A stretch of 64,000 nt of DNA from the IMG/VR virus record IMGVR_UViG_3300029822_000003, positions 1 to 64,000 of that record. One strand, given 5' to 3'. The notes under the pieces are model-generated. The model did no database searches, had not been told where the DNA came from, and saw nothing but the letters and a program-made list of their open reading frames with translations. Position 1 is the first letter of the stretch, and every line of letters starts with the position of its first letter. A program made the translations under genes and the position numbers. Positions 1 through 64,000 of this stretch are shown piece after piece. Origin of the DNA: a virus.

Positions 1-464
1 AAAGACTTGCCAAACTTCAAAAGGATTTATCAAGAAAGCAAAAATGCAGTAAAAACAGAAATAAGGCTAGATTAAAAGTTGCTAAGTTACATGAGAAAAT
101 ATCTAATCAGAGAAAAGATTTTCTTCACAAAGTAAGTACTCAATTATTGCGTGAAAACCAAACAATAGTAATTGAGGATTTGAAAATTAGCAATATGCAA
201 CAAAATCATAAATTAGCAAAGGCAATATCAGAAGTATCGTGGTTTGAATTTAGAACAATGCTAGAATATAAAGCTAGTTGGTATGGCAGAGAAATAATAA
301 TAGCACCAACTAATTATGCTAGTAGCCAATTATGTTCTAACTGTGGAAATAAATCAAGCCAGACAAAGGACTTAGGATGTAGAACTTATGTGTGTCCTGT
401 TTGCGGAATGGTAATGGATAGAGATATAAACGCAGGTAAGAATTTATTAAAACTAGCAATGTAA
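1..464 (+). CDS. tnpB: IS200/IS605-family TnpB RNA-guided nuclease, 3' part (5' end outside window)
   Basis: Frame open from nt 3 (RLAKLQKDLSRKQK...); RuvC motifs IEDL and DRDINA; zinc finger CSNC..CPVC. Confidence 0.92.
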   Translation, partial: RLAKLQKDLSRKQKCSKNRNKARLKVAKLHEKISNQRKDFLHKVSTQLLRENQTIVIEDLKISNMQQNHKLAKAISEVSWFEFRTMLEYKASWYGREIIIAPTNYASSQLCSNCGNKSSQTKDLGCRTYVCPVCGMVMDRDINAGKNLLKLAM

Positions 465-479
465 ATATAAGATACATTG

Positions 480-578
480 ACTAGAGAGGTTGGAATAACC
501 TTGATAGCTTGGGTAAACTTGCTACAGTAGTAGTATTGACCAAGAAGCCATCCACTTCTATAAGTGGTGGTAGTTCAC
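480..578 (+). mobile_element. IS200/IS605 right end / omegaRNA scaffold
   Basis: Directly after tnpB; subterminal hairpin CCACTT-CTAT-AAGTGG followed by terminal TTCAC at 574-578; predicted guide starts at 579. Confidence 0.75.
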
Positions 579-742
579 AACTTATGGGAATTGTAGGCAT
601 GTTTTTCACTCTTTCATATAGTTCTTATATAATATTGTATTAAGAACATAGCAAAATTGTTACAAAATTTATGCAATAAATATAAAAAATAATCTAAAAA
701 TTATGTAAAAAGCAACTACCATACAGAATAGTTGCTTTTAAG

Positions 743-1018
743 TTATCTATTTTTTAATATATTTTTATATGCTAGTTTACTTTTTTCGCTTAACGCTTTC
801 TCTGTTTTTTCTTTTTCTTCTGGTTTTAAATTCATGTCACTTAGTATACTTTTAAGTACATCTTTTAATTCATCTTTAGAATACTCATGTTTATTTTCCA
901 TATCTTTTCTTATAAGGTCTTTGACGTAAGTTGCAAAAGGTTTTTTTCTACTTTCAGCATATTTCAGTATATCTTCTTCATTGTCGGTAAATGGAACAGG
1001 TTTACTCTTTATCCTCAT
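743..1018 (-). CDS. parR: ParR-like centromere-binding adaptor (RHH-like)
   Basis: Overlaps the end of parM; small basic protein with FATYVKDLIRKDM helix; ATG at 1018 preceded by GAGGA. Confidence 0.7.
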   Translation of the reverse strand: MRIKSKPVPFTDNEEDILKYAESRKKPFATYVKDLIRKDMENKHEYSKDELKDVLKSILSDMNLKPEEKEKTEKALSEKSKLAYKNILKNR

Positions 1019-1910
1019 TTTCCTCAACTTCCTCAAAATTATCTTTTGCTATAGCATCATATACCTTTACATTTATGAATTGTGCATCATCAATAAGTTT
1101 TATCTCGAATTCATCTTGCCAATAAGTTTGCGTATCAGCTCCGCCACCGCCTATTAAATATATTTTTTTAGCACTCTTATAATCAAAATCATTTCTTATA
1201 TAAGATGCTATTTCTTTTATATGGCTTGCAATAATAGCTCTAGCATCGGTTATGTCTACTTCTTTTTGGTCTACGGTTATGGTTTCATCATTGAAAAATT
1301 TTTGAACATCCATAGGGTTATAGTCTGTGCCTTTATTCAAGTTTAAATACCCTGCTATTTCAGCATACATTTTATACATAGCTTCATTGTATGTCTGTGC
1401 ATTTAATATGCTTAAATCTTCCCATTGGCTTACGTTTATAGTGCCAGCTCCGTTGTCTATTACAATTACGTTATCCTCTATTCCTTCAAGAATAGGGTAT
1501 GCCCCTTCTATAAAAACCAACGCATCATTTATTCTTACTGTATATTTTTTGCCATCTACGGTAATTTGCTTTTGCCCTAAACTTTTTAAATAATCTTCAA
1601 GTTTATCTCCTAAAAGTTTTTGCTTCTTTTCTGGTAATCCCACAACTATAGATTCTTTTGGAAAGTCTTTTTTACAATAAAGAGCTATTGCAGTAAGCAA
1701 GCATATTTCATATTCTTTAGTAAAATATCTATCATCTCCAGTAAATATAGCACCTTGTCCTACTATATAATTCATCCCTTCATATTCTACATTGTGTATT
1801 TCACTTTTCTTTTTACCAAATTTATTTATTTCACCTACTTTTACTCTGCTTGCAAACTTTTGATTTCCGAATTTTGTATAACCATTTCCAACATCAATTC
1901 CAATTGCCAT
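1002..1910 (-). CDS. parM: ParM/StbA actin-like plasmid partition ATPase
   Basis: Actin-fold motifs GIDVGNGYTK, VIDNGAGT, LIGGG; 302 aa. Confidence 0.9.
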   Translation of the reverse strand: MAIGIDVGNGYTKFGNQKFASRVKVGEINKFGKKKSEIHNVEYEGMNYIVGQGAIFTGDDRYFTKEYEICLLTAIALYCKKDFPKESIVVGLPEKKQKLLGDKLEDYLKSLGQKQITVDGKKYTVRINDALVFIEGAYPILEGIEDNVIVIDNGAGTINVSQWEDLSILNAQTYNEAMYKMYAEIAGYLNLNKGTDYNPMDVQKFFNDETITVDQKEVDITDARAIIASHIKEIASYIRNDFDYKSAKKIYLIGGGGADTQTYWQDEFEIKLIDDAQFINVKVYDAIAKDNFEEVEENEDKE

Positions 1911-1930
1911 TTTTTAGTTCCTCCTAAAAA

Positions 1931-2015
1931 GTATATACTTAATATACACTTAAATTATTGATATATTTAAATCTTATTACATAGTATACACTTTGTAAAT
2001 ACTTAATGTATACTC
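1931..2015. promoter_or_regulatory. parC-like centromere iterons
   Basis: Five 10-mers upstream of parM: GTATATACTT 1931, ATATACACTT 1942, GTATACACTT 1984, GTAAATACTT 1995, ATGTATACTC 2006; 11-bp period in two blocks. Confidence 0.65.
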
Positions 2016-2157
2016 ATTTATTATATTCTATATTTATACGCTAATTCCTTTTATTTACATGAAGATTTTAAAGGATTTTTTTGTTTTCTATAGAAGTATG
2101 ACAATAGTCTTAATTACATACGTAAGCGTGTAAAATCGCACGGGAAGGAGAATTAAC

Positions 2158-2769
2158 ATGGATAGAAAAGAATTTGATAATTTAAGTATAAAAGAACAAG
2201 TTGAATATATAAACAGAGAACTTTATAATGGATGCACACTAACAAAAGCGTGTAACCTAATAGGCATAGATAGAAGTACAGTGAGGAACAGGTTTAAGAA
2301 AGTAGGACAAAGGTATGATAACAGTCTCAATCGGTATGTAGTGGACAATGGTAAGACAACTATAACAGATAACAACCGTAAGGCAGAGATATCATGTGAC
2401 AATGATAAGACAATAGTATCAAAAGATGAAGAACAGGGTGCTATGAAGCATAGAGACGGTAGTAATGCTTTCGTCACAGACAAAAAAGTTATGAAAAATT
2501 TATTAGAACTTTCAGAAAAGCACAATAAAATTATGGAAGTATTAACTTGGTTTGAAAACGATAAAGATAAGGCAAATGTCATTGAAGTTAGGGAAGGTAT
2601 TAAAATAGATTTACCACAGGAAATAGATACAGAGTTTAGAAAAACAGTAAGGGTTAATGATATTGTTTGGAAACAATTCTCTAAATTCTGTAAAGAGCAT
2701 AAGGAATTCAAGCAAAAAGATTTACATAGTCAAGCTTTATTAGAATATATAGAAAAATATAGAAAATAA
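2158..2769 (+). CDS. Putative DNA-binding protein (N-terminal HTH, C-terminal RHH-like)
   Basis: TLTKACNLIGIDRSTVRNR HTH; C-terminal RKTVRVNDIVWKQF..ALLEYI; AAGGAG RBS. Confidence 0.6.
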   Translation: MDRKEFDNLSIKEQVEYINRELYNGCTLTKACNLIGIDRSTVRNRFKKVGQRYDNSLNRYVVDNGKTTITDNNRKAEISCDNDKTIVSKDEEQGAMKHRDGSNAFVTDKKVMKNLLELSEKHNKIMEVLTWFENDKDKANVIEVREGIKIDLPQEIDTEFRKTVRVNDIVWKQFSKFCKEHKEFKQKDLHSQALLEYIEKYRK

Positions 2770-2903
2770 AAAGAGCCTTAGATTTCTCCAAAGCTCTTAG
2801 TTCGCAAAAATATTCTATTGCCAAAAATATCCATAAATCTCTATAAGTATTGATTTATAAGGCTTTATAGATATAAGTAAATACTTATACTAAATATTAC
2901 GAA

Positions 2904-3173
2904 CTAATTATTTATTAAATTGTGTTCTATATCTGCAAAACTGTTTCCATAAGTAAAGCCTACTATTTTAATACCATTAAATGTTTTAAGTGTTAGATCT
3001 TTATTATAAGCTCTTTTATAATAAGCAAATTTACTATCAAAATTCTTATTTTCATTTATTATAATCTCAGGTTTAGGAAATCCCTGCATTTGAATTTTTA
3101 CACCTACATATTTAGCATCCTTATGGCTTGCAACATTAAAACATTTTTCTAAATTTTCAATTGCTAACTTCAT
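2904..3173 (-). CDS. Hypothetical phage protein
   Basis: GGAGG RBS, 89 aa, normal codon usage. Confidence 0.7.
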   Translation of the reverse strand: MKLAIENLEKCFNVASHKDAKYVGVKIQMQGFPKPEIIINENKNFDSKFAYYKRAYNKDLTLKTFNGIKIVGFTYGNSFADIEHNLINN

Positions 3174-3224
3174 TTATATTCCTCCATTTAATTTAAATTT
3201 AAAAGGCACTCTTAATCGAGTGTC

Positions 3225-3410
3225 TTATAGTTTACCTTCATTTTTTAATTTTTCTATAGCCTTTTCCTCCTGGATGAATTCTTTCATTTTAGCAGCTACA
3301 AAAGGTGAAATCATAATCCCTTTTCTAGCTCCATATTTCTTAAACTCTGCCAGTACATCTGGTGGAAGTGTGATATTTATACGCACCGCCTTCTCTCCCA
3401 CTATAACCAT
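3225..3410 (-). CDS. Small RHH/CopG-like DNA-binding protein
   Basis: VRINITLPPDVLAEFKKY pattern; upstream ATGACA-17-TATAAT promoter. Confidence 0.6.
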   Translation of the reverse strand: MVIVGEKAVRINITLPPDVLAEFKKYGARKGIMISPFVAAKMKEFIQEEKAIEKLKNEGKL

Positions 3411-3517
3411 CTCCCTTTAGAAATGATTATATATCTTTTAATTTTGTCTGTCATTTTTATACTTACTTATACACATTTATATATATTTATAAGTATAAAT
3501 GTGTACGCAAAAATATT

Positions 3518-3967
3518 CTATTGTAATGTAACCAAGTCTTTATAATTTTTCAATAATCCTGCTGGTTTCTTTTCCTCAAATAGTTTATACCTTAAATAAT
3601 CATCAACATAAATTGAAAATGGCACTAGGAAAAACCACAATAAAGCATAAGGCAAACATATCTGTCCATACAAATTAAGAGGCTCATTAGAATAATCCCA
3701 TATGCCAAGACCAAGCCGCACATTTAAAATCATTCCACTTGTAAACTCTAGTACAAGTATTATAAAAGTACCTATTAGACATTCCTGCCACATTTTACGA
3801 TCATAGAATTTCGGATGTTCATTTAGCTTTCCTATTAAGAAAGCAGCTAGTCCACCAACTACCAACATGCTTATATGTGTCCATCCTCGCCATACACCTT
3901 CTAGTACCATATATATAGCTCCCATTATACCTATTAACATTAAATCTTTGTATATTTTATTTTTCAA
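3518..3967 (-). CDS. CmpB/TMEM229-like membrane protein
   Basis: Four hydrophobic segments with LEFTSG and WDYS..N..GQIC motifs. Confidence 0.75.
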   Translation of the reverse strand: MKNKIYKDLMLIGIMGAIYMVLEGVWRGWTHISMLVVGGLAAFLIGKLNEHPKFYDRKMWQECLIGTFIILVLEFTSGMILNVRLGLGIWDYSNEPLNLYGQICLPYALLWFFLVPFSIYVDDYLRYKLFEEKKPAGLLKNYKDLVTLQ

Positions 3968-3977
3968 AATATCCCTT

Positions 3978-4439
3978 CTAACTTGCAGTTGTACTAGTTG
4001 TTATCGGTATCGTCATTCCCCAAGTAACTTTATTAACATCATCTACAGTTGTCAGACTATTAATATATACTGTAAGAGCTTCTAAATAATCCGTCTTTTC
4101 AGCAACAAAATTATGCAGATCTGCACCTAACTTAATCATTTGGTCTGGTGTCCATGTCACACATTTATCTTGATTCGCATTTTTCCAAGACAGTACTTCT
4201 ACTGAGTATCCTGCTTTAACAGTGAGTGCAGTTGTAACTTCTCCGTTAATTCTTGCTTGATCTGTAGCCGAACAACTATAAGTTTCCATGGTCTGACCGT
4301 CAAAAGCCTTTGATTGAAAAGTGTTGTAAATTGCATTTTGATAAGCTATGTTCATTTCGTTTATTTTTAAAGTTTGTGTGTCTTTTAAAGTAGGCGTTGG
4401 AGGAGTTGGAGTTATAAAACTTCCATCCGTTTGTTGCAT
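3978..4439 (-). CDS. Tail-fibre assembly protein (DUF4376-like); 5' part appears disrupted
   Basis: Position after fibre genes; YSCSATDQ..W..DQMIKLG..V.W pattern; upstream fragment at 4466-4552. Confidence 0.6.
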   Translation of the reverse strand: MQQTDGSFITPTPPTPTLKDTQTLKINEMNIAYQNAIYNTFQSKAFDGQTMETYSCSATDQARINGEVTTALTVKAGYSVEVLSWKNANQDKCVTWTPDQMIKLGADLHNFVAEKTDYLEALTVYINSLTTVDDVNKVTWGMTIPITTSTTAS

Positions 4440-4563
4440 TTGCCCTAATTATCCTAATTCTGTAACTATATCATTTTTTCTAATATATAATTGTCCAACA
4501 CATTTTTTACACTTATTATTATTTTATTTGAATCTAATGTTACTATTCTCATACTTACCCTCC

Positions 4564-5088
4564 CTAATTAAATTCTATTACTTCCCATGCAACATTACCT
4601 GGTTTGTTACTAAAAAGTTGAGAAAATGTAATTGTAGTTGAATTAGTTAATGCCGCACTGCTAAACCATAACCCAAAATTAGCTGTATCAAAAAGTGTTG
4701 CATCTTTTGAAGTAACTAGAAATGATTTTGATGTATTTACACTGCTTATAGTAACTGTTTGTATATCTGAATTAATAGACGTATAGCCTCTTTGTAAACT
4801 TTTAACATTATTAAACTCAATTACCTGCCAGCTTACAGTAGGTGGATAATCAATATTACCAACAGTTAAAAGTAAATTTGTTGAGCTTGTTAGTCTCCCA
4901 CTAACTAAAACTCTAAATGCATTATCTATATTTGCCCCTTCTATAGATATTAATACTATTGATTTAGAAATATCTATTGGCGATATAGTAACATTAGTTG
5001 ATGTTCCACTTAATGTAATAGTTCCTCTTTGAATACTTTTTATATTACTTCCACCATCATTTAAGCCGCCTTTAACTATTCCTCTCAT
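4564..5088 (-). CDS. Tail-fibre-associated protein with two IKSIQRG repeats
   Basis: IKSIQRG...WQVIEFN and VKSLQRG...WEVIEFN tandem domains. Confidence 0.7.
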   Translation of the reverse strand: MRGIVKGGLNDGGSNIKSIQRGTITLSGTSTNVTISPIDISKSIVLISIEGANIDNAFRVLVSGRLTSSTNLLLTVGNIDYPPTVSWQVIEFNNVKSLQRGYTSINSDIQTVTISSVNTSKSFLVTSKDATLFDTANFGLWFSSAALTNSTTITFSQLFSNKPGNVAWEVIEFN

Positions 5089-7179
5089 TTAAGCCACCGC
5101 CTTTTGAACATAATAATCAAATGTAATATCTGCTGTCTCTGCTACTGTACTTGTGATTGTAAAACTACCATTAGAACTATCAACAGTCCATATTCCTTGA
5201 GGCTTAGTAGAAGATGTAATAGCAATTGTTACAAGGCTATTTACTGTACAAAATGTATCTGTAAAACTTTGAGAAGTCCCTCTTGTAGTAAAAGTACTAC
5301 TAGCACTTTTAAATAATGCTGAGCCTGTAGCAACACTTAAAGCTCCATTACTATCTATGCTTATTCCTGTGCCTTGTTTTACATGGCCCAGTTGGGATTG
5401 TGTCGCAATTTCTGCCTTATGTGAATCAAGTGAAGCTTCTCCTAGCATTAAAGCACTAAATATATTCTTAAATGTTAGTTGTATATCTATATAATCTGTA
5501 TAAATTGTACTTGGTGTTGTTCCATCACTAGCATCTGTATAAGCTAATAAATATATAAAACCGTCTGGTTGAATCACTACTGTTGGAGTTAGAATACTTT
5601 TTACCAATGTTGGTGTTGCATAACTGAAAGGTGAAGAAGAGTATTCTTGCCAAGAAGAACTACCATAATAAGCCATCCTATTTTTATTTCCACTAGGACA
5701 AGAGCCATACCCATACCAATTACAAATAATACTAGCTATATTATTTTTTAACCATGTAACTTTATCTGCTGTAGTAGAACCTGGTATAGTTCCATATTTT
5801 CTTTCTACTATAGAAATTAAATCAAACTCAAATAGATGCTGAGAGATAGCACTACTTATACTAGTAGAAGTGCCTAAAGTACTGCCATCTAATTTTTCTA
5901 TAGTTGCAATACCTGCATCATTTGTACCTATTTCTATTACAAATTCATTAGGTAAAAGTAATCTTGTTTGATTATCATTTCCAGCTGTACGTTTTGCTAT
6001 ATTAGGATTTGCTACAACACTTCCTGTTACTTTTCCAGTAAAATCTGAAATTGTAACTCCTGTTACTGCATTATTAGCACCTGTAGATATAGCTGTATCT
6101 GATTCAGTTTTTGTATAAACATCAACTAATCCATATCCATCTCTAGTAGTAGGGTTAGTACCTGCTGTTACCCTGCCTTTTGCATCTGTAGTTACACTCC
6201 TATAAGTTCCTGCTGTTCCAGTATCTTTTAATATAGTAGGTAAAGTTACGTTACTATCACCTTTAAAATCTACGTTTCCTGTTGCATCTCCAGATAAAGC
6301 TATATTTCTTGCAGTTTGAAGTTTGGCGGCTTGTTCTGCTATTAAATTTGTTTGCACAGTTCCATTATTTACAGGAGTAAAAGAAGATGAAGGTTGTATT
6401 TCAAAATTTACGCCATTATAAATAGTTCTATATATTTTATTTTGTTGTAAGAATCCGCTTACTAACGGAGAACCATTATAAGTTAAATTTTTAGCACCTA
6501 ATCCATTTACGTTTAATGTACACGCTCCTGTATTTGCTATGTTAGGTATTATGTCTACATTTAATCCACTTGTATAACTTGCCACCGTAGAAATAGAAGC
6601 ACCATAAGTATTATTACTACCTGTTAAAATAGCTAATTTAACTGTTTCTGTTTTTAGACTAGCTATAGAAGTTTCATCTATATCTAACCTATTTTCTATC
6701 GCTGTAATATCTGCTATAGTTTCAGCTAAATCTGCAGAAGGATTATTCATAAGAAATTCCGTTCCATCATAAGTCATAGTTGAGTACTTATTTTTTATCA
6801 AATCATTTGCTTGAAGATCGACTATGTTCCCGCTATTATCCGTCTTTTTTATAGCTACTGCACCTGCACCACTTATGTTTATTGTACTTGTTCCTGTGTT
6901 GGTATTAGCAGGTTTAAACATTATTGTTAGTCCTTCATAGTATGTAGTTAAGGCGGATATATCTGTAGTATAAGCAGTAGTAGAAGTGCTGGTGTCTTTC
7001 AACTTGAAAATAACTTCATCTGCTATTGCATTTAAATTACTTGCAGATAAAGGTGTACCCGGTGTAGAAACTGTTCCCGGGTTTGGAATAATTTGCCATG
7101 TTTCATTCCCTAAGTCGCTTAAATTATATCTATCTGGATATTGAGCTACTTGGTCACTAAATATAATTCTTCTAGCCAT
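5089..7179 (-). CDS. Tail fibre protein
   Basis: 696 aa, S/T/G-rich; repeated ANTG..T.N.NG.GA units; GTYRSVTTDAKGRVTAG fibre motif; follows baseplate genes. Confidence 0.85.
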   Translation of the reverse strand: MARRIIFSDQVAQYPDRYNLSDLGNETWQIIPNPGTVSTPGTPLSASNLNAIADEVIFKLKDTSTSTTAYTTDISALTTYYEGLTIMFKPANTNTGTSTINISGAGAVAIKKTDNSGNIVDLQANDLIKNKYSTMTYDGTEFLMNNPSADLAETIADITAIENRLDIDETSIASLKTETVKLAILTGSNNTYGASISTVASYTSGLNVDIIPNIANTGACTLNVNGLGAKNLTYNGSPLVSGFLQQNKIYRTIYNGVNFEIQPSSSFTPVNNGTVQTNLIAEQAAKLQTARNIALSGDATGNVDFKGDSNVTLPTILKDTGTAGTYRSVTTDAKGRVTAGTNPTTRDGYGLVDVYTKTESDTAISTGANNAVTGVTISDFTGKVTGSVVANPNIAKRTAGNDNQTRLLLPNEFVIEIGTNDAGIATIEKLDGSTLGTSTSISSAISQHLFEFDLISIVERKYGTIPGSTTADKVTWLKNNIASIICNWYGYGSCPSGNKNRMAYYGSSSWQEYSSSPFSYATPTLVKSILTPTVVIQPDGFIYLLAYTDASDGTTPSTIYTDYIDIQLTFKNIFSALMLGEASLDSHKAEIATQSQLGHVKQGTGISIDSNGALSVATGSALFKSASSTFTTRGTSQSFTDTFCTVNSLVTIAITSSTKPQGIWTVDSSNGSFTITSTVAETADITFDYYVQKAVA

Positions 7180-7189
7180 AATATACCCC

Positions 7190-7360
7190 CTAGTTTGGTA
7201 ACTGTTCTATTCTTGCTTTAATTGTGTTATATTCTTCATCCGTTATTATAGTCACATCAATTGTATTTCTATTTTTAATTTGTTCAAGCATATCTAAGAG
7301 AACTGCTTTACTTAATTTCCCTTCTCTAATTAATTCATCAAATCTATCCTGTACGCTCAT
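7190..7360 (-). CDS. Small protein, XkdX-like (56 aa; not in ORF track)
   Basis: MSVQDRFDELIREGKLSKAVLLDMLEQIKNRNTIDVTIITDEEYNTIKARIEQLPN with GGAGG RBS; ITDEEY motif. Confidence 0.55.
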   Translation of the reverse strand: MSVQDRFDELIREGKLSKAVLLDMLEQIKNRNTIDVTIITDEEYNTIKARIEQLPN

Positions 7361-7361
7361 G

Positions 7362-7655
7362 CTAATTACCTCCTACTTTAGTTTTTAAAGTTGCAACATC
7401 TGCCTGTAAAACATTTATTTCTTTCATCATACTATATACAAGCTTTAACATATCTGTTCCGGAACTTACATCTCCTACATCGGTGTCAAAAGTTCCAACT
7501 GTTTCATTTTCGTTATATACTACATATGTAAATGCAGAACTAAGGGGATGAATTCTCACGCTTTCGCTATCGTCTATATACCCAATAATACTATCTTGGG
7601 TTCTTACAAATTTATCTGCTTGTATTTGTGCAGAAGCAAATCTTAAAGTTTTCAT
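7362..7655 (-). CDS. Hypothetical tail-associated protein
   Basis: GGAGG RBS; C-terminal coiled coil; position in operon. Confidence 0.6.
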   Translation of the reverse strand: MKTLRFASAQIQADKFVRTQDSIIGYIDDSESVRIHPLSSAFTYVVYNENETVGTFDTDVGDVSSGTDMLKLVYSMMKEINVLQADVATLKTKVGGN

Positions 7656-7667
7656 GTTTTTTACCTC

Positions 7668-8192
7668 CTAACTTGATACTAAAGTTTTTGTAAGTGGTAT
7701 CGTTCCTAATGTATAAGCACCACACACAGGCACTTGAACATCTAATTCAGTTATTATATTTATTCCTGCGGCTGTTGCCTTTACCATGTATTGTTCTGGA
7801 TTCTGAATTAAAGGATAAGTGTATCTTAAAATTAATTCTGCAGGATTAGGGCTTTTAATTACGCCCTCATAAAATTGTCCTAATAATAATCTTCCAAAGT
7901 CATTAAGGGTTTCTATACTTCCGTCTGATCTATTAGAAATAATTTTAGTTCTTAAAACTTTTCTATAATCATCATCACTTAATCCGTTTCTTGGTTCTCC
8001 AACTACACTTCCTATAATATCTAAACCATATAATTCGCTTTGATCTATGTCTCTACTTTGTTGTATTTGGATAAATACTTGTAAAAGTTCGTCAAATAAT
8101 TCAGCGAAAGCAGAGTAATATTTTTGTATATTTTCTCCATTTCTGAGATAATATGGAAGAAAAGAAGTCAAACGATCTAAAGTTTCACCCAT
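7668..8192 (-). CDS. Baseplate wedge protein (DUF2612-like)
   Basis: LDIIGSVVG..R...DDDYRKVLRTKI motif; follows baseplate J. Confidence 0.75.
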   Translation of the reverse strand: MGETLDRLTSFLPYYLRNGENIQKYYSAFAELFDELLQVFIQIQQSRDIDQSELYGLDIIGSVVGEPRNGLSDDDYRKVLRTKIISNRSDGSIETLNDFGRLLLGQFYEGVIKSPNPAELILRYTYPLIQNPEQYMVKATAAGINIITELDVQVPVCGAYTLGTIPLTKTLVSS

Positions 8193-9365
8193 CTATATCA
8201 CCTCAATTTTAGCTAATTCTGTTACTGCAATCTTGTCTGAATCTATTGCTATATTAGTTGCATTGTATGTTGTTCCATCTGTACTTAAAGTTACAGACAT
8301 ATCATTTAGCCCTGCTAATCTTAAATTAGATATAGAGTTCATAATTTTATAAATTACAACACTTTCGCCTACTCTTATGCTTTCTATGTAAGATAAAACT
8401 GCATTTTTAATTTGCGTATTCCCGTCTGCTGGATAGCTACTATCTGTCGTAACATCAATTTTAATCCATATAGGAACTTGAACTGGTCTTGAAAAATTAA
8501 TTTGATGTACTATGCCTTGACTGTCTGTAATATTTATCGAGGTTGTACCATATGTATTAATTCCCCCTGCGGTTTTATTGAATATAGCTTGTGCTACTGC
8601 CGTACTATCTCCACCATTTACAAGAGCATATATTGAGTGCGGTGGTATCCCATCTACTGTAGAATCTGTTTTATTTTGTTTTACGACACAATCTGTAACT
8701 GCTGTTACCTTTAAAACATTTGCTTTTATTGCATCCACAGTTGAACCGCTTCCACTTGCGGTACTTTCATTATATCTAGTTCTGAAATTAACATCGCTTT
8801 CCTCATCTTGGCCGCCACTTGTGCCACTTACATTTGTAACAGAATTTAAGCCTATTAATGGACTTATTATTTTAGTTATTGTATTTTCTGACACATTCCC
8901 ACTAGCACCAGCATTTACAGCTTCTATATTTATATCTACATATCCACTAGAAGATATTATCTTGCTTTCAGTTGTAACAAAAACAATATTTGTATCTGTA
9001 CTAATTTGAAAGCTTGTGTCTATTACCGTTCCTGCTATACCTGTAAATCTAGCTATCCCAGTGGCCTTAGTTGCTTGCTTTCTACTTATACCTATATATT
9101 TGCCTGCATAGCTTAAAGGAATGCCCTCTGCGTAGGCTGGGTTAGGTATATAAAAGTCTTGTTCTGCTAACTCCCATATTTCAGCCATAAGTTCCATAAA
9201 TGGCATTGAGAATTGATACGTAGGGTCATTATTTGTAAAATCTATATTAGCTCCGAATTTATCTGCACTTTTTAAACTTGATTCTACATAATCTATAATT
9301 GAATTTAAATCTCTCTTATTGAATCCTGTAGTTGTTATTCCATATCCACTGGCTAATTTATCCAA
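8193..9365 (-). CDS. Baseplate J/gp47-like protein
   Basis: ATG...F.G..GT, A...G..GN and GG.DEESD..FR.R motifs. Confidence 0.9.
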   Translation of the reverse strand: MDKLASGYGITTTGFNKRDLNSIIDYVESSLKSADKFGANIDFTNNDPTYQFSMPFMELMAEIWELAEQDFYIPNPAYAEGIPLSYAGKYIGISRKQATKATGIARFTGIAGTVIDTSFQISTDTNIVFVTTESKIISSSGYVDINIEAVNAGASGNVSENTITKIISPLIGLNSVTNVSGTSGGQDEESDVNFRTRYNESTASGSGSTVDAIKANVLKVTAVTDCVVKQNKTDSTVDGIPPHSIYALVNGGDSTAVAQAIFNKTAGGINTYGTTSINITDSQGIVHQINFSRPVQVPIWIKIDVTTDSSYPADGNTQIKNAVLSYIESIRVGESVVIYKIMNSISNLRLAGLNDMSVTLSTDGTTYNATNIAIDSDKIAVTELAKIEVI

Positions 9366-9741
9366 TATTTACCCCTCCAATCTCTGTGGTGGCGGTTTCA
9401 TCCTTATATTGTAATAATACCTCAATTGATTGCTTTTGGCTGTTTTTACTATCTAGCGTAAATCCAACCCCAATAACTTTGTCTACATTTTCGTCATACC
9501 TCAAAGCTTCCATTACTGACATCCTCTTTACACCATCTTCTATGCCTTTTTCATTTATTTCTAAAACTTGTGTAAGGTCTAGTCCTAGTCCTGCGTTATA
9601 AAATAATTCTCCTTTTACTGTTTGCAATATTCCTGCTGTTTTTTGCTTCTTTTGTTCTAAATCATCTACCATTTGAAGTCTCTTGTCTTTTATAACAATG
9701 TCTCCGTTGCTTATTTGTATACTTCTAATTTTAATCACCAC
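9358..9741 (-). CDS. Baseplate wedge / sheath initiator (gp25/gp46-like)
   Basis: L.T.KGELFYN..LGL motif; synteny. Confidence 0.7.
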   Translation of the reverse strand: MVIKIRSIQISNGDIVIKDKRLQMVDDLEQKKQKTAGILQTVKGELFYNAGLGLDLTQVLEINEKGIEDGVKRMSVMEALRYDENVDKVIGVGFTLDSKNSQKQSIEVLLQYKDETATTEIGGVNIG

Positions 9742-9743
9742 CC

Positions 9744-10301
9744 TTACTCTGCATAAACTTTGGATGAAGGTGTACCATATGTGCCACCTTCTACAAGTAT
9801 TTTTTTATCTGCGTTTTCTCCTAATTTAATAGAATTACCATTTAAAATCCAATTGCCATCTTGGGTTAGCTTTGCATATGCACTTGTTCCGTCTTTACTT
9901 ATAATTAAATCTTGTGTAGCGTTAAAAGTGTTATTAAGAAAATTAATGCTTAAAGGTAAGGCTATCGCATCTTGTAAGTTATGAGTTCTTGCTGTCTTGG
10001 CATCTTTGGTCTCGCCATCTGTGACTATATTGTCCATGTCGTAATCACAAAATATCATTAAAAATATATCCCCCACTTTGGGTTGTACTTTAATTGAATA
10101 TCCTCCTATAGAAAAAAATCCTACTGGTATATTAGGAATTGGATTATATACATCTCCTGTACTTGGTTCTGTGTGTAAAGGAACTACTGTAGCTGTATTG
10201 TTAGAAGAATTATAGCTTTGTATTTGTGCTATCATCATTACATTTAAATTTTGCATTAATTGTTTGTTTATGGAGTTAAATAAATCTACTGTCCTATTCA
10301 T
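9744..10301 (-). CDS. Baseplate spike protein (Gp138/gpV-like)
   Basis: OB-fold N-terminus; PKVGD..L.IFCDYD and RTHNLQDA motifs. Confidence 0.8.
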   Translation of the reverse strand: MNRTVDLFNSINKQLMQNLNVMMIAQIQSYNSSNNTATVVPLHTEPSTGDVYNPIPNIPVGFFSIGGYSIKVQPKVGDIFLMIFCDYDMDNIVTDGETKDAKTARTHNLQDAIALPLSINFLNNTFNATQDLIISKDGTSAYAKLTQDGNWILNGNSIKLGENADKKILVEGGTYGTPSSKVYAE

Positions 10302-10313
10302 ATAATCACTTCC

Positions 10314-11108
10314 TTATATCGGAATAATCTCACATTCAGTTGTAAAGTCACTTCCATTCAAACTGTGTTGCCCCTCTGCTACAAGCATACGTCCAGAAAC
10401 TAATTTTGACTTTAAATCTAAGAAGGTATAAGGCTGTATACCGTGTGTAAGCAGGCAAGTTATTTTATATTTAGCAGGTGTATCATTTCTATCTAAAGGT
10501 TCAATACTTATTAATCCATGCTCTGCATCCATAGCAAACCCATAAGTGTAACCTGACCACCCAGGTATTACCGTTAAACTTGCACCCGTTACTATAAATA
10601 AACTTGAACAATCGTCGACCAAATCTGCAATTACATCTTGAAATGACCCATTCGCATAATATCCACGGGGATATGTAACATCTTGTTTTACAGATAATAT
10701 GTCAAATTTTAATCCCAGTAAGCTTGCCAAATCTTTCATTATATAAGTTGCCGTGGTATTGGCTTCATAACTCTTATTAACTTTCATTTTTAAATACTGG
10801 TCTGAAATATTTAAAGCTTTAATGTGAAATATTGTATCTGTTTCAGAAATGCTAGAAGTTACATCTGTTACAACACCTTCACATACAGAACCTATATCAC
10901 TCCCATATCCAGCGTTAATTGTTATACTTTGTCCCCTTTGAATTGAAGCCATGCTGTCATCACTTAAATTATATAAATCACACGTAACTTCATCTGGAAC
11001 ATTATCTGCATCAAATTTTACAGTAAATTCCATATATAGTTCTGGAAAAGTAAATATTCTATTTGCAACAATTACCTCTACCTTCCTACCCAATAAAGTT
11101 GAAGCCAT
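10314..11108 (-). CDS. Baseplate hub protein
   Basis: LYNLS...I.AGY motif; synteny. Confidence 0.75.
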   Translation of the reverse strand: MASTLLGRKVEVIVANRIFTFPELYMEFTVKFDADNVPDEVTCDLYNLSDDSMASIQRGQSITINAGYGSDIGSVCEGVVTDVTSSISETDTIFHIKALNISDQYLKMKVNKSYEANTTATYIMKDLASLLGLKFDILSVKQDVTYPRGYYANGSFQDVIADLVDDCSSLFIVTGASLTVIPGWSGYTYGFAMDAEHGLISIEPLDRNDTPAKYKITCLLTHGIQPYTFLDLKSKLVSGRMLVAEGQHSLNGSDFTTECEIIPI

Positions 11109-11447
11109 TTAAGACACCTCGCTTCGTTCCATGTAATATAAAAACACTGTATCTCCTATATTGTTCCAGCTAACACGTTCAATAGATTTATCTTCTGTGC
11201 CAACATATAAAATTTCCTCTGGAAAATTTGAATTTAAATTGTGGTTTGTATCTTCGCCTTGATTAAAAAGGAATTCACCTAAAACAAGTTTTTCGTTTTC
11301 CACTAAAACCGTATCGCCCAAACTTAAACTTGCTGTAAAAAAATCAAATAAAATATTATATTTAATTGTAATCGTGTATGTTTTACTAGATAGTATAATA
11401 TCAAATACATAAGGCACTAAATCTTTATTTATATTAATTATTCCCAT
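11109..11447 (-). CDS. Small baseplate protein
   Basis: Start taken at ATG 11447 (GGAGG RBS); synteny between Dit-like and hub genes. Confidence 0.6.
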   Translation of the reverse strand: MGIININKDLVPYVFDIILSSKTYTITIKYNILFDFFTASLSLGDTVLVENEKLVLGEFLFNQGEDTNHNLNSNFPEEILYVGTEDKSIERVSWNNIGDTVFLYYMERSEVS

Positions 11448-11457
11448 AACATACCTC

Positions 11458-12114
11458 CTAGTAAATTCCTTTAAATTTTTGTACAATGCTTTCAATTACA
11501 CTACTTGATGTAGCAGAAGAGGAAGTGGTTACAGCTTGTTTTGTTTGTTTCCCCGTTCTTGTAGGTGCTACTACCCTAGAATGTACAACATCTGAACTAC
11601 TTGTCGAACTAGAAGACAATTGGCTTTTTAAGGCTTCTATATCTGGAATGGTTATATCACTCGTCAATATATTTACAACTTCTTTTCTTGCCGTTAAAAC
11701 CTGTTGTAAATCCATCGTAAAAGCACATCCATTGCCTACATCTGCCGTGTGCTTATTTTCTAAATTAGTAATTACAAAATTCCATAAGGTTTGAATCCCG
11801 TAATATTGCCCCACTGTCCCTTGAATGCAGTACTTTCTAAGCAAGTCAAGTCGTTCTTGCGGATATTTGCCTTTACCTGTAATTATTCCAGTTATATGTA
11901 TGATTATAGGCTTATTTTGAACGTGGTCAGATACTACAGAATTATCTTCTAATGGTTTAGTTGTAACATCATTTGAATATGTATATGTTTCTTCCTCTAC
12001 TACTGTAAAAGCTACTTGCTCAAATCTTGTTAATTTACTCTCCCATGTTTTTACACCTTTTGAAATTTGAACAAGTTCGTCTCCTAATCCTGATAAATTA
12101 AATAAGTCTGCCAT
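11458..12114 (-). CDS. Dit-like tail tube initiator
   Basis: E.....VT.KPLED...VSDH....P..I.ITG motif; directly after tape measure. Confidence 0.75.
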   Translation of the reverse strand: MADLFNLSGLGDELVQISKGVKTWESKLTRFEQVAFTVVEEETYTYSNDVTTKPLEDNSVVSDHVQNKPIIIHITGIITGKGKYPQERLDLLRKYCIQGTVGQYYGIQTLWNFVITNLENKHTADVGNGCAFTMDLQQVLTARKEVVNILTSDITIPDIEALKSQLSSSSTSSSDVVHSRVVAPTRTGKQTKQAVTTSSSATSSSVIESIVQKFKGIY

Positions 12115-12125
12115 GATATCACCTC

Positions 12126-15100
12126 CTAACTAGTAAGCCCCATTTGAAGTTTTACGGTTGCCATTTTATCGTCGAACAAGTTACCGAAATTCTGTTTTAT
12201 AACTTTCAGTACTTCTTGTGCCGTAGCTTTTGGGTCTTTAGATTCGTATATTTGTATATTTATACTTGGGTTAGTTTCGGATTTTATAGTAGTATTACCA
12301 CCAGCATATGGCTGTTGAGTTATAGAAGACATTTCATTATTTGGGGTAACTCTTTCGCCACCCTTCATCCATACAAGCTCCGGACCTTTTTCTCCTACAA
12401 GATGTACACCAGGTGTAGCATTATTTGTGCCAGTTGCATAACCCATATATGGTCCACCATTAGACATACTTCTTATTCCTGGTGTATTATAAGGAGTTCC
12501 ATATTGCGCTTCAATTAATCTTATGGCTGCGGCCGCGTTATCTATAGGGTTAAACATATCAGTCATTCCTGGTAAATGGTATTCATCCATATTTGCTTGT
12601 ATTAATTGCATTAATCCCATAGAAGGGTGTCCCTCTATAGCGTTTATATCATAAGTGTTTATGTTCATAGGGTCTCCACCAGATTCACCCATAGCAATTT
12701 GTTCTAGTGCTGGTAGCCAACTCATTGGTGCGCCTGTTAGTGCTATGGCTGCCATTAACCATTCTTCTACATTTCCACTTACAGCTCCACCACTAAACAA
12801 ACTTCCTAAGCCGTTATGTACTAAGTTATAAACCATACTTATAATGCCTTTATTGTCTCCTTTAGCAAACATAGGTTGTAGTATCGAGCCTATTGCTGTA
12901 CCTAAACCATTTTGGGTTAGTGAACTTGTATCTCCTATCCATTTAGTGATGAAGCTATTTATGTCATTAGATTGTAGTCCATTCATAAGTCCTTGGCCTA
13001 AGAAATCACCTATTTTATACATAACTTTACTTGGACTTGCTATGCCAAAAGTTGTTTTAAATTGCTCTACTACTTTAGTTGCTAAATCATTTACTATTGT
13101 GATTAAATTTCCTTCACTATCTTTTACACCTTGGCCTAGTTCTGTAATCATCTCGGTTCCATACGTAAGCCCAGACTGTGCCAAAGTGTTCATTATAGCT
13201 TGATTATCTGTAGATACTTTTGTAGTTGCTGTAGTTGCCACAGGTTCTCTTTCTAACAATGCTGTAGAGAAATTTTTAACAGAGTTTTGGCCGTATAAAG
13301 TATGCTGGTTTACATAATCTTCAACTAAAACTTTATTACCTGCTATTACTTTCTTTGTTGAATTGTTAAGTGCATTTTGATTAGATGCTACACCGTTTCC
13401 TGCTTTTGTATTTGCTCCGCTTAACATTTGGCTTGTTTGTTGTGCTGGAATAATTTGTGAACCTGTTGGCAAGTTTACTATTTCTGCTCCTTTTTCACCT
13501 ACGAGGGATAAGCCGCCTTGAAAATAATTTGTCCCTGTTGCATTTTTGGGTAACCAATCAAGAACGTTAGTTGCCTTAGTACTCGTATTAGTATAAGATT
13601 TTATTCCAGGTACTGATTTTAATAAATTGGCGGTATTGCTGCTAGTTGATGTGCTACCTGTCATTTTTTGTATTTGGTCAGGTGACATTCCCAGACTTTG
13701 TGCCATTTTTACATCATCAGAATTAATTTTTATATCAGATATTTTTCCTATATTAACTCCCGGCAATTTATCTAAAATTGTTATTAAACTATTAATCTTA
13801 TCAATTATAGGATTCACAAATTCCATTGTAGTTTCTTTTATATTGAGCCATGTATTAGCCCATGCACCTTTAACGGTTTGACATTCTATAACTACATAAG
13901 CAATAGCGGCAGCAACTAATCCTATTGCCAATGCTACCGGTGCAGTTACAAATTCTATAGCAGCAAAACCTACAGCCGTACCTATAAGCAATGCCCCTAG
14001 TCCTGTATTTCCTTTTTTTATTTCTATAAAAGCTAACCCCAGAGCTTCAATTGTAGCTGCCTGGCCTAAATGCTTATTAATAAGCTGAAATCCACTAGCA
14101 GTTTGTATTAATAATTCTCCTAACCCTGTATTTCCTTGCTGTATCTCTAAAAATGCACCAGCAACTAATCCTATACTTGTATTAGTAAGAGCTTTAAGTC
14201 CTTTGCTTGCAGCTACCATTCCAGCCCCAGTTGCTACTAGCAAGTCTCCCAATCCTTTGTTGCCGTTGTGTATTTCTGTGAACCCACTCGCAATTAATCC
14301 AATACCCCCAGCCATTTCCACCGTAGGTAAGGCTTTTTTTAATCCTCCAAGGGCTGTAATTGCTTCTTCTATTTTCATGGCACCTTTTAAAGCTAAAAAT
14401 GCAGTTGCTACACCCACAACAGTTGAAGAAACGCCATCCCAGTTTTGTTTTATTCCACTGCCGACACGTACTGCTGTATCTAACACCTTACCTATTTCGG
14501 ATGAAATAGCAGGCATATTTTTATTTACAGATACTATAAATTCTTTTAAAGAATAGCCTAATTCTGTTTTATCTATGTTAGTTATAAATGCGTTTTGAAC
14601 ATTAATTTTAAATTTTTCAAAAGCTTTTCCTAGTGTATCATTCATAGTTATAGCCATATTTTGAGCCGCACCATCACTATTTTTTAAACTGTTAGTTTCA
14701 TCATCTATTGCTTGCTTACTTGTTTGCAGTAATGCTGACACTGGTGTTAATGCTTGCTGACCAAATATGGTAGCTAATGCATTTTCTTTTTGAGCAGAGT
14801 TTAATCCTCCTAATGATTTTTGTAAATCGCCGACCAATGTCCCTATATCTTTCATTTTATGAGTAGTCGGGTCTATAGCTTGGAATCCTAATGCTTGCAT
14901 TTCTTTTGACGCATCTTTGGTTGGCTTTATTAACCTACTAAACATTTCTCTTAATCCAGTTCCGGCCTTACTTCCAAGTACGCCTTTGTCTCCAAGCAAC
15001 CCAATCGCTGCCGAGACATTTTCTAAAGACCACCCAGCTTGACCAGCTATAGGAGATATGTAAGACATTGCAGTTGTCATATTTGATACATCTGCCGCAG

Positions 15101-16073
15101 TATCCGCAGCTGCTTTAGCATACACATTCGCTACGTGCGGTGCGTCCGACATTTGCAGATTATAGTTCCTTATTGCAGAGGTAAGGTCTAACGTGGCATC
15201 TTTCATTTTTATATTTCCATCTACAGCTATTAAAATAGATGGCTGTAATGTATCCATTATTTGTTTAGCATTAAGTCCATGTGAAGCGAGGTCTTGCATC
15301 CCACTCCCTATGTCTTTTGCACTTATAGCCCATTTAGAACTTAAAGAAATAGCGTCGTTGGATAATTTGGTTAAATCACCATTTGTAACTTGCCCTAAAG
15401 TTGCATGGACATTTGCCATTTCTTGTTGAAAGTCTGAAAATGAAGTAATGGCAGATTTAATTCCGGAAGCTATTCCATATCCTATGCCTATAAATCCAAA
15501 AGCACCCAAAGCACTTCCGATGCCACTGGAAACTTTGTTTACAGCACTAAGAGAATCTTTTAATTCATTTGTTTTAGTGACACTTTTTTCTATATTGCTT
15601 GCTGTTTCGTTTGCAGAACTAGCAAGTTTGTCTTCATTCTCTGTAGAACTATATATTTCGTCATTAAGTTTCTGCTGGTCTTCTGCATATTGGCTTAATG
15701 GTTTTTGAAGTTCTACGGCTCTATTATTTAATTCTTGCATTGAATTTGAGCTTTCATCTATTTTTGCATTGTAATCATCTACATATTTTCCCACCATTTC
15801 TTCAAGCCTTTGTTGACGTTCTGTAGAAGTATTTAATTCATTTGTGCTAGTTGTAGCATTTTTCAAAGAATTGCTTAAATTATCTACGCTTATATTACTT
15901 GAAGATTTGGATAATTCACTCATAGAGGTGCCTATTTTACTTATTGTACTTTCTAAAGAGCTAACCTTATTATTTAAAAGTGTTCCAAAACTGTTTATTA
16001 GTTCTACTGATTTAGAAAGCCCACTTTCATCTACATTGTAGTTAATTTCATATGTTAAATCTTGTAATGACAT
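12126..16073 (-). CDS. Tape measure protein with C-terminal lytic transglycosylase (SLT) domain
   Basis: 1315 aa; TP901-type core (GSKAGTGLR); hydrophobic repeats; ESGG...GLMQ...NPIDN SLT motifs. Confidence 0.93.
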   Translation of the reverse strand: MSLQDLTYEINYNVDESGLSKSVELINSFGTLLNNKVSSLESTISKIGTSMSELSKSSSNISVDNLSNSLKNATTSTNELNTSTERQQRLEEMVGKYVDDYNAKIDESSNSMQELNNRAVELQKPLSQYAEDQQKLNDEIYSSTENEDKLASSANETASNIEKSVTKTNELKDSLSAVNKVSSGIGSALGAFGFIGIGYGIASGIKSAITSFSDFQQEMANVHATLGQVTNGDLTKLSNDAISLSSKWAISAKDIGSGMQDLASHGLNAKQIMDTLQPSILIAVDGNIKMKDATLDLTSAIRNYNLQMSDAPHVANVYAKAAADTAADVSNMTTAMSYISPIAGQAGWSLENVSAAIGLLGDKGVLGSKAGTGLREMFSRLIKPTKDASKEMQALGFQAIDPTTHKMKDIGTLVGDLQKSLGGLNSAQKENALATIFGQQALTPVSALLQTSKQAIDDETNSLKNSDGAAQNMAITMNDTLGKAFEKFKINVQNAFITNIDKTELGYSLKEFIVSVNKNMPAISSEIGKVLDTAVRVGSGIKQNWDGVSSTVVGVATAFLALKGAMKIEEAITALGGLKKALPTVEMAGGIGLIASGFTEIHNGNKGLGDLLVATGAGMVAASKGLKALTNTSIGLVAGAFLEIQQGNTGLGELLIQTASGFQLINKHLGQAATIEALGLAFIEIKKGNTGLGALLIGTAVGFAAIEFVTAPVALAIGLVAAAIAYVVIECQTVKGAWANTWLNIKETTMEFVNPIIDKINSLITILDKLPGVNIGKISDIKINSDDVKMAQSLGMSPDQIQKMTGSTSTSSNTANLLKSVPGIKSYTNTSTKATNVLDWLPKNATGTNYFQGGLSLVGEKGAEIVNLPTGSQIIPAQQTSQMLSGANTKAGNGVASNQNALNNSTKKVIAGNKVLVEDYVNQHTLYGQNSVKNFSTALLEREPVATTATTKVSTDNQAIMNTLAQSGLTYGTEMITELGQGVKDSEGNLITIVNDLATKVVEQFKTTFGIASPSKVMYKIGDFLGQGLMNGLQSNDINSFITKWIGDTSSLTQNGLGTAIGSILQPMFAKGDNKGIISMVYNLVHNGLGSLFSGGAVSGNVEEWLMAAIALTGAPMSWLPALEQIAMGESGGDPMNINTYDINAIEGHPSMGLMQLIQANMDEYHLPGMTDMFNPIDNAAAAIRLIEAQYGTPYNTPGIRSMSNGGPYMGYATGTNNATPGVHLVGEKGPELVWMKGGERVTPNNEMSSITQQPYAGGNTTIKSETNPSINIQIYESKDPKATAQEVLKVIKQNFGNLFDDKMATVKLQMGLTS

Positions 16074-16085
16074 ATTTTTACACCT

Positions 16086-16245
16086 CCGTTGCCAAAACCT
16101 TATAAAACTCTATAAAGCTTGTTTAATTCCCTGTTCCTCGTGTCCGATTTTGTAATCCTAAAACACTACTTTCGTTTATATAACACTCCAAGGGCTTAAA
16201 TTCCCATACAACGCATGGTACATATTAGTAGTATCTTTTAAGTGA
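16086..16245 (-). ncRNA. IS607-type omegaRNA / right end downstream of tnpB
   Basis: About 160 nt non-coding tract after tnpB (ATGTACCATGCGTTGTATGGGAATTTAAGCCCTTGGAG...) ending TTTTGGCAACGG. Confidence 0.65.
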
Positions 16246-17370
16246 TTAGTCTACTAATTCATATCTTGATAGATTGATACTTGCATTATAATCTCTATCT
16301 ATAACACAACCACATTCCTCACATATATATGTCCTTTCGGATAGTGAAAGCTTTGACTTTATATGTCCACACTCACTGCAAGTCTTTGATGAAGGATACC
16401 ATCTATCTGCTTCTACAAATTCAATACCATTGAACTCACATTTATATTGCATTTGTCTTTTAAACTCATACAAACATTGTTTTGCTATTGCTTTTGCTAA
16501 ATATCGGTTCTTCATCATTCCTTTAATATTAAGTGTTTCCATAACAACTCTCGATGGCTTGGTTTTCACTATCTTATTCGTTGCTTGGTGAATATGATTA
16601 CTTCTTATATTTGCTAATTTTCTATGAAGTAATTTAATCTGCTTTTCGAGTTTTATAATATTACTTGTTTTGGCGAACTTTCCTTCTTTTTTATTTTTTA
16701 GGTATTTGCGAGATACCCTACGTTGTAATCTGCGTAGCTTTTTTTCGTGTTTTTTTACAGTTCTTGTTTTATTAATATTTTTAAAAATCATTCCATTGGA
16801 ACAAATTGCTAAATTCTTGATGCCGACATCTATTCCTATACTTTCTCCTGTTAGTTCTACTGTTGGTTGCTCTTTTTCTATGCCTACTGCTATAAACCAA
16901 TACTTACCGTCAAAACTTATTCTTGGGTTGCTATATTTATAGTTAATAGGAATAGCGTTCCTTTTAATGTTTACCCAACCTACTTTTTCAATTAACACCC
17001 CATTGTCTTTAACTTTTAGTTTTACATTGTCATTATAAAATGATGGTTTAGATTTCTTCCTACTTTTAAATCTAGGTTTATCAGCAATTCCTTTAAAAGA
17101 TCTTTTATAGGCATTGCAGGCATCTTTTACAGCTTGTTTTGCTACATTGTTAGATACTTCATTAAGCCATTGATATTGTCCTGGTTTCTTCAATTGAGTT
17201 ATTTCTTTTCTTAACTCATTATCTGATATAAACTTTCCACTATTTTTATAATTCTCTTCTTGTCTTGCTAAAGTCCGGTTATAGATGAATCTAGCAGTGC
17301 CTACCGATTGCCAAAGCTTTTGTTCTTGAACTTCTGTTGGATATAGCCTAACTTTATTTGCTAGTATCAT
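16246..17370 (-). CDS. tnpB: TnpB RNA-guided nuclease (IS607-like, no tnpA nearby)
   Basis: KVRLYPT..Q N-terminus; intact RuvC D/E/D (GIDVG, METL, DRDYNA); CSEC..CEEC; start at ATG 17370 with GAGG RBS. Confidence 0.92.
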   Translation of the reverse strand: MILANKVRLYPTEVQEQKLWQSVGTARFIYNRTLARQEENYKNSGKFISDNELRKEITQLKKPGQYQWLNEVSNNVAKQAVKDACNAYKRSFKGIADKPRFKSRKKSKPSFYNDNVKLKVKDNGVLIEKVGWVNIKRNAIPINYKYSNPRISFDGKYWFIAVGIEKEQPTVELTGESIGIDVGIKNLAICSNGMIFKNINKTRTVKKHEKKLRRLQRRVSRKYLKNKKEGKFAKTSNIIKLEKQIKLLHRKLANIRSNHIHQATNKIVKTKPSRVVMETLNIKGMMKNRYLAKAIAKQCLYEFKRQMQYKCEFNGIEFVEADRWYPSSKTCSECGHIKSKLSLSERTYICEECGCVIDRDYNASINLSRYELVD

Positions 17371-17395
17371 ATTTCTCGCCTCACTTTCTAATACT

Positions 17396-17447
17396 ATTAT
17401 ACCACTATGTCCAAGGACTTGCAAGGACTGATTTTATATATTATAAT
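17396..17447. promoter_or_regulatory. Divergent sigmaA promoters sharing one palindromic -35
   Basis: TTGCAA at 17419-17424 with TATAAT 17 bp away on each strand (17396-17401 minus, 17442-17447 plus). Confidence 0.75.
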
Positions 17448-17464
17448 AAATCTGAGGTGATAAA

Positions 17465-17623
17465 ATGGCTAATAAAGATTTAAAAAATAGAACTCCTTTT
17501 TCAAATGCAGTTAATACCGAGTTACTTAATAAGCTAAAAGATTATTCTAAAGAAACAGGAATACCAATTTCAAAACTACTGGATAAAGCAATAGAGTTGT
17601 TCTTGAAGTCTACTAAAAAATAG
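17465..17623 (+). CDS. Ribbon-helix-helix protein (52 aa; not in ORF track)
   Basis: MANKDLKNRTPFSNAVNTELLNKLKDYSKETGIPISKLLDKAIELFLKSTKK; GAGGTG RBS. Confidence 0.8.
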   Translation: MANKDLKNRTPFSNAVNTELLNKLKDYSKETGIPISKLLDKAIELFLKSTKK

Positions 17624-17850
17624 TATGCGTCAAGAACTTCTTATAATTTTTGTTTAACAGTTTACTCCTCTACTTACATTTTATTACAGCTAATTTTTTT
17701 GTGCTGATTTGAATAAAAAAGCAATAATAATGAGGTTTTAACTTGACTTTCCTTTTAAAAAGTTAGATAATGTAACAAATAGAAGCACGAAAAATATTGC
17801 ATATATTACCATAAATTGTATAATTAAAATTAGAATATAGTTTATGATTT

Positions 17851-18105
17851 ATGGGGGATTGTAATATGAATAAAAAAGATAAAGATATTCAAAATGTGGA
17901 CAAGGCTAATGAGGAAAAGCGAAAAATTAAAGGGGATGGTAAAATGGAAAATACTATTGAAAAAGAAGAACGACCATGCACCATTACGGAATCTTTAAAA
18001 CAATCTTTAAAAGAAATGAAATTAATACGCCAAGGTAAAATGGAAGAAAGAAATTTGGATAATTTCCTAAAACAATTAGAAAAAGAAATACGTGATGAAA
18101 AATAA
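17851..18105 (+). CDS. Putative antitoxin (start possibly 17944)
   Basis: Small ORF overlapping the downstream RelE-like gene; paralog of 52494-52772. Confidence 0.55.
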   Translation: MGDCNMNKKDKDIQNVDKANEEKRKIKGDGKMENTIEKEERPCTITESLKQSLKEMKLIRQGKMEERNLDNFLKQLEKEIRDEK

Positions 18106-18472
18106 CTTTCATATGACGCATAATGTAACCAATACTAAACAATTTGAAAAAGATTTAAGATTCTATGTGAAAAAGAAAAAGTGCTATAAGTTAATAGAAG
18201 AAATTAGAAACCTAAAACACGATTTAGAAAATGGCATATTTTATGGGGAAATAATAAACGATGTCGGATTGCCCAAAGGTGAAGCTTGCTATAAATTAAG
18301 ACTAGAAGATAAAGACCATGGGATAGGAAAACGTGGAGGGTTTAGAATAATTTATTATTGCGTTGCGAATGATAAGAAAGTTTTTCTTTTGTCGGTTTAT
18401 TCTAAAAAGGATAAAAATAATATTTTGCCTAACGAAATTAATGATTTAATAAATAAATATTGTTTAGATTAA
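18092..18472 (+). CDS. RelE/HigB-family toxin
   Basis: YKLRL...GKRGGFRIIYY...VFLLSVYSKKDK signature. Confidence 0.8.
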   Translation: MMKNNFHMTHNVTNTKQFEKDLRFYVKKKKCYKLIEEIRNLKHDLENGIFYGEIINDVGLPKGEACYKLRLEDKDHGIGKRGGFRIIYYCVANDKKVFLLSVYSKKDKNNILPNEINDLINKYCLD

Positions 18473-18507
18473 AACAAGCTCCTGATTATTTATCAAGAGC
18501 TTGTTTT
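18471..18507. terminator. Bidirectional intrinsic terminator
   Basis: AAAACAAGCTC...GAGCTTGTTTT. Confidence 0.7.
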
Positions 18508-18584
18508 ATTATAATTAAATTCCTCGCCAAACTATGGAATTATAGGTAAAACGTGCTATAATAAAATCAAAAGGAGAGTATATC

Positions 18585-19487
18585 ATGGAAAAGTTTTACA
18601 ATAAAGATTGGTTTATGTGGCTTATGTTTGCGGTATGTGCTCCAATAGGAATATTTTTAATGTGGAAAAATAAAAGGTATCATATAATATCTAGGATAAT
18701 AGTTTCAATTCTTTACTTGCTTTTATTTTTATTAGAATATTGTCAAATTGGGAGCGAATATTCTGGATTAAGTGTAATATTAAGATATTTGGGTGAGATA
18801 ATTTTCTTTGCTATAATTCCCTATATCTTAGTACATTTAGGGTCAATATACGATAAACTATCAAATATTTATGGGAAGTACCAATTAAGTACAAATAAGA
18901 TGGCAAGAATGCCTAAGCCTATAGTAAAGATATATAGGAGAATATATAAATACTTTCAAAGCCTACACGTAAAAAGAGAAATTGAGATTAAGAAAGTACA
19001 AGAAACGGAGAACAAAAAACAAGAAGCTTTTAATTTTTATAGACAAGGCAGATATTTGCCTATAATACAATGTTCTATAATTCTCCATAAAGAAGAATTA
19101 TGTCATTTAGTTTGCAATGCTGAAAGATATGAAGTTAAGGAAAGAACCATGGGATATTCTAGCGGTTATGGTGGGGTATCTTTTCGAGTAGCTAAAGGTG
19201 TATCCTTACACACTGGTAGAAGTAGAGGACGTTCAATTAAAGGAAATGTAAGCTATAAGTATTCAGGAAATTTATATATCACAAATAAAAGAATAATTTT
19301 TACAGGTTCAAATAAAAACTTTAGTATAGACGTGTCAAAATTATTAGAATATAAGTTATATAAAGATGGGGTTATGTTCAACACAAACAGAATGTCATAT
19401 ACTGTTCTAGTAGAAAACATTGAATATGTTGGGGCTATTTTACAAGGAATAATAAACAATTTTTCAAGAAGTCAATACGCTTTATAG
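18585..19487 (+). CDS. Membrane protein with C-terminal PH-like domain (moron)
   Basis: N-terminal TM helices; GVSFRVAKGV and GNLYITNKRIIF motifs; transcribed opposite to the lytic genes. Confidence 0.7.
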   Translation: MEKFYNKDWFMWLMFAVCAPIGIFLMWKNKRYHIISRIIVSILYLLLFLLEYCQIGSEYSGLSVILRYLGEIIFFAIIPYILVHLGSIYDKLSNIYGKYQLSTNKMARMPKPIVKIYRRIYKYFQSLHVKREIEIKKVQETENKKQEAFNFYRQGRYLPIIQCSIILHKEELCHLVCNAERYEVKERTMGYSSGYGGVSFRVAKGVSLHTGRSRGRSIKGNVSYKYSGNLYITNKRIIFTGSNKNFSIDVSKLLEYKLYKDGVMFNTNRMSYTVLVENIEYVGAILQGIINNFSRSQYAL

Positions 19488-19499
19488 GGGGATATTAAA

Positions 19500-20336
19500 A
19501 TGAATAATAAGTTTTATAAAAAAGATTGGCTTATGTGGTTAATGTTTGCAATATGTATACCTATTGGAATTGCATTAATGTGGATAAATAATAGGTATAA
19601 AAAAGCTGTAAGAATAATAACATCTATTCTTTATTTATTTCTTTTCTGGATTGAATGTGATGTAATAAGGGATTATCAAAATAGTTTTTCTATTATAATT
19701 GCTTATATTGTTATGTTTGTTTTATTGCCATATATAATAGTGCATTGGAAACAAATACCTGATAAAAGCAATTATTATGACAATGTTAATGAAATACCTA
19801 ACTATAACAACCAAGGTAATGAGGTATATCCTCATTTTATAAAAAAGAAAAATTTCTTTCAAAGACACAGAGTTTTTACTTTTGCTTTAGCTGCTGTTTT
19901 ATTTATAGCAGGGTTATCTATGTTAGGAAACGCTAAGAAGAATAGCACGACAACCACTTCACAAAATCAATCTTCGGTTACAAGCCAATCAAATACAATG
20001 GAAAATCAATCTTCTAATGCAACTAGTTCAGTTCAACCCGCCAAAGAAAAAACTTGGGTTGATGTAACAAAGTTTGAGGGTAATGGAATAAAAAATACAG
20101 AAAAGTTTACAATTGATTCTGACGAATGGAGAATTGTGTGGTCTACGCAAGTCGGAGATGCAGGAAAGCAGAATTTCCAAATATACGTAAATGATAAAGA
20201 TGGAGAACTGGTAGACCTTGTCGCAAATATAATAGGACAAGGCAATGATACAAGTTATATGAATAAGAGTGGAGAATATTCATTAAAGATAGTCTCCGGT
20301 CAACCTTATACAATAACAATTCAAGAGAAAAAATAA
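19500..20336 (+). CDS. Membrane-anchored surface protein (moron)
   Basis: Same N-terminal KFY.KDW.MWLMFA.C.PIGI.LMW domain as the upstream gene; further TM, S/T/Q linker and beta-rich domain. Confidence 0.7.
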   Translation: MNNKFYKKDWLMWLMFAICIPIGIALMWINNRYKKAVRIITSILYLFLFWIECDVIRDYQNSFSIIIAYIVMFVLLPYIIVHWKQIPDKSNYYDNVNEIPNYNNQGNEVYPHFIKKKNFFQRHRVFTFALAAVLFIAGLSMLGNAKKNSTTTTSQNQSSVTSQSNTMENQSSNATSSVQPAKEKTWVDVTKFEGNGIKNTEKFTIDSDEWRIVWSTQVGDAGKQNFQIYVNDKDGELVDLVANIIGQGNDTSYMNKSGEYSLKIVSGQPYTITIQEKK

Positions 20337-20364
20337 AAGACATAGATTTTACTCTATGTCTTTT
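20335..20364. terminator. Bidirectional terminator; exact inverted copy at 22152-22181
   Basis: AAAAGACATAGATTTTACTCTATGTCTTTT versus AAAAGACATAGAGTAAAATCTATGTCTTTT. Confidence 0.75.
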
Positions 20365-20369
20365 GCATA

Positions 20370-20609
20370 CTACTTCCTATTAAATTTATATCCCTGTTTA
20401 TAGTATTCCCTATAAGCTATGGCTGCGGTATTTGTAATGCAGTCATTATATTCCTTTATCAAGGAAGATACCTTGTCTAGCATCTTCTCTAGTTCTTTTG
20501 CTACCCTAGTGGTCTTTTCTTTCGCTTGTACATATTCTGGATTCCTTGCCAACACATCATAAGCTTTATTTTCGCTGAATTTATTGTACATTCTATCTGG
20601 ATTTTTCAT
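20370..20609 (-). CDS. Hypothetical protein, helical paralog family member 1
   Basis: EY..AK...EYNDCI....AI..R.YY..G motif shared with 22186-22434. Confidence 0.7.
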   Translation of the reverse strand: MKNPDRMYNKFSENKAYDVLARNPEYVQAKEKTTRVAKELEKMLDKVSSLIKEYNDCITNTAAIAYREYYKQGYKFNRK

Positions 20610-20746
20610 TTTGATTTCCTCCTTGGTGTTTATATGATTTTAAAACGTCTATAACCTCTTTAAGTGTTTCGATATATTTATCTAAAACACAGTTCAAATT
20701 TTCTTCTTTCCTTTTAATTTCTTTTTTATCTTCCATAATATCTCTC

Positions 20747-21577
20747 CTAACCCAAAATGTTGATTAAATCTTGAAATGTATTCTCATAGTACAGCGGTTG
20801 TGTTTCTTTTTCTGTTCCTCTTGAAGATATTACATTCTTGCCATAACTTAGCCCTTTTTCTGTGAGCTTTTTATAATGCTTGAATCCTTTTGCGTTTGTA
20901 GATTTTCTTGTACATTCCTCTAAGTAGCCATATTGAATCATAAGTTTGTTAAATCTTATAATAGTAAGTGGAATGCTGTATTTCTTTAGAAGTTCCGTGG
21001 CTGAATGTCCTTCTTGTTCATCTACATAGTTAGGAAGGTATGCAGTTGTTAAACCTTGGGATTCGTTAAACCCTTTTAGCATCTTTACTGTTGACGCTTG
21101 ACTAGGCTTCAATATGTCTACTGCAAGCTTAAACCCTTCTTTTTCTAATTTTAGTTGTTCCATTTTATTATTAGAAGCCATGTTCTCTATTATGTTTTCT
21201 TTTATTTCTTGCAATTTAAAATAGTTATTTATCAGCTCCCGCTGTACCTTCCAAGCCAAATCATCTGTGAAAGATTTTACTAACATTAGGTAACCTGATT
21301 CAGTTATAAGGATTCCGTTAGGTGCAAATTTATCAAATCCAAAGCTTTGTACGAAATTCGTACCGACCTCTCTCTTGCTTATTTCAAAATAATCTACACC
21401 CTTTATGAACCTTTCTGTTTTTCCATCACCTTCATATTTATTTTCATTAAAGTTTCTTTTAGCGGTTCCATCTGGTCTTCCGTGCACAAGATCAATATCT
21501 TTAAAAGTTACAACTCTTTGTCCTTTGTATTCTTTTGCAATTATTTGTTTATTGAAAATAGTTACAGTTTCGTTCAT
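20747..21577 (-). CDS. ORF6N-domain antirepressor-like protein
   Basis: EYKGQRVVTFKDIDLVH..P.GTA.RNF and LITESGYLMLVKSFTDDLAW. Confidence 0.85.
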   Translation of the reverse strand: MNETVTIFNKQIIAKEYKGQRVVTFKDIDLVHGRPDGTAKRNFNENKYEGDGKTERFIKGVDYFEISKREVGTNFVQSFGFDKFAPNGILITESGYLMLVKSFTDDLAWKVQRELINNYFKLQEIKENIIENMASNNKMEQLKLEKEGFKLAVDILKPSQASTVKMLKGFNESQGLTTAYLPNYVDEQEGHSATELLKKYSIPLTIIRFNKLMIQYGYLEECTRKSTNAKGFKHYKKLTEKGLSYGKNVISSRGTEKETQPLYYENTFQDLINILG

Positions 21578-21590
21578 TTGTTATCGCTCC

Positions 21591-21676
21591 TTGATTTTAT
21601 ATTAGGAGTATAGTACAATAATATTGTTGAGATATAATCGTACTACGCTCCCTATAGAGTAATCTAAGGGAGTTTT
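21591..21676 (+). ncRNA. Putative antisense RNA in the antirepressor leader
   Basis: TTGATT-17-TACAAT, about 50 nt, then CTCCCT..AGGGAG-TTTT terminator. Confidence 0.55.
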
Positions 21677-21678
21677 AT

Positions 21679-21852
21679 TTATGCTTTTTTATTTTCTTTT
21701 ATCCATTCCAACACCTCGCTTTTAACAAATTTAATTTTCCCCGCCCAGTTATAAGCAGGCATTCCTTGCTTGCGTAATCTATCAATTGTCTTTTCACTAC
21801 AATCTAAAATTTTTGCCATTTCCTCTTTGCTTACAAAATTTTCTTCATTCAT
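21679..21852 (-). CDS. HTH_17/excisionase-like DNA-binding protein (57 aa; not in ORF track)
   Basis: MNEENFVSKEEMAKILDCSEKTIDRLRKQGMPAYNWAGKIKFVKSEVLEWIKENKKA; paralog of 47145-47354. Confidence 0.8.
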   Translation of the reverse strand: MNEENFVSKEEMAKILDCSEKTIDRLRKQGMPAYNWAGKIKFVKSEVLEWIKENKKA

Positions 21853-21887
21853 ATTCAAAAATCTCCTTTGACTTACCCTACAATTAC

Positions 21888-21916
21888 ATTATAAGGCAAA
21901 ATAATATACTTGTCAA
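21888..21916 (-). promoter_or_regulatory. Consensus sigmaA promoter
   Basis: TTGACA-17-TATAAT. Confidence 0.8.
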
Positions 21917-22185
21917 TACTATTTATTATGTATTCCTTAGACTAGTTTGGACTATGCAAGACATTTTTATTTTAGCTTTATTATAAATCTATTAAAAAGT
22001 AATGTCAACATTTACAGAGCAAAAAATTGAATATTATTAATAAATACCGAGTGTAATATGCTTAAATTAGAACAAACTTGTTATGGTGGTAGTGCTTGAC
22101 TGCGGAATCAGCAACTTCTATAAGTAGTGGTTTACAACAAAATAGCAATATAAAAAGACATAGAGTAAAATCTATGTCTTTTGTT

Positions 22186-22434
22186 TTATTTAAACAACTT
22201 TCTACCGTAATTGAATCCACTTGTATAATATTTTCTCATTACGATAGCGTTTACATCCACTATGCAATCATTATACTCTATCAGAAATTTTAGCTGGTTT
22301 GGAGTAAGTACGTTCTTTATTTGTTTTAAGGCTTGTCTATATTTGCTTTTTGCTTTTACATACTCCTTATCTACATTTAATTTGTCTTGCACATTACTTA
22401 AAAAATCATTATAACACTTGTCTACTATTTTCAT
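22186..22434 (-). CDS. Hypothetical protein, helical paralog family member 2
   Basis: Similar to 20370-20609; AGGAG RBS. Confidence 0.7.
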   Translation of the reverse strand: MKIVDKCYNDFLSNVQDKLNVDKEYVKAKSKYRQALKQIKNVLTPNQLKFLIEYNDCIVDVNAIVMRKYYTSGFNYGRKLFK

Positions 22435-22701
22435 CTTAACATCTCCTATTTAGTATTTTAAAGATATTACATTTTTACCATAGTTCAAGTTATAAATTCT
22501 TGTAATGCTTAATTCCTTTATTGCTGGTAGATTTTTCTGATTATTGTAAGTATTCATATTATAACATAAATTTGTTAAAATTTACAGTATAAAAAGGAAT
22601 ATTATACTAAAAAAATTCGATATTAGTTTAAAATTTCAAAATATAGAGTAAAAAAAGTAGCCGTTACATATTTTATAACAACTACTTTTATATTGCATAT
22701 A

Positions 22702-22815
22702 TTAAATTTTATCTATTATACTTATTTGTGAATTAGCACCACGTATCATAAGTGCCAGGTCTTCATTGGGTTCCCATTTATTTATAAAATCATATGCATT
22801 ACCTATATCTATATA
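22702..22815 (-). pseudogene. Remnant of an ORF6C-type antirepressor C-terminus
   Basis: YIDIGNAYDFINKWEPNEDLALMIRGANSQISI in frame behind two TAA stops; resembles the C-terminus of 45907-46617. Confidence 0.55.
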
Positions 22816-22830
22816 TTAATTTTTACTTAT

Positions 22831-23589
22831 TTACGCACTTTTGAATTTATTTATAAAGTAAATTTGCCCTTTCCCCGTAACCTTAGGTGTCTTTGAAATA
22901 CTTATATGTCCATCACTATGATTTATAGTTGTTTCTTTTATTGTAAATAATCCTAAATCCATAGATTTTTGAGTTGGCATATTATAGTCAGTGCCTTTCC
23001 TACTAATTAAGTATTCATTGCTACGGAGCCATTCAAATAATCTGTTTTGACCTACATTAATATCATTTTGTTTAAGTATTTTTGCTAATTCCCCAATTAA
23101 AATAGATGTTGTAGAAGCTTGCACACTATCAGCAAATATTACTTTAGGTTCTTGCTCTTTAAGCTTTTTATCTTTATTGTCAATAGTTCTTTTAGCAATT
23201 ATTAAAGCTTTCGAAAGAATGTCCTGGTCAGTGTCTTTTTCATCTTGAGGTATATATCCACCAGTATGATTTATTTGTGGAAGTACTTCGTCAAATATCC
23301 AACTTTCAAATTCATCTGCACCAGGTAATTCAGAGTTTGCTGCTAATCTATATATGTCTCCTTCTGGTATAACATTAACTTCTATAGTCTTGGTTTTACT
23401 TTGTGGATGAGGTATATAACATTTCGTTACCCACCTACAATGGTCATTAATGGCCTTATTGGGGTTTGTATATCCTAATGATTTTGCAATGTCTACAGCT
23501 ACAAAATGAACTTTATCTTTTACAATTACACTTCTTATTTTCCCAAACTTAGGATTATTAAAAATTTGTATTTTGTCTTCCATAAGCAT
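22831..23589 (-). CDS. Phage antirepressor (Bro-N + KilAC/ANT)
   Basis: FNNPKFGKIR, IPEGDIYRL, FESWIFDEVLP; PKVIFAD..GQNRLFEWLR..PKVTGKGQIYF. Confidence 0.92.
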   Translation of the reverse strand: MLMEDKIQIFNNPKFGKIRSVIVKDKVHFVAVDIAKSLGYTNPNKAINDHCRWVTKCYIPHPQSKTKTIEVNVIPEGDIYRLAANSELPGADEFESWIFDEVLPQINHTGGYIPQDEKDTDQDILSKALIIAKRTIDNKDKKLKEQEPKVIFADSVQASTTSILIGELAKILKQNDINVGQNRLFEWLRSNEYLISRKGTDYNMPTQKSMDLGLFTIKETTINHSDGHISISKTPKVTGKGQIYFINKFKSA

Positions 23590-23594
23590 CCCTC

Positions 23595-25034
23595 CTATAT
23601 AGCTTTCTTAGCTTGTTCTAGTTCTTGGACAAACAAATCTACCTGTTCTGAATTTAAGGTTAGTTCTTTATCGCAAATAACCTTTATCTTTCCTTCCTCC
23701 TGTAAGTCATACTTTGCAAATTCTCCTTTTAGTAATAATGGTTTTAACATATAAATTTCCTCCTTATTTTCTTTTTTAATTTCTTGTATAGGTTGTTCTG
23801 GCTCTTTAATGGATTCTTTTACAGTTTCTATAGGCTTTTGCACCTTAATTTCATTTTTAGGATTTTCTTCAACGGGTTTTATTTTAACAATTGCTTTTCC
23901 TGTAGATATTTTATTTTCTGGTTTTATCGGTGTTGTAGCCCAATCGTGCCTTAAATTATGCACAAGGGATTCTTCAATGTTTAATTTCTTAGATATTTCG
24001 CTTTCACTTTTACCTTTATCTAGCATTTTAAAAGCAGTATTTTTTATAAATTCAAATTCGCTTTTATAGTCTATAATTTTGGACATCATAACACCTGTTC
24101 TTTTAGCAATGGCATCATTAGAAAATTTCTGTGAAAACATTTTAAAAACAAACATCTTCTTTTGCATTTCCAATGAATTACATTCTTTATTGTAAAAGCT
24201 TTTATATGTATTTGCGGTACTTTTAGTTATGCCTAACTCTTTCATTACTTCTTTAGTGTTTAATCCTTGTCTGAATAATTTTAAAGCTTCTTCTTTTTTA
24301 CTCAATTTATCACTTCCTAAATATTCCTTTAATTTTATGTAAGCTTTCCTTTCTAGCCTCGACACCTTTACTTGCTGTATACCTAGAATTTCGCCTATTT
24401 GTAACTGCGTGTATTCTTGTAACTTTAATATAATAATTTGTTTTTGCTCCTCTGGTAAAGAATTTACAGCGTTTTGTAAGTCTATATTTTGAATTGCTTC
24501 TTCTTCTAAATTGGAATCACTTGACAAGTAATCTTTTAATAAAATAGGGTCATGGTCTCCGTTATTGTAAACAACCCTTTCTAAAGAATCCGGATTGGTA
24601 GTGTTGTACATTTTATAGGCATCTTTTATATCTTGTTCTGTAATGTTTAAACAATCAGAAAGCTCTTTTATAGTTGGTTTCCTTCCTAACTTTTTTATAA
24701 ATTTTTGGTGAGCAAAACACATGTGCTTAAATGTAGCTTTTAGGCTACGAGATACTCTAATAATTCCATCGTCTCTTAAAAATCTTCGTATTTCTCCCGT
24801 AATCATAGGATAAGCATAAGTAGAAAATTTCACATTATAATCAAAGTTAAATTTATTTATTGCCCTTGTAAGACCTAGACATCCTATTTGAAATATTTCT
24901 TCATACTCATAACCCCTGTTTAAAAATTTCTTGCTTATAGAAGATACTAAAGGAAAATTCAATTCAGCAAATTTGTTTAGGCTCTCTTTTGTCCCTTCTT
25001 TTAATAAGTCTATGTTTTTATCATAGTTCTCCAC
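23595..25034 (-). CDS. SigF/SigG-like RNA polymerase sigma factor with long C-terminal extension
   Basis: NFPLVSSISKKF, QIGCLGL, KFSTYAYPMITGEIRRFLRDDG, TQLQIGEILGIQQVKVSRLE; about 240 extra aa. Confidence 0.88.
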   Translation of the reverse strand: MENYDKNIDLLKEGTKESLNKFAELNFPLVSSISKKFLNRGYEYEEIFQIGCLGLTRAINKFNFDYNVKFSTYAYPMITGEIRRFLRDDGIIRVSRSLKATFKHMCFAHQKFIKKLGRKPTIKELSDCLNITEQDIKDAYKMYNTTNPDSLERVVYNNGDHDPILLKDYLSSDSNLEEEAIQNIDLQNAVNSLPEEQKQIIILKLQEYTQLQIGEILGIQQVKVSRLERKAYIKLKEYLGSDKLSKKEEALKLFRQGLNTKEVMKELGITKSTANTYKSFYNKECNSLEMQKKMFVFKMFSQKFSNDAIAKRTGVMMSKIIDYKSEFEFIKNTAFKMLDKGKSESEISKKLNIEESLVHNLRHDWATTPIKPENKISTGKAIVKIKPVEENPKNEIKVQKPIETVKESIKEPEQPIQEIKKENKEEIYMLKPLLLKGEFAKYDLQEEGKIKVICDKELTLNSEQVDLFVQELEQAKKAI

Positions 25035-25064
25035 TCTGCAACCCCCTACTCGCTATATATGAAT

Positions 25065-25093
25065 ATTATACATCTATATTGAGTACCATTCAA
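25065..25093 (-). promoter_or_regulatory. sigmaA promoter containing the ATATYGAGYA operator
   Basis: TTGAAT-17-TATAAT; ATATTGAGTA at 25076-25085. Confidence 0.65.
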
Positions 25094-25104
25094 TGAAAAA
25101 AGGG

Positions 25105-25338
25105 CTATTTAAAGCCCAATTTCAAACCTTTTTCAAACCATTTTTTATTTTCTTTTTCGTGTATGCTTGTTATAAATTCATCGTATTTCATAAGAAGTTT
25201 TAAACTTTCAGCCGGTATAGCTTTCTCTAATAGATAAAATATAATATCTGCCTGTGTTACTTCTTTCTGATATTCACTATCCTTTTCTAATTCCTTTCCT
25301 ATTGCATTGCATTCTAATAGCTCATTATATTTTTCCAT
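25105..25338 (-). CDS. Hypothetical protein, helical paralog family member 3 (distant)
   Basis: Start at ATG 25338 (GAGGTG RBS); D.EY...L.KYDE.I...WF..G pattern. Confidence 0.55.
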   Translation of the reverse strand: MEKYNELLECNAIGKELEKDSEYQKEVTQADIIFYLLEKAIPAESLKLLMKYDEFITSIHEKENKKWFEKGLKLGFK

Positions 25339-25473
25339 ATTTTTCACCTCTTTGTTAATTATAGCACTTAAAATATTCATGGTCTGCATATTTGTGACAT
25401 TTTTAGACATTACCATTATCTTAATATTGATTTTTGTGATTAAATTCGACATAATAAAAAAAGTATTTGTAAA

Positions 25474-25689
25474 ATGGGTGATATTGTGAGAAATTTAAGG
25501 AAAAAGTTAGGCTTAACCCAAGAAAAGTTAGGACTAAAGATACATGCTAGCCAAAGCTATATAAGTAGAATAGAATGTGGTTACATTGATACCCTTACTA
25601 TACAAAAATTGAGAAAATTATCAAAGGTATTTAGTATGGAATCATGGGAATTGTTAAAAATATTGGAAAAAAATAGAGCCAAATATTAG
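25474..25689 (+). CDS. XRE-family HTH regulator
   Basis: LRKKLGLTQEKLG...SQSYISRIECG. Confidence 0.85.
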   Translation: MGDIVRNLRKKLGLTQEKLGLKIHASQSYISRIECGYIDTLTIQKLRKLSKVFSMESWELLKILEKNRAKY

Positions 25690-25691
25690 CT

Positions 25692-25886
25692 CTATTTTTT
25701 ATTTCTCTGCTTTTCCTGTTCTTCAATTAATATTTCATTTGTTGCTCTTAGGGTACAATATTCGTCAAGCGTTAGTTGCTTCGCTTCCGTTAGTGTCAGG
25801 TTGTGTAGTGCTCTCTCCCACAGCAGGAGATTGTTCCTCGCTCTTAGCCTGTACTGCTTCCTTTTGTTTGAGTACGTAAGTTCTGG
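25692..25886 (-). CDS. Tail assembly chaperone frameshift extension (gpT-like, +1 frame)
   Basis: Start-less open frame ...LLLWERALHNLTLTEAKQLTLDEYCTLRATNEILIEEQEKQRNKK overlapping the chaperone 3' end. Confidence 0.6.
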   Translation of the reverse strand, partial: PELTYSNKRKQYRLRARNNLLLWERALHNLTLTEAKQLTLDEYCTLRATNEILIEEQEKQRNKK

Positions 25887-26181
25887 GATTATTTATAAAT
25901 TCTTGCACCTCGTTTGCTAAATTTCCTATAACTTCAAAGGCATTTTCAGATTCAGATATTTGGTCAATTAAATTTTTGGGAGACATTATGACAACTCCCA
26001 TACAATCCTCTATAAATCCACCTGATTTTCTTATCTTGCCATTAGTTGTTATATTTTCTGCGTATATATCTGCCGTTTTAAAAGGACTTGCCTGTTGCAA
26101 TAATACAGGTACAGTTGTAGTTACTTCTTTTCCTGCTTCATCTACTGTTTTTAATTTTATATTTATAGTTGTACTAAACAT
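25765..26181 (-). CDS. Tail assembly chaperone (gpG-like)
   Basis: Follows tail tube gene; acidic low-complexity tail. Confidence 0.65.
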   Translation of the reverse strand: MFSTTINIKLKTVDEAGKEVTTTVPVLLQQASPFKTADIYAENITTNGKIRKSGGFIEDCMGVVIMSPKNLIDQISESENAFEVIGNLANEVQEFINNPRTYVLKQKEAVQAKSEEQSPAVGESTTQPDTNGSEATNA

Positions 26182-26193
26182 TTATTTCACCTC

Positions 26194-26616
26194 TTAATCA
26201 TAATTTGTGACCAAATTCAGGACACCTATCGTCCATTCTTGGCCTTGTATTTCTTCGCCCCTAGACCATGGAGCTGGTTTTTGCATAACACATTCAGCAC
26301 CACTTACTTCGCTTTTTCCTAAGTCGTTTCCATCTACAATTTTTGTTGCAAAAGTGTCCCTTGAATTATAAAGAGTGGTCAATATTTTATTGCTATCTGA
26401 TGTGTTCATTATTTTAAATTTTACCGTTCCGGAATGGTCATTATTTACAGCAAAGGCCGCATCGTCCCCGCCTTTTGCACCTATGTGTGGTGTATAAGCA
26501 TCGTTCTTGTATTCTGCGTCTATTGTTGAGTTATTAGCAAATCCAGTTATAATATATTGATTACCATCTTGGTCGGTTAAAATCAGATTAACTTTGTCAA
26601 AATCATATGTATTCAT
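26194..26616 (-). CDS. Tail tube protein (DUF3277-like)
   Basis: TYD...V......ITGF...SGTVKF.....S.SN..L; follows sheath gene. Confidence 0.8.
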   Translation of the reverse strand: MNTYDFDKVNLILTDQDGNQYIITGFANNSTIDAEYKNDAYTPHIGAKGGDDAAFAVNNDHSGTVKFKIMNTSDSNKILTTLYNSRDTFATKIVDGNDLGKSEVSGAECVMQKPAPWSRGEEIQGQEWTIGVLNLVTNYD

Positions 26617-26628
26617 TTATTCCACCTC

Positions 26629-27663
26629 CTAAAGTGACACAACTACGCCACCGTTTACTGTTACTTCTTTTATTCCATATAGATAAACATAGCTAAATTT
26701 AATACCGGAAATTTTGCCCGCTTGTATGTCGGCCGCTGGTAGATTGGATGCACTTGTATATGTGACTGTATACATTCCTTTTTTATTTGCATCTTTTTTA
26801 ATTATATTGTTTGACGTTGCATCATCTAAAGCCGTTCCAATGGCTGTAATTATTTGTGATATTCCTGTATCATCTGCACCTAGTTTATTTGTGGCCATTA
26901 AAAGTCTTGCAATTTCTTGTGTGATTCTATATTTAACCCAATCCTTAGATTCTTCATAGTCTATTGATTGGCCATTAGCTGCCAATCCTTCGTCAAGTTG
27001 ATCTGCCGCCATATTCACATTCCCAAATTTCTTTATATATGCGTTCATGTTTTTTCCACGTATAGTGTTAATTTCCGTAGGTGTTAGTGCATCTACTGTC
27101 ATTCCTACAAGAGTTTTAAATTTGAAAATAAAGCTTCCGGGTATTCTACTTGAAGCATATCCTACAGCCGCCGCATCTGTTCTATCTGTATTTTCCTTAT
27201 AAAATAAACTTGTTTTTGCTTTAGTTGTAAAATCTGTAGTAAATGTTGTATTCGCGAATATAGTGTAAAAAGACTTTCCGTTTAGTTCAGCCCAATCACT
27301 TACAGCGCTAATCAATGGTTCTGTTTTATCGTCTAGCAGTAATCTATACCAGTCATTATTTATTGTTATTAATGTATTTAGTGCTGTTACTATATCAGTA
27401 GCCTTTTGCGTGCTTGCAGATAAATCTACTCCATATACAGCAACGGTAATTGGCCTTGGGCTTTGTCCTGCTATTGCGCTTATCATCTTGTACACTTCTG
27501 TATCTACTGCAAAATCTGTTACTACTGCTGTTAAATCTTCACTTATGTCGTATTCTTTATATGCTAAAACCTTGGTTGTACACAAAATCAGTGGCAATCC
27601 AAAGCCTTGTTGAGTTACTACGGTACTTGCATCACTAATATTTATTGTTATATCTTGTGCCAT
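26629..27663 (-). CDS. Tail sheath protein (DUF3383-like)
   Basis: QGFGLPLI, NDWY, PGSFIFKFKTLVG, ID....DW motifs. Confidence 0.85.
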   Translation of the reverse strand: MAQDITINISDASTVVTQQGFGLPLILCTTKVLAYKEYDISEDLTAVVTDFAVDTEVYKMISAIAGQSPRPITVAVYGVDLSASTQKATDIVTALNTLITINNDWYRLLLDDKTEPLISAVSDWAELNGKSFYTIFANTTFTTDFTTKAKTSLFYKENTDRTDAAAVGYASSRIPGSFIFKFKTLVGMTVDALTPTEINTIRGKNMNAYIKKFGNVNMAADQLDEGLAANGQSIDYEESKDWVKYRITQEIARLLMATNKLGADDTGISQIITAIGTALDDATSNNIIKKDANKKGMYTVTYTSASNLPAADIQAGKISGIKFSYVYLYGIKEVTVNGGVVVSL

Positions 27664-27701
27664 TTGTTTTACCTCCTTGTATCATTTGCAATTAAAGTTT
27701 C

Positions 27702-28199
27702 TTATGGTTTAATTACGTTATCATTTATCTCTATACTAGTTACTGGTGTAATTTCTGTAGAAACATTGTCGAAAACTCTTATGGTTAAATCAAATCCCCA
27801 ACAATACTGGTAATCTGTTTCCAAAAAAGTTGTTCTGTCGCCTATATCTCCTACCTTTATTACAACTATACCGCAACTTCTAAAATATTGCTTATTTGTA
27901 ATTTTTATACATTCAATGGTATCTTTTAAGACTTGCAAACATTGTGCTAAGTTATCAGAATATGCTTGGAAACTAAATATCATTTTAGGTTGTTCGGTTA
28001 CATTTAAAACCGTACCCGACCTCACTTTAGTTCCACTTGTAACATCCATATCTTGTTTATAAGGCGTAAGGCAATCTATAGTCACGTAAGGATATGGAGG
28101 TAAATTCCCTTTTAAATTGGCTTTTAGATATGTATAATTAGGATATTTTGTATTTAATCCTTTAATGAATACTTGCCAAACGCTATTTATATCTACCAT
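27702..28199 (-). CDS. Neck / tail terminator protein
   Basis: PPYPYVT...FQAYS...GFDL; synteny. Confidence 0.65.
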   Translation of the reverse strand: MVDINSVWQVFIKGLNTKYPNYTYLKANLKGNLPPYPYVTIDCLTPYKQDMDVTSGTKVRSGTVLNVTEQPKMIFSFQAYSDNLAQCLQVLKDTIECIKITNKQYFRSCGIVVIKVGDIGDRTTFLETDYQYCWGFDLTIRVFDNVSTEITPVTSIEINDNVIKP

Positions 28200-28586
28200 T
28201 TAACCCGCCACCTTATCTAATTTCTTAACATAATATCGTTTTAAAGTGCTTGAAATTCCATATTCTTTAATTGTATAAAGTTGATATGTAACATCATTTC
28301 CCTGTATATCTTTTGTTTTAACTTTTGTTTCATTTAAGAAAACTTGTGGATATTGAGTATATAGTTTTTTATCATTTACGGAAAATTGTCCTCCTACTAT
28401 AGTTTGAAGTTGGTTTAAATCTCTACTTGTTAATGGAAGTAGTACACCCTCGAAATTTATATCTTCTGATGTTCCAGGTACCCATTCTCCGGTGTCTCTA
28501 TTTAATGTAGATTCTCCTTGTATAGTAGTTGTAAAATTTTGTTTCATTTCTGGTAAAAATAAATTATCTTGTGAAAGTCTGCTCAT
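28200..28586 (-). CDS. Head-closure protein
   Basis: G.W..G.....F.G...PL motif; synteny. Confidence 0.6.
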   Translation of the reverse strand: MSRLSQDNLFLPEMKQNFTTTIQGESTLNRDTGEWVPGTSEDINFEGVLLPLTSRDLNQLQTIVGGQFSVNDKKLYTQYPQVFLNETKVKTKDIQGNDVTYQLYTIKEYGISSTLKRYYVKKLDKVAG

Positions 28587-28673
28587 TTAATCACCTTCTC
28601 TATTAAAAATCTTGAAAAAAGTTTTTCATTGTCCTAGTAATTCATCATTTAAGAAATTTTGAAAGTTATTGAA

Positions 28674-29354
28674 TTAAAAAAATCTATTATTTGGTGAAGA
28701 TGGCATTGTTATGGCTGTTTTAATATCTATTTTCTTTTTTAGTCTGGTTCTTAACATTCCAAAGCTGATATTATATTTCCTTGCCATCTGTGTTAGTGTC
28801 AAAGTTTCACCTTTATAAGTTACCAATACATTGCTTCTTCTGTTATTGGCTTGCACTCTTAACGTAGTCCATCTACAATTTGAAGGCTCATAATTACCAT
28901 TATTATTAATTCTATCTATGGTTAAGCCATCTTTATATCCATTTTTCATAGACCAATTATAAAAAATTATAAAATTGTTTTTCCATTCATCACATATAGT
29001 TATTCCTCTTCCACCGTAATCTTTGTAATGTTTATCTGATTTAGTAAGGCATCTTTTCTTTATTCCGTGCCACACATTAAACAATTTTGTTTGGGAAAGC
29101 CCGTGCTTTTTATGTACTTTGCTTGATATCTCTTTGGCGTAGCATCCGCAACTTTTTACCCCACCACTTTTAAGATTTTCACCACTTACAATATGCTTTT
29201 TCCCGCAATCGCATTTACATAACCACACAACTTGAGTTTTTCCACTTGGTAATTTTCTGCTTGGTAATTTTTCTTTTACAACCAGTCTCCCAAACCTTTT
29301 ACCTGTTAAGTCTTTTAAGGCGGTCATATTAATAAATTCCTTCTTTCTAAACAA
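28674..29354 (-). CDS. HNH homing-endonuclease-like protein
   Basis: DLTGKRFGRL, WLCKCDCG, SCGC, YGGRGI, TIDRINNNGNYEPSNCRW. Confidence 0.85.
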   Translation of the reverse strand: MFRKKEFINMTALKDLTGKRFGRLVVKEKLPSRKLPSGKTQVVWLCKCDCGKKHIVSGENLKSGGVKSCGCYAKEISSKVHKKHGLSQTKLFNVWHGIKKRCLTKSDKHYKDYGGRGITICDEWKNNFIIFYNWSMKNGYKDGLTIDRINNNGNYEPSNCRWTTLRVQANNRRSNVLVTYKGETLTLTQMARKYNISFGMLRTRLKKKIDIKTAITMPSSPNNRFF

Positions 29355-29853
29355 TTTTGTATGTTATTGAGTTCAAAAGTGTAGAACTATCAATTAGAGG
29401 ATGTGTGCCATTTTTACGAGATAGGGTAAACCAGTGATTAGGTGGAGAATAAGTATCTAATACAGTTTGTTTTGTAATATCAACTAACTTTTGCCCTAAT
29501 TCATTAAAGAAAATATTTATATCTATCTTAAAAGTGAGAAGCAAATTTAAGTTTGTTTCAAGTAAAGTAGATATTTCATTATCTTTCTCATTTGCAGTTT
29601 TACGTATAAAGCTTCTCTGCGGTATATGTATAGCTGTAGTGCTATCTTTAACGTGTAATCCGTTTGCATGGAGCCACGCTCTCATTTTAGGTGTTATATT
29701 AATGTTCATCCCGAATTCGGATACACCAGCGTACATGCATACAAAAGGTGTGTCTGTAAATATTCCAACTTCTATTTTTTTGCTTTTAAGTTCTTCCAAA
29801 ATATTTTCAAGCTTAGGCAAATTATTTTGTCGTATTATCTTTTTTACAGGCAT
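29347..29853 (-). CDS. Neck / virion morphogenesis protein
   Basis: VGI...YA...EFG, IPQRSFIR, PLIDS..L.NSITY. Confidence 0.75.
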   Translation of the reverse strand: MPVKKIIRQNNLPKLENILEELKSKKIEVGIFTDTPFVCMYAGVSEFGMNINITPKMRAWLHANGLHVKDSTTAIHIPQRSFIRKTANEKDNEISTLLETNLNLLLTFKIDINIFFNELGQKLVDITKQTVLDTYSPPNHWFTLSRKNGTHPLIDSSTLLNSITYKIV

Positions 29854-30455
29854 TAAAATCTCACATCCTTATACGATTTTATAATTTTCAGTTGGTCTTC
29901 CGAAAACTTAATTTCGCCCTTATATTCCATAGAAATGTCGTCTATTTTATAGCTCTTTAATAATGTTCCTTTGCTGTTGTCCATACTAAATAAATCACTT
30001 ATATACTGCATACATAACAGTTTTAATTCAAAAGGTACATCTGTATAACCTGCATTATATGTAACCCTTATATGTCGCCTTGGAAAGTCTACCTTATCAC
30101 TCATATATCTTATTGAATATCCTTCTAAGAGCCATCCATCATCTTTTATTAAAAAACCGCCATCTTCATTTAATTCATACTCATAATCATCCAAGGTTCT
30201 GTACACCTCGTTTTCATACACGTATTCCACCATATCCACGGTATTTACAGGATAATTATTTAAGACTAATTCTGGCATATTTGTTCCCTTGTACCTTTCT
30301 ACATAGTCTTTGGCGAATATATTTCTACCTATTTGTTTTTGTATCTGCTGGCTTATACCGCTTATATAAAGTGTTAAAATAGTATCTTTACTTGTATCCG
30401 TTATTCCCATAAAGTCTTTTAGCTCTTGTAATGTACATAAATCCATTGTTTTCAC
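29853..30455 (-). CDS. Head-tail adaptor
   Basis: TLQELKDFMGI...D..L, VTYNAGY..VP.EL. Confidence 0.8.
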   Translation of the reverse strand: MKTMDLCTLQELKDFMGITDTSKDTILTLYISGISQQIQKQIGRNIFAKDYVERYKGTNMPELVLNNYPVNTVDMVEYVYENEVYRTLDDYEYELNEDGGFLIKDDGWLLEGYSIRYMSDKVDFPRRHIRVTYNAGYTDVPFELKLLCMQYISDLFSMDNSKGTLLKSYKIDDISMEYKGEIKFSEDQLKIIKSYKDVRF

Positions 30456-30494
30456 CTCTTAATTTACATTTTAAGGTAAAAGAAAAAAGCTGGC

Positions 30495-30725
30495 TTATTT
30501 GCCAACTTTTGTATCTTTTTTTGGGGTTTCTTTGGTACTTTTTGTTTCTGCCGGTTCTACCACTTTAGTTTCAACGCTAACTTCAAACTTAGTTTCACCC
30601 TTTTTAACTAATAAATCTGCAAATTCCTTGTCGTTAACTGTTATTTTCTCACCTTTTATATAATGCTTTGTATGTATTCCATCCTCTGCTGCGTAAAAAC
30701 TTTTTTGTGCTATTAAACTAAACAT
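30495..30725 (-). CDS. Small head-associated protein
   Basis: GAGGTG RBS; position after the capsid genes. Confidence 0.55.
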   Translation of the reverse strand: MFSLIAQKSFYAAEDGIHTKHYIKGEKITVNDKEFADLLVKKGETKFEVSVETKVVEPAETKSTKETPKKDTKVGK

Positions 30726-30735
30726 TCAATCACCT

Positions 30736-31125
30736 CTAAACAGTTGGTTCTACTGAAGGATGAGAAAGAATTATGCTTGCACTTACAGGTGTACTTACAG
30801 TTCCAGTTACGGTTAATTTTATAGCTACATATTCTTTTACACCTCTATAACCTATCTTGTAGCTTCCTGCTGCTGTAATGTCAAACGAACCACTGCCTAA
30901 ATAATCCTCTGCTGCAACATCTGTTAAAGTTCCTGCCGTATCACCTTCAACCAAAGAAACAGTTAACTTATTGGACGTTGTTAGCCCTGCCCCAGCATTG
31001 ATTATTCCGGTAACACTTTCATATGTTGCTGTATCTACTGCTGTTCCTGTTGCTGTAGCTGAAAGGGTTTGCGCTGCTATGCATTGTCTAGCAGCTATCC
31101 CGTTAAATAAATCTTTCATTGCCAT
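30736..31125 (-). CDS. Probable capsid decoration protein
   Basis: A/T/G-rich beta protein directly after the capsid gene. Confidence 0.6.
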   Translation of the reverse strand: MAMKDLFNGIAARQCIAAQTLSATATGTAVDTATYESVTGIINAGAGLTTSNKLTVSLVEGDTAGTLTDVAAEDYLGSGSFDITAAGSYKIGYRGVKEYVAIKLTVTGTVSTPVSASIILSHPSVEPTV

Positions 31126-31138
31126 AATTAAGCACCTC

Positions 31139-32263
31139 CTATGCCTGTTTGAAAATCTTTAAAGCATCTGGCATTTCTATACCGCCGCCAACTTCTCTAG
31201 TTGTATAGAAAAGTATATTAGGCTTTTTGGTAAGTTCATCTCTAAGGGTATACATTCCAGCTCCATCAACGATTGTATATGCTTGTGCAAAATCTCCGAA
31301 AGCTATTGATAAAGCATTTGTACCAGGAGTTGGCATATCGGTTGCAAGATTATAATTATAGCCTAATATTGTGTTAGGTTTTCCAACTTGCGTAGAAGGT
31401 TCCCACAAATACCTCCCTTGATTATCTTTAAGTTTTCTTATATCTCTTAAAGTTAATCTGTTCAAAAGCCATGTAGCATTTGGAAGATATTCTTCGAGCA
31501 ACGATGCCTGTAAATCCATCAATCCATCAAAGCTAAAAGCTTCATTTACTACGCCAATCCCTTGTGTGGTTGGATTGGACAAGAATCCTAGTGGCTTATT
31601 CACACCGTCACCAGTTACAAACGCTGTAGCTTCTTGCCTTGCAAATTTATTCGCAACTTTCCTATTTATATAAGCTTCCCAGTCAAAATTACTATCTATC
31701 ATTAATTTTCGAGTAAGTGCTGGCTGTGCATATTGTTCGTGCAATGGAATTTTAACCATCTGTAAAGTGCCATTATCAGTTACGGTTCTTTCAGCTCTTT
31801 CACCTATCCATCCAGAATCAAAATCATCTGTATTTTCTCTTGGTACTTTATACTCTCCGGCACTGGAAATTGTTACTATGTTAGCTATCTGCCTGATAGG
31901 TGACATCTGTCTTACTCTCTCTACTATTTTGTTTGCCATTATGCTAGGAACCATATATCCGCCATCAGGATTACTGTCAGTAGCCATCTGCTTTTTTTCA
32001 AGATGCTCGTCAACTATTCCTTTTCTAGCGTATATATCAAAAGCGGTCTTGTACTCCATTTCTTCTTTAGATAGTTGTTTACCTTCTATCATATTTGGAG
32101 TAGTGTCTGGTCTTTGCATTTTGACTTCTAAATCATCAAGCCTAGTTTGAAGCTTTTCTATGGTTTCTGGATTGGCGTTTTTCTTTTCCATTTCATCTTT
32201 TAAGGCTTTGTAATTTTTGTTTATTTCTTCTATCATTTCAAGGGGAGTTTTTTGTTCTGCCAT
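31139..32263 (-). CDS. Major capsid protein (HK97 fold)
   Basis: Coiled-coil delta domain; DGGYMVP, GDGVNKPLG, KLKDNQGRYLW, IAFGDF. Confidence 0.95.
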   Translation of the reverse strand: MAEQKTPLEMIEEINKNYKALKDEMEKKNANPETIEKLQTRLDDLEVKMQRPDTTPNMIEGKQLSKEEMEYKTAFDIYARKGIVDEHLEKKQMATDSNPDGGYMVPSIMANKIVERVRQMSPIRQIANIVTISSAGEYKVPRENTDDFDSGWIGERAERTVTDNGTLQMVKIPLHEQYAQPALTRKLMIDSNFDWEAYINRKVANKFARQEATAFVTGDGVNKPLGFLSNPTTQGIGVVNEAFSFDGLMDLQASLLEEYLPNATWLLNRLTLRDIRKLKDNQGRYLWEPSTQVGKPNTILGYNYNLATDMPTPGTNALSIAFGDFAQAYTIVDGAGMYTLRDELTKKPNILFYTTREVGGGIEMPDALKIFKQA

Positions 32264-33799
32264 TTATATCACATCCTTATTTTCATTTATAGTGTTGCAA
32301 AGTGCTTCAAGTGCCTTAATTTCTTCACTCTTTAGTTCCAGTGTACCATTATTTGATTTCTTTTGCATATCTTCAATATTTTGGAATTTATTGTCATAGT
32401 TTTGAGCACTTTTTATTGGTTCTTTGCCACCACAAGCTTTCCCATCTTCTTCGGTATTATCTTCTGAATCTTCATCATCACATAAAGCCGCTAATACTGC
32501 TATTGCATCTGATAAAGCATCCTTACACCTGGTCATTTGTTCTTTATTTGCTTTGCTTATCTTTTTGCCTGCTTTCCTTTCCATATATGATGATTTAGTC
32601 TCAAATTCATAATTTAAAGCTTTCTGTGACATTGCCATAATTAATCCTGCCATAACCTGCTTATACATCATCGAAAAAGAATCTATAGTGTTATTAGTTG
32701 CTGTTATTTTATCTTCTACGGTCATTTCTTCATCTTGTACTATAGAATCTAAAGACTGATCTAAAGCACTTTCAGCATCCCACCTAGCTTCTCTGTTTTG
32801 CCTTGTCTGATACACTGCATTAAAATCTAATGCTTTTATATCTAATTTATTAGGGTTAGATTTTTTATTCTTATCAGTAGTATCTGTATTGCTATTATCT
32901 GAATTATCAGATTTAATTTGGTCGTCTGTTATTTCGTCGAATTCAAGTTTTTTAAGATAAACATTAATTTTCTTAGCAACTTTCTTTTTATCTTCATCAG
33001 ATATATCTACAGGATTTCTAGCACCTCTTATCGCATTTGCGGCCGCTTTTATACCGTTTGGTATAGCTGTTAGTTTATCATCAACTATATCTGCAAATCC
33101 TAGTTTATAGCTTCCTTTTTCGTTTGGTTTAGTTGTGTCTACCCAAAAGAAAGCTTTTTTTGCTTCTGCTGAAATATTTCCTTTATCGTCTGTATATTTA
33201 TCAAATACGTTTTTTGATGCCACGGAGCCATCCCATTTAACCGCTTTGTCAGCTATAGGCAATGTAGTAGAACCACTAGCACCTTTATTCTCAATTGTCA
33301 AATTATCACCTCCAGAATTATTTTGAGATTTAACACTTGATACAGTAGCAGCTTCATTCATAGGAAAGGTAACAAGGCTTACCTCCATAATTTCAATCGA
33401 CTTTAAGTTTCTTATTGTCTGTCCATTTTCAGTAACATATTCAAAATCAAGTGTTTTATACCCTATAGAAAGTTTTAATAGTCCCTTTTTTAACAATGCA
33501 TATGCCGTGGCTGCTAAAGGTACCATATATTGGCCATCTGAATTTTTGTCTAATATTAATTGGCCTGTTGTTTGAACTCCTGCTTGGGTATCCAACAATG
33601 TTTGGTTGCCTAAAACTTTAGTTATGTCATGTTGATAGAGTATAGGCACTTGTTTACCATTGTTTATTGGCCCAATTGAAGGTAAAACACGGTCATTTCC
33701 ATCATCTATATTGTTATAAGGACTTGCTAAACCAACAAATACACCTTGGTCGTTTATTTCTTTTATTTCTAAAGGTATACTTTTATATTCTAATGCCAA
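32264..33799 (-). CDS. HK97-type prohead protease with C-terminal extra domains
   Basis: G.F.G.AS.YN..D, LYQHD, LSIGY, EVSLVTFPMN in the first ~155 aa; 511 aa in total. Confidence 0.9.
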   Translation of the reverse strand: MALEYKSIPLEIKEINDQGVFVGLASPYNNIDDGNDRVLPSIGPINNGKQVPILYQHDITKVLGNQTLLDTQAGVQTTGQLILDKNSDGQYMVPLAATAYALLKKGLLKLSIGYKTLDFEYVTENGQTIRNLKSIEIMEVSLVTFPMNEAATVSSVKSQNNSGGDNLTIENKGASGSTTLPIADKAVKWDGSVASKNVFDKYTDDKGNISAEAKKAFFWVDTTKPNEKGSYKLGFADIVDDKLTAIPNGIKAAANAIRGARNPVDISDEDKKKVAKKINVYLKKLEFDEITDDQIKSDNSDNSNTDTTDKNKKSNPNKLDIKALDFNAVYQTRQNREARWDAESALDQSLDSIVQDEEMTVEDKITATNNTIDSFSMMYKQVMAGLIMAMSQKALNYEFETKSSYMERKAGKKISKANKEQMTRCKDALSDAIAVLAALCDDEDSEDNTEEDGKACGGKEPIKSAQNYDNKFQNIEDMQKKSNNGTLELKSEEIKALEALCNTINENKDVI

Positions 33800-33873
33800 T
33801 TTCTCACCTTCTCTCGTACTGCCTTAACATTACCATAATTTGATAATTTACGCTTAAATAGCTATATTTTTGG

Positions 33874-34959
33874 TTACAATAAAATGCTTCTAGTTGTGCC
33901 TATAGTCCCGTAAAAATGTGTACCATCAAATTCTATTAAGCCGTTGCTTTGCCCTGAAGCAATCTGCTCGTTAGGTACTAAAGCTGATGCTCTTAATTTT
34001 AAGCTACTCATAGGCAAAGTAATTGAGCCTAAGCCACCATTTAATGTAGATGCTCCACCTACTCCCGTTGAAGTATATAACAATGCTACATCCACTAATA
34101 CTCCCGCTCCTGTAAATGCTGGTGAAGCTGTGGTTGTTATAGTATCATTTATAACCGTTACTGTTCCTGTTGAATTTGTAACCAATACCGGGATAGAAGC
34201 TGTAACCATAGATACCATTCCAATTGTCGCGCTTGCTGAACCTGCTACAGTTACTTGGCCTATTATTTGGTCACTTGTGTGTGTAAATGATACCGAACCA
34301 CCAAGGGCTATACATACATTATTCGGATTGTCTAGTTTAAAAGAAACTCTATTGGCTATAAGCGACCCTTTTGCCGTTGATGCAGTATATACACATCTTG
34401 CCGAACTTCCAGACGTAGAAACATTACAAGTACCATCTTCAAAGTAAATTTTTGAACTAGTATTTGTGTTAGTCCAATTTATAGCATCACCGCTAGTTGA
34501 ATTTACACTTGAACCTAAGAATTGGAGGTTTTGCGCCCCTGTTCCACTAAATGAAAGCGTGTTCCCTGTACTTGAATTTAATACTACATTGTCAAATATA
34601 ATTGTTCCTGTAAAGTTAGCTATATGATTTCCTATAATATAAACTCCGAACTTAACAGGACTTGTAATGTTTACTCCTGCTTTTAAAGTTAAATTCTCCG
34701 TATAAGTACCAGGGAAAGGAAATATAGTAGTTCCAGAAGTTGCTGTATCTATTGCTTTTTGTATTGTTAAAAAAGGAAAATTCGCACTACCATCTCCTGT
34801 AGTATCGTTTCCACCTTTACTTGTATATAAATAATTGGTGGGCTTTACTACTCCGGCTCCTGCTACAATATCGGACCATAAATCTGCCAAATTAACCACT
34901 TCCCCATTTTCTCTTAACATTCTTCCAGAGCTTGGTGTATAACTATCAATATCAGACAT
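33874..34959 (-). CDS. Beta-helix (pectin-lyase-like) protein
   Basis: GNDTTGDGS..PFLTIQKAID....G......PGTY.E start; S/T/G/N-rich repeats. Confidence 0.7.
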   Translation of the reverse strand: MSDIDSYTPSSGRMLRENGEVVNLADLWSDIVAGAGVVKPTNYLYTSKGGNDTTGDGSANFPFLTIQKAIDTATSGTTIFPFPGTYTENLTLKAGVNITSPVKFGVYIIGNHIANFTGTIIFDNVVLNSSTGNTLSFSGTGAQNLQFLGSSVNSTSGDAINWTNTNTSSKIYFEDGTCNVSTSGSSARCVYTASTAKGSLIANRVSFKLDNPNNVCIALGGSVSFTHTSDQIIGQVTVAGSASATIGMVSMVTASIPVLVTNSTGTVTVINDTITTTASPAFTGAGVLVDVALLYTSTGVGGASTLNGGLGSITLPMSSLKLRASALVPNEQIASGQSNGLIEFDGTHFYGTIGTTRSILL

Positions 34960-35183
34960 ATAACCACCTCCAAATTAAAAAACACTATATATAAATTTTA
35001 TATATTTCCTTTATTTTACATTAAAATAGAAAATCTCGCACAGTTTGGCTTATTTGTTAATTCTATTGGATTTAAATATAAAAAATAGTCCTATATAATT
35101 ACAGGACTATAAATTTTAATATGTTTATGTAGTTATTTTAAAATACGTGTTTTACATCTAAGCCAATACATCTTAAAGAACTC

Positions 35184-35426
35184 TTACCTAACTCCTTTAG
35201 CTTCAGTAACTGTAGCATCTTCAAACTGAATCTTATTTCTAAGATTTCTTAGCAGTGTATTTTTAGCTGTATAGAACGTGTATTCTCCTGCATAACCTGT
35301 AACCCAATCCAGCGCTGTTTCTGTAGTACCTCGTTTCATTATCAAGTAGAATCTTTCATGTTTATCTGACCATAATTTCTTTCTTATGATAAATTCTGTT
35401 TTTACTTCTCCATTTGATTTTTTCAA
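35184..35426 (-). CDS. Hypothetical protein
   Basis: ORF with RBS in co-directional cluster. Confidence 0.5.
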   Translation of the reverse strand: MKKSNGEVKTEFIIRKKLWSDKHERFYLIMKRGTTETALDWVTGYAGEYTFYTAKNTLLRNLRNKIQFEDATVTEAKGVR

Positions 35427-35554
35427 ATTAATCCCTACTTTCTTTTTTATTTATTATTTGTTGGCTTTGATACTCTTTGATTTTGTGCCACAAGTTTGAA
35501 AGCTGTGTAGCTTCTTCAGCACTAAGAGCCATAAGTGCATCTTCACTACTAAAT

Positions 35555-36862
35555 TTATATATTTTGCTCATTATCTTTCTCCTTATTAAATTCCGTTTCA
35601 TAATGTATATCTTCCATTAAATAATTAAAAGTCTTATTGGGTCCAAACCCAAAGAGCTGGCAAAAATCTTTTTCTGAACAGTTTAGAAAATCTTTTATAC
35701 TCATATTGCAAATGCTTCTTCTACATTCTACTAGCTTTTTATAATCTTCTGCACGTCTAGGAGCACTATTATTGCCACCTTTTTGTATTTCTTCATGCAA
35801 TTCATTTAATTTAAGAGTTAGATATTTAAAGAATTTCTTCCTTAATTCCTCGGCTTTTTCTTCCATAATCATATCTATCATACAATCTTTTATAGTACGT
35901 TCATTTTGCTTTAATGTTGCGGTTACGTTTTCTACAGGGTCAAACATATTTTTTATATTTTTAGCTATACATTCTCTTGCTTTTTCAGCATCATCTTTAG
36001 AACTACAAGTGACGCTTACATTAATATCTGCCTTACCGCTACTATTTGCCTCAATTTTTGCATTGTTTAATTTATTGAACGAATTCTGCATCTCTTGTAA
36101 TTTTGACCCAATTTCATCTAGTAGTTTTATACCTTTTTCAAAATCAATATTTAGTTTGGCCGTTAATCCTGCCCCTAACTTTGCATTTTCTATGGGGTCA
36201 AATATATCTTTAGCTATAGTTCTTTCGTCAAGCTCTACAGTACCGCTTTCTGTTATATTGCTATGCTGTTTACCATCTATGAGTTTAAAACAACTTTCAA
36301 ATATCTCTTCTGGTAGTACATATATGTCGTTCTTTTCTCTTATTATGTAATCATTTGGATGTACTGGTATTTTTACATCATTTTCGTCACTGCCTTTAAG
36401 TGCTATTTCAGTAACAGTATGTAATATACTAATATTTCTTATTAAACCTTCTCCTAATTTAAGTGCATCGTCACTATCTCTCAAATCTTCATAGGTTGAA
36501 ACGTCTATATTTTTTAATGCTGAAACTACATTTCCGTTAGCCTTATTGACGTAGTACTTTATTTTATTTTTCATAGTATCATTTTCCTCCTCAATTAATT
36601 CAAAATATTTATCAAATTCTTTTCTAGGTACTTTATATACACATCTGTATCCTTTTACGAGGTAATCTCCTTCTAAACAATATATATTTTCTCTTTCTGC
36701 TTCAATTACAAAGAGATAAGATTCGTTAAGGTTAAATCCTCTAGTCTCAACACTATGTATCAATCCCGACCCAAACTTCATTATATCCATTGTTGTATTA
36801 ACTTTGGCGGTAATTTGCATAGCTTCTACTATAACACCAGTATCTTTATTTCTATATTTCAT
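35555..36862 (-). CDS. Hypothetical protein with two N-terminal PGDYG-like repeats
   Basis: KYRNK..VEAMQ...GDYLVKG...F.KYFE and a second PNDYII...IFESCF repeat. Confidence 0.65.
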   Translation of the reverse strand: MKYRNKDTGVIVEAMQITAKVNTTMDIMKFGSGLIHSVETRGFNLNESYLFVIEAERENIYCLEGDYLVKGYRCVYKVPRKEFDKYFELIEEENDTMKNKIKYYVNKANGNVVSALKNIDVSTYEDLRDSDDALKLGEGLIRNISILHTVTEIALKGSDENDVKIPVHPNDYIIREKNDIYVLPEEIFESCFKLIDGKQHSNITESGTVELDERTIAKDIFDPIENAKLGAGLTAKLNIDFEKGIKLLDEIGSKLQEMQNSFNKLNNAKIEANSSGKADINVSVTCSSKDDAEKARECIAKNIKNMFDPVENVTATLKQNERTIKDCMIDMIMEEKAEELRKKFFKYLTLKLNELHEEIQKGGNNSAPRRAEDYKKLVECRRSICNMSIKDFLNCSEKDFCQLFGFGPNKTFNYLMEDIHYETEFNKEKDNEQNI

Positions 36863-39800
36863 TATTTGTCCTCCATATATTCTACAAAAGTAACCGCTGT
36901 ACTTTCTACGCTACCTATCAGTTCATCATCATCTGAAAGTAATATATATCTGTATACTTTTCCAGTTACGTCACAATTAGGCAATATCTTTCGTATTATA
37001 TTAGTCCTGCCAAAATATTCACCGCATCCAAGACGTTTCCCATCTATAGTTCTTATACTTTTTATTTCTAACTTGTTTATATCTATTCCACTAGAATATT
37101 TCATTTAATCCCTGCTTTCTTTTTCTAATTCATTTATATTTTCTTTTAGATATTTAGAAACTTTTTGATAACCTTCTGTATTATCTTCCTCACTAAATCC
37201 TCTGAATTTTGTTCTCGCTGGATAAGCATCAGTTATTGTTCCATCTTCTTCAATTTCTACAACTAGAGTCCATCCAAACAAATGTAAAATAGTATTTGTA
37301 AACCATAGTAACCCTGTTTTCCTAAACTCTTGCCATTCTTTCTTATATATCATTTTATTATTTTCCATTTATTTATCTTCCTTTCTAGGCAACTCGTTCC
37401 CCATTCTAATAATTCAACTGCCGTCTGATTAATAGCTTTAAATAGGCTTGTTCCATGTTCTCTAAATATCTTTCTAAACAACTTGCCCTCGTCTTTAAAT
37501 CCTTTAGGTACTGTAGGCGGTTTATTTGCAAACATTATGTAACAGTTTGGATTGTTTTGGTATGAATGACCAGAACATGAATATTTTGTTTTATATCCTT
37601 TCTGGTTAAGTTTTACAATCGTTGGTACTAATAGTTCATCTATCCAAACAACTTCCCCTCCGCATCCAATATGAGGGCACGGATGGTAATAACCCATTTT
37701 GTCTGTATATTTAATTGTTTCTGATTTTTTAACTGTGCTTTCTTCTATAACTTTGTAACATTTTAAACATAAATATGGCATATAAACTCCTATCTCCACG
37801 AAATTATTATCATATCTTTATTCTCATTTATAATATTAAAATTTGATTTCAATTCTTTAATAAGTTCTGGAAACATATGGTCTTTCTCTAAATATACTTC
37901 TGACCATTGATTCGATACTGCATTTTTGATTTTGCTGTTTACATAATCAATACAAGATTCTTTCCATTGTGTATTGATATTTTCTTTTGTGATAAGTTCT
38001 GTACCTCCGATTCGCATTTTTATTTCTCCCCCTTTTATTTTTGATGCACTTTGTACTCCTTTTTCAAAAGCTTCACCCGGATTATATCTTTCATATATTT
38101 CGCTTATTTGTCCACTAGGGCTATGCATCCTTTTAATTCTTTCTATAAATTCAGCATCAGTTTCATCATGTTTTTTTAATATTTTGGGTATACTTAATTT
38201 ATCTAGCATTTTTAGTCCCCCTTATTTAAATTTGCTCTAATTGTTTTTTTAAATTTGTTAAATGTTCTCTTAAAACGTCTAAAACTTTGTCTTTCATTTC
38301 TGTATTTAGGTTATATTCTGCTGAATCTATACCACCATAGCCATTAGATTTAAAAATATATTTTGTATCTCTTTTTATTATTTTCCCTGTCCATACCATT
38401 CCAGCAGTACGTATAAAACTTTCTAATTCTCTTATTTCTTTTTTAAGGCTGTTGGCTTTTTCTAAATCTTTATCAGTCATTTAATTTATCCCTTTCATAT
38501 TTATTTTTTAGGATTGCCGCCATCTTTTACTATTCTAGTTGGTGGCGGCTTCGGTAACATTATTTCTAAATTGCTATTGTTTCTATATCTGCATCTGTTT
38601 GGGTCTATCGGAATGCCATCACCGGCTTTTGCGTATGTCTCAATCTGTTCTTTAGTTTTAGCACATTCCATACATACATGAAATATCCCCCTAGTATTGC
38701 TTTCTATTTGCCACATATCTTCTTTTTTAAGTTCATTCTTGCACATAAAGCATTTATGCCAGAAAAATCTAGGGTGTATCTTCTTTATTTTATAATTCTT
38801 AGGTTCTCTTTTCATTTACTTATTTTCCTTTTCTCTCATTTTTACTTCTAAAATAAATCCCTGTATCAACGTAGCAATGCAATAACACGCTATTGAAAGG
38901 TTTATATTATTGGTTGCCATATCGTAAATTCCCATTCCAGTTGAAACATAGCACGCTATATTAAGTATAATTATGCAACGCTTTTCAAAAGCTTTAAGTT
39001 TCATAAAACCACATCACCTCTTTTCTGCATCTACAGCTAAGCAATAAGTTATGCTAGTTGCTAAAAACATTAATATTACACCTACAATATTTAAATTATA
39101 GAAGCAGTTAATGCCACCAAATCCATATAAGATGCCAATTATAAAAGTCTTTATCATTGGCTTAAAGTGTTTTATCAATATAAGTGTCTCCTTCTTTTTA
39201 TTGTTCGTATTTTTACCATTTTAGTTAAAACTTATTTGTATTGCCATATATAGAAAATACCACTTTTAGTTAAAATTTACGAACATTATTTGAATTATAT
39301 AATATATTATTCGTATTAATTAAATTCTCTTGCTGTTAGTATGTGATTATGCATAGTATGGAAAATACTAATATAGGCAGGAAAACTACTAAATTTACTA
39401 TTCGTTGTTGCTCTGAATATGTTTCGTTGAACATTGCATTTATAGACATGACCATAGAAATTATTCCTGTGTAAAATGCTAAAATTATCATTTGTTTAAC
39501 ATCCTAAACAATATTTAAATAGCCTAAGAAGAATATAAGTATAGGCAAAGAAAGTGCTATACATATAAACCTCACAAGACCTTTATTTTCACTATTCATT
39601 ATAGTAAGAGCTATACCTATAACCGTATAAATCAATCCGTATATTGCTAAATATTTCATTTTTTTACCTCCAATCCAAGTTCATTTGCTATTTCTACTAA
39701 ATCATTTCCTGTGATGTTGGGGCAAATCTCGCCAAAGCAATGTATTGTTATGTTTGCAAACCAGTCTTTTAATTCTCGTTTGCTGATTCCTTTATGTATT

Positions 39801-40111
39801 TCTCCAAGAGAAAATCCTCTTGACAATTCATTTATTACTTGCCTTTTTTCTTTCTGTGTATATTCAATCTCTTCCATATAAAAATCGTTGAAATCTATAT
39901 CTTTACTTTGTTCTTTACAATCGTCACATACTTTGCTTGCTTCTTTTGAATCTTGTTCTGGTAATTTATTATTAGAAGGAGTTGTAAAACTATTGACTTG
40001 ATTAAAAAACGTTAATTGTATATAGTTATCATTATTTTTCTTTAGTTTATAAGATGCTTTGTCTAAATTTCGGCTGTTGTTTTTTTTACTCATCTTGTCA
40101 CCTATTACCAT
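36862..40111 (-). other. Cluster of small co-directional hypothetical genes (36862-37104, 37105-37368, 37350-37799, 37790-38209, 38226-38480, 38501-38815, 38816-39004, 39656-40111, plus short hydrophobic ORFs)
   Basis: Abutting or overlapping ORFs with SD sequences; several have CxxC pairs. Confidence 0.65.
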
Positions 40112-40381
40112 CTAGTGCTTTTATCTTGTGTAAATAATTCAACTAGAAAGCAGTTTCCTAAATCATGCACTGCCTTAATTGTTTTTTCTCTTTTTTGTTT
40201 TGCTAATTCAAGGGCGAGTTCCATTTGTTCATCTAGGCTAAAATAAGGTATACCCTCTATTCTTCTCACTTCCTACCACCACCATTTCCGTTATTTTTCC
40301 AGCAAAACAATGTTATTGTAATGGTGATAACTGCTAAAAATCCTAAAATTTTATCTTGCATAATTTCATCACCTATGATAT

Positions 40382-40424
40382 ATTATACTCTGTAGAAATG
40401 AGTAAATCAAGTTAATATCGAGCA
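40382..40424 (-). promoter_or_regulatory. sigmaA promoter with ATATCGAGCA operator
   Basis: TTGATT-17-TATAAT; operator at 40415-40424. Confidence 0.65.
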
Positions 40425-40474
40425 TTTTGATTTAAATTTATGCAATAAAAAAGACTAGAAAATAACCTAGTCTT

Positions 40475-40583
40475 GATTTACATATTAAATATTATGTGAA
40501 TATGATTTTTGTAAACCTGCCCCGCACAACGTTTTTAGAGGGTTACATTGTTTTAAATTAGCATAATATTAATTATGTTCACT
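40475..40583. other. Pair of dif-like 11-6-11 sites
   Basis: GATTTACATAT-TAAATA-TTATGTGAATA (40475) and AATTAGCATAA-TATTAA-TTATGTTCACT (40556). Confidence 0.5.
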
Positions 40584-40605
40584 TATGAATATTGCTCAAT
40601 ATACC

Positions 40606-41433
40606 TTAATTATAAATAAGCCAACACCTACAATTTATTACAAGGTCAGGACTGGCGTTACTGTCACCAGGATATGAAAGCCCTGGCAAAAATTCTTCTC
40701 CTATAGGTATTGTAACCCCATCTAATTCAGTATGAGCTGGACGTACTAAAGCATCATCACATGTCATCCATGTTTTAGTTTTCATATCTTTATATATAGC
40801 ACTAAGGAAATTTATTTTGCCTACTGCATTATGTATTTCTGTCATTGCAATTGTTCTACTTCTACTACTCGATATATTTTCTATATGTTTAAATAAATCA
40901 TCTGCAATTTTATCGTAGTTGTCTCCATTGGATAATCCATTTTTTATTATTCTTTGTACTTGATTCCTGGTAGTATTGTTTATATACTCTATTTCTTGTT
41001 TGGAATAATCTTTTAGCCATTCCGTGTAATCTACTTCTACATCTTCATATTTTATATAATCGCCCTCATTTGAGTAATGAAGTGAATTAAAGAAGTCTAT
41101 TCCTGTCTTTCCTGCTTGTAAATATATTGGCATAATTAATTTATTATAATATTCAGTTCCTAAGAGTGCCACAATTAAAATAAATATCTTTTCTGTAATA
41201 TCGTTTGATTGATTTTCTATTTCTTCCTCATTGCTTTCTACATCCTCATCTTTTTTCTGCCGTAAGCTTAACAGAGCCTTTTTAAGAGCTTTTGCTTGTG
41301 ATAGTAGTATAGTTGCTATCTGCTTTTTAAAACTCTTTTCTAGATTAAGTACGAGCCTATCATACAGCTTACTGAAATTCTTTTTTATCTTTTCTCGCTT
41401 ATCATCTGCCTTTCTTTCTAATATTGAAAAGAC
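40606..41433 (-). CDS. MuF/SPP1 gp7-like minor head protein (frame open to 41433; first canonical start 41172)
   Basis: RSRTIAMTE, KTW....D..VR.AH..LDG, YPGD...INCRC. Confidence 0.85.
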   Translation of the reverse strand, partial: VFSILERKADDKREKIKKNFSKLYDRLVLNLEKSFKKQIATILLSQAKALKKALLSLRQKKDEDVESNEEEIENQSNDITEKIFILIVALLGTEYYNKLIMPIYLQAGKTGIDFFNSLHYSNEGDYIKYEDVEVDYTEWLKDYSKQEIEYINNTTRNQVQRIIKNGLSNGDNYDKIADDLFKHIENISSSRSRTIAMTEIHNAVGKINFLSAIYKDMKTKTWMTCDDALVRPAHTELDGVTIPIGEEFLPGLSYPGDSNASPDLVINCRCWLIYN

Positions 41434-42731
41434 TTATTTTGCTTTTGTGAGTTATCAAGTGTTTCTTGACTGCTGATTTCATCATCTACGGGAATTAAAT
41501 TTGCAGGTAAATATACTTTACCTTTTATAATAGCAAAAGAACCTTCTGGTGCAACTATATCTCCACCCTCAACATTTTCTAATCCTCTAGCTTTCCTTTT
41601 CTCGTTTATCTCCATGTAATTATTATTTAATTTTTCATTTATTTTCCCTATATCTTCCTGCAAAACCGGGATTTCAGAATAATCTATATCAATAAATTCT
41701 CCGTCTTCAAGTCCCAAAAATGGAGTTAATTGTCCTGCTAAACCTTGCATTAGAGGAATAATGCTTTTGGTGTACAGTCCCTTCTCTGCTTCACTTTTAT
41801 TATTATAACTTGATTGCTCGTTAAAACCTATTATTATAGGGTCTATTCCCATGCCTATACATATATCTCGCATAGTGCTTTCCTTACCTTTTATCCAGTC
41901 CATGTCTTTGGGATTAGTGCCTGTCTGTAATACACTTGTTCTATCTCCTTCAACAAGCATCCATTTGCCTACATTTGGAGTTCCAGAATACTTTGAATTT
42001 AAGTCCGCTTGTGCCCTTTCTCTTGCACCATTGTTAGGGAATTCTCCAACACTTATTACGCCACTTACTTGACCACCGTTTTGCATTAAAGAAACATTCC
42101 AATCAAGCATGGCGGCTAATAAGTCTCCGTTTTTTAGAATAGGTTTTAAAGGTGACATTCCTCTGCCTAAACCATCATACTCGTCTAAAGGATTAAAACT
42201 TTTCCATAAAGTAAAGTCCTCTGGTTTAAAATTCTTAGGGTTCTGTCCCTCGTATCTTATGTCCGTATAAGGCATATCTACTTTACCAGTTAACCCTATA
42301 CTCATTTTGTCTGGTCTGTATGTATATAATTCTTTTACTAGTTTACCGCCCCTAACTGCCATTCTAACTATTGGAGCATCTCCACCGAGATAATAAAATG
42401 CTATGGCTCTCCTAATGAATTCAGCTCGGCTGTATAAAGGGTTTGGCTTGTCTAGTAACACCTGTACTGGATGATTAGGTATAGGCACTTTTTTACCATC
42501 TTTATCCTTTTTACACACGTTCCATTTTAATTGTATTGCTGCCTGTGTTATCTCTTGCAAACATCTAAATATAATCCAGTTTTCAGCATATCCTTCTTTT
42601 GCTATAATTCTATACTTAGCATCACTATACTGTGGCGTATTCTTTCCATGTATGTTAACTATGTGTGGATATAAACCACCGCTTGATTCTCTTTGTGCTT
42701 GTTTTCTTTCAAATATATTTGGTATTTTCAT
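41418..42731 (-). CDS. Portal protein (HK97 family)
   Basis: HPVQVLLDKPNP, GRGMSPL, DMDW...I....GI.P..IG; ATG at 42731. Confidence 0.92.
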   Translation of the reverse strand: MKIPNIFERKQAQRESSGGLYPHIVNIHGKNTPQYSDAKYRIIAKEGYAENWIIFRCLQEITQAAIQLKWNVCKKDKDGKKVPIPNHPVQVLLDKPNPLYSRAEFIRRAIAFYYLGGDAPIVRMAVRGGKLVKELYTYRPDKMSIGLTGKVDMPYTDIRYEGQNPKNFKPEDFTLWKSFNPLDEYDGLGRGMSPLKPILKNGDLLAAMLDWNVSLMQNGGQVSGVISVGEFPNNGARERAQADLNSKYSGTPNVGKWMLVEGDRTSVLQTGTNPKDMDWIKGKESTMRDICIGMGIDPIIIGFNEQSSYNNKSEAEKGLYTKSIIPLMQGLAGQLTPFLGLEDGEFIDIDYSEIPVLQEDIGKINEKLNNNYMEINEKRKARGLENVEGGDIVAPEGSFAIIKGKVYLPANLIPVDDEISSQETLDNSQKQNKSFQY

Positions 42732-43762
42732 TACATCACTTCCTTTAAAGTACATTGGACTTCATTTGTATACTTACTAATTCTTTTATTTCCTAATTCA
42801 TACCATTTTTTATCTGTTTCAAACCCTATGTATTGTCTATTCCCTTTATCATTATTGTTTAGGTTTAATAAACTTATAATATTGTTAGCCGATCCAGTAA
42901 AAGGGAATAAACATTTACTATCTTTTCTTGTATGCACTTCAAACATATCATAATATAATTGTAATGGCTTCTCAGTTTTATGTTTAGTTTTTTTACTCAT
43001 TGGATAATTCCATATACAACTTCTATAATTATTTTTATTTGAGTTATATGTATATCTCATATTTTCATATCGTTTTAATAATTTATTATAGTCTATTGGT
43101 AAATCTAATATGGTCTTTAATTCTTTATATGTATCTTCAGTTGGAAACATCCATTGACTTTTAGTATAAAAGGTATGCTCTGCTTGTCTATGCCCTAATA
43201 ATTGATTTATTTTAGTAGTAGATAATCCAGCTTTCTTTTGTGCTTTATAAAAATATTCTTTTATTATTTTAAAAGGATCTTTAGAATTATACATAGTTAA
43301 TTCCTCATTTTGTTTAGTATAATATAAAACATATTCGCACATCTTTTGATAATTTCTATTCATATTACTTTGTATAAATCCATTAAGAAAACCATATTGG
43401 TTATTAATTGTACCATCATTATTATATTTATAATATTTGTTCCATATACATTGTTGTTTTAATTTTAAATCAGTATTATTTTTTATTAATTGTATAAAAT
43501 CTGATAATACTAAAATATCATTATGCCATAAGAACAACGTCCCATTATCACTCATTAATTGATTTGATAAATTTATTACTTCTTTAATAAAATTTAAATA
43601 TTCTCCACGTGATTTAAATTTGTCCCATTCATCTTTGCTTATATTATAGGGTGGGTCTATTTCTATAAATTCAAAATACTTTGAATATCCTTCTCTAATT
43701 AGATTCTTCATTCCTTTTATGCAATTGATGTTATAAATTCTATTTAGTTCTATATGTACCAC
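42731..43762 (-). CDS. Orphan N6-A/N4-C DNA methyltransferase (beta class)
   Basis: IDPPYN motif IV before H.TEKP..L and PFTGS motif I; no cognate endonuclease seen. Confidence 0.85.
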   Translation of the reverse strand: MVHIELNRIYNINCIKGMKNLIREGYSKYFEFIEIDPPYNISKDEWDKFKSRGEYLNFIKEVINLSNQLMSDNGTLFLWHNDILVLSDFIQLIKNNTDLKLKQQCIWNKYYKYNNDGTINNQYGFLNGFIQSNMNRNYQKMCEYVLYYTKQNEELTMYNSKDPFKIIKEYFYKAQKKAGLSTTKINQLLGHRQAEHTFYTKSQWMFPTEDTYKELKTILDLPIDYNKLLKRYENMRYTYNSNKNNYRSCIWNYPMSKKTKHKTEKPLQLYYDMFEVHTRKDSKCLFPFTGSANNIISLLNLNNNDKGNRQYIGFETDKKWYELGNKRISKYTNEVQCTLKEVM

Positions 43763-44241
43763 CTTCTTTAAATTAAGGCATAAATAAAGCCCCTATATTA
43801 AGTATAAGAGCTTTTACATATATTTGCTTATATGGTATTTAATTATAGATATATTGTGGGTTTAACGTTTTTTATTTTTTCTATTTGCTAACCATAATGA
43901 AATTTTTACCCATTTTTCACTGTATGGCTCATATCGCTGGCAAATTGCACAATTGCACTTTATTTTTGAGTCAAATTTCTTAATGTTTTCTATATTCATA
44001 GTTATTTTAAACCTCCTTTAATAACGCAAAAGTTTCATTTAATAAATTATTCTAATTTATATTATTTTTTCATGCTTCAAATATGCTCTATCTGCCTCAA
44101 ATTTAAATTTTTTTATAATATTTATTCTTTCTCTAAGTTCTTCTTTAGTTACTTCTTTATTATTAAGCATCTTTTTATCTATTTCAGATAACTTTTTAAA
44201 TTCTTCATTTGAAATCATGTAATCATACTCCTTTGCAATAA

Positions 44242-45850
44242 TTATTCGCCCATTAATTCAAGTTCATAAGCTAAATCGCTATTTTGAAATTCCTCATTTT
44301 GTTCATCTGAAAGTACTAACATAGTTTTTTCTCTGCATTTTTGGCATAATGCAATTGGCTTTATTTTCCCACCAAAATTAATTGCTTTAACATCTTTATC
44401 ACTACCACATAATCCACATTTAGTATAAGAATCGTTCTTAATTACTTCTATCATAGTTTCATTTTCCCCCTTCTATATTTTCACTATGGCCATTTATTTT
44501 ATGCTCTTTGCATATTGCATGATAGCACCCTTTTAGAAGAATAATTTCCTTTGGCGTTAGTCCTATATCTTCATATTCTGCAAGTCTTATTATTTTACTT
44601 TCTACATCTCTTCTAACTTCGTGAAATTTATCTAAATCCTTTTTTGAGTTTATTTCCATTGGTATATTAGGTAATAGAACTTTATCACCAAATTTTTTAG
44701 TTAATCTTTCCATAACTTTATTTCTCTCCTTTTAAAGCTTCACAATTGCTACAACATAGGCAAGAACTTTTATCATGTTTTTCATTGCACCTGTCTGCAC
44801 CTTTAATAACATATTCATCTTGAAAATTGCAATAAAAAACTTTAATCCCTTTTCCTTTTAATTTGTCTAGTACCCAATTTATATATTTTCCTTTATAGTG
44901 TCCCCTAGTTAATCCCTGCCATGATTGTATTCCAAAACTTATTTCTTTATACTTAGATGTGTCAATTTCTCCGATAGCGACTAATTTAGAAAATTCTTCT
45001 TTACAATCATCTATAATATCAAGTATTTCCACGTATTCTATGCTAAATTCTTTTTTACACTTAGGGCATATAAATCTATATTCATATTGAAGATTACCAT
45101 ATCCAAGAGGTACAGTACCAATATTGTATAACTTATAGTCATGTTCACATTTTCTCTTCTTGAATATATCTAAAATCATATCTTTTATTTTCCTCCTTTT
45201 ACTACTTTAAAATTGCTTTTATGTGTATTTATTCTACGCGTTTTGCCTGTACTATCTACTATATATTTATTACTGTTACTATCTTCATGTACAGTGCATG
45301 TGCCTATGCCTACATCATCAAAAAACTGTTCTGTAGCACTCTTTCTGCCTTTTGCTATCTCCAATTCATCCAATGTATCACTTAAATTGAAAAAATAATC
45401 CATTAATACATTGTTTACATATTGCCATAATACCCTTAAAACTTTACCTTCTCCTATAGAATTATTCTGTGGTAAAGAGTTCATATATTTTTTGGTATAG
45501 TAATAATCTTTAGCTTGATATTTTTCACCATCATAAGTTTTTTCTATAGGATACAAATTCATAAGTTCCCGCGGTGTTAATTGTCCTATAAAATAATTTA
45601 TCATTCCCATAAGGCCAAATTTTGCTTCTAGTTTATCTAAAGTCATTTCTTGTTCTGGTTCAAGATTTATAACTTTAATTCCATAAGTGATAAGTTTGTT
45701 TATGTTATCAGGTTTTTCTGGAAAATCATCTTTGTTTTTATTCATTTCTCTATCAAAAGCATTAACATATATATTATATAATTTCGTTCTCTTAATTTCT
45801 TTTTCATCTTCTTTATTGCTATTACCTTTCATTATTTTAAATTTATCCAT
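44242..45850 (-). other. Hypothetical genes 44242-44454, 44459-44713, 44718-45179, 45185-45850
   Basis: Coupled ORFs with SD sequences. Confidence 0.6.
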
Positions 45851-45906
45851 AATTTCCTCCTATAATTGTGTTGGGAGCTCATAAAGCAACTCCCAACTAT
45901 ATTGTT

Positions 45907-46617
45907 TTAGTTAAAGAATCCCATCTGACTGTTTACAATTTCAATTTGTTCTTTTAGCTCCTGTGGAGGTTTCCATTTAGTTAGAAAATCTCTACCCACT
46001 TCAAAATCTTTTACAGCAGTATTTTTATATGAATTGACTAAAATCCTATTTTTATAACCGCCCCACATTTCAGAAAAAGTTTTATTTCTGATGTGTTTAT
46101 CGCGATATGCAGGGCTATTAATCCCGCCTAAAGCACTAACTACTTTAGATTTTCCTAAGTTCTGTAATGCAAGTTGCTTGGTATAATCTATTGTTTTAGT
46201 TTCTTCTAAACTTTTTACTCTACTTTCTACATTTGCTAATTTATTTTGCACTATTTTATACAGTTGTAGTTCTTTTTTATTTTCTTTAACTTTAAAATAA
46301 GTTTCCTCTAAGTTATCAAATTGTTCCCATGCCATGTCAGTATCTAAAATCTTACAATGTCTATCTGCCCCACGCTCTGTCCATAGATACAATTTGTTTA
46401 CATTTTTGGCGACTCCGATATTATCGTATTCGCGTTTAAAACTTCTCAATGCATCACCTTGTAGTAAATAATAATGCTTTCCTTTCTCAAATCTATCTAA
46501 ATGATTGTTAAAGTTATCAGATATGTTTCTTTCGTTACACTCATAGACTTTTGCAAGTTGCTCGGTAGTTAATATCCTTTCTCCATTATAAATTACAGGT
46601 GTCATTTCATTTGCCAT
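45907..46617 (-). CDS. ORF6N + ORF6C antirepressor-like protein
   Basis: YNGERILTTEQLAKVY, LYLWTERGA.RHCKILDTD.AW; C-terminal VNSYKN...W.P. Confidence 0.88.
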   Translation of the reverse strand: MANEMTPVIYNGERILTTEQLAKVYECNERNISDNFNNHLDRFEKGKHYYLLQGDALRSFKREYDNIGVAKNVNKLYLWTERGADRHCKILDTDMAWEQFDNLEETYFKVKENKKELQLYKIVQNKLANVESRVKSLEETKTIDYTKQLALQNLGKSKVVSALGGINSPAYRDKHIRNKTFSEMWGGYKNRILVNSYKNTAVKDFEVGRDFLTKWKPPQELKEQIEIVNSQMGFFN

Positions 46618-46637
46618 ATGTTTTATCTCTCCTTGTA

Positions 46638-46728
46638 TTGAAATTTCACAAGGAACGTGGTATATTTAGTATGTAAAGGTACTAAATCATTGCGCCCTTG
46701 TGCTTGTAAGATAAAGTCAAGGGTTTTT
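46638..46728 (+). ncRNA. Putative antisense RNA in the antirepressor leader
   Basis: TTGAAA-17-TATATT (extended TG), about 55 nt, CCCTTG..CAAGGG-TTTTT terminator. Confidence 0.55.
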
Positions 46729-47119
46729 AATTTTTATAGTATTTATCTCTTATACTTTTTAAATTAATTATTAAAGGCAAAATATCCTTTTTATAGCCAT
46801 ATTCTATAGGGTTTATTTCCATAAGTCCTATATGATCACGAATTATTAAAGTCATAAATTTTAAATCTAGGATATTAAGTGAAACACTTAAAAACTTTTT
46901 TAAATCTCTATAATCAATATCTCCTATAGTAAATTGAAAATCGGACTTTTCAAATTCATTTAATTTTATACAAATATTGTGAATTTTATAATAAGTAAGT
47001 TTTTCATATTGTAGCTTATTTAAAATCCCTTCAAGCTTAATCATTTTATCAATCCAAAAATTATATTCTTTAGTTCCTTCTTTAAATCCATTACTTACCA
47101 AAGCAGATTTTCTTCCCAT
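46727..47119 (-). CDS. Hypothetical protein
   Basis: GGAGGTG RBS. Confidence 0.6.
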   Translation of the reverse strand: MGRKSALVSNGFKEGTKEYNFWIDKMIKLEGILNKLQYEKLTYYKIHNICIKLNEFEKSDFQFTIGDIDYRDLKKFLSVSLNILDLKFMTLIIRDHIGLMEINPIEYGYKKDILPLIINLKSIRDKYYKN

Positions 47120-47144
47120 ATATTAATATTTTCACCTCCATTTA

Positions 47145-47354
47145 TCATGCTCTTTTATTTTCTTTCATCCATTGAATCACCTCACTTTTTAAAAACAGTA
47201 TTTTACCTTTTTTAGCTGCACTCAATTTAAATGCAGGAAGTCCTTCTTTTCTTAATCTGTCAATTGTTCTTTCTTCACATTTTAAAAATTTTGCCATTTC
47301 TTCTTTGCTTAAAAATTCTTCGCTTGTATCTACTGTGCCAATATCTTTATCCAT
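47145..47354 (-). CDS. HTH_17/excisionase-like DNA-binding protein
   Basis: FLSKEEMAKFLKCEERTIDRLRKEGLP...F.KSEV..W. Confidence 0.8.
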   Translation of the reverse strand: MDKDIGTVDTSEEFLSKEEMAKFLKCEERTIDRLRKEGLPAFKLSAAKKGKILFLKSEVIQWMKENKRA

Positions 47355-47388
47355 TTTCCTTAACTCCCTCTACTTTATCTTATACTTA

Positions 47389-47417
47389 ATTATACCAAAC
47401 ATTTGTTTACTTGTCAA
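47389..47417 (-). promoter_or_regulatory. Consensus sigmaA promoter
   Basis: TTGACA-17-TATAAT. Confidence 0.8.
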
Positions 47418-47513
47418 TACTTTACATGAATTTTATATAGCTTTTATTTGATTTTACTGGATATTAAATACAATTTATATAAAATAAAAAGAACATAGAA
47501 ATTAATCTATGTT

Positions 47514-49078
47514 CTAAAATATATTTGATGATATACCTAATAACTTAGTTTTTTGCATTAATATGTTCATAACTTCATCTGCATTAACTGTATCTTTGCA
47601 ATATAAACAAGTAACTTTGGGTAGTTGTGTTGACTGCGGTTCGTATATAAGATGCGCTCTTTTCTTATTTTCTTCAAATATTTCTAACATAGCTCTTTGT
47701 TGTTCTGATAACTTTATGCCTAATATATTTTGCATAAAGTCTGTATAACTCATATCTTCATATTTCATTTATTTATCTCCTTATTTTACTGTAGCAGATA
47801 CATTACTTTTACTTGTATCCTTTGAAGCATCTTCTACTTTAGGTTGGCTACTTGTTGCATTATTTGTACTAGCTTCTTGTTTAACCTCTGTTTTAGGCTC
47901 TGTAGTGGCTTTTTCTTCTACTTTTGGTGTAACTGGTTGGCTACTTTCTTTTTTATCCGTCGTGGCTGTCTGTGCTTGCTCTGTAGGATGCGTAAAACCT
48001 TCTTTAGCTACTCCATATTTACAACTATCTGTATCTTTTACTTTTGGGTCTTGATAATGCATAGCTTTTATGTAACATACTCTGCCATCTTTTCCCACTT
48101 CACTTTTTTTACAATATTTACACCTTACCATTATTTTCTACCTCTTTTCAATAATCTCTATTTTATCAATCTCTAATTCTCTAAGTCTTTCCTTTGGCTT
48201 ACCGTATTTTTGGCAAACCATATCTTTTAAGTTTAAATCAAGCTGTATACTTACGAATTTACAATCTGGCCAAATCTCCTGTCCTTCTCCTAAACCCATA
48301 GTTTCAAATTCTAATGTTCCCTCTCTATAAGGTATAACATCATTATAAAAACTTACACAATAATGAATTAATCTTTTTATGTATTTATATAGCTGCTTAC
48401 CTTCAGTTAACTTTTTAGGTGGCTCTTCATCTTCTGGAAAATCTAAAAAGTTTGCATCTTCTAATGGTTTAAAAAATTTGTAAAATTCAGTTGGCGTTAA
48501 TGTTGCATCTGCATGAGAAACTCCCCAATCTGCTTCTACTCGGTAATTTCCAATCTCTCTATCATTTAAACTACACTCTATCTTCTCATATTCTGCAATT
48601 TGCTTGGTTGTCTTATTTATACATTTTGGCATTACTTATTTACCTCCTTATTAATCGTTTTTAGCTTTTAAAAGTTCCTCTTGAATTTCTTTCATCTTAT
48701 TTAGCATTAATAGAGCAGTTTCTTTCTTGTCTTTGTTTTCTTTAGTTGTTGACTTACTATTTAATTCATGTTCTAAGAGTTCATTTTTAATATTGCCAAC
48801 TTCAATTGCTAATTTTTTTACAAAATTTTCTTGCTCAGTCATTAAATTTAGTAATTCTTCCAAGCACTTTTCTATTTGCTCATTATTCATGCTTTTTCCT
48901 CCTCAAAATGTTTTTTACATTGTTTGCACTGCTCATTACGCAATTTTATCATTTCTTCATCTAGTTTTAGTTGTTTTTGAACATCTTCTTCAGTCAAAAA
49001 TATTTCTTTCCCATACTCACCCCTAGGGAACCATAAGGGGCATATATTAACTTTTGGATAATATTTACATTCTTGCAT
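47514..49078 (-). other. Hypothetical genes 47514-47768, 47781-48131, 48138-48632, 48651-48890, 48887-49078
   Basis: Coupled ORFs with SD sequences. Confidence 0.6.
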
Positions 49079-49320
49079 TATTTCTGCCCCTCCTTATATT
49101 TATTAATGGATTCCTTAATTATTTTCTTAGCTTCTTTATTAGAGAATACTTTTTCATTTCCTTTAAACCGTTTTACTTTTGGTCCCATTACTAGCTCCGG
49201 TCCGCTTTCATCTCCTAAGTAATGTATACAATTTCTGTGTGTTGGTCCTACATCATAGTCACAATAATTAGTTTGGGTACCTTGCGGTTGTCCATATGTA
49301 TATATAGTAGAGTTGCTCAT
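49078..49320 (-). CDS. Small protein carrying a tape-measure-like GE.GPEL motif
   Basis: HYLGDESGPELV...KGNEKVFSN. Confidence 0.55.
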   Translation of the reverse strand: MSNSTIYTYGQPQGTQTNYCDYDVGPTHRNCIHYLGDESGPELVMGPKVKRFKGNEKVFSNKEAKKIIKESINKYKEGQK

Positions 49321-49572
49321 TTAATCACCTATTTTTTCATAAGTCTTTTTGAATATATCTGGTTTACATGGATAAAATTCTCCATTTACACCTTTAATTA
49401 TGTAATCTCCTTTAGTAGCTGTCATTGTACCTTCTAACGTTTTTATTTTTACTGTTCCTTTGCTAAACGTCATTTCATTTGTGCATCTTAATAAATCATT
49501 TATTTCTGCCATGTTTCCACCCTTAAATTGTATAGCTTCTATTTCTACTGGTTTCTTTCTATACTTTGCCAT
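49321..49572 (-). CDS. Conserved phage protein (PGDYG-like)
   Basis: [14 protein letters not shown]...TLEG...[24 protein letters not shown]. Confidence 0.8.
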
Positions 49573-49598
49573 TTATGTCCCTCCAATTAATTATAAAT

Positions 49599-49838
49599 CT
49601 ATTTAATATTTTCCGCTCTTTCCATAAGTGCTTGTGGTCTAAACCCGCAGGTCATTATATATCCACCCTCTAGGAATATTACACTTAATGTTTTCCTACC
49701 CTTGTTTGCATATATTAAAGTTCCTCTTTCCTTTGCACCCTGTACACTTCTTTTTACTGGTGTACTGTCTGGTGGAAGTATAGAAAGCACCTTGCTTTCA
49801 TTTACATATTGTTTAAATCCTATATCTAATAAATTCAT
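49599..49838 (-). CDS. RemA/DUF370-family regulator homolog
   Basis: LLDIGF..YV....V..I..PDS.PVKR....AKERG.LI....GRKT.SVI. Confidence 0.8.
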   Translation of the reverse strand: MNLLDIGFKQYVNESKVLSILPPDSTPVKRSVQGAKERGTLIYANKGRKTLSVIFLEGGYIMTCGFRPQALMERAENIK

Positions 49839-49851
49839 ATAATTATCCCCC

Positions 49852-52112
49852 TTAAAATTTATATCCTGCGTTTACAAGTGACTTTTTTACCACTGCTAAA
49901 TCTTCTTTACTAATCATAACTCTGCCTATATTTTTATTATCTATAGGTGTGTTTTCCAATACATTCATCCATTGCTTTATCATAGTGAACATTGAACTAT
50001 TTATTTGTATTAGACTTACATTACGTTCTTTAAACTTCTCCAGCTCTTTATGAAGCCTATTTGAGTTAGTTACAGCATCAATCATATATTCTAAAGTCTC
50101 CCTGCTGTCTGAATCCGCTTCTTTTCCGTTTAAAGCATCTTTCCATATTTCTAGTGTAGCGTCTATTGCTTTTTGAATTAACATTTTATCACCCTCTAAA
50201 TTTAAAATTTTAATTTTTAGTTTTACACTTATGTACTTTTATTCCATTCAAAATATTTTGAAACCAACTTTTCTAAGAGAATTCATGTCCCATATTTTAG
50301 GCTATTTCATTCTCAATTAGCTTAATTTCAGCTTATTTTAGCCTATGTAATTTATTTCCATGACGTCAATCCCAGTGATACCAACGGCCCAATTCTTAAC
50401 TTCGCTAAATGAATCTTTAGCGAAGTTAGATTTGTCTTATAGTACCGACTAAACATACTCTCCTTTCAAAGTACAAATTAAACAATTATTTTTGTTCCAT
50501 TCTAAATCTACTATTGATTTAACTTTGAAGCTATTTTCTTTACCGTCAATTGCATCTTTAACTTTTAGTATTTTTTTAGGTGTAGGCAATTCTCCCTGCA
50601 AAGGTACTAAATATAAAATTTCATCCATATTAACTCTCCTTTATCTTGTCTTATAAGTAATATAACTTGCTACATCTGCAATTAACTCTGGTAGCCATAG
50701 GAAAGCGTGTAGTGTTCCTGTAAGTATTGCAAATATAACATTACCTAGTAAATATACATATTTGTCCATTGCATATCCATACCTAAACCCTATAATAAAT
50801 CCTGTAACTAAATATATGTAAATTAAAAAGTATAGTAAGTATCTCATTTAATCACCGTTCCTGTGCCTGTTATTTAATTTTATTAGTTTCCCTTCCATTC
50901 TTTTTACTTGTATTATCATTTCTCTCAATTCTTTTTTATGTCTTTTATCTTTTCTATAAGTTATAATGGAGTCTATTATAAAATAAAGAAGTATAAGTGT
51001 TAATATTACTAGTACTGCTATATTCATTTATTCACCTTCTTTTGCTTCAAAATTATCACATGAATTATTCTCTATATCTTCTATATATTTATTTCCTAGC
51101 ATATTATCTTCAAGTAAGCAGTTATATCCATCCCAGTAGTTTAAGTTATTGCAATTTTTGCAACATCTTCTCATTTAATCCACCATCCTATTACAAATAT
51201 AATTACTAGCAAGTTCCCTGTTATCTGCATAAGTGTAAAGTAAAATTCTTTAAATTTAAGCATATCTTTAAGTTTAGCGTGTATTCCTGATAATATTTTA
51301 ATAGTGCCTACAGTATCGTATATGCCTGTAACTAATAAGATTATTGCTATTATTTTCATTTAATCAGCTCTCTTCTTCATCTAGCCATTTAATCATTTCA
51401 TTTAAACACTTTTTACGTTGTTTTATTTCACATTTTGATATTAGAAAACAATTTCCACATCTTTCCCACACTAGTTGTTTTGCTAGTTCTTCTTTGCTAC
51501 TTATTAATTTTTCAAAATTTTTCATTTCTTATTTTTCTCCTTATCATGTAACCACTTTGCTAGTTCTACTGTACAATCTTCACATAATTCAAATTTACCC
51601 TTGGCTCTCATATTGTAGTGAAACGCATCTTCTTCATTTTTATCTATCCTTTGCATTACAGTAACAATATCTTTTATAAATCTTTTATAGTTCATAGTAA
51701 ATTTAATATTAATCATGCTACTAGGGTCAATAGGTTTCTTACATCTATCGCAGCATTTCATTTAATTACCCCCTTCAATCTTTTCCTGTACCTTCAATAT
51801 ACTCTGTAATGCACTCACTTCTACTTGTAAAGATTTCATCATTGCATGAGCCGCCTTTAATGTTTCCTGATTTAAATCCCTATTGAATTTCAAATCTGCT
51901 ACATTTTCATTTCCACGTGCCAAATCACTTATTAATGTAGTTGGCATACCTTGTGCCCTAAGTTTTGCAATTTCTTTCGCCAGTGCTATTCTATAATCTT
52001 TTTCACTCTGTGCATATCCTTTAGCTTTAGAAGTTATTACATTAATTCCTTCATTTAATCTTTTAGAAGTTTTGTATAATGCATCTGTAACTTCCATAGG
52101 TTCTACTGCCAT
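49852..52112 (-). other. Hypothetical genes 49852-50184, 50449-50628, 50641-50847, 51171-51359, 51522-51761, 51762-52112
   Basis: Co-directional ORFs; two are hydrophobic. Confidence 0.55.
50399..50426. other. 28-bp palindromic recombinase-type site, copy 1
   Basis: ACTTCGCTAAA-TGAATC-TTTAGCGAAGT. Confidence 0.7.
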
Positions 52113-52493
52113 CTATTCACTTCCTAACTTTCTTAATAGTTCTCCATATTTCTTAGTGCATTTATCTATAGCCTGTTTTACTTTCTCTGTATCTGCTTCT
52201 ATATAAGTGTTTTTGACTTTCTCACCTACTAATACCCATAATTTCTTTTTACCTAGTTTAATTTCTAAGAAGTCAAGTTTATCTAATGTAATACATAAGT
52301 CTTTTCTGTTTCTTCTTACTTCACTTGTTGACTTCGTAAACCCTATCTCTTTTAAAATTTTAGGAAGATACCTTTCATTTGTGAAATATGTTTTATCTAA
52401 TTCCTTTTTCCAATCTTCTTCAAACCCATTAGAAAACATTTCTTTAGGAGATACAAGTGGTTTGCCTATTACTATATTTTCTATATGTTGCAT
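52113..52493 (-). CDS. Protein with an S4-like (TyrRS C-terminal-like) motif
   Basis: LPKILKEIGFTKSTSEVRR...IKLGKKK. Confidence 0.5.
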   Translation of the reverse strand: MQHIENIVIGKPLVSPKEMFSNGFEEDWKKELDKTYFTNERYLPKILKEIGFTKSTSEVRRNRKDLCITLDKLDFLEIKLGKKKLWVLVGEKVKNTYIEADTEKVKQAIDKCTKKYGELLRKLGSE

Positions 52494-52772
52494 TTAATCA
52501 TCTTCTTCCTCTAGTTCCTTCATAAAATCATCCCAATTTCTTTTAGGCAATTTGCCTTGTCTCATTAATTGCATTTCTTTTAAACTCTGTTCTATAGATT
52601 CTTTTACAGTACATGGCCTTTCGCCGCTTTCCTCTCTTGCGTCTATACTACGGTTAGTACACTCTTCTTCTACTATCTTTTTAACTTGTTCTTTAGTAAA
52701 TCCGTTTTCTTTTATAACTTTCTGGTTAAAATCCATTAATTCTTCTATTTCACACTTTGATTTATTTTTCAT
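52494..52772 (-). CDS. Orphan paralog of the putative antitoxin
   Basis: ERPCTVKESIEQSLKEMQLMRQGK matches ERPCTITESLKQSLKEMKLIRQGK. Confidence 0.65.
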   Translation of the reverse strand: MKNKSKCEIEELMDFNQKVIKENGFTKEQVKKIVEEECTNRSIDAREESGERPCTVKESIEQSLKEMQLMRQGKLPKRNWDDFMKELEEEDD

Positions 52773-52776
52773 GTAT

Positions 52777-53825
52777 TCATCTTCTCCTTATCTTTCTACC
52801 ACTGTTTAATAGCTGTACATTAAGGATTACAACTTTATCTGGAGATACACCATCTTTATTTGCAATAAACTTTTTTATAGTTTTCTGTATATCATTAAAG
52901 AGTGATACATTTCTTATCGGCTTAGACACATTTATACAAATTGAACCTTGGATTAATTTATTACTAATGTACGCATTATAAAGTACTAAATATCTCATTT
53001 TACAGTTCACCTTAAATCCCCCTTATACTATTTTTCTGCGTCTAGTTGGTATTGTAGAAGCTTCTTCCATGCTCCAACCTAAATGTACTCTACTTTTAAA
53101 TGTATTGGCATGAATTCCGTTCTCTTGTGCAATTTTTGAATACGTCTTAAAGCTTTCTTGTGTAGTAGTGTTTTTCACTTTACGATTTAATTTTCTTACA
53201 GGAGTAGTGGCAGCCTTTTTTCTATCCCATTTCAAGCCATACACTCTACTTGCAAACGTAGTAAATGGAATATTGTTTTCTTTAAGTGTTTCTATAAGTT
53301 TCTCAGACCATGTTTGATACCCTCTTATGGGAGTATTGATAGCTTTCCTTTTGCTCCATCCACCTTGCCTTATTCTACCTTCTAAGGTTTTTCTACATAT
53401 ACCATTCTTTTCAGCTTGGGTATATTCTTCTGGACTAATATACCAGCTATAATCCATAATTATTCACTCCTTTAAAATTGAAACATTCTAACTACTGGTG
53501 TTAACCATCTTAAATATTTAGGAAGTGTTTTATAGAAATAGCAGTCATTATTTATATTTAATTGTGACGGGCTTCCATAAATCTTTTTATCTGTATAACT
53601 ATGTATATATTTTATATGGCTCTTAATAAATTTTTGACCTACTTTATCGACTTTTCCTACTTTCTTTCCGACTGCTTTTCCAAAGGCTTTATTTGTATTA
53701 AATCTATCTCCTATAGGTATCCCACAACTAGGTATCTCACATTGGTCTACTCCTGTAAAATACCACCTAATACAATTGCTACAATATACTTTGTTTTGTA
53801 GTAATGTTTGTTTATTATTTTTCAT
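52777..53825 (-). other. Hypothetical genes 52777-53010, 53023-53457 (repeated A..NGI...F..R...GW DNA-binding-like units), 53472-53825
   Basis: Coupled ORFs with SD sequences. Confidence 0.6.
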
Positions 53826-53982
53826 ACTTATTCACTCCTTTTAACAGTTTGAAATTGGCATGATGTAGATAAATATAATCGTCCTGCTGTAGTAGCATAT
53901 ATCTGCTGTCTTTTAGTGTCTCTTTGGCTTCTATTTCTTCTCCTGTCTTTATATCTTTAATGTTAGGCCTTGTAGTTGGGAC

Positions 53983-54546
53983 CTAATAACTATAATATTC
54001 TTTTAACTTTTTCAAGCTTGCAGTTTTTCTTTTAATTAAAGTTGGAACCACAGATTTTTTATGTTCAGCTATATCAACTAACCTCATATCTTTAAAATAA
54101 TAATCAATTATTAATTTTCTTTGCTTTTCAGTTAAGATTTTCATTCCATCTTCAATAACAATTCTGTCTAATACCTGCTTATAGCTATCCACAGTATCAG
54201 GTATAACATCTTTTACTAATAATTTTTCATTAAAATGGTATGTACTTTCAATTGGCACAAATTTTATGTTCTTTGTGTTCTTTTGCTCACTATTATGTTT
54301 TCTACCGTAATTAAAGAAATGCCTATCAATGCATCGAGCTGCAAAAGTGGAAAATTCATAGCCATAATTAATGTCATACTTTTGATATGCTATATATAAT
54401 CCAATACCTGATTCTTGTATTGCATCGTCACGTTCAAGGAAAGAATATTTTTTAAATCTATAATAGAATGTATCTTTGAATAATTCATACACTTCTTCAA
54501 AGCTTAGAACCTTTACTTTTTTCTTAATAAGTAACGATTTAATCAT
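53983..54546 (-). CDS. Sigma-70-family RNA polymerase sigma factor (regions 2 and 4)
   Basis: DDAIQESGIGLY.A..KYD....FSTFAARCI; LTEKQRKLI..YY......DIA. Confidence 0.8.
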   Translation of the reverse strand: MIKSLLIKKKVKVLSFEEVYELFKDTFYYRFKKYSFLERDDAIQESGIGLYIAYQKYDINYGYEFSTFAARCIDRHFFNYGRKHNSEQKNTKNIKFVPIESTYHFNEKLLVKDVIPDTVDSYKQVLDRIVIEDGMKILTEKQRKLIIDYYFKDMRLVDIAEHKKSVVPTLIKRKTASLKKLKEYYSY

Positions 54547-54589
54547 GTTATCACCTGCTTATTAATTTATATAAATTTTATATTTTTCC

Positions 54590-55372
54590 TTAAATATAAT
54601 CTTCTTTCATAATTCTTTCACTATCTCCAGTAATCATAAAATATCTAGGTTGTGATACCTGTAAGAAATAAACTATATCTCCGTCATTATTCTCTGGTAA
54701 ATCTTCAAAGTATTCTTCTACTGTTTCTGTAAACATATCTAAATCAACGCTACTGCCTATTAATTTGTTTACTGCATCATTTATAAACTTCACATATTTC
54801 TCTCTAATTCGCTTATGCCTTTTATTTCTAAACATATTTCTAATTTCTAAATAAGATTTTATATAAGGTTCTACCTCATCAGACCAGCCGATCTTGTATA
54901 AAGATTGTAAACTCTCAGTCTCGTTATTTTTAGTTTTATTTAATTCAGTATAGTTAGTAGGCATATTATTCCTGTTTAGTTCGGCATTATTTGCCTCTAC
55001 TGAGCGGTATATTTTGCCGTTCATAGTGTTTTCAATGTCTATAGGTATACCAACATATATTTTATTTGGTTTTGTAAGCCCTTGACGTACTTCTTTTATG
55101 AGTTCATATTCAGCCAATTCTTTCATGTATTTTCTTACGCTTCTTTCACTTATATTTAAATCTTGTGCCATTTTATCTCTTGCGTAATATATAAATACGT
55201 TTCCACTTTCATCTACCCAATTATTCTTTATGCTTAAACTTACTCTATCTTTTAAAAACGAATATACAACTTTAGCTCCTAAAGACATATCTTTATATGC
55301 ATTTGTAAATAAAACTTTAGGTATTTGGTAGAAAGACATATTTGTTACTTCATTTATTTTTATATATTGCAT
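54590..55372 (-). CDS. repA: RepA_N-family replication initiator
   Basis: FYQIPKVLF, AKVVYS.LKDR..LS.KN.WVDE.G.VFIYY, RQGLTKPNKIY. Confidence 0.88.
   Translation of the reverse strand: MQYIKINEVTNMSFYQIPKVLFTNAYKDMSLGAKVVYSFLKDRVSLSIKNNWVDESGNVFIYYARDKMAQDLNISERSVRKYMKELAEYELIKEVRQGLTKPNKIYVGIPIDIENTMNGKIYRSVEANNAELNRNNMPTNYTELNKTKNNETESLQSLYKIGWSDEVEPYIKSYLEIRNMFRNKRHKRIREKYVKFINDAVNKLIGSSVDLDMFTETVEEYFEDLPENNDGDIVYFLQVSQPRYFMITGDSERIMKEDYI
54960..55018. promoter_or_regulatory. Putative origin iterons inside repA
   Basis: GGCATATTATTCC 54960, GGCATTATTTGCC 54983, GGTATATTTTGCC 55006; 23-bp period, in the linker after the RepA_N domain. Confidence 0.6.
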
Positions 55373-55394
55373 TTATTCCACTTCCTGTTAGTAT

Positions 55395-55934
55395 CTATTT
55401 GTCCAAATTATTTTTTATCATATAGTTAACTACTTCATCACTTTGAAACCCATTTTGGGATATATTTATTAATTCTTTAAATAACTTATCTACGTTAGTG
55501 GTAGAAAAATCAAATAATTCTCTCGTAGTATTGTATTTTTTAAATATAAAGTGAATTAGTGATTCATAATAATATTTGTCTGGTACATTTATGTAAAATA
55601 ATAATCTCATGTTTCCAAATTCTTGTTTTAAATTTTTCATTCTATCCTTGGAGTTATCAGAACATCCTATTTTAATTAATCCATTATCTAATTGAGCAAA
55701 ATAGACTTCTCCGTTTCTATTCCTTTTAGGTCTATATGATTCACATTTTAAAAATACTTCTAAAGAAAATTCACGTCTTAATATTTCAATATCTTTTTGA
55801 TTAAGATTGGATTCACTTTTTAGCACTTTCATTACCTCGGAGCATTGATTTTTGTCTAATACAATTCCGTTCTTATCATAAATCAAGTTGTCATTTCTAT
55901 CTAAATAAAATAATTCAACATCTCTTCTATTCAT
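55395..55934 (-). CDS. GIY-YIG-like (T5orf172) domain protein
   Basis: GEVYF......IKIG.S....R...L...E..IH..F......ELF. Confidence 0.7.
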   Translation of the reverse strand: MNRRDVELFYLDRNDNLIYDKNGIVLDKNQCSEVMKVLKSESNLNQKDIEILRREFSLEVFLKCESYRPKRNRNGEVYFAQLDNGLIKIGCSDNSKDRMKNLKQEFGNMRLLFYINVPDKYYYESLIHFIFKKYNTTRELFDFSTTNVDKLFKELINISQNGFQSDEVVNYMIKNNLDK

Positions 55935-56109
55935 CTATGCCACTTCCTTACTTTCAATTATCTTCAGTAGTTTCTACAGGTTCATAATTATTTTTTAGTT
56001 GCCTAGGATTCTCTGCACATTCTGAATAACTACAATAATCACAAGGGCAATCTTTGCAATCTTTAATATTGCAGTGTTGGCATTTATAATACTTGCAGTC
56101 CGTAACCAT

Positions 56110-56835
56110 TTATTTTCCTCCTTTTAATGGTCTAAAATTATTTAAGAAATCCATTTGCTGATATGGTCTATCTTTCTTTATTACGTCTATGCTTTCGTCT
56201 ATAACTTTCATAGAGTTACTTAATACATCCATTGATATATCTTCCCATTTTTTGACTTGTAAAATAATAAATATTCTTTGCTTCACAAGGTCATATTCTT
56301 TATTGGCTCTATTTATTCCCAATCTATCTTTTATATATTTTCCTATGCTAAATTTAGTAGCACATGAAGGCTTATAATAAGTAGAACATTTATTTTCTAC
56401 CTTCCCTATTTCCTTTTATACTTCACTTTTGACTATATTAGAAATTTCAGATTTGAATTGCCCCATTAGCTCGGATTTTATAAGTATTGCTTCATGCTTT
56501 CTTATCTTATCAAGTACTTCCCATACCCAATCTATAAAAGCATTTGCGTTATGTTGTTGGCTCCATCTGCATATTTCATAAATCCCTTTAGGTGTATAAA
56601 GCATTGTATTATAAGCTTTCCCATCAGTACCCGTCACTTTGGTGGTAACTGAAAATTTGTTCAATCTTTCTTTATGCCTAGAGTGTAATTTATCAATAGC
56701 CTTTTGTGGTTCACTATATTCCAAAGCTCTCCCTATTTGTTCTCTAGTAATTAAAATATCATCCTTGTTACTTCTATAAAAGTCACATTCTATATTGCAA
56801 AATTTTTCTGTTGTAATTAATCTTAATTCTGGCAT
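56110..56835 (-). pseudogene. Bro-N domain protein split by one in-frame TAA at 56416-56418
   Basis: TREQIGRALEY..P..AI..LH.RH Bro-N; frame continues without stops into ORF 56110-56322. Confidence 0.7.
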
Positions 56836-56858
56836 TGTTATTTATCATCAACCTTTCT

Positions 56859-57077
56859 TTATTTTATTGGCCATCCTTTCGGGTAACATCTTCTAGCAAT
56901 TCTTATAGTCAATAGATTCTGTATAGTGTGTAGGGCAACCATGAATTCTTCTATTTCGTTTGGATGCTGCCGTGGTAATTTGCAATACTTATTCCAAGCT
57001 GAAAGTAAATCATCCATTACCTCTCCCTCTGCATCTGTAAGACCATCATTCCTAGTTATCTTTTCTAAATCGTTCAT
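56859..57077 (-). CDS. Hypothetical phage protein
   Basis: GGAGG RBS; 72 aa. Confidence 0.6.
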   Translation of the reverse strand: MNDLEKITRNDGLTDAEGEVMDDLLSAWNKYCKLPRQHPNEIEEFMVALHTIQNLLTIRIARRCYPKGWPIK

Positions 57078-57552
57078 CTTATACCTCCTAACATTTTTCC
57101 ATAATGATTTTATTTTCTTCCATAGAAAATAACAATGTATCTCCTTTTTCGATTTCTAATTTATCTGTCATTTCTTTAGGAATATTTATGTATCTATTGT
57201 GGTTGATTGAATTTTCTTGTACTTTCATTGTCCTTTTCACTTCATCACTTCCCTTCTACTTATATTATACCATAATATTGAGTTAAATACTCGTTATTTA
57301 TGAATGTTATTCAAAATATTTAAATTTATTTTAAAGCAAATAAAGAGCGGTTTTAATCTAAATAGTATAATTACACTACTTAACAATTAAAATCGCTCTA
57401 TGATGCTTCTACACTTCATATAGGCATAAAAATAGAAGGTACTAAACCTTTAAGTATAAGTCTAGCACCTTCTATAACCCTTCATCTTTATTTATTATTA
57501 CCTATTGAGGGCATTTATATTCGTTTTTAAATTAATTAATGTACGTTTTTGA

Positions 57553-57580
57553 ACGTCGCTAAATCTAAGTTTAGCGAAAC
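57553..57580. other. 28-bp palindromic recombinase-type site, copy 2
   Basis: ACGTCGCTAAA-TCTAAG-TTTAGCGAAAC. Confidence 0.65.
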
Positions 57581-57589
57581 TCATTATTA

Positions 57590-60010
57590 TTAATCATCTA
57601 TTTCTTTATGCAGCCAATTACTTTTATATCTTCCATTTTCTATACTCCAATTCATAATATCTTTATCTTCTGATATTTCTATACTTCCACATCTTTGCTC
57701 TAACATTTGTGCACATTCATCATGTTCTCTTTCTCTAGCTAAATTACATCCATGTACTTGTGATGAATTAAAGTTATTAATAAAAGCAATTTTGTCTCTA
57801 TTGTAATCTATAAGAAATATTCTATCCTCATCCATCAATATAATATCTCTGCAATTAAGGGTGTGTTCTTTTCCATGTATATCTCTTATTAATATTTGTT
57901 CATCATCAAATATTTTTTTCTTCTCTTTTACTTTTACAATTCCAGTGCTAATTAATATTTCCATAAAAGTTTTATTTCTAATAATATCCTGTCCTACTAC
58001 ATACATATCTATCATACATTATCGCTCCCGTTTTATATTATCTATTTTCTTTTGCAAATCATATTTTTTAATCAATTCTTTCCAAGGCATCCCGTCTGCT
58101 ATATCATTATACATTTTTACCTCTATAAAAGCATTGTCAGCTAATACCGATAGTGCATATTTAATTCTTAATTTATATTCTGGACACGTTTCTCTAAAAT
58201 CAACGCTTTTGCAATTCTTAGCTTGACATTTTCCACCTGGAAACATCCACGGAGTTGAAAAGAATTCGTCACAAGTATTACACGTTTTCTCTATTTTAAG
58301 TAATTTGTTTGGGTCTTCCATTTACATATCACTCCCAAGAATTTCATTATCAGTTCTTTCATTAAGAGCTTTAGCCACTATTCTAAAATACTCTTGTACA
58401 TTTTCTTCTTCCATAATTTCTTCTTTTGTAGGTTTACGCCCTAGACATTTAATTTTTAATGGTATATTCATTTATATATCACTCCTTCTTTATAACTTTT
58501 CCTATTGTTCCAGGTTTATATTTAATTACATCTATACCGCTATCTGTAGAGTTTTATTGTATAGATTCAACGCATTGTCTTTGTTTATGTTCCAGCCTTT
58601 ACAATCAAATAGTTCTAAGTATTTAGTGAAAGCTTTCTTTGATTTCAGTGTGAATATGCTATTAAATAAAGGCCATAATCCTTTCCATTCATCAATAAAC
58701 CCGCAAGCAAATGGAGGATTTATCCAATAAGATTCATACCCTATTAGTTCATACAGATAAAGTACATCATTATAGGTTAAATCTTTTCCCCAGTTTTCTT
58801 TTATCCATTGTAAAGTATGATGTTCTTCCATGCAATCAACTCCTTAATATTTAGATTTTCTTCTCTTTATTTCAAACTTTTTAGCTGTCTTATTTAAATA
58901 TCTTTGTGTTTGAATGTACCTATATATTCTTTTAAATATGTTCAATTATAGTCAGCTCCTATTTATTATTAAGTACATTATAATATATTCCTACCGCTTT
59001 TAATTCTGCTACGTTGTCACATTTTAGTAGTATATTTTTATCTGCACCAATTTTTAATGAAGTTTCAATAGTTGAAAGTATGTCGTTAGGTGTTAGTTCT
59101 CCATCTTTATGCGATATTCTCAATGCTAAAATTTTTAATTCTTCATCTATGGTAATGTTATTCTCTGCTAATTTTCTTCCACATTTAGGGCAATACTCAA
59201 TTTCTCCTGAGGATTCACCGGCATAATAGGAATTTGATGTAAGGTAATACGTTATTATGCCTTTAATATATTCTTTTTCTAAGTAAGTTTCAACGTCACA
59301 ATCATCTATTATTGGCTCTCCTCTTGATGTATCTTCATCTATAATGTCTTTAAAATCGCAGTATTTACACATTTAATCAACTCCTATCTATAATTCTTTT
59401 AGTCCGCGTTCTCGCCTTACTTTATTTATAGAAGTGCCTTTATATTCTTCTACACTTTCATTAAGCTTATTGGCTATTTCTAGTTCATCATTATAATTTA
59501 AAAGTCTCCACCTTTTTATGCACTTTGATTTTAAATATTCCTTTTTTACGTCTGGACCGATACTAGGATTATTTTCTTTAGCTTTCATATACCATTCTAA
59601 AGAATCATTCTGTAGTCTAATTATAAGTGCATCTATGCTTTCAACATCTATGGCTATAATCTTACTTTCACTATTAAGCAATTCAGCCTTTACTAGCATA
59701 ATATCAGCTCCTTTTACATCCAACTATTGAATATTAATATAGAATCATCATCTAGTATAACAGGGTTTACATCTAAAGCTTTGCTTAATTGAAATATGTC
59801 TACAAGATAATCCAATTCTATAGTTCCTACAAATACAATGTTATCTTCATCAATATAATTGAATATTTTGCCTTTCTTATGGAAATACGTATCTCTTGTC
59901 ATTGATTCTTCAAAACCGTATTTATTTAACACAGGTCTTATGCTATCAAGTTTTTCTTTAGAATCTGCCATGTATATTTCTACTTTCATTCTAATCTCTC
60001 CTTTAATCAT
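57590..60010 (-). other. Hypothetical genes 57590-58015, 58019-58321, 58532-58831, 58959-59372, 59388-59723, 59714-60010
   Basis: Co-directional ORFs with SD sequences; several CxxC. Confidence 0.6.
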
Positions 60011-60085
60011 ATTAATATTTTACAAGAATTACAAGTTATCTTTTTCATATTTTTCAAAGAACTTTTTTAGCTTCGTTTCGGATAT

Positions 60086-60114
60086 TAAAATAAGGTAAGC
60101 ACATTGCCTACCTT
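60086..60114 (-). terminator. Intrinsic terminator closing the ncRNA locus
   Basis: AAGGTAGGCA-ATG-TGCTTACCTT-ATTTT on the minus strand. Confidence 0.65.
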
Positions 60115-60130
60115 ATTAGGGGTTATCTAT

Positions 60131-60690
60131 TGGGGGATGGGATATTTACAACCCTATCTGAGTTGTTGGCGGCCATATTTATCGGCTACAGCCAAACCAT
60201 AAAAAATCAATAGAAAGGAGTTAAAAATATGAAATCTCAATCATTTATCTGTCTAGTGGTGGATAGAGTAGGACTTGAACCTACAGTGTTTTTTATGTAA
60301 GTGATTTACAGTCACCCTTCTTCAGCCAATTTGAATATCTATCCATATAGTGGGGAATCGAACCCCAAAAAGAAATTGGTTACAAGCTTAAAACAAACCC
60401 TTGTTTTTGCTTATCTGGGGCGGTAAAGGATAGCCTTAATTATCGCTTATCTCCTACAAACATATCCTGATTATGTTATATAGTTCTTATACGATTCCTT
60501 TATCCTTATTTTGTTTATATATTCAATTTAGCTTATCAGGTCACTAAATATCTTATATAAGTTTATCTTTTCATCTATGCCTAAAGACCGCTGGGACTAG
60601 ATTTATTTTAATTCCCTCTAGTTACAGGAATTGTTAAGTCTCATGGTGGCGGTTGCATTTTTATTTTACGTGTCCTGCAACCACAGGCAC
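60131..60690 (-). ncRNA. Pseudoknot-CCA RNA array, distal cluster (units at 60131, 60167, 60416, 60592, 60644)
   Basis: Each unit: two interleaved stems, A-rich loop, 3' CCA. Confidence 0.7.
60257..60344 (-). tRNA. tRNA-Tyr (GUA)
   Basis: Acceptor GGATAGA/TCTATCC + A + CCA; anticodon loop CT-GTA-AA; long variable region; T arm GTAGG-TTCAAGT-CCTAC. Confidence 0.9.
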
Positions 60691-60706
60691 AGCTTTTGAA
60701 ATCATC

Positions 60707-61347
60707 TTATCTTTCGTCCTTTTGAATTATTGCACGCATTTGTGCTACGACTTTTACTTCTTCTATTACATCGTCTAAAAGTCTAATTGGTGCTTTGTGT
60801 TCTGCAAGTATATCGCATATTTCTTCTGCTATTTCAGTAGTATCTATTGCATTCATTGTTTCTCACCTCAAACTATTCTTTGTCTTTAGTGTTTCTGATA
60901 AAATATTTTTATGTTGTTGCATTGTATGCTTACTATTATGTGGCCTTTTCTGTCAACTAAGTTGTACATAAAAGGTACACCACTTTGTGATGTAAAAGGT
61001 ATGATGAATCTTATTTCTTTGTCTTGGAAAGTATCCCCTACTGTGTATTCTTTTGCATCATCACATACTATTTTTCTTATGTATCTTAATACTTCGGTAC
61101 TATCTTCCATAGTTTTCATTTTATACCTCCACTTTTTATCATATGTATTAGAGATTTAAACTGTTGATCTCACTTATATAGTTATTTCTTCTTCATTTAT
61201 TATTTCACCAGTAGTTAATTCAAGCTTAAAGTCGACGATTTTTTCACTAGTTTCTTTTAATTCATCAACTAATGAATTAAATTTTTTTAGCAATAGTTCC
61301 AATTCAGCAGAGTTAGATTTTGTTATTATTCTTTTTATTTTAATCAC
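60707..61347 (-). other. Three small ORFs inside the RNA locus (60707-60856, 60886-61119, 61174-61347)
   Basis: Each has a GAGG or GGGGGTG SD; 49, 77 and 57 aa. Confidence 0.6.
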
Positions 61348-61401
61348 CCCCTGTAACTTGTTTTTTTATCTTTAGTTTGTATTTATCTTTGCTTATGTAT
61401 T

Positions 61402-61484
61402 AGAGTGGGTGAAGATTTGCACTTCACATGTTACAACCAACACCATATATGCTACCTTGCCGCATAATTGCAAGTTCCCCACTT
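61402..61484 (-). ncRNA. tRNA-like element (non-canonical)
   Basis: AGTGGG/CCCACT acceptor-like stem, CTTGC/GCAAG arm, TGAAG-TGCAAAT-CTTCA T-like arm; no CCA. Confidence 0.45.
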
Positions 61485-61530
61485 TCAACACGAGTTGTAG
61501 AAGCTGTTGGAAAGTGTAATTGCCCGCTCC

Positions 61531-61993
61531 TGGTATGCAATTACTTTAGTGTGCAACTGCATAAATCTCACTTTACTCGTTGAAATATAATAATTGACTA
61601 TATATAAAAATAAAGGGTGGTATAAGATTGCTTTTATAGTGTGCAACCTTAGTAAGTATCACTTCCAAAATCACATTTCAGGAGGAACTGAAAATCAATC
61701 TTGATATTAATGCTGGTTGTATGCAGTTTCTTTTTTAGTGTGAAGCTGTAATAAATATCACTGTGAACAAATTCAAATAAAAAATCAATAAAAGGAGTAT
61801 GTTATAACGTGAACAACGCTAAAAGCTGTATGCCTTTCGGCTGGTGACCAGCTATTATTTATAGTGCTCCTGGTCAGTAACACTCATTAAGATTATAGGA
61901 GACTTTATACAAGTTTGAAATTTGCATTGTTATTGCTTTTATTAAGGCAATTTGCCTTTGGTGACCGTATTTATAGGCTACGGTCAAACCCTT
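61531..61993 (-). ncRNA. Pseudoknot-CCA RNA array, proximal cluster (units at 61531, 61618, 61714, 61842, 61928, 61959)
   Basis: Three related AGTG..CACT units, two UGACC..UAUAAAU..GGUCA units and one weak unit. Confidence 0.75.
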
Positions 61994-62090
61994 TCTAAAT
62001 TGGAAGATTAGAAAACGAACAAAATTAAAATCTACACAGTATCCCTGCTGTGATTACCACCAAAAATTAATTATCTTATCTACAATTATT

Positions 62091-62132
62091 ATTGTACTCG
62101 ATATTGATGAGTTATGCAATAGATATCGAGCA
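62091..62132 (-). promoter_or_regulatory. sigmaA promoter for the RNA locus, with two operator copies
   Basis: TTGCAT-17-TACAAT; TACTCGATAT 62095-62104 and ATATCGAGCA 62123-62132. Confidence 0.7.
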
Positions 62133-62329
62133 AAAATAAAATATTAGTACAAGCTTTTTTATTTTTTAAAATATTACTTGAATCCAGTTTTATTTATTGT
62201 TCGTGTTTTTAGACTTTTGCAGAGTGAAATTTTGTATTAGCATATACGGTAAAATCCATTTCACTCGAAAATATACGAACATTATTACATTATTTTGATT
62301 TATTGTTTATGTTTTACTGTATATTTTGA

Positions 62330-62357
62330 ACTTCGCTAAAACATTATTTAGCGAACT
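62330..62357. other. 28-bp palindromic recombinase-type site, copy 3
   Basis: ACTTCGCTAAA-ACATTA-TTTAGCGAACT, touching the terL stop codon. Confidence 0.7.
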
Positions 62358-63898
62358 TAGTCTGGGATTGTGATGCTAATATTATTTGGTTTTCTAAACC
62401 TTTCACAGCCATAACGCAAACTGTCGCACGCATCATCATTGACCTTAACCGGTTTTGGCAGTCTTTCCCCTGTCTTCTTATCTTTCTCCCATTGATAGGA
62501 TTCTAACTCATTCTTTAGTCCAATACAGCTTTTATCTACATACATACCACGCTCTTGTATCCATTCTATCCCTTCCATTACACTATTAGTTCCCTTAGTG
62601 CAAGCCCTAATTCCATTAATTCCTTGTCTTTTCATTTCTTCTATTGCTTCAGGTCTTGCATTGTCTGCGTATATTTTTATGTCATTGTAAGCTGGGCCTA
62701 TAGAATTTTGTATCTCCCTTTCTATGTACTTCCAGTTTATATCCCGCTCATATACTTTTTCTCTCTGAAATATTTCTAGGTTACATGCTTTTGCGTATTT
62801 TTTTTTAACCAAATAAAATAGTTGCATACTTTTTGATATATCTGAACCACTATCTATATATTTTTTTAACTTCTCAATTTCTTCTTTTACCCAAGGAAAT
62901 ATCTTTTTTAACTCATTTGCTATATCTATGGCTGTGAGCTTAGGCTTATACAATTCTTTTAGAATATATAAATCATCATCCTTTATGCCTATCTGATGGA
63001 ATGCTGTATGATGTTCCCATCCAAAATCCAATCCATAGGAAATATCGTCATACCAAGATAAATCTTTGTTGCAGTCTATTACTTCCCAATTTTCATATAT
63101 AAGTTCACCAAGTACGCCCCAGTTTCCGTTGCACTGTACACCATATTTTCTAGGGTTGCGGAGTTTCATTTTATTTCTAAGTTTTTCATCTTTATACTGG
63201 CCATTATAATATTTGTTGTCTCTCCAAGTGGTTTTTAATATAAACGTGTTCTCTGGTTCCAATACATTATCTTTCCATATTTCCTCACTCATATCTATTC
63301 CATTTTGAAAGAAGTATGTACGAATCCAATGCGTTTTAAATATAGGGTTAAACATCATAAATACTTTTAATTCCTTACCCCAGGCATGGTTGCCTGGCGG
63401 TGTGCCCCTTAATCTATCTTGTATATCTTCCAAGTCTTCTTGTGTAAAGTCTGTTACTTCTTCTAGTACAAGTACATTTACATTATCAATACCCTTCAGC
63501 TTTTCTGGATTATCATATCCGGTCATTCTTATAATAGAGCCACTAGCAAATTTAATATGTTTTAGAGTTCTGTTATAAGTAAAGTCTCTGCCCTCTACAA
63601 GACCATGGCTTGAATGAATATTTTTAAAATACTTTGTCATTATATTTAATATAGGAATTTCAACTGTGTTTTTTAATGTGGTTGCATACTTTCTAGCTAT
63701 GAGAATATCAAAAGTAGAATGGCATACACACATTTCAATTAGTTTGGACCATATGCTGAATGACTTACTGGAACCTGTGCCCCCATAGAATATATTATAT
63801 TTCTTAGGGATGTACCCAGGTTCAAACATAAATCTATATTTTTCGTTTACATAAGGCCGCCGCAGCCTAATCTTCTTTTTTATCTTCATCAGTACCAC
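62357..63898 (-). CDS. terL: Terminase large subunit (PBSX/SPP1-like)
   Basis: YGGTGSSKS, LEEVT, FNP, GLDFG, YADNARP, DDACDSLRY. Confidence 0.93.
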   Translation of the reverse strand: MVLMKIKKKIRLRRPYVNEKYRFMFEPGYIPKKYNIFYGGTGSSKSFSIWSKLIEMCVCHSTFDILIARKYATTLKNTVEIPILNIMTKYFKNIHSSHGLVEGRDFTYNRTLKHIKFASGSIIRMTGYDNPEKLKGIDNVNVLVLEEVTDFTQEDLEDIQDRLRGTPPGNHAWGKELKVFMMFNPIFKTHWIRTYFFQNGIDMSEEIWKDNVLEPENTFILKTTWRDNKYYNGQYKDEKLRNKMKLRNPRKYGVQCNGNWGVLGELIYENWEVIDCNKDLSWYDDISYGLDFGWEHHTAFHQIGIKDDDLYILKELYKPKLTAIDIANELKKIFPWVKEEIEKLKKYIDSGSDISKSMQLFYLVKKKYAKACNLEIFQREKVYERDINWKYIEREIQNSIGPAYNDIKIYADNARPEAIEEMKRQGINGIRACTKGTNSVMEGIEWIQERGMYVDKSCIGLKNELESYQWEKDKKTGERLPKPVKVNDDACDSLRYGCERFRKPNNISITIPD

Positions 63899-64000
63899 CT
63901 TCTACAGCATATTCAATGTCATCGTCCAAGGTATCTGCACTCTTTTCTGCAAGTTCCATCTTCCTACGTTCAATATCAAGTTTAGCTTGTGTAGGCTTAT
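63867..64000 (-). CDS. Probable terminase small subunit, 3' end only
   Basis: Open frame KPTQAKLDIERRKMELAEKSADTLDDDIEYAVEGGTDEDKKED overlapping the terL start. Confidence 0.55.
   Translation of the reverse strand, partial: KPTQAKLDIERRKMELAEKSADTLDDDIEYAVEGGTDEDKKED

Follow-up and report, generated by a model that had tools for sequence, protein, structure and literature searches.

[quoted passage not shown] RNase P or RNase Z is also recruited to make RNA ends by partial mimics of a tRNA such as the t-elements of plant mitochondria and the mascRNA of MALAT1, which are derived from a cloverleaf and belong to a eukaryotic or organellar setting. Phages, too, have RNAs that are not tRNAs yet share a transcript or a mode of processing with them (species 1 and 2 RNAs of T4, M3 RNA of phi80 and C4 RNA of P1/P7); these are single RNAs of about 80-140 nt, mostly of unknown function. 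The type III antitoxins CptI and ToxI are short pseudoknots of the H type, in which loop 1 is very short and an A-rich loop lies in the minor groove of stem 1; they are excised by their toxin, with a cyclic phosphate and no CCA, from contiguous, near-identical tandem repeats beside the toxin gene. In the 45-nt pseudoknot of CptI from Eubacterium rectale (Clostridia), loop 1 is a single nucleotide and the A-rich loop, which has a U kink, is 9 nt long. An H-type pseudoknot with a 3' RCCA becomes a substrate of bacterial RNase P of both type A and type B; it is cleaved in loop 1, preferentially with U 5' of the cut, and is arranged like the TYMV structure (Kosek et al. 2025, PMC12710915). The substrate described there is a biotin aptamer with a 3' RCCA tag, synthetic and poorly cleaved; pseudoknot substrates were cut far less well than hairpin substrates, and whether RNase P acts on pseudoknots in vivo was left open (PMC12710915).

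The window analysed here comprises 64,000 nt of viral DNA (positions 1 to 64,000 of IMG/VR record IMGVR_UViG_3300029822_000003). Its minus strand carries, at 61991-60167, an array of eight CCA-ended H-type pseudoknots, seven of them well formed and one a decayed copy (Table 1). Each well-formed unit has a stem 1 and a stem 2, an A-rich loop 3, and CCA directly after stem 2. Units are 31-48 nt long and separated by spacers of 12-85 nt; CU-rich spacers precede units in the window, and five consecutive units have no ORF between them. The units and tRNA-Tyr share one transcription unit, and the CCA of unit 5 abuts the 5' G of a T-arm-bearing, tRNA-like RNA at 61530-61401. As read from the sequence, the array would form a promoter-to-terminator unit of about 2 kb on one strand, with both the promoter and the terminator putative. 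Neither was listed by a simple consensus scanner (the first promoter hexamer has three of six positional matches), and both are visible by eye where the original prediction had placed them. Identical promoter hexamers and spacing precede the array of the related contig L002, TTGACA-17-TATAAT stands at the equivalent place in L008, and the arrays of both contigs end in an equivalent hairpin and U-tract.

Table 1. Features of the pseudoknot-CCA array (positions in the whole stretch).
Feature	Position	Strand	Description
Putative sigma-70-type promoter of array	62091..62119	-	TTGCAT-17-TACAAT, by eye
Unit 1, type 1 pseudoknot-CCA	61959..61991	-	stem 1 4-5 bp, stem 2 7-8 bp, loop 3 AUAAA; covariance model (CM) R1 51.5 bits; covariation supported in type-1 alignment A1
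Hairpin abutting CCA of unit 1	61944..61958	-	folding, -6.1 kcal/mol
Unit 2, type 3-like pseudoknot-CCA	61842..61884	-	stem 1 6 bp, stem 2 6-7 bp, loop 3 11 nt
GAAA-loop hairpin after unit 2	61841-61832	-	
Unit 3, decayed type 2 copy	61714..61762	-	AGUG/CACU stem 1 kept, stem 2 two mismatches, 3' end CAACCA
Unit 4, type 2 pseudoknot-CCA	61618..61663	-	stem 1 AGUG/CACU, loop 1 5 nt, stem 2 11 bp, one bulge
Unit 5, type 2 pseudoknot-CCA	61531..61572	-	
Unit 6, type 3 pseudoknot-CCA	60644..60691	-	stem 1 7 bp, one mismatch; stem 2 7-9 bp; loop 3 11 nt; 3' end CCACCA
Unit 7, type 3 pseudoknot-CCA	60592..60632	-	stem 1 7 bp, loop 1 3 nt, stem 2 6 bp, loop 3 8 nt, C then CCA
tRNA-Tyr(GUA), encoded CCA, within array	60257..60344	-	ARAGORN; Rfam RF00005 55.2 bits
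Unit 8, type 1 pseudoknot-CCA, final array unit	60167..60199	-	CM R1 45.9 bits; type-1 covariation
Hairpin after unit 8	60166-60148	-	
Putative intrinsic terminator of array	60087..60114	-	10-bp stem, 3-nt loop, U-rich tail; by eye

The original prediction had counted about 11 diverse H-type pseudoknots of conserved topology on this strand. Seven good units and the degenerate unit 3 (MFE -2.5, z 0.14; an intact orthologue lies at 5085-5129 of L002) were found where they had been placed, and the remaining three candidates fell away: that at 60416 has no significant fold (z 0.87), that at 60131 is merely the hairpin after unit 8 with a C-rich tract, and nothing was found at 61928 beyond a post-CCA hairpin. 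Orthologues with compensatory changes were found for unit 2 in L002 and L033, unit 6 has orthologues in L002, L018, L008, L034 and L036, and a terminal unit occupies the position equivalent to that of unit 8 in L002, L018, L020, L033 and L008.

The fold was evaluated with a strict descriptor that required perfect stems and CCA 0-1 nt after stem 2. The minus strand of 60100-62050 gave six matches with a score of at least 24, four of them at 28 or above, and the plus strand of the same region none; 300 dinucleotide shuffles gave means of 0.11 and 0.02 matches and maxima of 2 and 1 at the two thresholds. When both strands of the 93-kb genome were scanned, four of the six matches scoring at least 28 fell within these 1.9 kb. 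Stem 2 of unit 8 contains three G-U pairs, and a U-G pair is present in stem 1 of 11 of 12 type-1 units; on the opposite strand these would be A-C mismatches, so the RNA strand is the minus strand, in agreement with the predicted orientation.

Covariation was assessed with units from at least 20 viral contigs, including proviruses of Clostridium kluyveri and C. tyrobutyricum; a fourth unit type is among them. In type 1 (12 sequences), 98.6% of cells were paired, versus 23-46% with the partners slid, and two-sided changes were seen in six of eight stem-2 pairs and one of four stem-1 pairs. In type 3 (also 12 sequences) the corresponding values were 92% versus 30-41%, with two-sided changes in five of seven stem-2 pairs and four of seven stem-1 pairs; in type 2, six of 11 stem-2 pairs changed on both sides. 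Covariation had been proposed as a check on both stems, and types 1 and 3 support both. Judged from these alignments, both stems are real, backed by compensatory changes in related phages and prophages. The length of loop 1 rises with that of stem 2 (Spearman 0.55, p 0.002, 28 units), as the geometry of a pseudoknot requires. In an alternative, nested fold of type 1 the GG of stem 1 pairs with the CC of CCA, and the two invariant G-C pairs of this type may belong to that modelled fold instead.

Sequence features at the 3' side were counted in 28 units of four sequence-unrelated types, with stems assigned by greedy decomposition. CCA is present in all 28 and is preceded by A or G (RCCA) in 23; U stands just 5' of stem 2 in 24 units, and stem 2 starts with G in 21. 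With the -1:73 pair excluded, stem 2 has 6-7 bp in 20 units, 9-10 bp in six and 5 bp in two. The U at -1 of type 1 never covaries, though its partner is A, G or C, which points to a constraint on sequence rather than on pairing. This U(-1)/G(+1)/R73-CCA pattern is the signature of the tRNA acceptor stem and of the published RNase P pseudoknot substrates; a pseudoknot, a 3' RCCA, a single-stranded loop 1 and U at -1, the features of the latter (PMC12710915), were found in the units. A tRNA acceptor end (7-bp stem, discriminator base, CCA) is reproduced in part, and the D, anticodon and T arms and the T-loop of a cloverleaf are absent from these RNAs of two stems only. A hairpin abuts the CCA in 17 of the 28 units, compared with 4.2% of 1977 other CCA sites in the genome.

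The units differ from the TLS of plant viruses in that they have no elbow or anticodon part, are encoded in DNA and lie within a transcript, in up to about ten different copies that are mostly followed by a hairpin. The synthetic RNase P substrate shares the small pseudoknot and the RCCA, and the phage units, on their sequence, would be natural candidates for such a substrate. Unlike the t-elements and mascRNA, they are pseudoknots; unlike the phage RNAs of T4, phi80 and P1/P7, they form arrays of minimal pseudoknots. With CptI they share hosts among the Clostridia, in addition to the fold; in contrast to ToxI and CptI, they are all different and spaced apart, they were not detected as tandem repeats, and no toxin gene was found nearby. 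A minimal, repeated, DNA-encoded mimic of the tRNA end in bacteriophages was not found in Rfam 15 or in the literature searched.

Relatives place the units in several contexts. Among phages with terminases at least 89% identical, the unit number varies from 2 to about 10, and the proviruses carry a single unit at the end of an operon. The unit comes after the stop codon of an ORF in L034, and after an abiF-motif hairpin in L053, L057 and L067. A trailer of about 45 nt, a conserved hairpin, follows the CCA of tRNA-Tyr in L008, and almost the same sequence stands behind the type-1 unit of L034 and L036; unit and tRNA therefore occupy one slot and are exchangeable. The CCA ends are a tRNA-like feature, in line with the original prediction, and the units lie among tRNA-Tyr and tRNA-like elements. 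The abiF motif (RF03085) adjoins CCA units in L002 (37.2 bits), L053 (35.7 bits) and L008 (34.7 bits), as a hairpin separate from the unit; no Abi_2 gene was found alongside it in these three contigs, and the motif is thus an orphan there. The abiF-like hairpin of L057 is below the Rfam threshold. The RNA of this motif was shown to be an RNA antitoxin (bioRxiv 10.1101/2025.04.15.648962).

Rfam 15, searched with gathering thresholds and at E <= 10, contains no family that matches the units, and the check proposed with the original prediction therefore identified no already described family. ARAGORN found no tRNA in the array except tRNA-Tyr, and in the region 59900-62300 Tandem Repeats Finder found no tandem array and the abiF model (RF03085) no match even at E <= 10. 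When the array was compared by BLAST with 50,697 phage records, only the piece with tRNA-Tyr matched, in Fusobacterium phages (76%); a Fusobacterium host was dropped in favour of Clostridium, since nothing else matched those phages. A 191-nt stretch of L057 (abiF-like hairpin, type-4 unit and trailer) had no match in the same 50,697 records. In bacterial genomes, the type-1 covariance model found no unit in 149 Clostridiaceae genomes (about 47 candidates scored per genome, hence of low sensitivity), nor did the type-4 pattern in 401 sampled Clostridia genomes, and in these small samples no locus that pairs units with a toxin was seen. The 38 phage ORFs scanned had no domain of a CCA-adding enzyme, RNA ligase, reverse transcriptase or toxin, and no tRNA enzyme was encoded among the scanned ORFs of at least 130 aa; host enzymes would therefore have to act. 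ORFs flanking and inside the array matched no toxin family, the phage genome had no match to Abi_2, and ToxN_toxin (PF13958) matched neither this genome nor the control genomes. A preQ1-I-like riboswitch has the same topology and was rejected (stem 2 is far too long and Rfam gave no match), a self-cleaving ribozyme was set aside because no family matched, and tRNA 3' fragments of the attP type because the units have no T-loop; a packaging RNA was considered and also set aside. On the plus strand, mini-ORFs behind AGGAG-like complements of the CU-rich motifs were likewise set aside, as they have 2-24 codons and are not conserved.

The reading that we favour, tentatively and at somewhat less than an even chance, is that the units are minimal mimics of the tRNA end that serve as processing and end-capping modules. 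Stem 2, usually of 6-7 bp with a G start, would stand in for the acceptor stem together with the purine discriminator and CCA; stem 1, formed by the upstream strand paired into the loop of stem 2 and stacked under stem 2, would take the place of the T stem, an arrangement also seen in the acceptor-arm pseudoknot of the TYMV structure. Such modules would be portable, placed on a long non-coding transcript in the phage and on the 3' end of an operon in prophages. Host RNase P would be expected to cleave within loop 1, separating the conserved U(-1) from G(+1), and the tRNA 3'-end machinery to define and maintain the CCA end; the transcript would in this way yield separate, stable small RNAs and hairpins with a CCA end. 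Portability is favoured by the differing cargo: the stop codon of an ORF in L034, the abiF-motif hairpin in L053, L057 and L067, and the CU-rich spacers of the window. Several points argue against parts of this reading, however, among them the poor cleavage of the published pseudoknot substrates and the nested fold of type 1. Stem 2 of type 2 has 9-11 bp and the summed stems, by the greedy decomposition, 10-17 bp rather than a fixed 12, so that the units do not follow a strict tRNA ruler. Where a hairpin directly follows CCA, exonucleases would have difficulty in trimming the 3' end, and we know of no enzyme in Clostridia that cuts exactly between CCA and a following hairpin. Five consecutive units free of ORFs exceed what the punctuation of genes would need, and so wide a range of unit numbers, 2 to about 10, is more often a mark of accessory or counter-defence loci.

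The same acceptor-stem and CCA signature would fit equally well if the units acted as decoys that soak up defence effectors directed against the acceptor end of tRNAs, and so spared the real tRNAs, a reading that we regard as unlikely. Possible targets would be toxSAS pyrophosphokinases (CapRel, FaRel2), MenT/AbiEii nucleotidyltransferases and Cas12a3. Cas12a3 cleaves a minimal acceptor-stem hairpin with a 3' CCA and tolerates changes in the stem provided CCA is present (PMC12851939), and FaRel2 is reported to read the acceptor stem, MenT to extend acceptor ends. Varied stems under one strong, putative promoter, in a copy number that differs between close relatives, fit a locus engaged in an arms race, and the orphan abiF antitoxin motif in the arrays of relatives suggests that the locus may collect counter-defence RNAs. 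However, no defence system is linked to the units by context, competition for substrate with the very large tRNA pool would be inefficient against multi-turnover enzymes, a single unit at the end of a provirus operon looks cis-acting, and there would be no free 3' end if the post-CCA hairpin stayed on. In a broader form, which we also think unlikely, if slightly less so, the locus would be an RNA counter-defence island in which tRNA-end mimics, orphan abiF-type hairpins and CU-rich RNAs resembling the 16S tail are assembled on one transcript, and the units would be tight-binding decoys, either for defence toxins that read the tRNA acceptor end or for Abi toxins under the control of a pseudoknot.

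Quite improbable, in our judgement, is the main idea of the original prediction, a role as pseudo-antitoxins that silence the toxin of RNA-controlled abortive-infection systems, either of type III (e.g. CptIN) or AbiF-like. Phage phiTE reportedly has a pseudo-ToxI that binds and silences the toxin. CptI has the architecture of the type 3 units (short loop 1, A-rich loop), and the resemblance noted in the original prediction holds at the level of motifs: a CptI repeat taken from a primer in PMC4627078 contains UGACC, UAUAAAU and GGUC in this order, and unit 1 shares these three motifs. The antitoxin motif abiF next to CCA units in L002, L008 and L053, lacking an Abi_2 gene, would also suit such a role. 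The predicted link to type III toxins nevertheless found no support, since the spaced units form no tandem repeats, the shared GACC/GGUC letters are not conserved in a family whose stem 2 covaries, no Rfam antitoxin family matched even at E <= 10, and no known type III system accounts for the invariant CCA, U(-1) and R73; an A-rich loop 3 is a general property of H-type pseudoknots and of AT-rich genomes, and the small genome samples yielded no bacterial locus with a unit and a toxin. Compact pseudoknots of the H type with an A-rich loop 3 often serve as exonuclease blocks and aptamers, and the units could on this ground be structural stabilisers (e.g. blocks to RNase J or a 3' exonuclease) or pseudoknots that bind a protein or ligand, unrelated to tRNA enzymes, with CCA serving another contact such as pairing with GG; the nested fold, which sequesters CCA in type 1, would agree with this. 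We hold this to be the least probable of the readings: CCA is constant across four sequence-unrelated types, without the tRNA machinery it is difficult to account for the U(-1)/G(+1)/R73 pattern or for the exchange with tRNA-Tyr, and no riboswitch family in Rfam matches.

If the units are natural substrates of RNase P or of the CCA enzyme, the in vivo question raised for pseudoknots in PMC12710915 would be answered, and the phage would obtain many stable small RNAs from one promoter-to-terminator transcript by cleavage, with no terminators needed to separate them; as processing substrates they would also provide a ready-made tag of 31-48 nt for synthetic biology in Gram-positive bacteria. If they are decoys, they would be a new class of RNA-based counter-defence, and a counter-defence island would hold the first natural nucleic-acid mimics of the tRNA end to act as anti-immunity weapons. 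The phage is of Clostridium type, with unit-bearing proviruses in C. kluyveri (L034 and L036) and C. tyrobutyricum (L057); the closest isolated phages have a terminase of only about 31% identity. The family now numbers about 30 sequences of four types, and with these sequences and the hosts of the C. kluyveri and C. tyrobutyricum proviruses identified, direct experiments are possible.

The array is encoded on the minus strand, directly downstream of the large terminase gene, and is followed by a run of small ORFs. Its units are H-type pseudoknots: a short loop 1 separates the 5' arms of stem 1 and stem 2, the 3' arm of stem 1 comes next, and the A-rich loop 3 then leads into the 3' arm of stem 2 and CCA. 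A strict descriptor scan of the minus strand at 60100-62050 returned 6 elements scoring at least 24 and 4 scoring at least 28, against means of 0.11 and 0.02 in 300 dinucleotide-preserving shuffles. The plus strand of the same interval gave no element, and four of the six best genome-wide descriptor matches (both strands) fell inside this 1.9 kb. A relaxed scan, in which one mismatch or bulge was tolerated, added units 4 and 6. About 11 pseudoknot-CCA units had originally been predicted; seven are sound, unit 3 is only a decayed copy, and three others (60131, 60416 and 61928) were dropped, being either sequences that fold no better than shuffled ones or merely a hairpin after a real unit. The coordinates are collected in the table.

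Features of the array, its surroundings and related loci (window coordinates unless a locus is named)
Feature	Location	Strand	Remarks
Unit 1	61991-61959	-	
Unit 2	61884-61842	-	
Unit 3	61762-61714	-	decayed
Unit 4	61663-61618	-	
Unit 5	61572-61531	-	
Unit 6	60691-60644	-	
Unit 7	60632-60592	-	
Unit 8	60199-60167	-	
tRNA-like RNA	61401-61530	-	roughly 130 nt; 6-bp T-arm-like hairpin, acceptor-like closing helix, no encoded CCA
Small ORF, 57 aa	61174-61347	-	within array; no family match
Small ORF, 77 aa	60886-61119	-	within array; no family match
Small ORF, 49 aa	60707-60856	-	within array; no family match
Hairpin with T-arm	60345-60413	-	long hairpin, canonical T-arm (GGGGUUCGAUUCCCC); abuts tRNA-Tyr on its upstream side
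tRNA-Tyr	60344-60257	-	within array
C-rich tract	60131-60145	-	CCCAUCCCCCA
Large terminase gene	62357-63898		
RepA_N replication initiator	54590-55372		
RAGATH-18 RNA (RF03064)	16127-16194	-	65.8 bits
abiF motif hairpin (RF03085)	L002:5167-5203		37.2 bits (gathering score 37)
abiF motif hairpin (RF03085)	L008:8421-8457		34.7 bits (gathering score 37)
abiF motif hairpin (RF03085)	L053:4116-4146		35.7 bits (gathering score 37)
NACHT/SNaCT5 STAND NTPase gene	L034:5956-7938	-	660 aa

Arrays of 2 (L020) to about 10 units were found at the same place and strand in the terminase-linked viral loci L002, L008, L016, L018, L019, L020 and L033, as mosaics of shared and private blocks. L008 and L040 are one and the same contig, and a metagenome contig contributes an identical stretch as L017. 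Unit carriers were reached via the terminase, one type-1 pattern and a conserved trailer; searches of bacterial genomes covered small samples at low sensitivity. The units sort into four types without sequence relation. Type 1 (31-33 nt) has a stem 1 of NGGU/GCCN and a stem 2 of 7-8 bp; type 2 has AGUG/CACU, a loop 1 of 5-8 nt and a stem 2 of 9-11 bp; type 3 has a stem 1 of 6-7 bp, a stem 2 of 6-9 bp and a loop 3 of 8-13 nt; type 4, discovered by searching IMG/VR with the trailer, has ACCU/GGGU and a 7-bp stem 2, and occurs in about ten proviruses and phages.

In the type 1 alignment 98.6% of cells were paired, against 23-46% with partners slid, and in type 3 92% against 30-41%; alignment rows mix orthologues and paralogues, so that shuffle counts on them are not probabilities. 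Both-sided changes were present in 6 of the 8 stem-2 pairs of type 1, in 4/7 stem-1 and 5/7 stem-2 pairs of type 3, and in 6 of 11 stem-2 pairs of type 2, stem 1 of which is without variation. In stem 1 of type 1 one of the four pairs changed on both sides (AU, UG, GU, UA, never a mismatch) and two G-C pairs are invariant. These two G can alternatively pair with the two C of CCA, and the covarying outer pair is the only argument for the pseudoknot over this nested fold in type 1. Controls with slid partners, and stem-1 sequences that differ completely from type to type, leave little room for doubt about the pseudoknot. The predicted array of H-type pseudoknots, varied in sequence and constant in topology, is thus borne out, with covariation in both stems of types 1 and 3. 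A chance origin of the units was ruled out by the shuffle statistics and covariation.

The acceptor stem of a bacterial pre-tRNA has a U at position -1, a 7-bp helix starting with G, a purine and CCA. Over 28 distinct units, the base just 5' of stem 2, U(-1), was U in 24, stem 2 opened with G in 21, the base before CCA (R73) was A in 17 and G in 6, and CCA was present in all. In type 1, U(-1) is invariant opposite A, G or C whereas the other stem-2 pairs covary. Leaving the U:R pair aside, stem 2 measured 6-7 bp in 20/28 units; a longer stem 2 went with a longer loop 1 (rho 0.55, p 0.002), and loop 3 followed stem 1 in a weaker trend (rho 0.32, p 0.10), in part owing to over-extension of stem 1 by the greedy decomposition. 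A hairpin, in several cases GAAA-looped, started at most 2 bases after CCA in 17 of the 28, compared with 4.2% of 1977 other CCA sites in the genome.

Kosek et al. 2025 (PMC12710915) showed that adding a 3' RCCA turns a small H-type pseudoknot into a substrate of bacterial RNase P of types A and B, cut in loop 1 with U favoured 5' of the cut, and that the TYMV tRNA-like structure is laid out in the same way. Judged by sequence, the phage units agree with such substrates in every criterion of sequence and structure and are candidate substrates. With tRNA-like structures and RNase P pseudoknot substrates they belong as a variant; what is new is the minimal form of 31-48 nt, its arrangement in an array and its division into four types. 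No family in Rfam 15 matched the units, originally proposed as a candidate new phage RNA system, and literature searches found no phage pseudoknot-CCA modules. A preprint on bacterial tRNA mimics (October 2026) describes larger RNAs with T-loop-like elbows, and its text contains neither 'CCA' nor 'phage'.

Fold, conservation, signature and modularity of the units are shown by the analysis. Our preferred reading, which we hold at a little short of an even chance, is that they are portable tRNA-end modules cut by RNase P. The enzyme would cut between U(-1) and the first base of stem 2, G(+1), leaving a downstream fragment with its 5' end buried in stem 2 and an upstream RNA that would be trimmed back to its own structure. 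CCA would mark a tRNA-like 3' boundary, and RNase P processing of the tRNA-like RNA after unit 5 would give that unit a CCA-3'OH. All of these enzymatic steps, and the biological pay-off, we infer.

The surroundings of the units fit this reading. The array includes tRNA-Tyr, and the CCA of unit 5 abuts the first G of the T-arm-bearing tRNA-like RNA. A 45-nt trailer after the tRNA-Tyr CCA of L008 is almost letter-identical to that after a type-1 unit in C. kluyveri proviruses, so unit and tRNA act as equivalents when modules are exchanged. The conserved trailer, a GAAA-loop hairpin (GCGG-GAAA-CCG) and an AU-rich stretch, follows the CCA of a type-1 unit, a type-4 unit or tRNA-Tyr in about 15 of 25 viral contigs with its 16-nt pattern (L034, L036, L040 and about 12 other IMG/VR contigs); matches outside this context look like chance. 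In proviruses one or two units close an operon, lying 7 nt past a stop codon in L034 and, in L053, L057 and L058, flanked by a late-regulator or helicase gene and the terminase-operon promoter. The cargo ahead of units varies (ORFs, an abiF-motif hairpin, CU-rich spacers), and in the clade of the window the units have multiplied into an array.

The units could instead be decoys for toxins that act on the tRNA acceptor end, which we consider unlikely. Cas12a3 cleaves a minimal acceptor hairpin if CCA is present (PMC12851939). The acceptor end is likewise recognised by toxSAS and MenT enzymes, and variable copy number and stem diversity would suit an arms race; a substrate decoy, however, would compete with the entire tRNA pool, and nothing ties the locus to such toxin systems. 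Pseudo-antitoxins are more doubtful still. The CptI repeat, as deduced from a published primer (PMC4627078), does carry UGACC, UAUAAAU and GGUC as originally stated; CptI itself, 45 nt long, is an H-type pseudoknot in which loop 1 is a single nucleotide and the A-rich loop has a U kink. The letters common to CptI and a unit are nevertheless not kept across the family, the units do not form tandem repeats, and type III biology offers no role for CCA, U(-1) and R73.

The abiF motif also speaks for pseudo-antitoxins: its hairpins sit within the arrays of relatives or immediately ahead of type-4 units, and no Abi_2 gene was found in the L002, L008 and L053 records or in G000. As the abiF-motif RNA RCd22 is an experimentally shown antitoxin of AbiF (bioRxiv 10.1101/2025.04.15.648962), these hairpins are candidate orphan pseudo-antitoxins. 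That the units are tRNA-independent stabilisers or aptamers seems the least probable reading.

The virus record is 93,171 bp long and complete by CheckV's rating, and its first 64 kb make up the window. Among the phage's genes are those for a GH25 lysin that has a PG_binding_1 domain, a sigma factor, a primase-helicase and several HNH endonucleases. A scan of 38 ORFs revealed no domain of a tRNA-related enzyme, a reverse transcriptase or a toxin. Its host is very probably Clostridium, since its close relatives come from fermentation metagenomes and more distant unit carriers are proviruses of Clostridium kluyveri and C. tyrobutyricum. A Fusobacterium link, which rested only on a 76% match of the tRNA-Tyr gene, was discarded. 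The RAGATH-18 RNA scored well over its gathering score. In the C. kluyveri provirus L034 the NTPase gene, likely a prophage-borne defence gene, follows the two units and a terminator.

The CCA-adding enzyme tags unstable tRNAs with CCACCA; unit 6 ends in CCACCA (60644-60649, minus) and its orthologues in a single CCA. The stretch 60647-60896 (49-aa ORF and the unit after it) is 84% identical to L002, and 60257-60418, tRNA-Tyr included, is 92.6% identical to L008, in which the T-arm upstream of tRNA-Tyr runs into GCCA, so that the T-arm hairpin there is tailed by RCCA. For the tRNA-like RNA, a hairpin whose UUAUGCGG loop is conserved and whose stem covaries turns up again, in far larger versions, in L002 (about 5130-6190) and in L008 (about 8415-8770), and no Rfam family is matched. 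Units are preceded, at a distance of 17-38 nt, by CUCCU(U) tracts at 61901, 61797, 61684 and 60220 (minus); the array holds four where genome frequency predicts 0.73, and type-4 units of L052, L053, L057 and L058 also have such tracts upstream. The copy at 60220 reads CUCCUUUCUA, which resembles the Gram-positive 16S rRNA 3' tail; an sRNA seed and a 16S-tail mimic are possibilities for these tracts. The C-rich tract, which separates the terminator from the hairpin of the last unit and has a similar counterpart at the same place in L002, resembles the C-rich seed regions of Gram-positive small RNAs.
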